A stretch of 49,629 nucleotides of DNA, the filler included, from Ionaspis alba (taxonomy: Eukaryota): NCBI GenBank assembly GCA_964255285.1. It is 2 parts of 2 records of this genome, joined end to end, with 100 filler letters (N's around TTAATTAATTAA, not from the genome) between each part and the next. Parts side by side here need not be neighbours in the genome. Positions count along the whole stretch, not along the records: positions 24,898 to 49,629 come from CAXUUL010000169.1; 1 more part is not named here. One strand, 5' to 3'. A program made the position numbers and the translations under genes. Of this stretch, positions 1 to 49,629 are shown piece after piece. Positions within the stretch are counted from its first letter, which is position 1. The number at the start of each line of letters is the position of its first letter. The notes below the pieces were generated by a model. It did not search any database and was not told the origin of the DNA. It saw nothing but the letters and a program-made list of their open reading frames with translations.

Positions 1-2
1 CG

Positions 3-110
3 GAGCAAGACGATGAGCCAGACGATGAGCCCGACCCTGAGCCCGACCCTGAGCCCGACCCTGAGCCAGACAATGAGCCAAACCCTGAGCCAGACCCTGA
101 CCCAGATCCT
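3..110 (+). repeat. Coding 12-bp tandem repeat, about 9 units (gagcc[ac]gaccct-like), encoding E-P-D-P/D
   Basis: Directly visible: gagcaagacgat gagccagacgat gagcccgaccct x3 gagccagacaat gagccaaaccct gagccagaccct gacccagatcct. Confidence 0.9.
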
Positions 111-503
111 TCAAGTCCAGGTCTAGGTCAACGAATGGCCAGACACGCAAAGGATCACCCATTTCAATTTGGACTCCAGGCAGCAGGTGCAATCCTTACT
201 GTCGGCTGCGTTGCTACAGTACCTGTTCTTGGACTCGTCGGGTTTGGTTCCGGGGGAGTAGTTGGCGGTTCTATGGCAGCGGGCATTCAATCGGGCATTG
301 GTGCAGTCCAGGCTGGAAGTTTGTTTGCCTGGTGCCAAAGTGCCGCAATGGGTGGTGCAGCGTTGGGGACTCTTTACACTGGCGCTGCTGTTGGCGCGGG
401 ACTGGCGGCTGCTGGTACGTTTGCAGGGATTTTCTCGAAAGCAGAGATCGATGAGATTGTCAGAAGGATTTTCGATGAGGCAGATCACGCACCAGGCGCT
501 TGA
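3..503 (+). CDS. IFI6/IFI27 (ISG12)-like Gly/Ala-rich membrane protein, 5'-truncated by the window edge, with an N-terminal acidic EPDP repeat
   Basis: The frame is open from base 3 (EQDDEPDDEPDP...SSPGLGQR) into ORF 135..503. The segment GFGSGGVVGGSMAAGIQSGIGAVQAGSLFAWCQSAAMGG resembles the ISG12 motif. Confidence 0.7.
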   Translation, partial: EQDDEPDDEPDPEPDPEPDPEPDNEPNPEPDPDPDPSSPGLGQRMARHAKDHPFQFGLQAAGAILTVGCVATVPVLGLVGFGSGGVVGGSMAAGIQSGIGAVQAGSLFAWCQSAAMGGAALGTLYTGAAVGAGLAAAGTFAGIFSKAEIDEIVRRIFDEADHAPGA

Positions 504-879
504 GGGCTTGAGGGCTTGTAATGACACTTCCGGCTTGTATGCAGACTGCATAGAAGACTGGTATGTCCTGTCTATCTTCTCAATCGTATGGAGGATGCCA
601 GCTATGCATGCACCTCGTCCATATAATCTACGTGCCCTTGTTCTCCATATTTTGAGCACAAGTATCCGTCTCTCATATCTTTGTGAGCGATATTCTCTGT
701 CACAAATTATCTCTATTTATTCCTCCTAAGGTCTGACCACAACTCGTAATAATGTGTGCTCGAATCATCATGGCTTGCGCCTGTTTTCTTACAATCTGAG
801 CTCGTTCTTTGCCGGTACACGGCTCATATATCTTCTCTACTCTGTGAATTGTGTTTCTTCGGTCGACCGGCAGAATGCA

Positions 880-1414
880 CTATATCGACTTGTCTAGATC
901 CTGATACTTCCTGTTTTTGCTCTGTGCCATCTGGCAGTCATGTTTGTGTCTTGGCCAGTCTTTTTTTGAACAAACTCGAGTAATACCTTGTCACGTAACT
1001 GGTAAGCTATCGATCTGGCTCTACGGATATCAAAGAACTCATGCCGAAGTCTGGCAACCAGCACACCTCTTGATACCCAACACCTTACCACAAACAACGC
1101 ACACCATGTGAGTCACTCCGGTCCGTCGCTACATGCAGTAGCTGTGTCGCTCAAGACTAACAGACCAGGCACATCCATTGGTGAGAGGCAAGGATCTGAG
1201 GATCATGTCACCTCGTAAGAGATCCGAGAAAGCTGCTAAGCTCCTCATGGCCAGGATCGGAAGCTTTGCGGGGAGTATATTCGCGAAAAGTCGTAGGTGC
1301 TCGTTCGAGGCATGTGAATTCATGCAGGGGACCATCTGGTGTGGGTGTGCCACATTTACCGTGTTAGACTATTGGCACAGTGAGTGCTGTGCTGTTGGTA
1401 TCACTAGGCTCCAT
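880..1414 (-). pseudogene. Degenerate MYND zinc-finger protein gene
   Basis: ATG at 1414 with a TATA-like cctatata about 40 bp upstream. The frame reads MEPSD...PIV*HGKCG...LTR*HDPQILASHQWMCLVC*S*ATQLLH, then frameshifted MYND halves CVVCGKVLGIKRCAGCQT and RVCSKKDWPRHKHDC separated by a probable intron remnant. Confidence 0.65.
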
Positions 1415-1973
1415 TGTTGTTATGATGATTGAAGGGGTGCAATGGAGACTTGTATATAGGAGGCAGCAAGTAGTAGAACTTGTGAATTCATTTCTGATAC
1501 CTATAGAGAAGCATCATCGTTTAGAGATGAGTACTATTCAATTGCTAATGAAGCCACAATCAGCCTCTATTGGATAAATTTTTCTCATGAGTGGTCAGCA
1601 TACAGTAACGAAGCTGGTTCATTCATATGCAGAATGTATCAGAATCAAGTCGTCCAGAAACCAATGTAATTAAGCCCAACGAATACTTTATTATAATATT
1701 GCGTGAATGGCCGTTGTGTTGATGAATCAGAAACTTTGAAGATTCAAACTCAAGGCGTTGAGGCACGATTTCTGATTCACATTGGCAAATGTGAGTCTTG
1801 TTCTCATTCCTTCGTTGAAACAAGCAGTCACAGCGGAATGCCAACAACTCGTCCATAAATCTACCATGTAACAGACACCGCGCTCAGCAGCGTTGCGTCC
1901 CCGCTACTCAGTGTACCGGGAGACTCTCTCGCACGAGGTGCACCAATGTCTTACAGATTGAACTTTAGCAGTT

Positions 1974-3893
1974 ATGGGATTATTGCCTCGCAGGAAGTCT
2001 TCATTTTTCTTCCTCGGATGCTGGGTACTTCTTGTCCTCTGGTACCTGTCTAGCCAAACGGAGCTCTACGCTCCTCCCTCATTGAGCAACTCCATACAGC
2101 CAGGCATTGCAAAATCTAATGGCGATGGCCGTTTTCACTGGTCGCAGTTTAAGGAGCGCTATCCCGTCAAATCGATACGCCCACTACCAACCCATCTACC
2201 TAAGATTCCTCCACTTATACAGCATGTATTCGAGGCAGAGTCCGAGACAGACAGGGCCGTGAGGGAAAAGAGACTGGCAGCTGTGAAGGAGAGTTTCGTG
2301 CACTCTTGGAAAGGCTACAGGAAATATGCATGGATGGAGGATGAGCTATCACCAATATCCGGTGGTAACCAATCTACCTTTGCGGGATGGGCTGCTACAC
2401 TCATCGACGCTTTGGACACATTATGGATCATGGGAATGAAGGAAGACTTCGACCGTGCGATTGACGCAGTTCGTCAAATTGACTTTACCAGTTCCAATGC
2501 GGATACGTTGAATATCTTCGAGACCACAATCAGATATTTGGGAGGCCTCCTCGGAGCCTACGACCTGAGTGATGCCAAATACCCAGTGTTATTGAAGAAG
2601 GCTACTGAGCTGGGAGATATTCTCTACTCTGCCTTTGACACTCCCAATCGGATGCCTGTTACGCGGTGGAATTGGAAGGATGCTGCCTCAACCAAGCAAG
2701 AAGCCAGCGAGACGGCTCTTCTCGCAGAAGTTGGCTCTCTCAGCCTGGAGTTTACTCGTCTCTCCCAGCTCACAGAAGACCCTAAATACTATGACGCAGT
2801 CTCTCGCGTTACGGATGCCTTCGACCATGGCCAGCAGGCAAGCAAGATACCTGGCCTCTGGCCAGTTGTCATGAACGCGAAGGCTTTGACTTTTGAACTG
2901 AACAGCTTCACTATGGGTGCCATGGCAGACTCTCTCTACGAGTACCTTCCGAAGCAACATATTCTTCTTGGCGGCACATCGAAGCAGTACGCTAAACTCT
3001 ATGAATCTGCTATCGAGGCTGCCAAGAAGCACCTCTTCTTCCGTCCCATGATCAAGTCCAACAAGTCCGTGCTTATCTCTGGTAACGCTCGCTACGACGA
3101 AGTCGACCATGCTATCCACCTCGAACCACAAGGCCAACATCTGGGCTGCTTCACAGGCGGCATGGTTGCGCTAGGTGCCAAAATCTTCCACCGAGACAAC
3201 GATCTTCCTATAGCCAAAAAGCTTGTAGACGGATGTATATGGGCCTATTCGAGCACGGCCACAGGCATCATGCCCGAAATCTTCGAACTCGTTGCCTGCG
3301 AAGATCCGGCCAACTGCATCTGGGACGAAGACAAATGGCATGAACTCGCTCTCAAAGGCCGTATCGAATCAGAGGCTGTCAAAGGTTTTTCGAAGGCTGC
3401 GCGCGCACAATCTGTGATTGACCGGGAACGACTGCCACCTGGCTTTACCTATATTCACGATGTTAGCTACATGCTGCGGCCGGAAGCTATCGAGTCAGTC
3501 TTCGTGCTCTATCGCATCACTGGCGATCGCGTACTACTAGATGCTGCTTGGAGGATGTTCGAAGCTATCGAGAGGTATACGAGGACAGATATAGCTAATG
3601 CAATGATTTTGGACGTCACGGCCAAGGTACCGCAACAAAAGGATCGGATGGAGAGTTTTTGGCTGGCGGAAACACTAAAGTATTTTTACTTGATATTTTC
3701 TGAGCCTGATCTAGTGAGCCTAGACGAGTATGTGCTGTAGGTGATGAACTCATTAGATTTCGCTTTTCACTGAGAACACACTCGTCCACTAATGCTTGAC
3801 ATTAGGAATACTGAGGCACATCCCTTTAAGCGGCCGGTTGATAAGCCGGGTGGTGCTTCCGACATAGAGAACGGCGAAGTGCTTGTGCGATAA
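1974..3893 (+). CDS. Class I alpha-1,2-mannosidase (GH47), type II membrane protein
   Basis: N-terminal TM segment. GH47 motifs DELSPIS, GWAATLIDALDTL, FETTIRYLGGLL, DSLYEYL, LRPEAIES and MESFWLAETLKY. Intron 3737-3805 joins DEYVL to NTEAHP; stop at 3891-3893. Confidence 0.95.
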
Positions 3894-4079
3894 GATACCC
3901 ATACACTGTGATCTTTAGATCCACGTGGTAACTCTGTGCTTGATCAATAACATTCGATAAACTTCATTCACTACAGTCAGTGCGAGATACGATCGGCATA
4001 GCCTTCTATTCCCTCCTTCTATGCGCCTGGCCTGAGGCCATTCAGAGTATCTCCACAGAGTCCCTGGATATTATTCCGT

Positions 4080-5516
4080 CTATGCCTTTGCAGCCAGGAA
4101 ACTCAGCAAACTCCCAATAGTGAGACCACCGACAAGCATAAGTCCCATAAAGCCGCCAGCAGCTTCTCTTTCCTCGACATCTACCCACTCCACTGCGCCC
4201 ATCATGCATGTAGATCCCAAGTAGCCGTTCGTGGTGCCGAAGAGAAATTGAACAATAAAGAGGTAGAAGAAGTCGCTCGAAACGACAGCTCCTCGTCCTC
4301 GGATATTACAAAGGAGGTAAAGTGGTACCCAGATGACCCGAAATATAGACAGTAGAAAGAGACCCCGAGGAAATCGAGTCATGCTCAGGCGTGGGATCAG
4401 CGGTAATAGTCTCCCAAGCAAGTCTCCGCCATTCCAAACCAGGAAAGCAAGAGGGATGAAACAGGCGGGTTGGAAAAGCCTCGATGCTCTGTCTGCTGGC
4501 TGTACACTGATGATCTCCTGGGTGAAGACGGGAAACGTCATCGTAACAGTGAAACAGAGCGCAATACCCAATGCAAGCCACTTGAGCTTCAAGAATAACG
4601 TCCACAGCCCCACGACCTTGCGTTCCGTCTCTTCTTCATCCTCTGCCCCATCGATACCCTCAACGGTCTTCTTCATACTGCTATGTTCCGGATGTCGTCT
4701 AGCAAGATACACAAATGCTACTAGAGCCAGTGTCGAAACTCCTGTAGCAGTCAAGAAATACGCAAAAGCGGATTTTGGACTTTCTTGTCCTGCACCCTCT
4801 TTGCCATCTCCTTCCGGAACTGAGAGCACCGAGATGATCTGCACAATGCAGGGGAGGACGCCCGCGACACCTTGTCCCGCCATGATGCCTTGCGTATACT
4901 CCTTCGTCCCAAACCCAGTGACGAAAGCGAATAACCCGTTCTGGCAAAGCCCTGTAGCTAGGCTAGAGCCAAAGACCATGAGCATGAGGAAGACGAAGTA
5001 GCCGTCCGTTGAGACATTGCGGAAAAGGGTTGTGGACAGTGCGAGAAGGGTAAAGCAGATTATGTTGATGATCAAGGAGGCAATTATACGACTTGGGTAT
5101 GAGGCGTTTGCTTGTAGCTTGGTAAGGATGAGCATTGCGCCTAGATTTGTGATAGTGGAGACGGTGAGAATGGCCGATTGGAAGTGCGTGAGCAGCCAGT
5201 CGGAGGAGGAGAAGCGGGTTTGGAAGTAGGGCGCCGCAGCGAGGAACATGTTCCTGATCTCAGGGAAGAGAAGTTAGCCATTGAAGTATAGGGGACGGAT
5301 GGATTCCAAATCCAGAGGCAGCAAAGTGGGAGGTATTTACCATGCCCATAGCATCGATATTCCCAAGAGCAGGAAGATATAGTATTCCAGCCATGAGAAC
5401 CGTGCTTTCGATGGTGGTCTTAGACTCCCAGTGCTGTCCGCTATGCTACCGTTTTCTAACGGCTCATAAGTCTGTGAAGACCTCCGTCGCTTGACGGCAC
5501 GAATGAGTCGTTCCAT
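4080..5516 (-). CDS. Equilibrative nucleoside transporter (FUN26-like)
   Basis: ATG 5516. Intron 5340-5254 gives LLGISMLWAW|NMFLAAAPYF. Multi-TM protein with GQGVAG, WNGGDLLGR and FGTTNGYLGS motifs typical of the ENT family. Confidence 0.9.
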
Positions 5517-5842
5517 GACTGGAAGGCGAGAGCCTAGTTGGAATCCAAGGCCATCATCTCGACCATAATAACCTTGAAGAGGTAGGACCGCGAAATGCTG
5601 TTTCGACCATCTAGAAATATGATAGAGGTTGGGCGATCTGGTGATTACAGCCCGTGAGCTTTCTGTCAACAATGAATGACGTTGGCTATGCGGCCACGAT
5701 CACATTCGAGACATCGAAGCTAGTCCGATTCCGATCACCGTTACGGCTTCCACGGGCATTCTTCAGATCAGTTGATCCATCTTCTGAATTAAACGATGTT
5801 ATACCTATTTCAGACACTATGCCTGTGGAAAGTATGCTGCAA

Positions 5843-7495
5843 TTAACTGTTAATCGCGTCTTCTACGCAAAACCATCCCTTCCTAAACCCTAGATCCAAA
5901 AGATTTCCAGCCGACTTGACCTCCCATTTGCGCCAGTTAGCCAGAACCAAGATGCTTTCCACTTCTTCCAAAATTGCTCGCATCTTCGCTGTCCCTGTGA
6001 CAGAGTCCTCTTCCTCATACCTTGCATCCCCCGAAAGCTCGTGCGTCACCTGAAGCAGCTTTGCTATCAAGTGAGACAGCCACATGACATTTGTCACTGG
6101 CACAAATTCCTTGCAGCTCCCTTTCCCGACTGCTTCTGCCATGTATCTGTATACGTCGTATTGGAGGTCACCCTGACCTCGGAGCAGACTATTGTTCCTT
6201 GTGAAATCAAAGAATAGGACGCGATCCTCGGCAATGGTTGCGCGTGAGAGACTATAGTCAATGATAGTCGCTTGGACACCAGTATTATCGAGGCTGAATG
6301 GAGTTGCACTGTCACGGGCTACCAGAGCCAGGTCCTCTTCATCCTTCTCCGACCTCGTGTTTAGAGCGCAAATGTTGCCAAGGTGGAGATCTCTGTGCTC
6401 GAAGTCGGCATAAATCTCTGCTTTCGCCACGGCACGGACGACTTGCCAGAAAATATCCCATGTGCGCTTGACCGACATGTATCTTATCTCGGAGAGGTTG
6501 ATTGTGGTATTTGGAGGACGGTATTGGCCTGGGTTGAGGTTCGTGCCAGCATCGGACATTTCGATCACCAGCCAAAGCTGGTTCTGAGGATATGCGCCTT
6601 TCTTATTGGGATCTCTCGACTCGACAGTTCTCCCAGAGGCTCTGTACTCGTTCCACTCTGACACGAATTGCTGAGGCATTGAACCGATCAAGACGCAGCC
6701 ACCGCGGAACTCGACGAAGCCTGGTACCTTCTGCATCTTCTCTAGAACTTGAAGTTCTGTGGCCGCTGCCTCAATCGATGTATAACTTCGAGAACCTCGA
6801 CCTCGTTTGGCATTAAGTGGCATGATTTTGATAATCGCGGTCTTCCCTGAGCTCGTTGCTCGGTACACTTCACCGAAAGACCCTTCGCCAATTTTCCTGA
6901 TCTCTAGCACTGGCATGCGTTCGTCTGTCCATGCTTTGAATGACTCGACGCGTCCGCTAACTGCCTTGCATGCTAAGAGCGGTGAGACATAAAGCGCGGT
7001 CTCTGCATCCAGATTTGCTGAACGTCGCTGAAAGGTTGGCTCGAGGGAGCTTGTGATCGCTCGTGGCTCTCCACATTTCGCCGACAGGTGAAGGCTCTCA
7101 TCTTCTGCCGCCGCAGTCTCAGAGATCATTAACTTTTGCTGGAGCTCATCAACTAGTGAAGTCGTATCCAAGATACTGGCCTCGATTTCATGCTTCTGAC
7201 GGCTTGGATGCTGGTGTTTTCTGGGTCTAGATTTGGTCTTATTGGAGATATCCGGCCTTATCTCCGTCACCTCAATATTGCCCTTTAGAAGCCCGTCAAC
7301 TTCATCGAACGCAGGAGGTTTCGTAAATCCATTGAACGGGTCTCTACGAGCATTGTTTGATCTCTGTCTCAAGACTTCTTTGTCTTCTCTAATGGCTTTG
7401 GTAGAGAGCTTGGTGGACGCTGGAGACGAATTTATCAATGCATCGAATTGTATGATCGGAGCTCGGCCTCTTTTGCCGTAGACTTTAGTTCTCAT
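5843..7495 (-). CDS. Haspin-family protein kinase
   Basis: IGEGSFGEVY, FEHRDLHLGNI, IIDYSLSRA (haspin DY[ST] in place of DFG), GDLQYDVYRYM and PVTNVMWL motifs. Confidence 0.92.
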   Translation of the reverse strand: MRTKVYGKRGRAPIIQFDALINSSPASTKLSTKAIREDKEVLRQRSNNARRDPFNGFTKPPAFDEVDGLLKGNIEVTEIRPDISNKTKSRPRKHQHPSRQKHEIEASILDTTSLVDELQQKLMISETAAAEDESLHLSAKCGEPRAITSSLEPTFQRRSANLDAETALYVSPLLACKAVSGRVESFKAWTDERMPVLEIRKIGEGSFGEVYRATSSGKTAIIKIMPLNAKRGRGSRSYTSIEAAATELQVLEKMQKVPGFVEFRGGCVLIGSMPQQFVSEWNEYRASGRTVESRDPNKKGAYPQNQLWLVIEMSDAGTNLNPGQYRPPNTTINLSEIRYMSVKRTWDIFWQVVRAVAKAEIYADFEHRDLHLGNICALNTRSEKDEEDLALVARDSATPFSLDNTGVQATIIDYSLSRATIAEDRVLFFDFTRNNSLLRGQGDLQYDVYRYMAEAVGKGSCKEFVPVTNVMWLSHLIAKLLQVTHELSGDARYEEEDSVTGTAKMRAILEEVESILVLANWRKWEVKSAGNLLDLGFRKGWFCVEDAINS

Positions 7496-7884
7496 TTTGC
7501 TGAAAGAAGGAATATAAGATCAAGATCAAAGATTCGCATAGTATCGTCATAGAAGAACGTGTAGAATCAATTAAGAGGAAGTGATTGCCAAGGCTGTCCG
7601 CATACAACTCTGGCTTGGTTGCACAAGCACACAATGTGGAGAGTCGTATTTCTTTGACGCAGGGTTGTATTTAATCGGCAATTCAGGAGAAGGAGGACTC
7701 AGTATACCAGATGATGGTGTTGCAGAAGATGTCGTTCTACGAGTGAACATCCTTCAGAAGTTACGGATTAGGAAGTTTGTTGATATTCCAATGGTTGGCG
7801 GGGTAGCCAGTGTGGTTTTCGACCCGGCCAGCTCGACGAGCTCCACAATGACCACGATTTACACTTCACAGCCCCTTGAGGACA

Positions 7885-8835
7885 ATGGCGACTGCCACCG
7901 AACCTCCCACCCCCTCGCTCTTCACAATCACGACACTTCTTTCCCTCCTCTCCACCCTTGCTCTCCTTCTCACAGCCTATGGCGCCTCAATTCGGCTCTT
8001 GCCAAGCTCCACATCTACGAAACTCCGCATCCTCTACATCTGGCACCTTTTTGACGCCCTGATCCATCTCATCCTGGAAGCCTCTTTCCTCTACAACTGC
8101 TTCTTCACCTTTGTTGCTCTCCCTGCCAGAACCACAGACTATCCACACCCAGCTTCTGCGTCTACCTCATACTCTGCTTTCACGCCTCGGGATGTGTATT
8201 TCCTCAGCGATACGGAAAACCTGTACGGCAGCTTTTATGGGACCAACCCCTTTGCCTTGTTATGGCAGGAATATGCAAAGGCGGATAAGCGGTGGGGAGG
8301 GGCAGACTTGACGGTCATCAGTCTGGAGTTGTTAACGGTTCTGTTAGCGGGACCGTTGGCGGTGTATATTACGGAGCTAGTCAGAAGAGGTGGATGGAGT
8401 GGGAACGGAGGTGCTATAACTGGGAAGTTGTGGTTTTGGGGAAGTGTATTAGCTACTGGAGAGCTGTATGGCGGGTGAGTCTTTGGTTACCGCTCGGGCT
8501 TGTTCGACTCGTCTCGCCGACAGGAGGAAAGCAAGGGGAGTGCTGTACGTAGAGCTGACTGATGATAGCTTTATGACTTTTGCGCCGGAGTGGTTGAGCG
8601 GGAATCCGAACTTGGATGCCTCGAACTTTATGTACAAGTCAGTTTCCCACAGCAAAGTCATCTTGTAACCGTCCCGGCCATCTTACTGATAATCACTACT
8701 AGGTGGTTATATCTGGTCTTCTTCAATACCCTCTGGGTATGGTTTCCTCTCTGGGTACTATATGAAGCATATCAAAACATTACCGCGGCTTTCGTAGTCG
8801 CAGAAACAGGCAAGACAAAAAAGAAAGAGACATGA
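7885..8835 (+). CDS. Emopamil-binding protein (EBP/EXPERA)-like membrane protein
   Basis: WHLFDALIH, LWQEYAKADKRW and ELYGG|FMTFAPEW motifs. Introns 8475-8568 and 8638-8702 keep the frame into WLYLVFFNTLWVWFP. Confidence 0.88.
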
Positions 8836-8929
8836 AGTGAACTCCTTAGCTATACTTTATGGAATAAGAATAAGCTTTTCATTACATGGCAAGCCTCGTA
8901 TGTCCAAAATATCTGGTATCAAGTAATCG

Positions 8930-11608
8930 TCACATCGTAACAAGCTCAACAATCCGAACATATTCTGCTGGAAACAGCCCCAGTGTGCCTGCATAACAGC
9001 CCCAGAACCATTCACCATTAACGTCTTCGATCTCCCTCACTTCGGCCCTCCTAGGAAAGGACAGCTCATCTGTGGCGCTCTCCTGCGGTAGATAACTCCA
9101 TATGACCTGTCCCACCATACCAACGCCTCCGTCTGGCGGAAACTTTTGCAACATCGGGATCGTTGTGGGAACGCTGGCGTCGGTGTTGGAAACCTGCTTC
9201 ACGACTGTCTTCGTTTGCCTCCCTTGACCTTCTCGCCAACTCCACTCGTACTTCGAAGGTGTGCCACCTTCGTCTTTCAAAGCATGTCCTCCCACCAGAT
9301 CCTTCACAATGACTCGTCGCTGTCCAGCAGCGGTGTCTTCAAAGCCAGCCAAAATCATTCGGTGACCGCGAAGACAGCGTCTCCATCCTCTATCGCCATT
9401 TTCTCTGCTAATTCGTCCAGAGGCAATCAGTTTATGGTAGCTTGTAGTGCAGATGTCATAGTCACCATCATTGCACTGATAGCAATGAAAGCGAGTTTGA
9501 CTTGGCTGGATGGGATATCTGCAAATATCACAATTCGTGCTAAACGTTAGAGGTCGGTACTGGCCAGATGGGGTAGAATTCATCGTTGGGAAAGCCTGCA
9601 TCATACGCGGTGACATAATAGGTGCGAAAGATGCTTCCGAGTGGTGAGTGGTATCCGTGTAGGTACCCTGATGCATCGATGAAGAGATGTGAGCTACGGG
9701 TAGTAGAGCATGGGTGCAGCATTTGCCCTGGTTGACGCAACGGTTGCAAAAGCCCCACTCTCCGTCATTGCAAGTATCACATTTCCAGAAGCAGTCGTCT
9801 GCGAAGGCAGAGCAGTTCGAACAGAAAGCTCCACTTTGAAGACGCATTGCCGGGTCCTCGCTAGTCATCTTTCTAGTATTGTCTCCAGCGAACGGCTGGA
9901 AACTCTCTGGCCGTGGGCGCAAATACCGATGGCCTACTAGAGTGTGAGGTAGCTGTTGGTCCGGAGAACCTTGTTGCTGGAAACGATGCCAGGCAGCGGT
10001 ACCAAAACCGAACCAGTGAAGGCAGCCAAGGCCGAGCCGGTAGCAGTGATGACAAAGGTTGTAGTTGCCTTCTTTGCAAGCAGAGCAACTCTCGTGCAGA
10101 TCGTACTGTATATCCTTCTTACCACATCTATCACAAGATATGGCAGGCTCCTCATATAGCATTGGCCGGTTTCTAGAACCAGTCGATGAGGATGAAGATG
10201 GCCTGACGTTACTGGAATCAGCTACACTGAGATTTCCGGAAGGCGCCTGTCTCTCGGCTTCGATGTTCACTGAATCCCTGGTGAGGATTCCGAGACCTGC
10301 AGCGGCAGTATGTGAAGTGGTTTGTGACGCTGATGTTGGTGACTCGGTTCTTACATTGGAAGTCACTTGACTTCTGGCTGTCCTCGACTCTGATGATCGG
10401 GGACTTTCAGAACCACCCGTGGCCACTCCTCCGCTCGAAGGACGCGGACGTGGGTCTGTAGATCGCCTACCATGAACGGTCAAGTTGTTTGGCCGCGCGC
10501 CTCCGCTTTCAACTTCCTGTGAACGATTCGAAAGATCAGTCGCGGAGCGAGCCGCCTCTTGACGAACTGAAGGAGATCCGTTGGTAGGGGCTGTTTGTCT
10601 TCTGGTTTCGCTAGCAGTTCTTCCCCGTGACCTATGCTCCGATGGATTTGTTTCGAAGATTTGCGGTCTAGAAACTGGAAGCAGCGATGGACTCGTGGAG
10701 TTTCCTGCCGTGCTAGTCGATCTCCTCTGGTTCCTTCTAGATGCTGGTGTATTCAGAGGACGGGGAAGCAGGTCACTACTGATTTCATGTCGAGAGCTCG
10801 ATCCGCCTGGAGATCTCGACTGTCGTCCATGTCGACGGCGATATGCTTCTGCGATCCGTTCACTAAGCTCGTCTTCTTGTGAAACGTCAAGGTTGTTGAG
10901 ATCAATCCCATCCAAGAGACCCTCTTCCATGATCTGCCGGAGGATCTCCTCTTCTATTTCGGCAGAGTCGATGTCGGAAGAGCCTAATAGAGACCGTAGA
11001 CTAGACTGGTGCTCGATCTGCCGTGCCTGAGACCTCGAATCTATAGATCCAGCGGCTCGGTCTCCTGCGCCTGAGCCATCTCGCCGTCTTCGCTGTCGTG
11101 TTTCATCGTCCCTTGCGTCATGGCCTCTGTTCCTGTGCCGAACGCCTCTCTCATACGTCCTTGGTCCCCTAGCGCCCACATCTCTTAGACTCATTTCCCT
11201 GATCTCCTCCACCATTCTGCGGTCTTCCTCGTCGGCAGCAGTGTTGCTTGTGTCGAGCTTTGGTATCACGTTGTCCCCAGCTTTGTAGACCTTCTTCATC
11301 TCATCCTTCTCTTGCGCCGTTCTATCATTCCCGGGATTTGCTTGGACGAACATTTCCAGCAATGTTGTGACCGTGGCATTTGGCCTGGTCTCTCGCACAG
11401 AGGCACGGCATGATGGGCAGGTGTAGGGGTGGGCTACCTTACCCGCAGCTCGTTTGGCTTGATGTGTAAACCAGCCATGCAAGCAGGAGCCGCAGAATGT
11501 GTGGAGGCAGTCCAGGAGTGTAAGAGGTTGGTAGAGGATCTCTGTGCAGATAGAGCAGGTAAGCTCTTTCTGTAGATCGAGGAGACCGGTCATTGGTTTG
11601 CTCGCCAT
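8930..11608 (-). CDS. RING-finger (C3HC4) protein with ZZ-type zinc fingers and a C-terminal SH3 domain, probable E3 ligase
   Basis: CSICTEILYQPLTLLDCLHTFCGSC...CPSCR; three CxxC-rich ZZ-like repeats (e.g. CDIC...FHCYQCNDGDYDIC); SH3-like DELSF...WFWG...GLFPAEYV. Confidence 0.85.
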   Translation of the reverse strand: MASKPMTGLLDLQKELTCSICTEILYQPLTLLDCLHTFCGSCLHGWFTHQAKRAAGKVAHPYTCPSCRASVRETRPNATVTTLLEMFVQANPGNDRTAQEKDEMKKVYKAGDNVIPKLDTSNTAADEEDRRMVEEIREMSLRDVGARGPRTYERGVRHRNRGHDARDDETRQRRRRDGSGAGDRAAGSIDSRSQARQIEHQSSLRSLLGSSDIDSAEIEEEILRQIMEEGLLDGIDLNNLDVSQEDELSERIAEAYRRRHGRQSRSPGGSSSRHEISSDLLPRPLNTPASRRNQRRSTSTAGNSTSPSLLPVSRPQIFETNPSEHRSRGRTASETRRQTAPTNGSPSVRQEAARSATDLSNRSQEVESGGARPNNLTVHGRRSTDPRPRPSSGGVATGGSESPRSSESRTARSQVTSNVRTESPTSASQTTSHTAAAGLGILTRDSVNIEAERQAPSGNLSVADSSNVRPSSSSSTGSRNRPMLYEEPAISCDRCGKKDIQYDLHESCSACKEGNYNLCHHCYRLGLGCLHWFGFGTAAWHRFQQQGSPDQQLPHTLVGHRYLRPRPESFQPFAGDNTRKMTSEDPAMRLQSGAFCSNCSAFADDCFWKCDTCNDGEWGFCNRCVNQGKCCTHALLPVAHISSSMHQGTYTDTTHHSEASFAPIMSPRMMQAFPTMNSTPSGQYRPLTFSTNCDICRYPIQPSQTRFHCYQCNDGDYDICTTSYHKLIASGRISRENGDRGWRRCLRGHRMILAGFEDTAAGQRRVIVKDLVGGHALKDEGGTPSKYEWSWREGQGRQTKTVVKQVSNTDASVPTTIPMLQKFPPDGGVGMVGQVIWSYLPQESATDELSFPRRAEVREIEDVNGEWFWGCYAGTLGLFPAEYVRIVELVTM

Positions 11609-11992
11609 GATACAGTAAGATGTACAGCATCCAAAATAATTATATCTACATAATGTTCCAGAGTTGCGACTCAGTCAGCGACACCTTCGAGGTGGGGTTA
11701 CTAAGACCGAACATCGTCAGCCCCGCTAAACGTGAAGCCACGAGAGCAGCAGCCACACTAGGGGCTTCACTACAACGCCATCGAGACGACGTCCTCCCAA
11801 ACTGATTGATATGATTTGAGCTTATGACGGGATGCAAATTTGATGATCTTGATTAGGTGGAGATTTATAGCTTTCAGCTACACCTATTACTTTTGTACTT
11901 TCGTGAACCTCATCCCATCCCATTATGTGCAGCGAAGGTGAAACCTAAACGCTTCCCATGGCATGACCTTTCATAGCTTGGATTTGACATCA

Positions 11993-14618
11993 TCAATCAG
12001 CATACCCTACGTCTCTATGAACAGACCCAGACCCATCGAAGCTGGGAGTATCATATGTGCCCTGTGGATCTATTTTCCAAATATTGTTAGCCACCCAAAA
12101 CGAAACATGAACATTGAGAGCATACCTTGGCCGTTCTTCAAGATAAATTCCCTGGTTTTTGTGACTCGGTGTCGAAGATCACTGAGCATCTCATGCATGT
12201 TCAATCTGACCTTCTCGTTCCGAATAGAACCACCTTTGATGGCGGCTTCCGCAACGTCATACCTGCTTACGTTGTTACGAAGCATCATGTCGAATGGAGT
12301 GGTGGTGGAGCCCTCCTCCTTATAGGATTCAATGCTGACCCTCTGCAAGTTAGGGCGGCCGAAGAGTAAACCTTTGAGCTCACCGGCATAACCATGATAG
12401 TTGAAGTGGATAGGCCTATCAGCAGTGAACAGCGCATCGAAGTCCTCCTTTGTCAAGGAATGAGGGTGGGTGCCTTCCAATCCCAGAATCATGAGATCCG
12501 TCACATTGATGACACGAACGCGGAGATCGGGGGCGATGTGACGAAGCATGGCGGCTGCTTCAATGACTTCGAATGTCAATTCTGCACCGATGCCCACAAG
12601 CACAACGTCAGGATCAAGTCCTTCGTCAACGCTGGCAAACTTCCAGACGGAGGCTCCCGCACGGCAATGCGAATCAGCCTCTTCGACTGATAAGAAAACG
12701 GGCTGTGGCTGCTTCGAGCCCACCATGAGGTTCACATAGTTCCTAGATCGAAGACAGTGTGCCAAGGTCGACAGAAACGTGTTTGCATCTGGAGGCAAAT
12801 ATACACGTCCCGCCTGCGGCTTCAGGTTCAAGATAGTGCCTATGAAGCTTGGATTCTGGTGACTAAACCCATTGTGTTCTTGCCGTGTCCAGGTAGACGT
12901 CTCGATATAATTGATACTGCTGATATCCTCGCGCCATTTTGACTCACGAGCCATCTTGTTGAATTTGCTGAACTGGGTAAGCATTGTCTGGATGATCCCA
13001 AGGAAGGATTCGTAAGAAGGGAACAGTCCCGTCCTGCCCGTGAGTGTGTACCCCTGAAGGAAGCCTTGCATGGTGTGTTCACTAAGCATTTCGATCACAC
13101 GACCACCGCGAGCATTGGCGAACTCATCCCATTGGAAATTGCGTGTTGTGTGGTTGAAGACAGCATCAAGCTTATTGCTGACGAGTTCGTCTGGAGAGAA
13201 TATCCTCATAGTGTGTGGATTTTCTACCATTATTCGATCAAGGAGCTCACCGATCGTTTTCATGCAGCTCGCTTGATCGCCCTTTTTCACTCCATACCTG
13301 TGCCAGTCGGGGACTTTCAGGGGTTTGTAGGCGCCGTATGTGCAGAGCTGCTGACCAAGTTTCTTACTGTCGTCCTTGGGAATGATTTTGGTTGCTAGCT
13401 CGGCGATTGCACCTTCTTTTGAAAACAGGTATTGCGGTTTGTAGCTTTCCAGCCATTCTTGAAGCTGTTTCAGCTCTTCCTCGTCTGTTTTGGCACCCAT
13501 CAATGGAACCTGGTGGCTTTTGAAACTTCCTTCCACGAATTCGCCATGGACTTTCTTGGGACAACCCCAACCTTTGGGAGTCCGCATGATCAAGACTGGC
13601 CAGCGTGGCTTCATGATGGGCTTCCCCGAGCGTGCAGCTTTCTGAATTCGTCGTATCTCTTTGAGAGCCCATTCCATGGATACACTCATATCGGTGTCGA
13701 TGTCGTCGAGATCTTCCACAAAGCGACATTGGTAACCATAACCCGTGAACAACGCTACTACTTCCTTGTCATCCATACAACCGTATATGGTTCGTTCACT
13801 GATTTTGAATCCGTTGACATGTACCACCGGTATGACTGCTCCTGATTCCGCAGGATCTATGTACTTGAATCCATGCCATGATGTGCCAGTAGGGCCGCTT
13901 TCAGCCTCACCGTCGCCAACAACACAAGCCACAATAAGATCCGGCTTGTCCATCACCGCTCCGAAGGCAACCGACAGGGCATACCCAAGCTCGCCGCCTT
14001 CGTGTATTGATCCAGGAGTTTCGGCATTGATATGGCTAGGTAGTCCGCCTGGAGTGGAGAATCTAGTGATCAAGTTATGTAGTCCCTTGCGGTCCCTCGT
14101 ATACTGTGGATAAAATCTCTCCATGGAGCCCTCCAGCCACAGCGATGCCAAAATGGCAGGGGCTCCGTGTCCAGGTCCAACGACGTAGATGACGTCAAGG
14201 TCGTGCTTTGATGCCAGTAGGTTGAGATGAGAATATACAAGTGTCAGGCCTGGACAAGTGCCCCAGTGCCCTGTTTTGATCGCTGGTCAACTTATTTCAT
14301 AGGATGACTCTCGGGCTTCGTACCTAGTAGCCTTGGCTTGATATCGTCGAACGTCAACTTTCTTTCAAGCAGAACATTGTCCCGTAGAAAGATCATAGCT
14401 AGACAGTGGTGTCAGCGATATATTCCTAGATCATCAACACATTCAATAAACCAACCAGCAGCGATGTAGTTGGCGGCACGGCGAAATGCCTGCAAGCCAT
14501 CGTAGGTCTCCTCGTCAAGCTTCGTCTTCTCCAATTTGACAGCCAATGAGAGTACGTCATCTGGAATGTTTGAGGGTAACGGCTGCGGATTCGGACGGTC
14601 AATTACTTCTCCAGGCAT
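11993..14618 (-). CDS. xpkA: Xylulose-5-phosphate/fructose-6-phosphate phosphoketolase
   Basis: ATG 14618. Introns approx. 14455-14399, 14323-14271 and 12125-12070. Motifs PRLLG|HWGTCPG, ETPGSIHEGGELGY, GDGEAE, EMLSEH and RQEHNGFSHQNP. Confidence 0.95.
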
Positions 14619-15195
14619 GTTGATGTTTAGTGAGCTTGATGTTGAAATTGATATTCGAAAGCTCAAGAATGCTTGATGGTGAACAACACTAGGAGAGCAG
14701 GTGGCGTTCTCTTTCTAGCACTCATCATGGAAGTGTTCCGCAACTCGAGAGTCTGCAAGAAGCACGGGTGCCGGCGGCTGGCGCTGCTTCGATGAAGACG
14801 TCTGCATGAGATTCACGTAGAATCCGGTTCAGGGTCCAGGGTCCAGCGGTGTTCGGGTACATCGCTTCCTTCACATGCCACCCGGTTCGTCCCCTAACAT
14901 CCCCGATGACGCTGAATGCCCGGAGGGATACTCCCGCCAAAGGTCCCCGCTATTATAGTCCTTGGGAACTCGGACATGCTCCCCATTCCTAGTACCATCA
15001 TACTGCAAGTGATATACCTCCTAGGTAGGTAAATTGGTGAAGTTGCAGCAGTGATTCTTATTTGCTCATAGTTTCACTCAAGTAGCACAGTTTTAGCTTC
15101 AGTCTCGCATCTGTTCATTTCTAGCTGTTAAGGCTGTGTGGTGACATCCAAGAGTCTATGATCAAAAGCCGAAAGACCTCAGCAATTCAACAGCC

Positions 15196-16605
15196 ATGAG
15201 ATCGAAGATCATTCTTGCCATCAACTCCGGTTCAAGCAGTGTTAAAGTCTCATGCTACGAAGCCAAGGAAATAGGGCAAGACCCTCGAAAATTGGCAGAC
15301 GCGGAGGTCGCCGGTCTGACTGCACCTCCAGCCACTTTGAAGTACACCACTGGTTCCACGTCTATCAAAGGCCAAGAGCTCAAGGACATTAATTCTCAGG
15401 AGGATGCTTTTGATTATTTACTGAATCACTTGGTGGAAGACGATGGCGTGCAGCAGGTAAAGTCAAAGGACGATATCACGCATGCCTGCCATCGTGTTGT
15501 CCATGGGGGAGACTTCTCGGGTCCTCATGTCGTAGACTCGGAAACATATCATATGCTAGAAGAACTTACGGATCTTGCTCCGTTGCACAACAAGGCTGCT
15601 CTTACCATTGTTGAAGCATGCACCAAGCTACTACCCAAAGCAGAAAATATAGCCACTTTCGACTCGTCTTTCCATCAAAGTCTGCCGGAGGCCGTCAGGA
15701 CATTCCTAATTGATCCCCAAGTGGCGAAAAAGAACAAGCTGCGCAAATATGGATTCCATGGTATCAGCTATGCCTTTATCGCTCGGTCTGTATCGGAGTT
15801 CCTGCGGAAAGATGTCCAGCAGACAAGCATCATTGCTCTCCATCTTGGGAGCGGTGCATCTGCTTGTGCCATCAAGAACGGGAGGTCTGTTGATACAAGT
15901 ATGTCGCTCACACCATTAGATGGCTTAGGAGGTGCCACAAGGAGCGGCAGCCTTGATCCTAGGTACTTTCCTCATGCTCCAGGACGAACAGGGTTGTATG
16001 GTTGACGTGTCGTAGCCTGATATTCCACTTCACCCATGACGCGGGGAAACCCAGTCCAAGTAGCACCAAAGAAATGCATATCAGTACAGTACGACGCCAC
16101 TCGGCCCAATCATATCTTAGCTGATTACCTTTCAGGCCGAGGAAATTCTCAACAAGAAGTCAGGATGGAAAGCCCTGACAGGAACGACCGACTTTGGCAA
16201 GATCGCAGCCTCCGAGTCTCCTGAATGCAAGCTCGCCTTTGACATCTTCGTAGATAGAATCCTTGGCTTCCTTGGTTCCTACTATGTCAAATTGGAGGGC
16301 CAGGTTGATGCCTTGGTGTTTGCAGGAGGGATTGGAGAGAAGGGTGCGTCGCTCAGAAAGGCGATCGTAGATAAATGTAAATGTCTTGGGTTCGAACTTG
16401 ACAACGAGAAGAACGACGTGGAGATAAAGGATGTGGTTCAAGATATTGGTAGGGAAAGCTCCAGACATCGAGTTCTGGTCTGCCAAACAGACGAGCAGGT
16501 CAGTCGGGAATCCCACCTTTCATTCAATGTCAGAAAACTGACGGCGGCCTCCAGTTCGAAATGGCTAGGGCGTGTTCGGTACGAGAGGATGTGGGAAATC
16601 CGTAG
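15196..16605 (+). CDS. ackA: Acetate kinase
   Basis: Motifs INSGSSSVK, HRVVHGG, LAPLHN, YGFHGISY, HLGSGAS, TRSGSLDP, FAGGIGE and QTDEQ|FEMA. Introns 15963-16015, 16089-16135 and 16499-16554. Confidence 0.95.
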
Positions 16606-17162
16606 AAGGCACAAACAGATACCGTTCAGTATTCAAATAGACTCCTCGGAGCTTGTGTCAACTGACATGGACGTTGTTACTGGTCGGAAGGTCTCTTGCC
16701 GTACGGCTGTTGTGCCTATTTAGTTAATGAGTCAACGAAGAAGTGGACTGATCAAAACTCGATCATAGTTTTTGATATTGGTTTGAAGAATAGATGTTGA
16801 GATCACAAAGTCTTTGGACTTATCGAGTTGAACGGAACTAAAACAGATTCTGAGGGACATTCTGACTTGGAAGACCACCTGCCGATAACGATGCGCCTGA
16901 GCCTTCAGATCCCTGCTGGCTGGAAGAGAAGACAAGGGTATCAATCATACGCTTTTGAAGAAGAGTAAATCAATCACGGAAAATTCGTGTCCACTCTTCG
17001 AGTAGACGATATATCATGAAGCTCGCCAGGGGTCGAAGTAACCAATATATTGTAAGCCGTGATTTGCAAATCTGGAACGATAAGACGAAGCGACCGACTG
17101 AGGATGTTGCGACGTTGAGATCGAACGAGTCGATTGGTGGAAGAAATATCCTCTTGTCAGCT

Positions 17163-18644
17163 TCACTTTCTTCGTTGCTTTTTTGACCTAGAACTTCCAG
17201 CCTCATCAGTGCCCTCGCTAGCACTCCCGTCGCTGCCCGTACTGCCTCTTTTCTGCTCCTTCCTGAATCCCTTTCCTTCATTGCCTTTCTTCACCTGTAC
17301 ATTTGCACCCTGTCGCTTGAGATCTCGCGTCAGTGGTGTGCTGGACCTCATGCCAGGGAAATCCTTGGCACTATACACTTCGAAGACATCGCTATCCACG
17401 ACACCCATCGTTGGTGTCCTTCCTCCAATGGACATGAGATCAGCACCCACGACCATCAGAGTAAACCGGAGTCTGTAAAGCCCGTTCTGACGACAAGAAA
17501 GATCGTGAAAGATAAAGAAGCATCCCAGTCGGTTGTTCTCGTGGTCCGAAGCCGGTGCTTCGGGATCCGTGCCGACAAATGGGCTTGCGACCAAAGTACC
17601 CATGAGACGACGACTGTGCTTGTCGGTGTTGTTGGGATCTGGGGTAGTGGTCACATCCTGACCAGTCGCAATGGCTGACGATGGATGCGGAACAGAATAC
17701 AAGGCGCAGTGAACAACATTCATAGGCCAGCGCAACAGTGCTAGGTCCTCTGATGATTCGGGGTCGAAATCTGCAAGTGTCATCTGCAAGATTGGTGGAG
17801 GATCGATGACCCGTCGGTCTCGCTCACCAAAGCCACAGGCCCGTGCTGCAATGGGCTGCTGACGAATTATGAGCCCGTATCGACTTTGGCTACTAGATCT
17901 TAGCAACTATGTAGGTAGGCAGCGGAGGCCAGGACTGCTTGCTCACCTATCCAGCGGCCCCGCACTTGCTGCCAGCACGGGATCTGACCGAACCGTGTCG
18001 CTGAATGCAGCAAGCCCCTGGCGAGGTGAAGGCTCCGAGCTGTGGTACGGACTTTCCGATTTGTAATGAGTGGATCCAGTCGGCGAAGTTCGAGGTAAAG
18101 AATGAGAGCTATGGTCATCTCCCAATGAGCCAGTTCTACTTCGGTCAAGATAGTCATAGCTTCTTGACGGAAAGTGCGGCGATTCGACACGACGAGTGTA
18201 CGGTGATTGCTCGGGTCCTAGGATGGTTTGCGAAGAAATCTGCATTCGATCTTTCGGCGATGCTGTAGGTCTGAATTGAGGTGGTGAATACGACTCAGTG
18301 TGGAGCAGATTCGACAATGGTGCTCCTAGTGGTGGCTTGATAGTTGGGCTGGCTCTGGGAGGGGCCATGTATGGCTGCTCTGTAGCCTTGCCATAGGAGC
18401 TTGGACGCAGCTGAAGAGGTGCACCATGGCGTGTGCTTTGCTGAGGTTGGTCTGGAAAAGATTGCGCTGGGGCTGAAAGTGATGTCCGAGAGTGCGGCGG
18501 AGGTAGAAATGGGGTTGGTACAAATTGATGAAGACTTATTGGCGGAAGCTGAGTCGTGGCCATGCTATATGTCGGACCTGTCGAAGCTGTACTTCCTGGA
18601 GGAACAGATGATGGTGGAGGTAATGGAGGAGGTCTTCCGGACAT
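17163..18644 (-). CDS. velC: Velvet-domain regulator, VelC type
   Basis: Long Pro/Ser-rich N-terminus, intron 17946-17893, then a C-terminal velvet domain RQQPIAARACGFGERDRRVIDPPPILQ...FHDLSCRQNGLYRLRF...FEVYSAKDFPGM. Confidence 0.85.
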
Positions 18645-19554
18645 AGATCATGTGCATTGAAGCCTGGCTTGGCCACATCCCAGACGCCGTGGCCTTATAT
18701 CACACATATGTAGAGCACAAAATCCCGGATCAGACGATCTAGTATAGGATCACTCGCCAACGCAGAGACGACAATTGAGGGGTGAACGATTGTGACACAA
18801 AGCCATGCAGAGAAAACTAGGGTTTGAGATAGGAAAGAAAGTTTCTAAGTGGGATTGAAGAGCTTATGCGTGTCTATCAGCAATCAGCTGGGTAACGTCG
18901 TGCATCATTGGGCGAAAGTTGCCGCTCAAGATCGTCACGCCTCAACCTTGTTCAGTCGACGAGAACAGGGACCCAACCATACGGGATGAAGCCAGCTGCA
19001 GGTGCGATCTAGATCTGAAGCGAATAGCCTGGTGCTAGGACGGGGAAACCGTTGAGAGCGGCGAAACAATCCTGGGGTTGTCCTGGAAGCGGATATGGTA
19101 GGATGGAAGAAATCCGAGTTGACCCCATGCCAAGCCTATGCAGGTGAGTCGCGAGAGATCTCAGGACGGCGGCTAAGTGGGTAGGAAAACAGCCGGCCGA
19201 GGAAGGGAAGCCTGCGATCATGGGAGGCGATTATCTCCAAAATGGCATGAATCCTCGGACGAGGCCAGGTTCGAGAGAGCGGGGATCATGTCGAGCTGTG
19301 AGGCACAGAGGCAACAGGAGATGCAGCGCAGACGGTGGCTACCCAACGATGATGTTCTGCAGATCCATTCCCCGGGCTAGGTTCCTGCATGTTCGAATTA
19401 GAAGAATCCGCTGTAGATGGCATGCGAAGTGCCAGGATTGAAATCAGGGTTGGAAATCGTTGGCATCTGGCGGTGAATTGGTAGAGAAGACGCCCTCGGT
19501 CTCTGGATAGCTTGGGGAACTAATAATTCTAGGAGACCGAGGAATCAAATGTTA

Positions 19555-19591
19555 TTTTTTTTTCTTCTTCTTCTTCTTCTTCTTCTTCTTC
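19555..19591. repeat. poly-T plus (TTC)n microsatellite
   Basis: A run of T followed by about 9 CTT/TTC units. Confidence 0.9.
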
Positions 19592-19835
19592 CCGACGCCA
19601 CGAACAGGCAGGGAGCCATGTGAATGGACGTTAGGAACGATTGTGACCGATACTATGTGGCTTGCAGCCATGTCTTAGCTGGCGAGAGGCAACACGCCGT
19701 GTCCGGTGGCGGGAGATTTGGGTCACCCCGATTAAGGCAGTGAGTTGAGGGAGGCGTACTGCGTACCCCGGAGAATAGCCCAGGATAGCAATGGTGGCCG
19801 GGGGACCTCATTGCCACTAGGCCCACCTAACGGTC

Positions 19836-19935
19836 NNNNNNNNNNNNNNNNNNNNNNNNNNNNNNNNNNNNNNNNNNNNNNNNNNNNNNNNNNNNNNNNN
19901 NNNNNNNNNNNNNNNNNNNNNNNNNNNNNNNNNNN
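19836..19935. other. 100-N assembly gap flanked by an identical 55-bp direct duplication
   Basis: 19781-19835 is identical to 19936-19990 (caggatagcaatggtgg...cctaacggtc). Confidence 0.95.
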
Positions 19936-22813
19936 CAGGATAGCAATGGTGGCCGGGGGACCTCATTGCCACTAGGCCCACCTAACGGTCTACTAAGCAC
20001 CCCTCTAATCGATCATCCCTCCTTCTATTGAGTCGCTAGACCTCTGAACCGAAAATATACCCGCAGCAAGATTATTTCGGTCCCTCTCTCTTTTTGCAAT
20101 CACTGACCGCAACCCTACAGGCTGTATTGGCTAAGGTTACTTCTCCGAAAGCGCACAGTGGCTTGATCGAGTCATTTCGAGCCTTGTAACAGCTGAAGCT
20201 CGCTCTGGGAAGCCTCGTTTCCCGGCAGGTCGCCGAAGAGATTAGGGCATTTCGCTTCGCGGCTTAATTCTGACCTCGTCACTAGGGTTCGACGGTTGCA
20301 CAACGCTCACGTTGTCCCCAACGACCATCCGAGTTTTTGACACTTGATGGCTGGAAGTCAGTGCGCCTGCAGTGCAGCAATCTCATCGCTGATTGTCACT
20401 CTCTAATCCCTGGCTGCAGCTGTCAAAGCAGCATTAGACTCTCTGCATGCTCGGGAAGTCCAATTGCCTCTAGCCAAATCCACGGCATGTTGCATCTTTC
20501 CTATCCAGAACCCGGAACCACCACATCAAAACCCCTGCCGAGGGTACTCCATCTCCTTTGGTCATGAGACCGGACCTCACCAGCCACAACATCCTCTTTT
20601 ATCGGAAGCCTGGGTCGGGAGGTTCCAAGTGTGGGTGCTGATCTTTCCAGATTGCTACCACATTGGCGTTGGGCCCTGGAGCGGATTCGAGATCTGCAAT
20701 GCCTAGGTCAATTGTATGGAAAACAAGTGCAACATATCACGATGATTTCATTGAGGACAGGCACAAGGTGGTAAGCAACAGGAACGAGGTAGGCAAGATT
20801 CGCAGACTATCTTACTCTAGCGGTAGTGTCATGTTCCTTCTTGCATCGACAGGCTGCACGATCTCTCAACTTTCGATCAGGGGCATTGAGCACGACAGCC
20901 TACCATGCGGAAACGAGCGAAATTGCTTGTTTATCTTTCGTGGTTCAGTCCTCCAAGTCGGGATACCCCCACCTGCCGTCAAGAATAATCTGGAGTATCA
21001 ACGACCACATCCTGGAGGTCTTTGCTGTATCTGCAACGGCAAGTATAGGATAAATCCTACTGTTGTCCGCAGATTTCTTTCTCTCTGCTAACTGCAAGCA
21101 TTCCTGGCATTGCATATGTGGCACAAGTTGCCAGCAACCTGTTCCGCATTGTGAATTGAGCTGCATTAGGTCACAACGTCTGGGGGGCGACCGTGATAGC
21201 CGTTAGCTGTCACCATTACTTACCTCGAAGCGAATCGGAATGAATTAGTTCAGAAGCCATTCTCATTCTCAAGAGCATTTACCCTGCATTTGCTTGACAT
21301 ATGTTGTGTAGCGGGACATACGATTATTGGCTACGGTACATTGATATGTCTGCTTTGCGTACATGGGACCCAGGAAATTTATCCACATGGCCGAGCATCT
21401 TCGATTGGCCTTTCTAGCGTCGTACTAGACAACCAGAAGCTGTGCCAACCCTTGGTCTCTGATCTCTGGCCCAGCGCAAGTATTGCTTCATTCCAGGATT
21501 GAGTCATGATAGCGCGGACCAAATCACAAAAGCTCTCAATTTGACACGGCTTTTCTTTTTTCTAGTCTGCCTTGGCATAACGCGCCAGCAACCATTTCCG
21601 TTGACAATCCACTTGGCGCGTCATACCACCTGGTCACTGCAGCTGTCAAAACCACACTGTGGGGACTCATCCCCGTCGCTGGATACGTCTTATAGACTAC
21701 GATGGATCACATTTCGGTTGGCTCTGATTCCGATGATGACTACTAAGCCAATACGGCTGGACTTGTGAGCAATTACTGACAGCGAATCAAGGTTCACACA
21801 GCCCACGGGTAATTGCCTGCAAACACTAACTCCATTGATTGACACATCGTTAGTTGCTTGATCGGATGCAAAGTTGATGGGATGAACTAAGAGTCCTCTC
21901 TGCACAGTAGCTGCAGATGGCACCCAGGGTGAAGTATCACGTTAGCTCTGGGATCCACTAACTCTACCTTTCCTCAAAGCGCGTGGACGACAGATGACGA
22001 CTGCGCAGTAGTCGTCTTCAACATGGCGCTTTTTGATCACACCTTTCGCCCCCGCCTCACTATGCCGAGTTTAGGGCCGTGCTCATCTTCAAGCATCCTC
22101 CCTGAATCGACGACCCGATCTTGCTTTCGAATTAAAACTCACTAACGGTCATTCGGCAATTCCTTCTAGTTTTCAGCGGCAAAGTCGGCCTCCAGGCCAC
22201 CACCCTGGAGAATCGATCGCCATGGTTCGTTGACTTAGGCCACGGATCAATGAACGGAGGGTTAACTCGCTCAATGAGGCGCCTGAGAGCTGGCTATGTC
22301 GTTTGATTTCGAGGATAATATTGCATTTCGAGAGTCTCCCTATAAGGGCAAAACGCAAAGCAAGACCCATTGTGGTCTCATGAGGCATTATACGCTGTGA
22401 GATATTCTCCAATCAACATTAGTGAAAGGCTCCCATTTCTTTTTGGCAAAGAATGCGGCTACCTCATCCTAGACCAGCCCTCGTCCAATAATTGGCACCA
22501 CCGACATAGGTAACATCCAAGAAAATTAATAGCAGCTCAACATCTGTGTTGTGGTCGGGAATTCGACCCTGAACGAGGCCATGTCCTGACCGGTACAGGT
22601 CGATCTACAGTCCTCAAACGCCAAGTGGTGTGTTGAGTCGTAAATCCTTCAGCACGACCCGACCACCAGAGCGTGGAAGGACCCACCCCAACTCTACGAG
22701 ACCGTTGGCGTGTCCTGAGCTCTGCGGCGCAACCGTGCAGGACATATTGGGGCAAGTTGAACCGAAAGGGGCTCGAGTTCCTTAAGCCACTTTTCAGGAG
22801 GCAGATCCTGAGA

Positions 22814-24239
22814 TCATCTTCTACTGCTTATGGCGGCTGTTTGCTGCTGCCTGGCGCCTTCTGCAAGGGCAACATCTCTTCCCAAAACGTCCATTCGTGT
22901 GAAATCGACCTGTTTGTTGTACCATCCTTCTCTCACTTGTAGGACTGGGCCAGGATCCCTGATAGGAGAAGATTTTGCAGCTGTTTCGAGCCATTCCAAG
23001 CCCTTCCGGTCCTCTCCTAGTTTGCGTAGTGTAATTGCAAGATATAGCCTGCTTTCGCCGATACGACTGTGGTCGGGGGATTCGGCAGCGACACGGAACC
23101 ATGCTGCTGCCATCTTCCAGCACGTATCACCAGCGTCTGATGATGAAACAGGCTCAAGGTTGTTCTCTATTTGCTGATCTCCTGAATTCTTGCCAGTCCC
23201 CTTGCGACGGACCGGTGCTTCTCCGCGGCTCAAAGAAGCTGCCTGACCTTGAGCAAAATAATGCAAACCAAGCTTGTGCGCGGCCAATACTACGCCAGAA
23301 GACGCAGCTTTCAACATGTACTGTAGAGCTTGCGGGTTTGCTGTCTGCCAGCGTCTGTCTGCTAGCCAATAGTATGCCCAAGGATCGTCGTATTGAAACG
23401 CTGCAATCTCGTAGGCTTTCTCCGCTCCGCTCTCGTCTCTGTTCTTTGCTTTCAGCTTTGCAATTGCCATCCAAGCTTCACCGAGATCATCAATAGAGTC
23501 CGCAATTGCAGGATTATCACTGTTTGCTTGCCCACCCACTGATTTCTCGTAAAGATGCAGCGCTCTTTCTGGCTCACCTTGAATTTCAAGTATTCGGGCT
23601 TGAAGCATCATGGCTGAAGGACTTCCTGCCTCCACGAGCTGACGCAAATGACTCCTAGCAGGTGCTATACTAGGCGAGGAAAGCTTTGAGTTTCTAATGG
23701 CCTCTGATATAAGAAATTTGCTAGCTTCAGCATCCCGCTGTTCTGAGGCTGACAGTAAGAGGCTGGTTGCCACAGAGTAATGCTCCGGCAATCCAGCACG
23801 AAGTAGGACTTTTGCAAGCATAGTCAAGGTCGATGACTCAATGCCATGATCTAGATTCCGTGAATATCAAAGGAGCTCAGGATACATTCATGGCATATCA
23901 TGTACCTTGACATAATTGTTCCACATCCCCCGTGGTAGGTCTCTTCAACTTGCCGAGCTTGGCATAGTCATCCAAGATGAACATAGACTGAGCCGCAGAT
24001 ACCGGTACTGCACCAGACTTGAAAGCTTGCTTGAAAATATTTATCGGCCAATTCAAGATTCTGTCAGCCGAAGCTCGAGGTATTGAATTCGGCTTTTTGC
24101 GGACCAATCCTAGACCTTTTGCAGTGGGCGACCGTCCCGTTGCAAGAAAACATGGCGACGTCGATAGCCTAGCTTTCGGAATGGTTAATAATAAAGCTCG
24201 AATGACAGGCCGTCGGTGCGGCGTAGAGCCACAGTTCAT
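22814..24239 (-). CDS. Sel1/TPR-like helical-repeat protein, probably mitochondrial (possibly Mss2-like)
   Basis: Basic, Arg/Ser/Leu-rich N-terminus. Intron 23905-23851 joins ORF 23898..24239 to ORF 22814..23827. Repeats such as AYEIAAFQYDDPWAYY, MLKAASSGVVLAAHKLG and AAAWFRVAAE. Confidence 0.65.
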
Positions 24240-24359
24240 GACACAGTTGTTTTTGCTGAAGCTCCCAGTAGAGCTTCGAAGTTGCCTCAGGGACTCAGAC
24301 CCTGGTAGAAGACCGGATCAATATTGATCCGTATAACCTCTCCCTAGGGTCTGAGTCCG

Positions 24360-25320
24360 CGAAACGTTTTCGATCATTACGCAACGACGATTGAATATAC
24401 TATTAATTTGACTTGTATGGGTGGTTGCTGTAAGTTATATCAACGTTGATGTTGGCAGAGTTTTGTACGGCTCCTATGAACGATCTTTTGCCGAGTAGCT
24501 ACAATGGTGTAGTGGCAGAAGACACCGTCGTAGTCCTAACAACGTTTCTATATATTCAAAACAAGAGATTACGTTGTGGATTGTACCGTTTATGTAAGCA
24601 AAATGTTCGACGTTTTTATTGTTAAACATTCAGATAATTATACCTCTACGGTATCGTGATCACATGAAAATTAGAAAATACAATATTGTAGCGCATAAGA
24701 AAACTTTATTCATAAAAATATACATTAATCTATCGTAATGGTGGTGTCAAATGATTTCAATAATCCGTCGAAATTTTTGTATATCGACGATAGCCGCNNN
24801 NNNNNNNNNNNNNNNNNNNNNNNNNNNNNNNNNNNNNNNNNTTAATTAATTAANNNNNNNNNNNNNNNNNNNNNNNNNNNNNNNNNNNNNNNNNNNNGAA
24901 TTTTAATTATAAATTTAAAAAATTACTAATTCGATAATAAAAAAACAAAAAATTAAATTTATTAATAATAAAAATTCGTTAGAAAAAGACGATTAAATAA
25001 TTTTAAAAAATTAATTAATAAAAAAAAAAAAGAAAATCGGGAGAAACAAGAAAAAAATATTTTAAAAAAAAAAGATTTCTTATATCACATGATATATATT
25101 TATATATTTTATATCGTTAAACGATCCAATAAAAAACTCCCGCGGCTTAACACGTTAAATCTAATAAAAAAAATATATATATATTAATTTTAAAAAAATA
25201 ATATTTACGTAATGACGTCGGAAAATCAACGGTTCAATCCCCCGGGTATTCAATTTTTTTATTTTTAGATAACTAATATTTTCTATATTTAGCCTGTATG
25301 TAATAAATTTTTAGTTTCAG
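24360..25320. mobile_element. AT-rich, RIP-like degenerated repeat relic spanning an assembly gap
   Basis: Abrupt GC drop between two genes, no ORFs, and many remaining C/G occur as CpG. No transposase or terminal repeats are recognisable. Confidence 0.5.
24798..24897. other. Artificial scaffold linker N44-TTAATTAATTAA-N44
   Basis: A 12-mer with stop codons in all six frames sits centred in exactly 100 nt of padding. Confidence 0.9.
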
Positions 25321-25464
25321 GATGGAATAGAAACACCCAGGTCGTCTCTGTACATTGGGAACACTGCATCTTCAGATCAAAAACTCACGTGACAAACAAA
25401 ACTCGACCTTGACTTGCTGCGACTTCTGTCATGTACCCTGTATCTCTCCTTTAAAGTGTTCACA

Positions 25465-27575
25465 ATGGCGGAGTTTGATCTTTCTGCAACTTTCATCCCT
25501 GCCTTGCACAAACCGTCGTCACTGTTGCCAATAGCCCGCCACCGGCAGAACCTCCTGTACCTCTTTGAATCATCTCAAGTAACCATTGTGGTTGGGCAGA
25601 CTGGAAGTGGCAAGACAACCCAGATCCCACAGTTTTTAGACCAGGCAGGATGGTGCGGCGATGGCAAGATCATTGCCGTGACTCAGGTAGGTGAGTTCGA
25701 CCGGATATCCATACTCAATGGAGAAACGTTCTGATGAACTGTAGCCACGCCGAGTGGCTGCCACTACTGTTGCTGCTAGGGTGGCTGAAGAAATGGGCTG
25801 TAAACTTGGCGAAGACGTGGGCTATTCCATAAGATTTGAGGACGTGACCTCCCTTTCAACTCGGATAAAATTTATGACTGATGGGCTTCTTTTGCGTGAA
25901 GCCCTTGTTGATCCCCTGCTGTCTCGCTACTCAGTTGTTATGATCGATGAAGCTCACGAGCGTTCCCTGAGCACCGATATCCTGCTGGGTGTTCTAAAGA
26001 AGGTGATGAAGAGAAGGTTGGATATACGCATCATAGTGAGCAGTGCTACCCTGCAGGCTGAAGAGTTTCTTCGTTTCTTCGCTGGCGAATCCGAGAAAGA
26101 CGAGCATGGCAATAGGATTGGAAACATCATCAGCCTTGAGGGCAGGATGTACCCCGTCGACACACTCTACTTAGAGGAGCCTGCAGAGGATTATGTCGAG
26201 CGGGCTGTCAGCACAGTGTTTGACATCCATACTTCTGAGGGCGATGGAGATATCCTACTTTTTCTTACTGGGCGTGAGGAAATAGACACTGCCATACAGT
26301 TGATCTCGGAACGGGCTGGCGCACTACATCCAAAGGCCCCATCCATGCTGGCTTTACCGATGTATGCCGGCCTCACAAGTGATCAGCAGCTTTATGTATT
26401 TGAGCCTGCTCCGGAACACACAAGGAAAGTCATTGTCTCCACAAACATAGCAGAGGCTTCGGTGACAATCGACGGTATTGTCTATGTGATCGACTGCGGC
26501 TTTGTAAAACTAAGGGCTTTCAATGCTATGACCGGCATCGAGACGCTCACTGCTACGCCGGTTTCTAAAGCTTCTGCTACGCAGAGAGCCGGGAGAGCCG
26601 GGCGCACGAAACCAGGGAAATGCTTTCGTCTGTATACGGAGGCAGCGTATGATCAACTGCCTGAAGTGACAGTCCCAGAAATACAACGGTCAAACCTTGC
26701 ACCAGTCGTACTTCAACTCAAAGCACTCGGTATAGACAACATTGTCCGTTTCGACTTCCTTACCCCTCCACCCGCAGAGTTGATCATTCGTGCTCTTGAG
26801 CTGCTTTATTCCCTTGGAGCGTTGGACGATTATGCAAAACTTACAAAACCATTAGGAATGCGAATGGCTGAACTATCTGTTGAACCTATGATGGCGAAAG
26901 TTCTTCTGACCGCTTCAAAATTCGGATGTCTCAGTGAAGTCCTTTCGATTGCGGCCATGACGGCTCTTCAAGGTGCTGTATGGTTCTCTCATGATGGAGA
27001 GAAGAAAGCAAGCGAAACAGCGAGACGTAAGTTTGCTGTTGAAGAAGGCGATCATCTGACCCTGCTCAACGTATACCAAACGTTTGTCACCAAGGGCAAG
27101 AAGGACTCCTCTTGGTGTAAAAAGAATTATCTCAATCATAAATCGATGACGAGAGCAGTTAGCATACGGGCGCAGCTCAAGCGATATCTCGAGCGCTTTG
27201 GTATCAATGTCGAGGAGACGTTATCTAGCGATGGAGACAGTGGAGATACCATGGATAAAAGCGAGCAAATACGAAGATGCCTCACAACAGGCTACTTTGC
27301 CCATGCGGCAAGGATGCAGCCCGATGGGAGCTTCAAAACTGTTAGCGGTGGGAACACCTTACATGCTCATCCAAGCTCATTAATGTTTGTTCGTTTGCCC
27401 CACATGCCATCAACATCGAGATGTCAGCTGACAATAACGGTAGAACCGCAAGGCAGACTGGGTGTTGTTTCATGAGATCATGGAGACTGGCAACAAGACC
27501 TTCATTCGGGATGTGACGAAGATTCAGAAGAGCTGGCTGTTAGAATATGCCTCGGCTTATTACAAGATCAGATAG
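25465..27575 (+). CDS. DEAH-box RNA helicase, DHX35-like
   Basis: GQTGSGKTTQ, TQ|PRRVAA (intron 25688-25744), DEAHER, SAT, STNIAEAS and QRAGRAGR motifs; very short N-terminus. Second intron approx. 27389-27443; stop 27573-27575. Confidence 0.9.
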
Positions 27576-27846
27576 AACAAGCGATTTGCTTCCAACAAAC
27601 AAATATGTGGCACGGCCAGGGCTTTGTTGATAATAGTTCGTTCTCACATGTATCTTACTACCCTATAGTTGCTGGGTGAGCTTCACTCGAGCTCTAGCTT
27701 AGCGGAATTGACTCTATCTCTCCGATCCCAGCCCGAGATGGCCCAACTCCCCGGTCGTCTCCGTACAAAACACGTAGAAGATGAAAGCTCGATAACCTTT
27801 CAGACAGCCTACTTTCATCGACATTCCCTCTTTAGTATAACCTCAG

Positions 27847-28563
27847 ATGTCTCATTCCCATCATCATGACGACTCGAGTCACGACCACGGCGGCCACGAC
27901 CACGACGCTCACGATCACAGCGACGACATCGAGCCTGCTCTCCAGTCTCTACTTTACAAACAGGTTGAGTTTGAAAAGATCACAACTCTCAACGAGACCC
28001 AGGTCGATTCCGGCTCGACAGTTGTAAAGAAAACGTGGGCACAGAGGCAAGACCCTAAGCCCGTGCTGGTTAGTGACGCCGATGAACAGCTTCTGATGAC
28101 AGTCCCGTATGCCACTGAATACAATGTAGATCGAGCTTTCCATTGATGTTACCATAGATTCGCCGGAACTGTCAAACTTCACTCCGTTCTCTTTCGAACT
28201 TCGGAGTCGTCCTCAGCTCCGAAAACCTTGAAGCTTTTCTCGAACAGAAACGATATGGACTTTGATGCTGCTTCCGAGCTCACCCCTTTGCAAACACTTA
28301 CCCTCTCCCGCACATCAGAGATCCAGGACGTTCCTGTCAAGCGAGCCTTATTCGGCAATACGTATGTCCTGACACTGTTCATTGAGGACAACTTCGGCGC
28401 CGATGCTACGGAGATCTACTATCTGGCTTTCAAAGGGGACTTCACGCCATTGAATCGGGAACCAGTGGAAGTGCTCTACGAGAAGGCGGCTAATCCTAGA
28501 GACCATGCACCAATTGTTGGAGTTGGGGGAATGGCAGCTTCCGGGCCCAGAAGTGGAATGTGA
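27847..28563 (+). CDS. PITH-domain protein (PITHD1-like)
   Basis: His-rich N-terminus, SDADEQLLMTVP|FAGTVKLHS, APKTLKLF and NFGADATEIYY. Intron approx. 28107-28158. Confidence 0.88.
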
Positions 28564-28833
28564 ACTTGCGGTGTGCATGGTTCGTCATCAAGACTGAGGT
28601 TCTCCGGGGAGACTGTGAGCTTGCTTGGAGTTTGGAGCGTCGGGAAAGAAATGGATGCTGCTTCGACCTTTCCAATGAAAATGAAGGATGTTACGCACTA
28701 GAAGCCTCATAGCTGAAACATGAATGAAGCACAGTTTGCAGATTGGTGGACCGTAAACTGGTAGAAATTCCAATCTCATTATACCTGCAACAACGCCTAC
28801 GCTGTACCATGACACGACCCATTTCCGTAGAAC

Positions 28834-29592
28834 TCAAGCCAGCATAGGCTCAATAGGCTGCCTCTCAGCACTTTCCTGTGCTCGTACTTTAGCTCTGGCT
28901 TTCTGCTGCTTCGTCCGTAAATTCGCGGCATCCGATCCAGCATCCGTCTTCTCCACACCTGTGGGCTTGCTCTCAGTGACAATGCCTTCAAACCCATTTT
29001 CAGGGACCTTGGACAATTCTGGCTGGTCCGACCCCTCAATCCGTACAACCTCTTTCTGTAAAGCCTCCAACTCATCCTCCACCTCATCCTCGTCCTGATT
29101 CGACATCCGTCCTGCCAGCATATCTCCTATCTCTCGCTCGTATGCTTGTGCTTCCTCGCTCTCGCCCAGCAGCTTCTCCACCTGCTCTATTCCCCCGATC
29201 TCGGCATGAATCTGTTTCAGAACTTTGGTGCCTTGCTGGAGGCCGAACATCACATCTTTTTGTACGGAGGCAAATTCCACGTCGGATGTCAATTGTTGTA
29301 GCTGCTCAAGTTGTAGATCTGTCTTAGCGAGGAGCGATTCTTGGTATTTCTTGCGACGTAGGGCGAGGAGCGCCTTGGGCTTTTGGCCACGAGCAAGACA
29401 TTCCTTAGCGATTGCAGTTTCTCGGTCTGTAAGTTTTGTTATGCGTTTCTGATATTGGTGGAGGTTGTCGCGCTGATTTTTGAGGTCGAGAATTGCTCTG
29501 CTCGAGATTTAGGGAGGAGAGGACAGAAATGTATAAGGAAGAGCGTACCTATCTTGCGCCGATATCTTATGCGAGCTTTGTGTGTTACCCAT
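28834..29592 (-). CDS. VPS20: ESCRT-III subunit Vps20 (CHMP6)
   Basis: Myristoylation-type start MGNTQSSHKISAQD, one intron, then AILDLKNQRDNLHQYQKRI...ALLALRRKKYQE...DVEFASVQKDV and an acidic Snf7-family helix. Confidence 0.9.
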
Positions 29593-29710
29593 GGCCGCAT
29601 CTTGGAGTATTTGCTACTAGGAGGGGGCTGTCATGTTTGGTGAAATACTGGTATTTGTTCACGGAGCGTTGACGTCGTCTCGCGAGGTCCACGGCCTAGG
29701 GCTCTTATCG

Positions 29711-30148
29711 CCCCGTGCCTAGGGACCGTAGGCACCAACAGTAGGCACTAGGCTAAAAACGGTGATTTTACCTTAAGAATTTCGCGACACTTTTATATTT
29801 CTTGAGGTTTTACCACGAAATTTGCAGGTAAGTCTTTTCCTTTTAAAGTCCACTACTAACTGTCCATTTAGTCTATACAGATAATCTCGAATCGAGACTA
29901 TGAAACGTTTTTCTCTCGCTACCGCCGCGAAACGCGTAGGGGGGGAGACAAAAACAGGTTCGGGAGGGTAAATGAGGCTCTCGGTGGCCATTACAGAAGT
30001 CAATTAAATCAATTGAAGCTTTGGGGTAAGAGACGAAGGTCGCTGGGCGAGGCGTTTGGACCTCCCCTTTGTACGTTTGAAATTTACGGTAAGTTCCTTT
30101 TTCCGATCTAGCGCCTACTGTGACTGCCTACTGTCCCTAGGCACGGGG
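29711..30148. mobile_element. Non-autonomous DNA transposon (MITE), 438 bp, with 41-bp imperfect TIRs and 8-bp TSD TCTTATCG
   Basis: Left end ccccgtgcctagggaccgtaggcaccaacagtaggcactag versus reverse complement of right end ccccgtgcctagggacagtaggcagtcacagtaggcgctag (first 16 nt identical). TCTTATCG at 29703-29710 and 30149-30156. Confidence 0.9.
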
Positions 30149-30249
30149 TCTTATCGATAGCACTAGCGTACAACTTTTCCGAGTGATGAATTGGGCGAGT
30201 ATACATGTGAACCTCAATTTGTGGTATACTTCAGTACCGGTCTCACAAT

Positions 30250-32572
30250 ATGCCTCCTAGGCATGGAGGGGGACGAGCTACGTTAGTTCAAGGGCTGGAC
30301 AAAGAGGTGCTTCATATGGTTTGGCCCTTTGGCCTGGCGAGTCAGTCTTCTAATTCTGGGTTTCAAGGTCTACCAAATTGTGCGGAAGCTCGCCGATGAG
30401 CAGGCACAGTACGAGAACAATCAACAAACTCGAATCTCGGTTCCTCTGGTATATGAGAGGATCAAGCGATCAAATTCAAGTCTGAATCGGAAAAGCAAAA
30501 AACTCCTAGAAGATAGCATAGAACGTGTTTTGGCGGTCTTGAAGGAAGAAGCCGACTCGAGTGATGATCTGGGCTCAATCGATGACGAGTTCGATGGTAT
30601 TGAGATCGCTGAACCTAGGGTATTTGTCTTCGTGGTCGAACCTGCTGATCCTGTTACATACTTATGCCACGTCTAGGTATCAAATGGTCTCAATAAGAGC
30701 CTTGTTGGCATGTGGGCGCAAGGATCCACAAACCCAAATGGAATCTCACGAGCCCTCAACGGAGAGCGCGAGGCTTTTTCTAAGTCTACAAAATCCAAGA
30801 AGCGCTCTGCCAATGGTGAACCACCAACGAAGAAAAGAAAGAGTCAACCAGAGATCGATCGCTCTCCTCCTACTCATGTCAGTCTTGCAGATGTTGGTGG
30901 AGCTGAAGCAGTAATTCAAGAGTTGGAGGATCTGATTGTGCTGCCACTCCTTCAGCCGCAAATCTACGTTGAATCCAAAATTCAGCCACCGAGAGGGATT
31001 CTGCTACATGGGCCACCTGGATGTGGAAAGACGATGATAGCCAATGCCTTTGCCGCTGAGCTCGGAGTCCCTTTCATATCCCTATCAGCACCTTCCATAG
31101 TTTCTGGGATGTCGGGTGAATCCGAAAAAGCTCTCCGAGAACATTTCGATGAAGCCAAGAAATTAGCACCCTGCCTTGTTTTTATTGACGAGATCGATGC
31201 CATCACACCAAAGAGAGAAAGCGCTCAACGAGAGATGGAAAAACGCATCGTGGCTCAACTACTCACTTGTATGGATGATTTGGCATTGGAGAAGACAGGA
31301 GGTAAAGCTGTTATAGTTATGGCCGCCACGAATCGGCCAGACAGTTTGGATCCGGCACTCCGACGTGGTGGCAGATTCGACAAGGAGATCAATATGAGTG
31401 TCCCGAGTGAGAACGTCCGAGAGCAGATACTAAGAGCCTTGACAAGGCAGATGAGTCTGTCTGGAGATCTGGATCTTAAACTACTGGCGAAACTTACCCC
31501 TGGATTCGTAGGCGCAGATCTCAGCGACTTAGTCTCTACGGCAGGATCCGCAGCTATCAAGCGATTCCTTAGCACACTGAAAACGGAATCTTCGGATATG
31601 GACGTTGACGACAATCTCTCTGTATCGCCTAAAGTCCTCGATCTTCGCCGTCTAATCAAGCGTGCCAAAGAGTCTTCTACAGAAGCCGCTACAGCAATTG
31701 CAATCACCAGCGACGACTTTCTTACCGCTCTCCCCAAAATCCAGCCATCTTCGAAAAGAGAGGGATTTGCTACCATCCCAGATACTACCTGGGCAGACAT
31801 TGGCGCGCTCCGTCCTGTCCGCGAAGAGCTCTTGACAGCGATCGTGGAACCTATCCGTCACCCTGAGAAATATGCACGTGTGGGCATCACAGCACCTACC
31901 GGCATTCTTCTTTGGGGCCCACCTGGATGTGGCAAGACTCTTTTGGCCAAAGCCGTGGCCAATGAGTCCCATGCCAACTTTATCAGCGTCAAAGGCCCCG
32001 AACTTCTCAATAAATACGTTGGCGAGTCCGAACGGGCTGTCCGCCAGGTGTTCGTTCGTGCCCGCTCCAGCATTCCGTGTGTCATTTTCTTCGATGAGCT
32101 CGATGCTTTGGTCCCCAAGCGTGATGATGCCCTTTCGGAGTCCAGTGCGCGTGTGGTAAACACCCTCCTCACCGAACTCGACGGCCTGAGCAATCGTGAG
32201 GGTATTTATGTTATTGCTGCTACCAATCGCCCAGACATTATTGACCCTGCAATGCTTCGACCGGGTCGCTTGGAAACGCTTCTTTTCGTTGATTTACCTG
32301 GAAAGGAAGAGCGAGTCGAAATTCTGCAGACACTGGCAAGGAATCTTGGCATTGCATTCACCGACGCGATTGCTCATGTGGCAAGAGCTTGTGAAGGGTT
32401 CAGTGGAGCGGACTTGGAGAGCTTGCTTAGGAGAGCTGGGTATGCAGCTATCAAGCGTGACGACGTTATTATGTTTGAGGACTTTGAGAAGGCTAAGGAA
32501 AGTGTGAGGCCTAGCGTTGGTGATCGGCGGAAGTATGATCGCCTGAAGGCCCTTTGGGGTAGTGGAGTATAG
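30250..32572 (+). CDS. RIX7: Ribosome-biogenesis AAA+ ATPase Rix7/NVL
   Basis: Two AAA modules (GPPGCGKT twice), SGMSGESEK, AQREMEKRIVAQ and QPSSKREGFATIP. Introns approx. 30307-30367 and 30620-30676. Confidence 0.95.
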
Positions 32573-33507
32573 GGTTATACTAGACCACAGGATAGGAGGA
32601 ACATAGGGAATCATCCTTTGGATATACCAAACATCGTCTTTCTATATCATCAGTTTCGGAAATGTGGTAGAGCACATCGTGTACTCAACACACCACCAAA
32701 TTTATGTTAAGGAAATAATGAGCGGACAAACCAATCTGGCTTAGCCGAACGGTCTTGGCACTTCCCTAGTAGAACGTCAAGCCTTTGGCTGCGCTTTCCA
32801 GTCCACCTTTCCGTCATTCTGAAATCCTCTGTCCGATCTACTCTAGGACCGCATCACAAATACACCGCGACAACGGAGAATCTTATAATGCTGTCTTCGT
32901 TCGTAACTTCATCTAACAACGGGACTGAGGCAATTGCAAAGCTCGTCCAGGAGAACATCCAACCAAAGGTTATCTAACCAACATCCGTCGTTGCCGATGT
33001 GTGTCAATTTTGTTGTGCTGACCACTACGAAACATCTTGCAAGAGACATCTCACAATAACCTGCTCGGGATCTCAATCGGGTGAGGCGCGCTGTCTCCAG
33101 TTGTGGAGCAAATTCCATCTCCGGACAGATAGCCCTGGCCGTCTCAAGCTTTTCCCAACAAATAGGAATATAAGACACTGTTGTTTGATTGTTGTGAGAC
33201 GATCCAACTCGATCAATTCCGCACTACTTATACCACGCCGCTCCTATGTCACATATTCCTTCGTCATCCTGTCTTTCTCTCAGTACCTGGCGAGCTCAAC
33301 TTTGGCGGTCAATCCAGCGACGTACTACTTTTCAGCCAAGGCTCTGGTAGCCACACATAATATCTAATCTCTAATACCACTCGATCACCTAACCGCTGCT
33401 CACGCCAGTGCACCCAATCTTGCTGCATACCCATTCCTCATAAGAATTGACGATAAACTGGTTTTGATCAGACCAGTAAAGACATCAGCCAGCTAAAGTT
33501 TATCAAC

Positions 33508-33812
33508 ATGAGGTCGCAGATCCTAGTTTCCGCTATCGTTCTGCTTGGCTCCTCTGCTCTCGGCTCCGCTTCTCAAGGTCAGGCCATCCGATCTTGGGGA
33601 ATCTGGCCTCGCTAACAGTCAGTCTAGTTGTCATGAGAATCCCAGAGCACGCCATGAACCAATACCGCGCAGTCTTTGACAACACGCCGCTTTTTGAACA
33701 AATCAACGGTGCCAATTTCCACAACCTCGCCGGCTTTCACCCTCTTGCGCTGCCACTGGCTATGGGTGGTAGTGCACAGGGTGGATCTGGAGTTGGTATC
33801 ATGATACTGTGA
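33508..33812 (+). CDS. Possible small secreted protein (about 84 aa) or gene relic
   Basis: Signal-peptide-like exon MRSQILVSAIVLLGSSALGSASQ, donor gtcagg, branch gctaac, and an acceptor that stays in frame with ORF 33594..33812. Confidence 0.35.
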
Positions 33813-35147
33813 ATAGCGATGTCAAAAAGCATTTTATGCTGCCCAAGCTCCACGGGCCCGGACGACTGATGGACGGATATTCGGAGAAACCAGGGAAAAG
33901 GTTGAAGCATGATTCCATCCTTCACAAATGTCGATGTACACTAAATTACGGGCTGCTGGCTTGCCTAAGATTGTCATCACGATGTGGAAAGATTACGATT
34001 CACGAATATGAGAGCTACTACAGACACAGTTAATGTCTAGTTACATGACAGATCTTGCTACCTCCACGACGAGCATACTTCTACTCATTCGCGTAAGCCA
34101 TGGGCAGCCAACCACGAGTGAAGCAAGTGCATCGAAGCAATCCACTTGTTGACTGGTGGCGCACGAGCCTATTGACCTGTTTGTCTCACCATTCAGAGTA
34201 TTCTGGAGATCACGCCGAAACTTAGGGTGCCAGAAATGGGTTGGCGAAGATGGCAGTGTCAAACTTGTTTGCTCCCAGAGGCTGGCCCTACTCAGGGCCT
34301 TCATCCCGCCGTACTCCATACTTACATTACGACTAAAACGAATGGATTGCTGCCTTTACCGTTGGCATGCAGGCACCAGCAAGCTTGCATGGTTTGGCTC
34401 CTAGGGTCTAGGTTTTACGGCCGACACGAGTACAGGTTGAAGCGGCTTACGGAAGAGCATGAGCGTGGGTATAAAGTTCCCTAGATTTTGTCTTACTCGG
34501 TATTGAGGGTCTTCAAAAGAGTAAACTTTGTATTTACTAGAACTTTGGGAACAGCCCCGATACCGAGCTGCTAATTTTTGCTCTGCTGTGCCATAGTGAT
34601 GAGGTTGCGTGAGATCGTTCCTTGAAAACCAATGCATCGAACACAGATAAGACTCCGGAGTTTTGCGAGTTTGCTGAGCTCAATCCACACCAAAGGAACG
34701 TATTGGACCGATCGGCATAGGCTATTGTCTGTATCGCATCATATACATACATCGGCGGATAAACCCAAAGCCGTCTTGACTGGTTGTTACTACTCATTGG
34801 AGAGATCTACTTGCCATCGAGCCGCGAAGGCGGAGCTAGAGCTTACTTCACTACGCACCTTGGCATGAGTGAGCTACATAAGCGATCACGTTCTTTCAGA
34901 GCCTCCTGGCCTTCTCCTTACAAACACTTGGTTCATCGAGATGCCCTCTACCCTTCGAAGAGCCAAGTGCAACAACAATACTAATATGTCTTTGCAACTT
35001 GCGTGATGTGATATATCGTCAGCCGTTCATCTGCCTGCATGTCCTAAAACAGATCCAACCTGACTAATACATCCTTGAAGTGTTCACAGATTCCAGCACT
35101 CGCAGATCCCAGCGCTTACAGATCTCCATGCTCACAGATCTCAGCAT

Positions 35148-36693
35148 TCACAAATTTTGCGCACTCGTACTTTCCTGTTCGATTCGATATTGAAGATGGA
35201 TACCATCACCTTCGGGGATCGGCTCTTTCCCTAATCGGACGTATGTCCGCGTAGGCTTAGCTGGGCGCATCGTATACTTATCGTAGACCGAAGAATCGTT
35301 CGGACTTCCATCGATAGCATGTTCTTTCTTGTTTTCTTTAAAACCATCGTATGAACTTGAGCCGGACGATCTGCCGCGGCTTCGATAGGATCGAAAGATG
35401 ATCTTCGAGCTCAAGACGTTCCACGAAGGCAAATGACGTACAAGATTTGTGAATGATGGCTGCAACTCCAAGTCAAAAAGAGTCGGCGTCGCTTTAGAAT
35501 ATGCTTCACCTACCATGCAGCTTGCAGTTATACCAGCGCACATTTCCACAACGCTTGCAATCCCATTAGCTTAAGACTCTGTGAGTCAGGATAAGTACGG
35601 ACCACATCACTAAAACTGGCATTGTTTCATATGTCACGTCCGACGAATATCGGTCAAGTTTCCACTTATAATAAATGCTGAGTGAAGAGGCAACGCAAGC
35701 TCTATAAATTATTGTTAGTAGGACTGTCAGTTAGAATCAAGATATTGAGTAGAACATACATGATACCAGTAAAAAATATGATCATCACTCCAAATTTGCG
35801 CTTATTTGAAAGGCGGAGTCTTGATACGCCAACAATGGGAAGAAGCAAGATATAGACATCAAGTACAAGACTCATACTTGCGATAGGTAGTGTAAGCCGA
35901 AAGGCTCCTTGCATTCGAACGCTTGTAACCGCATCTAAAAAAGTCTGTCCTGGCGCAGGCGCAGTATATGCGAGAGTAGCAATAAGCACAGACAAATAGA
36001 ACAAAACGTTCACCGTGGCACCAGCATAAGACATATAGCGAAGCCATTTCATTGGGCGAAAGATTTGAAGATAGAGCAGGAAGAATGTGAGTTTGACAAA
36101 CGGCCAGATGATCGTGGTAGTCCAGTTTATGAAAAATCCGGTCTAGAAAGATGTCAATGTCTCACACTTCAAATCGTGAACTAAGACACTACTGACCACG
36201 AGAAAATCGTTGCCCGAAATGTCTGCAACTGTCAAATCCCATATATGGGTGCCAAATTTTCCGCGTGTCACAGCTTGCCCATAATCAGCTACGTATAGAT
36301 GTATCAATGTAGAAATTATACTTACCATACATAATGGCAACAAAATAGAGAATTGTCTCGACCTGTTGATTAATATCAGAGTCTGCATTGAATAATTTAC
36401 AATATTAAGGGGAAAGTACCGTCGCAATAATGCAAGTATCTATCATAATTAGCAGGGAATCTATACAGATAGACTGAATACTTGCAATCATCTGGAGTAA
36501 GTTTTTGAACAATCTTCAGCTTCACATAAAGCCTTATTGAGACGAACACAAGCATCATAAAGATCAAAATTGAGCAGATAGCAATAGCGACTGGGCCATT
36601 ACTATAGGGATCAACAAGGTTCGGCGTCACGCCTGGCGGCGGTGTTGCAGCCGGCATTTGAGCTATCTCCACGGCATCAGGGGTTGATTCCAT
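35148..36693 (-). CDS. PTH11/SAT4-like rhodopsin-domain integral membrane protein (no CFEM domain)
   Basis: PAATPPPGVTPNLVDP, IRLYVK...DD|Y, GTHIWD, VKLTFFLLYLQIF, DVYILLLPI, RKFGVMIIF and VEMCAGITASCM|PS motifs; about 8 exons. Confidence 0.85.
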
Positions 36694-38011
36694 GCTGACA
36701 GTCTCAAGGTTAGGGACTTTGGGAAGGCGATTTCAGAAAATCGATCAAGAAGGAAGATACTGATTTGAACGAAAGTAAGACGATGACAACGGAATATAAG
36801 AGCACCAACGCCGAATAGGATTGCCTTGATCAACGGAAGAGATTGGGAACAGTGCCGCAAGAGCGCATAGTCGGCTTTTTCTGCTGTAGTAGAATATACC
36901 AATAAGCTCTATGGCCGCGGAAGTTACATTGTTATCCTAGCCGTTCCTTCTAAACTGGGACATCGCCAGCATGACTGTTTTGATGCCACCATCTTCGAAG
37001 CAGAGATCCTTGAATGTAAGGCTACAGACCTCAGGCAACATAGAAAAGTACATCATGCGAGATTGTGACTTGCGGGTTCGGCCAATAAACCAAGTCAGCC
37101 AATGCAGCTCATCTCCAGGACAAAGGCTGGAAACGAGATGCAGAGAGACTCCAAGGTCTAGATGCAGCTTCTGCCTGCTCCGCGTCCCTTCGGAACAGGC
37201 TCAAAATATCGATAAGAACCAAATGTACAGCCCCGTGCATGACAGTTGGAAAATAAGAAATTGCCTTGACTCCGCGGTGAATATCACGTATTGAGGGGGT
37301 TAGCGGTATAGGTGGCAAGTTAGGCTGTCATGCTCGTGCTTGTGTGGCGTAGTAGACAGGTGTAGAAACTGAAAGTTGACCCCACCTGATGTAAAGACGG
37401 CGCAGGGTAGCATCCGCCCCCACATAGACGCGTTAATAGCCCACCTTTCTCAAATGCATGAAAGGTACCTTCCTGTCTCATCTCCTGCAGTATTACCTCG
37501 GGGCCGGCACATCAAATTGAAGCCAATCGTCCTGAAGAATAAATTACCGTAAAATATCATATTACTATGATATAGTACGACACCCAGTCAACAAAGAATG
37601 AATCTCCCCCACCATCAACGCCAGCCAGTCACATTTGAAGGCAGGAGCAGGATCAAACCTCATGTTTCACGCATAACTCAGCCGCAATGGCAAGAGTCAT
37701 ATAAAATTTCAAGGATATACTGCAGCGCTAGTTGCAGTGTTGCCTTGGACTCAATTCCTGGGATTTCTCGTGAATTAGTGTTTTTGCTAATGTGACAATA
37801 TCGTGCAGGCACCTTTGACTATCAGCTGAGCGTTCCTATCGGAGCTTCACCGCTCGCTTTTTGTGCTGAGTGGTTATAAATTCTGTGGCAGGAATTGCTT
37901 CCCACAGGTATACAGCGAGATATCAATTACCAACATTCCCTTTACCTTAATATCTCTAGTTGTTTCCGCAACTGGCTTTCCTCTGATCGACCCAGAGTTG
38001 GCTATCTTGCC

Positions 38012-40078
38012 ATGAATGCTTCATTTCTGTTCGGCTTGTCCTTTGAAGAGGTTATGGAAGTCATCTTTGTTTTCCTGCTGTCAGGAATTCTAACCTGCAT
38101 GGTGTACGCGCCTTATAGTCTCTCAAAGCTCGTCAGGTCTTTGCAGATCTCAGCTTCATGGATGCTCACGCCATTAAGAAGGCCGATGGTCTCCTCTATT
38201 TACGGGATGATGAAAGACTTTGTATGGATCTATCTTGATATTTTCTGCGCCGTCTAATCCAAAATAGCGAGCAGGAGTCTTCTACAGTCCATTTCGGAAA
38301 GCATGTCCTGTACTTATCCGCTCACCGGACGCAATGCTTGAACTAAGTGAAGCACCTGAACTATCTCAGAGGGCCGTCTACGCGGATGTATGATCAATTT
38401 TTTATATATCGTTTTGTGCTTAGAGATAACAGATTTTTGGTCTCCAATACACTATGGCTCATGCCAGGATCAGCTTCGATCCTAACGAGCAGACAAACCT
38501 CAGGTATCGCCTTTTTGCGAGAGCCATACGGCTGAATGGAATTGCTCAGCTAGAATCTCTGGAACCGTACCTACGAGCTAGGCTGGAGCAGAGCTTGACC
38601 AAGGAAATTGATCTTCAACTCACAGATGGTACGCATCAATTGCTGAACTGCTTGATAAACATTGACGCCTGACAGATTGGACGCCAATCAAAATTGCGCC
38701 TGTCATGCGAAGCCTCGCTACAGGCATGCTTGGAGTCTATGTTTTTGGGAGTGCTCTTGGTATACTTCCCATATTTTCTTACATTTGACTGCTTGGATGA
38801 CATGCTGAAGTCGACTTGCCTTTGAAACCCCAGCCTAGGTGGTGACTTCTTTGTTTAGGAAAAAGTAACATGTTAAGTGTCTGTGCAGCAGAAGAATCTG
38901 ACTTTTCATTCGCCATGTCGCAATACTACAACGATACGATCGCCTGTATGGGAGCACTACAAATTGCTCCTAGTTTCATGAAGTCGTATGTTGAACACGA
39001 TATACTTACATTCCATGGGATAATTATTGATTTCTACAGCTTTGTATACTCCTTGATCACCCGGAAGGGCCGAGCTTTAGACATTCTTTTGACGCGTATG
39101 TTGGATGCTGTGGATCCCAAACACAGCAACTGGGAAGAGAATGAAAATCTCAGACGTGTAAGTCTTTATTTTATCCTTAGAATACAAGATGTCTAACATA
39201 TAGTGCGGTAGATGACCCTCCTTCACAACATGATTGAAGCATCCCAAGATTCAGAGTATTGGACGAATACAGCTATTATTCAAGCTATTATAGGAATCTG
39301 GTTTGCTGCGTCGCATCAACCTTGGCTTGTAAGTATTGTCTTTTACTCCTTGCACATCGATGAGCTAATGTGTAAAGAATTTGCATTTTGTGTTTTTAGA
39401 ACTCTGTGCTCGACCAGAATACATCGAACTCTTGCGCGAAGAAATCAGACAACAGGAACGTCTTGATTACAAGCATCTTATTCAGATGCCAATCCTAGAC
39501 AGTTTTATCAAGGAATCAGTGAGACTCAATCCACTTGATAAGAGTACGTTTCATGACAATTGATATCGACACTATTTCGCTGACTTTTACAAGTGGCGAT
39601 TCGTCGCAAGGCACTTCGACCTTATACTTTCTCACATGGCGGACCTCATGTGGCCTCTGGAGAGATAGCTTGCGTCCCGGCATGGGAAATCATGCATAAC
39701 GAATCGAGGTACCCCCAACCAGATGAATTTGATGGCCTTCGCTTTGCTCAAAACACTATCGCCACAATGTCAAAACAAGGAGAAAGCGATCAACGCGGTA
39801 CAACCTTCACCGATGCCTCAAAGGACTTTCCGATCTGGGGTCTTGGATCCAAAGTCTGGTAAGCGTTTTCATACGAGATGTTTACAGTCTTCTAACCCGT
39901 AACGTTCAGTCCTGGCAGATGGCACGCTTCTTTTGTAATGAAGCTGGCCCTCGTCCACTTGATCACGAACTACGATTTCCGGTTGAAGGACAATAATACA
40001 CGCCGAAAGTGGTTCTGGGAGACATTTCAGTTGCCTTACGAATCCACAGAGGTTCTCTTCAAGAAGAGACAGCAGTAG
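38012..40078 (+). CDS. Cytochrome P450 monooxygenase (intron-rich)
   Basis: N-terminal TM segment, I-helix GIWFAASHQ, K-helix DSFIKESVR, FDGLRF, and heme motif WGLGSKVC|PGRWHA split by intron approx. 39859-39909. About 9-10 introns; the 5' exon structure is uncertain. Confidence 0.88.
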
Positions 40079-40375
40079 CGTGTAAACATTCGAAGGCTAG
40101 ATATAAATAGTTGAAAAGAATTCATGGGTGATTCCGTGCTTCAGGGCCACTGTAAAAATAGAATTCCTCGTATCCAAAGCATTCAATACCCAAAGACTAG
40201 TGAAGCGATTGACCCCCACCATTTTTTTGCCGTGTCTGCGAGTCAGCCTCGTTCACCCAGGTCCCACCAATAGATCACACATAAAGCTCTGCACCTTTGC
40301 TTCTGTCAGTTTTGGCTGATCAGTATCTTTGATATTTTCGTAGCACGCATTTCTAAGGATCCACCACCCAAGCAA

Positions 40376-41300
40376 ATGATCATGTCAAGCTTTTCGATGG
40401 CTTTAAAGGAACATCGCGAGCTGTCTCTTTCTGATAAGAATATGGATCCACGAAAAAGAGAGCGTACAATCCCAATGCAAGTCCTGAGCCTAGGCATGCC
40501 GCGCACTGGAACGGCGTGTGAGTGAACTATTTGGAGATCATCATCAGTTTGAAGTCCACTGATCATGATACAAAGCTATGCAAGAAGCACTAAACAGATT
40601 GGATATCCCATGCTACCATGGCTTCACGCTCATTCTCAATCTACAAGATACAGAAATGTGGAATAAAGCGCTGGATGCGAAGTTCTTCGGCAAGGGCACG
40701 CGCTTCACCATATCAGAGTGGGACCAGCTACTGGGCAATTACGCTGCAGTCACGGATCTCCCTGCGATTGCATTCTCAGACGACCTCATCGAAGCCTATC
40801 CAGATGCTAAAGTTGTCCTTGTCGAGCGCGATATTGAGAAATGGTACCAGAGCTTCCATGATGGCATCATCTCGAATTTGTGGAGCCCAATTCTACTAGC
40901 TATAGCCAGCTTGGATCCCTACTTTATGGGGCGGATGTGTGGCACTGCTCAGCGCTGGTCAAGGGGTTGGATGAAGGCACATTCGAGGCAGGAAATGGAG
41001 CAGAATGCACGCAGCAAGTATCAAGAGCACTACGCATTAGTGAAGAAGGTTACCCCCAAGGAGAGGCTGTTGGAATTCGACCTCAAAGACGGTTGGGGGC
41101 CACTGTGCAACTTCCTGGGCAAGCCGATTCCAGACGTACCATTTCCGCATACCAATGAGTCAGCTGCACTCAAGGAGATCATCAATATCATAACTATTCG
41201 TGGTGCGAAGAACGCGCTTCTTCATATCGCCAAGGTATTGCTGCCGCTCCTTGTTGCTTTCGTGGCGTATCGAATTTACACCACAACAAGTAAATTGTGA
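40376..41300 (+). CDS. Sulfotransferase-like P-loop protein (Sulfotransfer_4 family) with a C-terminal membrane anchor
   Basis: 5'-PSB-like LGMPRTGTA|SMQEAL (intron 40518-40575), CYHG, AVTDLP, 3'-PB-like RDIEKWYQS, DGWGPLCNFLGKPIPDVPFP, and a hydrophobic tail. The start codon is uncertain. Confidence 0.8.
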
Positions 41301-42099
41301 GAGTCCTGACTTTTGGAGGATGGTTAGTCGAATTAAAATGCAACAGCAGGACAAGGTAGTGCATGTAGTAGCTGCGGAAAACCAATAACGACTGCTAGTA
41401 ATACGTAGCGAATCGATTTTACACCGAATACCTCGAGTGGGTTATTACTCTCTCTTCTACTCACCTCATTATTTACATACCTAATATTAGATTGAAGTGG
41501 TATTACCAGTTTAGGGCGAATTCTGATTGGTCGTTGACCCCGGTCGCAACCTCCGATTCCCGTTGAGACCGATCTGCAATTCCAAGTGACAACAATTCCA
41601 CTATTAACAGTTGAAAAGTTGTATATAAAATTGAATTGGAATTGTCTCGCCGAACGCATTCTAACGTACCAACTTACAGTATCTTTAACCTAATATATTA
41701 AAAAGTATTGTTAAAAGTAGTTGATTCTACATCCGTGTCCCCAATACGAGTGAGGCATTTTGTCAAACTTGACTTTGATTGGTTAGATTAACCTTCAATT
41801 TTCTCCCAACGCTATAACCCAGGAATAGCGAGATGCCTAGTGTGCACAGAGGCTTCGAGATCGGGAGACGGAGTAGTCTTATGTGATAATTGAGATGATG
41901 ATGAAGATAATGGGTTAGGCTGATTAGCGAGGGGCCTGTATAAGTCTTAAGACGGAGATCTAGTCTTTGAATGCTAGGCTCATGCTTATTCTTAGAGCTC
42001 AAAAAAATAGAAATAGACGTAGAAGCAATGAATTCTTGAATTGATGGCCAGAACTAAGATACTCTTAAATATTCAGAGGGAGCCGGCATCAATCCTGTT

Positions 42100-43061
42100 T
42101 CACCGATTTTTCATTTGATCCAGTCCCGTCCCCTTTATCATCAAGGAATCCTGGCCATCATGTCAATATTTCTATATCGCTGAAAAGGATTGAGTCTGGG
42201 ATCATAACATACCCATAAGGATACCGGAACCCAGTTTGACATAAATTTCACGCTCGAGGCATAGCCGCCTTTCCATATTTGCCAATTTGCACCGTCCAAG
42301 ACTTCTTTGACAACTTTCTCGGCGTACTGTTGCGGCGTCATCCGAGGTACGTTATCTTCGCCTCTTGCCCGTGCTGCAACTGTGTCTTCAATACTGGAAT
42401 ACACGGAGTTGGGCGGAAGCTTGAAGTCTTTTGCTGAATCAAGTATGCGGCTGCTCACCGCCCCTGTCATCACACTCACAACCTTGACCCCAAAAGGTGA
42501 AAGTTCTAAACGCAGTGTCTCGGAGATCTGCGTCAGTGCCGCCTTGGAGCCAGCATAGATACCTGGCCGTACTTGTCAGCAGTCTTTTCAACAAAATATG
42601 CACACCGCACTTTAGGTGTGCACACTTAACCACGGCGTCCGACAGCATGAGCTGATGGAGCATGTGTAGACGATTGTGCCCTTAGCTGCTATCACTAACG
42701 GAGCAAACACCTGTGTGACCCGTACCGCTCCCCAAAGATTGATATCGTACATCGATTTCGCTGTCTCAATATCAAAATCCAAGATCGGGGCCATGAGCGT
42801 CTGGCCTGCATTGCTGACAAGGTAGTCAAGTGTGCCACCAGTCTCTTGCTTGACGCGTTCCATTGCAGCCTGAACACTCTCAGGCAAGGTCGGATCAAGT
42901 GTGAGAAGGACGACATTGGGAAGGGCTTTGAGATGTGACATCTTAGTAGGATCGCGTGCGGTAGCAAAGACGTGTAAGTTAGACTTTTGAAAAACCTCAA
43001 CGAGGGCAGAGCCGATGCCGCCAGCGCTGCAGCCGGTGATGAGGACGGACTTGAGAGCCAT
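42100..43061 (-). CDS. Short-chain dehydrogenase/reductase (Ayr1/17beta-HSD-like)
   Basis: LITGCSAGGIG, VSNAG and catalytic IYAGSK motifs. Introns 42625-42563 and 42212-42151. Confidence 0.92.
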
Positions 43062-43932
43062 GACGGAGTTGAATGACGGGAATGTTGTCGACTGTCATGG
43101 AACGAAGCTCAAGAGGGAGCTGAGGTGAAATCTAAAAGTAGCCATATACTGCGGGTTGTGAATGGGCGGGGCAAGGCAACACTGGAATAAACAAAGAAAA
43201 GGGTGGGAGGGCGGATTCTCCCCCACCATGCACCACAGCACTTAACCACCAATTGAATCTACACCAAATCTAGCCCAATACCGGCCTGGAATCTCATCCT
43301 CGGGTAAGAAGCACCTGCGTGCCAGCCACGATGATATACATGAGACATGTGCATGTACGTTATTCCTACAAAGTACCTACCTATTTAGTGTAGTTCGAAA
43401 AGGCCAACGGCGTAACGGCGTAGCGGCGGGAAGGTGTGCGGGAGAACGGACGCTAATGCAATGAGGCTGCACGGTTGTACTAACGGTCGGCTCGGGTCGT
43501 CCCATGGATCAGCATCGTATGTGTGAGCCCCTACCGCTGGCACCTCCTCCGCGATCTTGGAAATACGAGCAGTGCCTCAACGGTGCTTCCTGTATCAATA
43601 TATGCTGATCAACCTGCATGGTAACCGCCCCCAATATCAGCTCGCCATGATAACCTGGTATCGAGGGTCGCAGCGTTGCATTGCCTACAGATACAAGGAT
43701 CAATGATGGACTCACAAATCAAACATGCTGGCAGTGCTTATCTAGCCAACGAGGTTTAGTATGAGGTCGCTGGTTTTATTGCATACGATCTTGAAAGATT
43801 GTAAGATTGTGAAATATAAAAATGCCTTCAAGAAAAATTCTCTGGTAGATTGAGTGCTCCCAAGCTGCCCTTCACCCATATTGATAGCTGTGTATTTTGT
43901 ACAGAGTCACTCATCATTGTCAATTCTGCGAC

Positions 43933-45831
43933 ATGGCATTTGACACCCCGAGTATCGGAAGTTTGCTATGGCTTTCTGATAGCTCGCAAGATCTATATGG
44001 CTACAAGCAAATGGCTAGAGCAATCATTGGCTGCGTCTCAGTGTATTTGTTGTGGAGATTCTGGAAATTCTCCTTGACACCTTATTTCTATCCAGATGAA
44101 CCCAAAGAACTTCCTTACTGGATCCCAGGTAAATCTCTGTTCCGGAAGCTCAAATTGCTTTTGAATATTTTGTATGACTGATTCTGTGGTGTTCAGTCTT
44201 AGGTACGATAATCAATTGAAGGCCAATGTAAAGATTGTCGACGTCGTTTTACGAAGGCTAACATATCTGTAAAGGCCACGCTGTAGGGTTTTTCAGAAAC
44301 TCATATGCCGTTCTAGAAAATGCACGGTAAGCTCTGAACGATAAAATTTCAATCTATGTGCTCACGCATCGCAGTATATACTTTGGCAATACTCGCGAAC
44401 CATATCGAATTACCGTAGCTGGAAAAAGCATCTATGTTCTGACCAATCCTAATGATGTGCAAGAGCTCTACAAGAACACCGTCTCGATATCTTGGCTTCG
44501 TTTCGTCCAGGATCTATACCGTTGGATTGGCTTTTCCCCGCAAACAATGGAAAACCTCTGGAAAAATCCCACTCAAGAGCAAATGGCCGTCAATCCTGTC
44601 CGTAATAGCCCGCCAAATGACATGGTCGTAGAGTACGAGCGTCGCCAGCTTCTCCCGGGCCCTAATCTGGATCGACTCGCAGCCGTCCTACTTGAACATA
44701 TCACCAAGATCACAAGCCAGAATTACCTGGATATGGAAAGACCATTTGTCCTAGAACGGGATACCGATAGTGTCCAAGTGAATCTGATGGAGTGGACATC
44801 TCATTCGATCATACATGCTATGACTGAGATTTACTGGGGCCAGGCCATCTTCCAAGCAGAACCAGATATAGTGCCGGCTTTCATGAGGTGGGAGGCTTTG
44901 ACGTGGAAGTATGTGTTTCAGCTTCCACGTTTCATAAGCAAAGATATGTACGCCAGTAGAGATCAACTTATCGGTGCTTTTGCAAAATATTTCAGTATTG
45001 CCAAAGCAGATCGAAAGGACACGAATTGGTTTGTTTCCACTAGTGAGGCAGAATTGCGGGACATTGGACTCGATGACCGCGACGTTGGAAGAGTGCATAT
45101 GTTACAGCATTGGGCGTGAGTCTTCCCATTCAATTTCACGAAAGCTATCAGTGGTGACAAACTCTAGCATCAATGGTAATATGCACAAAGTGGTCTTCTG
45201 GATCTTCTCGCACCTCCTTCACGATCAGTCCCTCCTCGATGTCATCCGTCAGGAAACAGCTCCAGGTATTGCCAATGAGAACCTCGATGTAGCCTTCCTC
45301 ACAGGGCAATGTCCCCGCTTGGACTCCGTTTACCACGAAGTCCTACGCTTACGAATGGCCACCTCCTTAATGCGGTATGTCACTGCTCCCACACGCATTG
45401 GCACCAAGATCCTCCATGCCGGCCACAATGTGATGGTGCCATACCGTGAACTACATTACAACGAGGAAATATGGGGAGTCAAATCGTCTGAGTTCAATTC
45501 AGAACGCTTTCTAAAGGACAAGAGCCTGGCGCGTAACCCCAGTTACAGACCTTTTGGCGGCGGACAGCATCTTTGCCCTGGTCGCTTTCTTGCTAAGCAG
45601 TCTGTGTTTGCATTCGTAGCTTTGGTTTTGCATCGGTTTGACCTAGCTCTAGTGAAAGATAAGGGATGTGGGGACGAATTCCCGAGGCCAGACGAGACCA
45701 AGCCAGGCCTCGGATCTTTGCCTCCCTTAAAAGGTGATGATGTGGTTGTGAGATTGAGCCCCAGAGAAATCGATAATGGAGCATCACATGGGAAGAAAAT
45801 GTACTGCACCCAACGGGCCTTATTGTCATAG
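43933..45831 (+). CDS. Cytochrome P450, CYP7/CYP8 (sterol hydroxylase/prostacyclin synthase)-like
   Basis: PKELPYWIP|VLG|HA, I-helix HWA|INGNMHKVVFW, EVLR, SERF and heme PFGGGQHLCPGR. Four introns, including a 6-nt microexon at 44197-44202. Confidence 0.9.
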
Positions 45832-45934
45832 AAACTTCAAATTTTAGGCTCAGTATTTGCCCGTCAGCATACCTATTGCAACTTTCTCTTTGATATCTCT
45901 GCGACTAATTGGTTTAACAATGTAGAGATTTCAT

Positions 45935-47702
45935 CTAAACTGCTGATGAGGTCAATTTCTTTTCTTCTACCAGCCCGAACTCTGTGTTCAATTCTGTGCG
46001 CAACTTGAGTTCTTCTTCAAAGAAAACAACAAGGAAAGTGAACGCAGATATAGCAATAGCCACCTGCCATACAAGTTTAAGACTGCCTTCAAATACGCCG
46101 ACAATTTGCATTTGTAGTTCCGGGTCTGCAGCAAAGGAATCGATATAAGCTTTTGTAGCGTGCTCATAAGCGTGTCCTTTATCAAGAACCGCTCTAACTT
46201 CGGGATTATTGATCTGGTGCAAGAGATCCAGGAATCGGTTGTTGAATACGGTTGCAGAAATTGTGATGCCCCATATGGTCCCGAAACTGCGCAGGAAAGC
46301 CCAGATACCAGTTGCTGTGGCTGCGTCTTCCTCTGGAAGCCCTGCTTGCACTGCTGCCAAAAGAGTCCCAATCGATAGTCCAGTCCCGGCCGAAAAAATG
46401 ACCTGGACGATCGTCCACACTGCGGTAGAAGAAGTTGCAGTAAGCAGGGTGAAAAGCCCAAGCCCAATTGTCATGAGGCCAAAGCCACCTAGATGAAATG
46501 GCTTATACCTGCCCCACTGCTCCATAGCAATGCCCCCAACCGCGGCAAAAACCATCAGCGGAATGACGGTAGGAAGGAGTTGGACCCCAGATCGAGTCGG
46601 AGCCGAACGTAACACGCCTTGGAAATATACGGGCAGAAAGTATATCTCCCAAATCATGAGCAGGGTATGAAAGAAGGTGAGTACGAACACGGTTGCAGAG
46701 GTCCGGTTGGAGAAGAGGCGTTTGGGGAGCGTTGGCTCGAGACAGAAGCGAGAGACCTCATAGACGTAGAAAAGGCATAGGCCAGCAAGACCAAAAACCA
46801 GAGGAACGACAGTGCGCCAGGATGACCATGCATGTGTTGTGCCGCCGCCTGTGAGGGCTAAAAGGATAGAGATGACGCTCAGCACAAATATCGCATTGCC
46901 TAAGAAATCGATCCGCTTGAGCTTCTGCATAACGGTGGACTCCTTGTCGTAGTTGACCTGTAAGAATGCGAGCAAGAGCACAAACGCAATTCCAGCCACA
47001 GGGATATTGAGATAAAATGCCCATCGCCATGTAGCATTTTCAACCATGATGCCACCGAGGAAAGGACCCAGAGCTGTCCCAATAGTTGCGACGCCAAATA
47101 CGATGCCCATAACAGTACCACGCTCACGTACTGGTACAAGGTCGCTGACGATGAGATCGACCATCATAGTGACGCCGCCTCCACCAATGCCCTGTACTGT
47201 ACGCCCTGCTATAAGCATAGGCATATCGCTTGCGCCCCCGCTGAGACCACTTCCGATCATAAACAACGCAACAGCTGATATGATAAGCCATCTCCGGCCC
47301 ACGACATTGGCGGCTTGTCCATAGAATGGCTGGAATGCGGTACTGTGTTTGAAGTATTAGCCTACAAACAAATGAACAATGTTGGAGCCTTTATCTAAGC
47401 TTAACACAAACAAACCTGGTCAAGAAATATGCATTCACTACCCAAATATAGTCATGTCCACCTCCTATATCGTTCACAATTGTTGGTAAGGCCGTTGACA
47501 CAACAGTGCCTTCAAGAGCCGGTAGCATGCCAACAATAGATAGAGCCGCAATCGTTGTCCAGTAATGCCAATTCTTCTTGAGAGGCTCTCTGATAGATGC
47601 TTGGACTTCGATTTGACCGTTTGCAGCATCAGCCAAAGTATTACCCGCGTTTTTGGCAGAAACCGGCATGATGGTGTGGGATTTTTCCCCGATAGAAGAC
47701 AT
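45935..47702 (-). CDS. MFS drug:H+ antiporter (DHA2, 14-TMS) efflux pump
   Basis: LEGTVVSTALPTI, intron 47415-47343, GRTVQGIGGGG, DLVPVRERG, WRWAFYLNIP and FLPVYFQ motifs. Confidence 0.93.
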
Positions 47703-48513
47703 GCTAGATATCAGTTTGAGCCAATGCGGTTGCGTTTTTGCGAATCAGAAAAAAACAGAGAATAATGCGGGATATCAGATTTCGGTAAACGACTTTATTC
47801 AGTCATAGGATATGGGAGCGTTGCTTGAGCCTATCGCAAGAGCCTCACAAATTGTCGGGGGCCCGGGGAAAAAACAACAACCCCCTTCATTCGAAGCATT
47901 GGCCGACACAATCAAGCTACTCGGATCTCCATAATGCCTATCATCTACCATGCCATGTTGTGGGACCACAGCCTCCTGAATTGGAAGGTACTGCGACTGA
48001 AGCATTCAACCAAGTACAAACGACATCATGCAAGTCTCTCGACGCCGCCTCCTGATATTGCTGCATTCCTACTCGGACAAGGGGTTTTTTCCAGACCCAA
48101 GATAGTATGCAGTGAAGTGGCACTCTAGCCCATTAGACTCGTACACAGGTTTCGAGATGCATATGTAGCGTATATGCATGTAATCGTCTGTGCATATACA
48201 GTTGCAGCGCCGTACGCAGCGTACTGCTTACTGTTGTACTTCCACTCGCGATGATGTGTGGTCTCGACCACAACGTGAAGGGACTTTGTTCGGTCCCAGG
48301 CACCGCCGCTGTTTTTCTCAGCTCAATGCCACCATTAGAATGTTTGGAAAGTCTCTTCGCAAATATGACTGACCACTGTGCCAAACGTTTTTTACTTCCT
48401 TTTCCTGCCACAAATTCAGCTTTCCAAATCAGCATTCAATTATTCAAACTTAGGATTTGCTGAACAAACCTTCAAATCATTTTTTAGCCCAATTTCTCAT
48501 CTATCACACCGTC

Positions 48514-48967
48514 ATGACATCCTCATTGTTGCCGCAAGCCAATGGACTCTTACCGTATTGGATGTTTATTGTACTGCACCCCTTCTTGCGTATGACGGAA
48601 CGCCGTGGTATCTTAACCTCAGATTCTAATACGTTTTCAGGTCGCCTTACTTGCGATCTATCAGACCATTCAGGCGCACGCTGCTTCTGCCCAAGCTTCT
48701 AATCCCAAGAGTGACTCTCTACTCTCGACCCGGCATATCGGCGCCTGGACTTTGCTGGCGAGCGTCTTGCATGTTTACACGGCCTATGACATCGGTAACA
48801 GCACGCTCTATACCCTTGCGGTGTGGTCGTTTGGGATTGTTTTTGTCCACTATGCTCTTGAGGTGTTGGCGTTTGGCTTGCGCGAGCGCTACCCAATAAT
48901 AGCGCTGAGTATCTCGACTGGCAGTCTGGCTTGGATGCTTATGTGCCGCGAGTACTATGTAGGATGA
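48514..48967 (+). CDS. Divergent Erg28-like sterol-enzyme scaffold protein
   Basis: Intron 48571-48640 gives MTSSLLPQANGLLPYWMFI|VALLAIYQTIQA...LSTRHIGAWTLLASVLHVYTAYDIGNSTLYTLA...HYALE...ISTGSLAWMLMCREYYVG. This matches the fungal Erg28 pattern (GLLPxW, RTFGTWT, AAYNI, HFxSE, SLxWM..YY). Confidence 0.8.
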
Positions 48968-49629
48968 GTCCTGGCTTTTGTCGTCTATAAAAGCATTGGC
49001 TGAGTAGTATCTTGGCACAATTACCTTTACCAACGCCATTCGTGCAATTCGTCACATATAAAAGAAGAAAATATGATGACAAATTCTCAACCCACAGCTC
49101 CAGCCTTCTTCCCCTTCCTATCATTTGCCCTCTGTTTCTTCTCGTTTCTCCTGACTTTCTCGACCCTGTCTCTCCTGCCCTTCCCTCGTACGGTCTTCCC
49201 CTCGCGGTCTTGTATAGAACGATCTACCCTGCGTCGCGGAGTCTAATCACATCTCCTATACACCAACACTTGTCGAAACTTCTGATATATTCGAAAACTA
49301 GACTAGTCTGTTGAACAAGAAGGGTTTTGGCCTGTTCTACACTTGATCTGTTTTTCATATTGCAGAGTCAGCTATCACCAGAACATTTACTTGTATAACG
49401 AAATCACGACTCGTTGCACCGCCGAAACTGCATTCAACCATTGTATGCTGGCATTTCCGTACGTATGGTAGGGAGCAGTCTCGCATGGAAATATCGGAGG
49501 CTTCTCTCCCGAGACGACTAGTCGAATGTCTGCGCTCGTACTTGACGGGGAAAGAAATTGAGCAATTTCCGCTCCTCACATCTTTGTCCGCTGACAAGTA
49601 GAGTACTGTATATCACTTGTACTGACCAG

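Follow-up and report, generated by a model that had tools for sequence, protein, structure and literature searches.

A candidate sterol-tailoring gene cluster in Ionaspis alba, with conserved linkage and a second Erg28-family protein

Seven neighbouring genes in Ionaspis alba raise the question of what a set of predicted oxidising, reducing, sulfating and exporting proteins could act on when no scaffold-building enzyme lies among them. A preliminary description took them for an ER-bound pathway that modifies a sterol. The window, by which we mean the whole stretch of DNA analysed (49,629 nt), joins two contigs: only positions 24898-49629 are a single contig (CAXUUL010000169.1, here C169), positions 24798-24897 being an artificial joiner and the left half a different contig. 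The genes, g1-g7, lie at 35148..48967, and their description as contiguous and intact, coordinates included, was borne out; each model, our own prediction from the DNA and unchecked by RNA, is open, has GT..AG introns and carries one stop, at its end. Pfam E-values below were scored on single exons.

g1, 35148..36693, minus strand: PTH11/SAT4-like membrane protein with a fungal rhodopsin domain; 409 aa, 6 introns; PF20684, E 8e-15
g2, 38012..40078, plus strand: cytochrome P450; 513 aa, 9 introns; PF00067, E 3e-8
g3, 40376..41300, plus strand: PF17784 sulfotransferase (predicted); 288 aa, 1 intron; PF17784, E 1e-63
g4, 42100..43061, minus strand: short-chain dehydrogenase/reductase (SDR); 278 aa, 2 introns; PF00106, E 1e-23
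g5, 43933..45831, plus strand: P450 with a CYP7/CYP8-type I-helix; 552 aa, 4 introns; PF00067, E 1e-27
g6, 45935..47702, minus strand: DHA2-type MFS exporter (predicted); 564 aa, 1 intron; PF07690, E 2e-37
g7, 48514..48967, plus strand: divergent second Erg28-family protein; 127 aa, 1 intron; PF03694, E 1e-16
RRS1 remnant, 49021..49203, minus strand: 3' end of an RRS1 gene, about 40 codons plus 3' flank

These matches uphold the families proposed earlier for all seven genes; at finer resolution g4 is placed in the SDR family, within which its Ayr1/17beta-HSD likeness is putative, and the DHA2 subtype of g6 falls below the curated cut-off of its model (TIGR00711, E 6e-45). The RRS1 remnant, 78% identical to a full RRS1 on contig C816, may mark the edge of the cluster. 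The GC content of the cluster (0.461) against that of the housekeeping part (0.476) gives no compositional sign of transfer. Seven intergenic regions contain no sterol-regulatory-element-like word and no convincing common word; one of the motifs sought also appears in PMC7397035. A second public run of the same study holds low-depth, near-identical pieces of the region and is not independent support.

On its profile score and its PAPS-binding and catalytic motifs, g3 belongs with the PF17784 sulfotransferases and is predicted to transfer sulfate. The GxPRTGT loop and the CYH, DLP and RD motifs line up with those of family members whose structures are solved, its relatives include Schistosoma sulfotransferases, SgdX2 and 9kf1, and one hydrophobic helix lies at the C-terminus (residues 260-278). 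The g3 orthogroup holds 49 rows and spans many lichen fungi; its named members come from ten genera, of which we take nine to be lichen-forming. One APS-kinase-domain match is present in the genome.

The heme cysteine and ExxR motif are present in the g2 model. A catalytic Thr in the I-helix is the rule for most P450s; at that position the predicted I-helix of g2 reads Gln, and an Atlas search with a g2 exon returned generic P450 clusters only. The SDR g4 has the Rossmann glycine motif and YxxxK. The second P450, g5, whose model includes a 6-nt micro-exon at 44197-44202, carries W-x-x-x-G-N at the I-helix site that the acid-alcohol pair would otherwise occupy, and its homologue P0002, which has the same motif, aligned there to CYP8A and CYP8B1. 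Single-sequence search puts CYP8A and CYP8B1 first among g5 relatives (E 1e-14 to 1e-13), profile search puts CYP17 above CYP7/8, and a structure model of the g5 family (pLDDT 52.7) was too poor for fold search. All six g5 homologues found are named from lichen fungi. An unlinked g5 paralogue on contig C476 of the same genome has W-x-x-x-S-N; the motif is thus not specific. Because a CYP7/8-like motif occurs in this unlinked paralogue, and these gene families are found together in further small islands (C352, C628 and C476), both the motif and the families are weak pointers to a sterol.

It is mainly because of g7 that a sterol reading stands. Erg28 in yeast and human is described, in the available parts of two papers, as a non-catalytic scaffold of sterol enzymes (PMC7397035, PMC9730225). 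The genome encodes two copies, an ordinary ERG28 on contig C252 and g7. Against PF03694, g7 scores 61.1 bits (curated cut-off 22.2), its top Atlas matches are Erg28 clusters at 0.92-0.93, and it keeps 13 of the 16 columns in which conservation reaches at least 80%, differing at exon 2 positions 33, 44 and 71. The protein has a short first loop and four predicted helices, and an AlphaFold model of exon 2 likewise has four (pLDDT 89.9); a fold search with that model returned helical bundles only, the best being a tetraspanin (Z 10.2, rmsd 2.8, 105 aligned), below the caution level. Profile and model together place g7 in the Erg28 family as a predicted four-helix membrane protein, for which family membership suggests a scaffold role. 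Short-loop Erg28 rows, 15 of 69 and g7 among them, fall in one branch (support 97/88; 0.72 in a 158-row FastTree), and a sister placement of g7 and the ERG28 of its own genome survives AU tests (p 0.44 with 30 rows, p 0.083 with 69). A phmmer search with g7 gave 146 matches, a word-index search none among 8 candidates, and a metagenome scan with the Erg28-like P0170 gave 177 pattern matches, of which 0 were confirmed.

If the seven genes serve one pathway, their linkage might be expected elsewhere. From a metagenome scan we fetched 12 sulfotransferase loci, eight of which contain other cluster genes; because these eight are 96-100% identical to each other, we count them as one species, the second fungus. 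It has six of the seven genes (g1-g6) within about 11 kb, in the order g6-g5-g1-g4-g2-g3, shuffled relative to Ionaspis alba and set between unrelated flanks. Identity in the main exons is 50-67%, and seven exon pairs gave saturated synonymous divergence (pS 0.76-0.92) with dN of 0.24-0.39. Orthologues of g2 (immediately upstream of the sulfotransferase, with tblastn breaks at the exon ends of g2 itself) and of g4 (56-68% identity) occur in eight of the 12 loci, those of g1 (63% in the exon compared) and g5 in L005-L008, L010 and L011, and in L005-L007 and L011 the g5 orthologue stands tail-to-tail with the 3' end of a g6 orthologue. The adjacent, co-oriented arrangement of g2 and g3 is common to Ionaspis alba and these eight loci. 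An Erg28-like gene appears in none of the 12 fetched loci, none of which spans the site where it would be expected.

In a third genome, Pyrenodesmia sp. 2, a sulfotransferase (Q9184_001479, 61%) and a g5-like gene (Q9184_001483, 46%) are four locus tags apart, the contig in each case being 66,545 nt long, and the three intervening tags equal the three genes between their counterparts in L011. Among the best 120 of 283 matches, a neighbouring sulfotransferase tag was found for only this one of the six g5 homologues; a further homologue is on a 1,967-nt contig. For Erg28, two ENA contig sizes, 10,730 and 23,823 nt, occur both for a sulfotransferase of the cluster type and for an Erg28 with the short loop (two matches among 25 x 166 lengths; a jitter null gives at least two with P = 0.005). 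The Erg28-like proteins of these two matches (P0041 and P0177) differ, their sulfotransferases form one 90% cluster, and for P0087, a further short-loop Erg28 cluster, the contig sizes disagree with those of the sulfotransferase from the second fungus; such size matches are indirect evidence for Erg28 linkage outside Ionaspis alba. The co-localisation looked for is found, with six genes together in the second fungus and two orthologues near each other in Pyrenodesmia. That six genes have kept company in so diverged a fungus, although their order is shuffled and the flanks are unrelated, supports a selected unit rather than a chance island; the genes are under purifying selection.

What scaffold might such a unit receive? 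The assembly (18.3 Mb, 1282 contigs; gene counts are lower bounds) has one oxidosqualene cyclase and one terpene synthase, the latter on contig C95. Three ketosynthase matches resemble fatty-acid enzymes and thiolase, only the thiolase locus having been read; none looks like a type I PKS, and no NRPS condensation domain was matched in the 18.3 Mb. These counts leave few alternative scaffolds and favour a sterol, although the assembly may lack core genes through incompleteness. The earlier finding of no PKS, NRPS or cyclase in the window holds within C169, where no core gene lies around g1-g7, and reaches no further on this side, since C169 stops 662 bp 3' of g7 and the public contig continues 13,110 nt beyond the sequence analysed. 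The final 100 nt of the window overlap with no other contig of the assembly. Contig C476 (13,100 nt) was considered as the continuation, being close in size to that 13,110-nt overhang, but was rejected because three runs of about 100 N are counted in its length; it contains a TRP channel, a rhodopsin-domain gene, a CYP7-like P450 and an MFS gene, and no core gene. In the second fungus, the sequence downstream of g3, covered for about 10 kb in L006 and L011, holds no core gene, only a short AMP-binding C-terminal fragment; its flank beyond g6, which corresponds to that beyond g7 here, is outside the fetched loci. The label 'core-less' is thus provisional.

We consider the best reading, at even odds (about 0.5), to be that g1-g7 form a tailoring cluster, conserved mostly among lichen-forming fungi and lacking its own scaffold-building enzyme, and that it takes up a sterol of the ergosterol pathway, which it would oxidise, reduce, sulfate and export from an ER-bound pathway. 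In the scheme that we infer, with its substrate, step order, location and every activity, the ER P450s g2 and g5 would oxygenate the sterol, the SDR g4 would set the oxidation state of a hydroxyl or ketone, g3, a tail-anchored protein, would transfer sulfate from PAPS, and g6 would export the product. The sulfate may be retained or, as happens with withanolides, may serve as a leaving group. The part of the Erg28 paralogue would be to arrange these proteins on the ER or to divert an intermediate their way, and g1 could be a sensor or accessory. The preliminary claim of sterol tailoring is thus partly supported, by the selected unit, the second Erg28 copy and the lack of PKS and NRPS matches in the assembly; the sterol substrate, like the absence of a core gene beyond g7, is putative.

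Three other explanations have to be weighed. That the genes are a chance island at a contig end with no common pathway is scarcely credible and already largely refuted: these are large families that co-occur in other islands here, and four of the 12 fetched loci (L012, L014, L015 and L016) have a sulfotransferase and no other cluster gene, but L012 lies outside the orthogroup, L015 and L016 are only 36% identical, L014 is a 1-kb contig, and both the six linked orthologues of the second fungus and the matching tag spacing in Pyrenodesmia oppose coincidence. We regard as unlikely a detoxification or catabolic module, in which a compound of photobiont or competitor origin, or an oxidised sterol of the fungus itself, would be sensed by the receptor-like protein, activated by the P450s and SDR, conjugated by g3 and exported by the MFS protein. 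Oxidise, conjugate, export is the order of detoxification, and the gene set follows it; moreover, the nearest solved relatives of g3 include Schistosoma sulfotransferases acting on oxamniquine, the same families recur in other islands, and a core gene would be unnecessary. However, a six-gene set fixed across saturated synonymous divergence suggests one defined substrate, and the Erg28 paralogue fits such a module only if the substrate is an ER sterol, which brings it near to the sterol reading.

A possible, if doubtful, explanation is that the cluster is the tailoring half of a non-sterol pathway, its terpenoid, polyketide or amino-acid-derived scaffold coming from a core gene beyond g7 or elsewhere. 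The genes g2 and g3, adjacent and co-oriented in both genomes, would then be a hydroxylate-then-sulfate pair like McfP and McfS, reportedly a P450 and a sulfotransferase. In the available parts of two reports, the mcfP/mcfS O-sulfonation genes cluster apart from the FR901379 NRPS cluster (PMC9987125, PMC10832530). The same flank lies outside the sequence in both genomes, and the terpene synthase on C95 could supply a scaffold. Against this stand the lack of type I PKS and condensation-domain matches, a lower bound in a possibly incomplete genome, the core-gene-free stretch downstream of g3 in L006 and L011, and the RRS1 remnant directly past g7; such a pathway also leaves the Erg28 paralogue unexplained.

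Few lichen gene clusters have been linked to products, mostly polyketide among those found, and because this one shows no core gene, tools that seek such genes probably miss it. If true, the sterol reading would mean a fungal steroid-sulfate pathway and the recruitment of Erg28 into specialised metabolism; among open-access titles we found no prior description of either. The pathway would need no more than six or seven genes and, probably, sterols of the host, so reconstitution in yeast or Aspergillus oryzae is feasible. It is conceivable, though improbable, that a sulfated steroid acts as a symbiosis signal, made, exported and sensed by an ancient module common to lichen fungi of several classes; in it a neofunctionalised Erg28 would form a private ER complex that diverts a sterol intermediate, and the co-clustered PTH11-like protein would be the receptor.

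Among known systems, the vid cluster for demethoxyviridin in Nodulisporium sp. resembles g1-g7, by gene annotation, in having no cyclase among its 19 genes, an ergosterol-pathway input, and P450s, SDRs and MFS transporters; the available text annotates the early-acting P450 VidE as a 25-hydroxycholesterol 7-alpha-hydroxylase (PMC5943271). The vid cluster differs in its size, six P450s, Baeyer-Villiger enzyme, esterase and Bet v1-like proteins, and that portion of the paper contains neither 'Erg28' nor 'sulfotransferase'. The mcfP/mcfS cluster, in the parts of its reports available, stands by itself and sulfates a scaffold that is built outside it, but acts on an NRPS peptide, and this assembly gave no match to a condensation domain; g3 and McfS are compared by described role (PMC9987125, PMC10832530). 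Withanolide clusters of Solanaceae, in the accessible part of a preprint, surround a sterol isomerase gene with P450s, an SDR and a sulfotransferase, the substrate being a sterol and the sulfate a leaving group; they are megabase-scale and of plants, and the likeness is by analogy only (bioRxiv 10.1101/2024.12.24.630284). FgSULT1 is, like g3 by prediction, a PAPS-dependent fungal sulfotransferase, but its 5'-phosphosulfate motif is TYPKSGT against GMPRTGT in g3, and this phenolic enzyme is, in the available text, reluctant on steroids and mostly not near gene clusters (PMC7690957). The scaffold of the sterol C-4 demethylation complex, as the available parts of its reports present it, is matched by g7 in profile score, four predicted helices and 13 of 16 columns; ERG25/26/27 are absent among g1-g7, and g7, by contrast with that scaffold, is a second copy on a long branch, with a shorter first loop, in a specialised cluster (PMC7397035, PMC9730225).

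The preliminary description had read seven intact, contiguous genes into the right-hand part of the window, and this is borne out: splicing by GT..AG rules gave seven open models, each assigned to its stated family by Pfam on single exons. These encode a PTH11/SAT4-like protein (g1), a P450 (g2), a PF17784 sulfotransferase (g3), an SDR (g4), a CYP7/8-like P450 (g5), a DHA2-type MFS exporter (g6) and a divergent Erg28-like protein (g7). Six form three divergent pairs (g1/g2, g4/g5 and g6/g7), with g3 downstream of g2. Inspection of g5 revealed a 6-nt micro-exon, flanked by two introns (window 44197-44202), that restores a motif of the homologues P0004 and P0006 and may escape gene callers.

The cluster lies on a contig (C169) that in full corresponds to window 24898-49629; positions 24798-24897 are an artificial joiner, a 12-nt word between two runs of 44 N, linking two unrelated contigs, and the window's left half is therefore uninformative on the locus. 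An EXPERA/EBP-domain gene near 7852-8478 is on the other contig and hence unlinked. Left of the cluster lie a small secreted-type gene and then housekeeping genes (AAA ATPase, Snf7, PITH, DEAH helicase). The small gene (approximately 33500-33812, + strand, between the AAA ATPase and g1) has a signal-peptide-like start, one apparent intron and no Pfam match. In run X1, whose sample is probably the source of the window, a repeat-like region (29700-30143) that lies upstream of the AAA ATPase stands out by its many variants and a several-fold higher contig depth. Right of g7 a single feature precedes the contig end:

49021-49203, - strand, RRS1 3' remnant, sharing 78% identity with the complete gene of contig C816, upstream part gone

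The first 14,406 bases of a 27,516-nt contig of run X1 correspond to window 35224-49629. That the cluster has no core gene is a candidate reading and not proven, as the 13,110 nt by which this contig extends past the window end lie outside the sequence examined.

When metagenome contigs were scanned with a 24-sulfotransferase alignment, there were 121 pattern matches, and 12 loci were confirmed. Eight of these (L005-L011 and L013) share 96-100% identity with one another and were therefore counted as one other fungus. Six of the eight carry g5, g1, g4, g2 and g3, four of them additionally showing the 3' end of g6; the other two, on short contigs, carry g4, g2 and g3. The order in this second fungus, g6-g5-g1-g4-g2-g3, indicates that the genes have been shuffled while the pairs g2-g3 and g5/g6 were retained. 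Breaks in the g2 orthologue alignment coincide with the exon ends of g2 itself. Across seven exon pairs between window and second fungus, synonymous sites are saturated and dN is 0.24-0.39; tblastx found no shared flanking sequence. Co-localisation, whose lack would have spoken against the proposed cluster, is thus conserved for six genes despite shuffling and saturated synonymous sites: the cluster is real, intact and held together by selection. The remaining four loci have a sulfotransferase without other cluster genes, that of L012 falling outside the orthogroup. Downstream of the second fungus's cluster (L011:13300-16300) are degenerate fragments, including an AMP-binding C-terminal piece (E 2e-5), and no intact NRPS-like gene was seen in that interval.

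A third genome, Pyrenodesmia sp. 2, holds orthologues of g3 (Q9184_001479) and g5 (Q9184_001483), each on a 66,545-nt contig, with three tags intervening as in L011. Counting against such linkage, for five of six g5 homologues no neighbouring sulfotransferase tag occurred among the best 120 of 283 matches; four of these five form their own sub-branch, and one comes from a contig of 1,967 nt. A quickly built sulfotransferase tree (69 rows chosen from 127 aligned) puts 49 rows, including all 6 cluster-linked ones, into one group (SH-aLRT 93). Its named members include Pyrenodesmia, Kuettlingeria, Flavoplaca, Polycauliona, Xanthoria, Usnea, Thelotrema, Bogoriella, Bathelium and Lachnellula, and on the strength of these relatives we infer that the fungus of the window is lichen-forming, as is the second one.

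Besides g7 (60 bits), an ordinary ERG28 (128 bits) is present in the genome, on C252. The best relatives of g7 among 146 are 34-44% identical. The g7 structure model has four helices, and 13 of 16 strongly conserved Erg28 columns are retained. A carefully built 69-row tree (5 cluster members and those of the matches P0007-P0070 that are shorter than 260 aa) places g7 with 14 sequences sharing a shorter first loop (support 97/88), all metagenome proteins that are nameless or "hypothetical"; by AU tests, an origin of g7 by local duplication of ERG28 is not rejected (p 0.44 and 0.083). The 12 loci, all of which exclude the DNA upstream of g6, showed no Erg28-like gene. Two ENA contig sizes are common to cluster-type sulfotransferases (P0189, P0331) and short-loop Erg28s (P0041, P0177; jitter null P 0.005), indirectly linking the short-loop form to the cluster in other genomes.

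What scaffold might such a cluster modify? The 18.3 Mb assembly yielded one oxidosqualene cyclase, which looks like an ordinary ERG7, and three ketosynthase matches, one read as a thiolase and two judged fatty-acid enzymes from size and domains; such scaffold-enzyme counts are lower bounds. Neither a type I PKS nor an NRPS condensation domain was matched in the same 18.3 Mb. This scarcity favours a primary-metabolic substrate. The only terpene synthase match (C95, L018:193-2049), with an adjoining ORF resembling a P450 start, is possibly a separate terpene cluster. At least five PF17784 loci and several CYP7-like P450s are present; many such genes without type I PKS or NRPS are unusual for a fungus with lichen nearest homologues. 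Small islands of similar families recur, and the portions of them that were read showed no core gene:

Islands elsewhere in the assembly
C628 (L027): g2-like P450, sulfotransferase and MFS
C352 (L020): two CYP7-like P450s, g2-like P450 and rhodopsin-domain gene
C476 (L028/L029): rhodopsin-domain gene, CYP7-like P450 and MFS

Because of these islands, and because the CYP7/8-type motif of g5 is present too in the paralogue on C476, the cluster enzymes are weak pointers to substrate. We consider a sterol sulfate the likeliest product class, at a probability of about 0.5; fungal sterols that carry a sulfate include the ergokonins and integracide A. Here g2 and g5 would oxygenate an ER sterol, g4 would adjust a hydroxyl or ketone, g3 would sulfate at the membrane, g6 would export the product and g7 may organise or feed the enzymes. 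Erg28 is described as a scaffold (PMC7397035, PMC9730225). The sulfate could be retained or eliminated, the latter as in withanolides (bioRxiv 10.1101/2024.12.24.630284). It is rather unlikely that the enzymes instead tailor a non-sterol scaffold whose core gene is unseen or remote, as for mcfP/mcfS, and a detoxification module is more doubtful still. Chance association of the genes, set against their shuffled yet persistent linkage, is very improbable.

The cluster, product-less, under selection and probably widespread among apparently lichen-forming fungi, is directly testable. Among the open-access literature titles searched, none describes this combination of genes or a sulfated sterol from lichens. 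The nearest resemblance, one that does not imply membership, is to the core-less vid cluster (PMC5943271; PMC8403587, section 26), which would work similarly.

Follow-up and report, generated by a model that had tools for sequence, protein, structure and literature searches.

The window, i.e. the whole stretch of 49,629 nucleotides of Ionaspis alba DNA (GCA_964255285.1) considered here, carries near its end an ERG28-like gene that closes a run of six non-housekeeping genes. In order along the sequence, these are a gene for a Pth11-like fungal rhodopsin-domain membrane protein (35148..36690, minus strand, Pfam Fung_rhodopsin, ends approximate), a many-intron cytochrome P450, hereafter P450a (38012..40078, plus strand), the haem cysteine of which is split by an intron and the frames of which look intact, a Sulfotransfer_4 protein with a C-terminal hydrophobic tail (40376..41300, plus strand, Pfam 215 bits, start approximate), a short-chain dehydrogenase/reductase or SDR (42100..43061, minus strand, Pfam adh_short, 3' end approximate), a second cytochrome P450, hereafter P450b (43933..45831, plus strand, Pfam p450), with intact frames and GNM in the I-helix, and a DHA2/TRI12-like MFS efflux transporter (45935..47702, minus strand), which matches Pfam MFS_1 and TRI12 and, below the cut-off, an EmrB-like NCBIfam model. 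P450b is presumably of the CYP7/CYP8-like type; its PDB matches, namely CYP17A1 and CYP8B1, are weak and generic, and those of the SDR are equally generic. As the sequence-only reading had proposed, the MFS and ERG28-like genes are divergently arranged, the first in-frame ATG of the former (47702) and the start of the latter being separated by an intergenic region of 811 bp (47703..48513). No 8-mer is common to the three long intergenic regions of the cluster.

The ERG28-like gene lies at the visible edge of the cluster, the contig ending about 660 bp further at 49629, while the corresponding contig from run X1 extends 13,110 bp beyond the window end. The visible part comprises P450s, an SDR and an exporter and neither cyclase nor synthase: no core synthase was found on this contig (C169) up to its end, in an assembly that may be incomplete, and no ERG26- or ERG25-like gene in the window. 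Genome-wide, core-gene matches amount to three of the ketosynthase family, two of the squalene-cyclase family, one terpene synthase and no condensation domain. A link to a type III PKS was considered and rejected, the single match of the genome lying on C7 among other genes. No contig overlapping the window end was found in the genome assembly (G000). As for candidate continuations, C170 turned out to be unrelated housekeeping DNA, and C473, with 13,139 bp against the 13,110 bp sought and an ERG26-like gene at its end, was not accepted because the ends do not overlap. At this end of C473 (L051:788-3700), the ERG26-like gene, which is divergent and matches at 39% the one from locus L027 described below, and a P450a-family gene, apparently short, are arranged head-to-head. 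Elsewhere in the genome, rhodopsin-domain (Pth11-like) genes recur with CYP7-like P450s and no visible core gene on C352 (L052:1566-9149) and C476 (L064:2000-7500), which may represent a receptor-plus-P450 module; on C352, the rhodopsin gene is accompanied by both a P450a-family and a P450b-family gene, and no ERG28 was seen in the available sequence.

The ERG28-like gene itself is composed of exon 1 (48514..48570, plus strand), whose 19 codons include a GLLPYW motif and align with exon 1 of the canonical copy of this genome, a predicted intron (48571..48640, plus strand) of 70 nt and phase 0, with GT..AG ends and a branch-like CTAAT site, and exon 2 (48641..48967, plus strand), with 108 codons plus stop and the motifs RHIGAW, H..E and WM; these boundaries are exactly those originally put forward. 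The predicted spliced frame amounts to 384 nt, i.e. 127 amino acids plus stop, and is intact. The intron occupies the conserved position of the family: its codon and phase are identical to those of the intron in the canonical ERG28 of the same genome, and a GT-donor intron is found at the equivalent codon in the ERG28 loci L023, L027, L037 and L046, L015 having GC there. The gene is also covered by contigs from run X1, possibly the source sample itself, which are identical to it in every letter. A 116-aa open frame including exon 2 matches Pfam Erg28 (PF03694) with 61 bits (E 1.5e-16, cut-off 22.2), and the family is therefore recognisable without splicing; the statement that the protein appears only after intron removal holds for the start of the protein, which needs the intron, but not for the exon 2 frame, which matches the family by itself. 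The HMM search, which had been suggested as a check, thus confirms a genuine Erg28-family protein with an intact predicted frame.

Compared with Erg28p/ERG28 (C14orf1), the window copy is alike in its family score above the cut-off, its size, its four predicted helices, its intron position and the residues R-x-x-G-x-W, H..E and WM, but differs in being a second copy, with a short first loop devoid of the conserved Tyr, a 2-residue deletion and His in place of Arg79. Where the canonical copy of the genome reads RTFGTWS, the window copy does read RHIGAWT, and its combination of H and I at these motif positions occurs in none of the 119 homologues with a recognisable motif; as a sign of divergence, for which it had been taken, the motif change says little on its own, because the exact RTFGTW is present in just 34 of 142 homologues. 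The shortening of the first loop was borne out: Q and R are spaced by 20 in the window copy, whereas 70 of 140 aligned rows have 25-29 and 26 rows could not be scored. Besides, the 2-residue deletion before the last helix brings the E-to-W spacing to 24, the value being 26 in 84 of the 140 rows. Both short spacings are found jointly in four rows, namely the window copy, P0001, P0002 and P0005, and one or both deletions are common to more unnamed metagenome Erg28 proteins.

At the well-conserved positions of the family, the window copy retains 25 of 40 residues; the changes include Arg79 (96% conserved) to His, Phe68 to Ile, an altered Pro125 and the deletion of the loop Tyr44. Conserved columns are kept at 25 of 39 compared to 29 of 84 for the other columns (p=0.003), and this preferential keeping, in combination with an intact frame, speaks for selection on the window copy. 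Helix 2 has gained two His residues and the invariant Glu is kept. AlphaFold2 modelling of exon 2 with 94 sequences predicts four helices (2-18, 25-49, 54-77 and 83-107; mean pLDDT 86), so that the window copy is modelled as a small four-helix membrane protein, in line with what the Erg28 family leads one to expect. No solved Erg28 structure was found for comparison, a Foldseek search with the model gave nothing at E<=0.001, and the best matches of a VIA fold search were tetraspanins with Z 8-10, which is below the meaningful level for helical bundles.

Searching the genome for the family returned two Erg28 matches, one on C252 with 128 bits and the window gene with 60 bits. The C252 copy encodes 145 aa with RTFGTW and is flanked by what we take, from the reading of their translations, to be an IFA38-like ketoreductase gene and a GAL7-like gene. 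The two copies are identical at 45 of 145 columns (31%). The IFA38/GAL7 synteny, present for the C252 copy and for nine of 15 ERG28 types from outside this genome, is absent at the window copy, which stands among tailoring genes and not between IFA38 and GAL7. The opposite situation, i.e. a sole ERG28 in conserved synteny, was looked for and is not what the genome holds. From sequence and gene order, the proposal of a diverged paralogue distinct from the housekeeping copy is supported: the window copy is a strongly and probably long-diverged ERG28 paralogue, the housekeeping orthologue being the C252 copy.

The best of 142 database matches to the window protein, P0001, is 42% identical; these homologues came from a full HMMER search, whereas a word-index search with exon 2 gave 17 candidates and no homologue. 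No close relative was found in the databases searched, and the short-loop relatives are unnamed metagenome predictions (P0001, P0002, P0005, L015, L037 and others), which have in common with the window copy the short loop, the shortened last linker and YQT/GQT in helix 1; the His changes of helix 2 are absent from them. A strong short-loop clade including the window copy (support 100/99) was abandoned, since it rested on a misaligned helix 1. In corrected trees built on indel-free columns, the window copy groups with P0006 and not in the short-loop clade with L037; in the AU test, neither short-loop membership (p=0.465) nor pairing with the canonical copy of the genome (p=0.131) is rejected, and a recent duplication from this canonical copy is shown by no tree. 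One Erg28 tree was computed without 24 of 144 rows, left out by length, and a separate 40-row set was hand-picked. The terminal branch of the window copy is long, with 0.7-1.1 changes per column. Apart from these trees, the Atlas cluster nearest to 48641-48964 is an Erg28-like family in which most labelled members come from giant viruses (Nucleocytoviricota).

Regarding the ERG28 context in other fungi, a single metagenome scan of limited sensitivity, seeded with ERG28 patterns, gave 35 loci, one of them (L049) bacterial and discarded as a false match; the remaining 34 fungal loci represent 15 ERG28 types. None of the nine types with IFA38 or GAL7 nearby matches the P450 or 3-beta-HSD queries, several of these canonical loci having short flanks and five canonical types long ones. 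The other six types are non-syntenic; the contigs of two of them do not exceed about 2 kb, which leaves four with usable flanks, among which the L023 type sits among housekeeping genes and three adjoin the two P450 families of the window, i.e. have a P450a- or P450b-family gene at <=8 kb from ERG28. In Fisher tests, this excess of P450 neighbours gives p=0.014 (3/4 vs 0/9), p=0.044 with all non-syntenic types (3/6) and p=0.048 against the five long-flank canonical types, a contrast that rests on three independent outside loci and is partly expected because housekeeping regions seldom hold such P450s. ERG26-like neighbours alone do not reach significance (2/4 vs 0/9, p=0.077). Altogether, the recurring link of extra ERG28 copies with P450 and ERG26-like genes elsewhere is modest but non-trivial.

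The outside loci differ in their neighbour sets. In L037/L038, a short-loop ERG28 is accompanied by a FAD oxidase and by a P450 whose match to P450a extends over 8 of 8 exon pieces (29-60%) and whose top match in this genome is P450a (98 vs 52 bits); the closest relative found for P450a adjoins the short-loop ERG28 of L037. Among the eight loci of the L041 type, seven have a P450b-family gene and seven an ERG26-like gene, and the differences within their ERG28 (three distinct sequences), 7 in number, are all synonymous. The match between P450b and the L046 enzyme is at family level only (27% and 43%), with 201 bits for P450b and 184 and 174 bits for two other genes of this genome. L027 has an ERG26-like gene, for which NSDHL is the best PDB match (E 3e-39), together with a rhodopsin-domain gene, a gene that is possibly ERG25-like and, further away, one of the P450a family. 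The distance from ERG28 to the ERG26-like gene is 2-5.5 kb in L027 and in the seven L041-type loci. L044 is devoid of the ERG26-like gene present in its seven sister loci, and comparing L044 with L046 (about 10300-13000) delineates a module of ERG28, ERG26-like and P450 genes between bZIP and OXA1-like genes. In L027, an intact 241-aa ORF (16021-16743, plus strand) between the ERG26-like gene and the P450, 6 kb from ERG28, is the one that may resemble ERG25; in the Atlas it lies near clusters of fatty-acid hydroxylases (0.92), it shows no His boxes, and searches of Pfam, which gave no match, NCBIfam and homologues lent no support to ERG25. The product is possibly a catalytically dead ERG25-like protein.

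In yeast, Erg28p is a non-catalytic scaffold binding itself, Erg25p, Erg26p and Erg27p, and human ERG28 binds NSDHL and SC4MOL, ERG26/NSDHL being a known ERG28 partner (available text of PMC9730225). By analogy, we see about an even chance that the window paralogue is a pathway-dedicated membrane scaffold for the cluster enzymes, with its loop and helix-2 surface shifting the choice of partners. The canonical C252 copy would then serve ergosterol synthesis, and the window copy, like Erg28p a small non-catalytic four-helix protein of the ER membrane, would tether or stabilise the membrane-anchored enzymes of the cluster, i.e. the two P450s and possibly the sulfotransferase and the SDR, with which it may be co-regulated. 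Such tethering would let a hydrophobic intermediate pass between the enzymes, and the remodelled first loop and the Arg79 to His change would shift the partners bound. The weakest step is the substrate, which would most plausibly be a sterol from the C4-demethylation stage, as in a core-less steroid cluster; the ERG26-like neighbours at other loci point to it, as do the gene set and branch point of the demethoxyviridin (vid) cluster. In the available text of PMC5943271, this cluster of 19 genes has no cyclase and departs from sterol synthesis at the C4-demethylation step, its members including an ERG26-like gene, P450s with a CYP7-like one among them, SDRs, MFS genes and a FAD oxidase; the word 'erg28' does not appear in that text, the likeness is one of gene content and not of sequence comparison, and the window differs by having no ERG26-like gene. 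The idea of a pathway-dedicated scaffold, already advanced in the sequence-only reading, gains comparative support from extra copies beside the same P450 families, the role itself being still a proposed one. A complex prediction with exon 2 and P450b, given as three exon pieces with alignments not used, scored 0.00 and is uninformative either way. As a wider and rather doubtful extension, fungi, including lichen-type ones, may have repeatedly duplicated ERG28 into core-less clusters, where the copies, as dedicated scaffolds, would divert C4-demethylation sterol intermediates to P450, reductase and sulfotransferase steps; the locus in the window would then make a sulfated, oxidised sterol derivative.

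Instead of a dedicated scaffold, the paralogue could be functional and unrelated to its neighbours, as an ER chaperone or a condition-specific backup of the ergosterol complex lying in a variable, P450-collecting region. We hold this to be possible, if on the unlikely side: the gene is at the cluster edge, members of the P450 and rhodopsin families are frequent in the genome (8 strong P450b-family matches, besides the modules on C352 and C476), the neighbour sets differ among outside loci, and ERG28 has non-sterol clients in animals (available text of PMC9730225), but in an independent genome a short-loop ERG28 has a near-orthologue of P450a beside it, two other extra ERG28 copies have as neighbours ERG26-like genes, which are rare, and the window gene is divergently paired with the MFS gene.

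That a resistant or decoy ERG28 would guard sterol synthesis against the cluster product, i.e. the self-resistance initially offered as the other option, appears improbable, because Erg28 is non-catalytic and has no active site, yeast survives its loss (available text of PMC9730225), and the window copy has lost the loop Tyr as well as Arg79, a residue conserved at 96%. Such a role would fit a sterol-pathway gene that is duplicated and placed beside an exporter in a putative cluster, and a decoy has been suggested for the Erg28 domains enriched (normalised occurrence 1.25) in type III PKS clade 7 clusters, which are predicted fungal clusters with P450s, as in the window (available text of PMC6985275). 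This enrichment is a domain count only and is tied to a PKS pair, whereas no PKS is seen in the window and the type III PKS of the genome is unlinked to the window ERG28; nor was any open-access paper found that joins ERG28 duplication with self-resistance. Just as little probability is given to a protein repurposed as a small-molecule carrier or simple catalyst, e.g. an isomerase, through the kept His/Glu pair and new histidines: helix 2 offers the two new His, the invariant Glu is there, and small membrane proteins of fungal clusters that had no assigned function have proved catalytic, as exemplified by DUF1772 (available text of PMC6985275), but no fold match to an enzyme was obtained and the His changes are absent from other short-loop proteins. 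A decaying duplicate devoid of present function, to which the long terminal branch and the lost conserved residues could point, is very unlikely with frame and splice sites intact at 31% identity, conserved columns preferentially kept and a confidently predicted fold.

Returning to the dedicated scaffold, the open-access literature searched yielded neither a study of an ERG28 paralogue borne by a cluster nor a cluster-encoded metabolon scaffold of the Erg28 family. In petunia, an ERG28-like gene is induced along with specialised steroids (available text of PMC10619512). As to how Erg28 selects its partners, the canonical and the diverged copy in one genome form a natural pair that allows specificity tests by loop swapping. 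If the link between ERG28 and such clusters is true, extra ERG28 genes would provide a simple marker of core-less steroid clusters, and a helper ERG28 could raise the yields of fungal P450 pathways rebuilt in a host; if ERG28 was indeed repeatedly duplicated, the extra copies would be the mark of a class of steroid clusters hitherto undescribed and missed by synthase-based mining.

Some minor features were also recorded. Downstream of the ERG28-like gene, a short pyrimidine-rich stretch (49079-49200), about 85% to another contig from run X1, is probably a dispersed repeat. Elsewhere in the window, an EBP/EXPERA-family gene (7852-8478) encodes another membrane protein related to sterols, with 40 kb and assembly gaps separating it from the ERG28-like gene; a divergent pair of phosphoketolase and acetate kinase genes lies at 12070-16723. 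On C95 of the same genome (L063:949-9273), a terpene synthase, a P450, a FAD oxidase and an SDR form a small terpene cluster.
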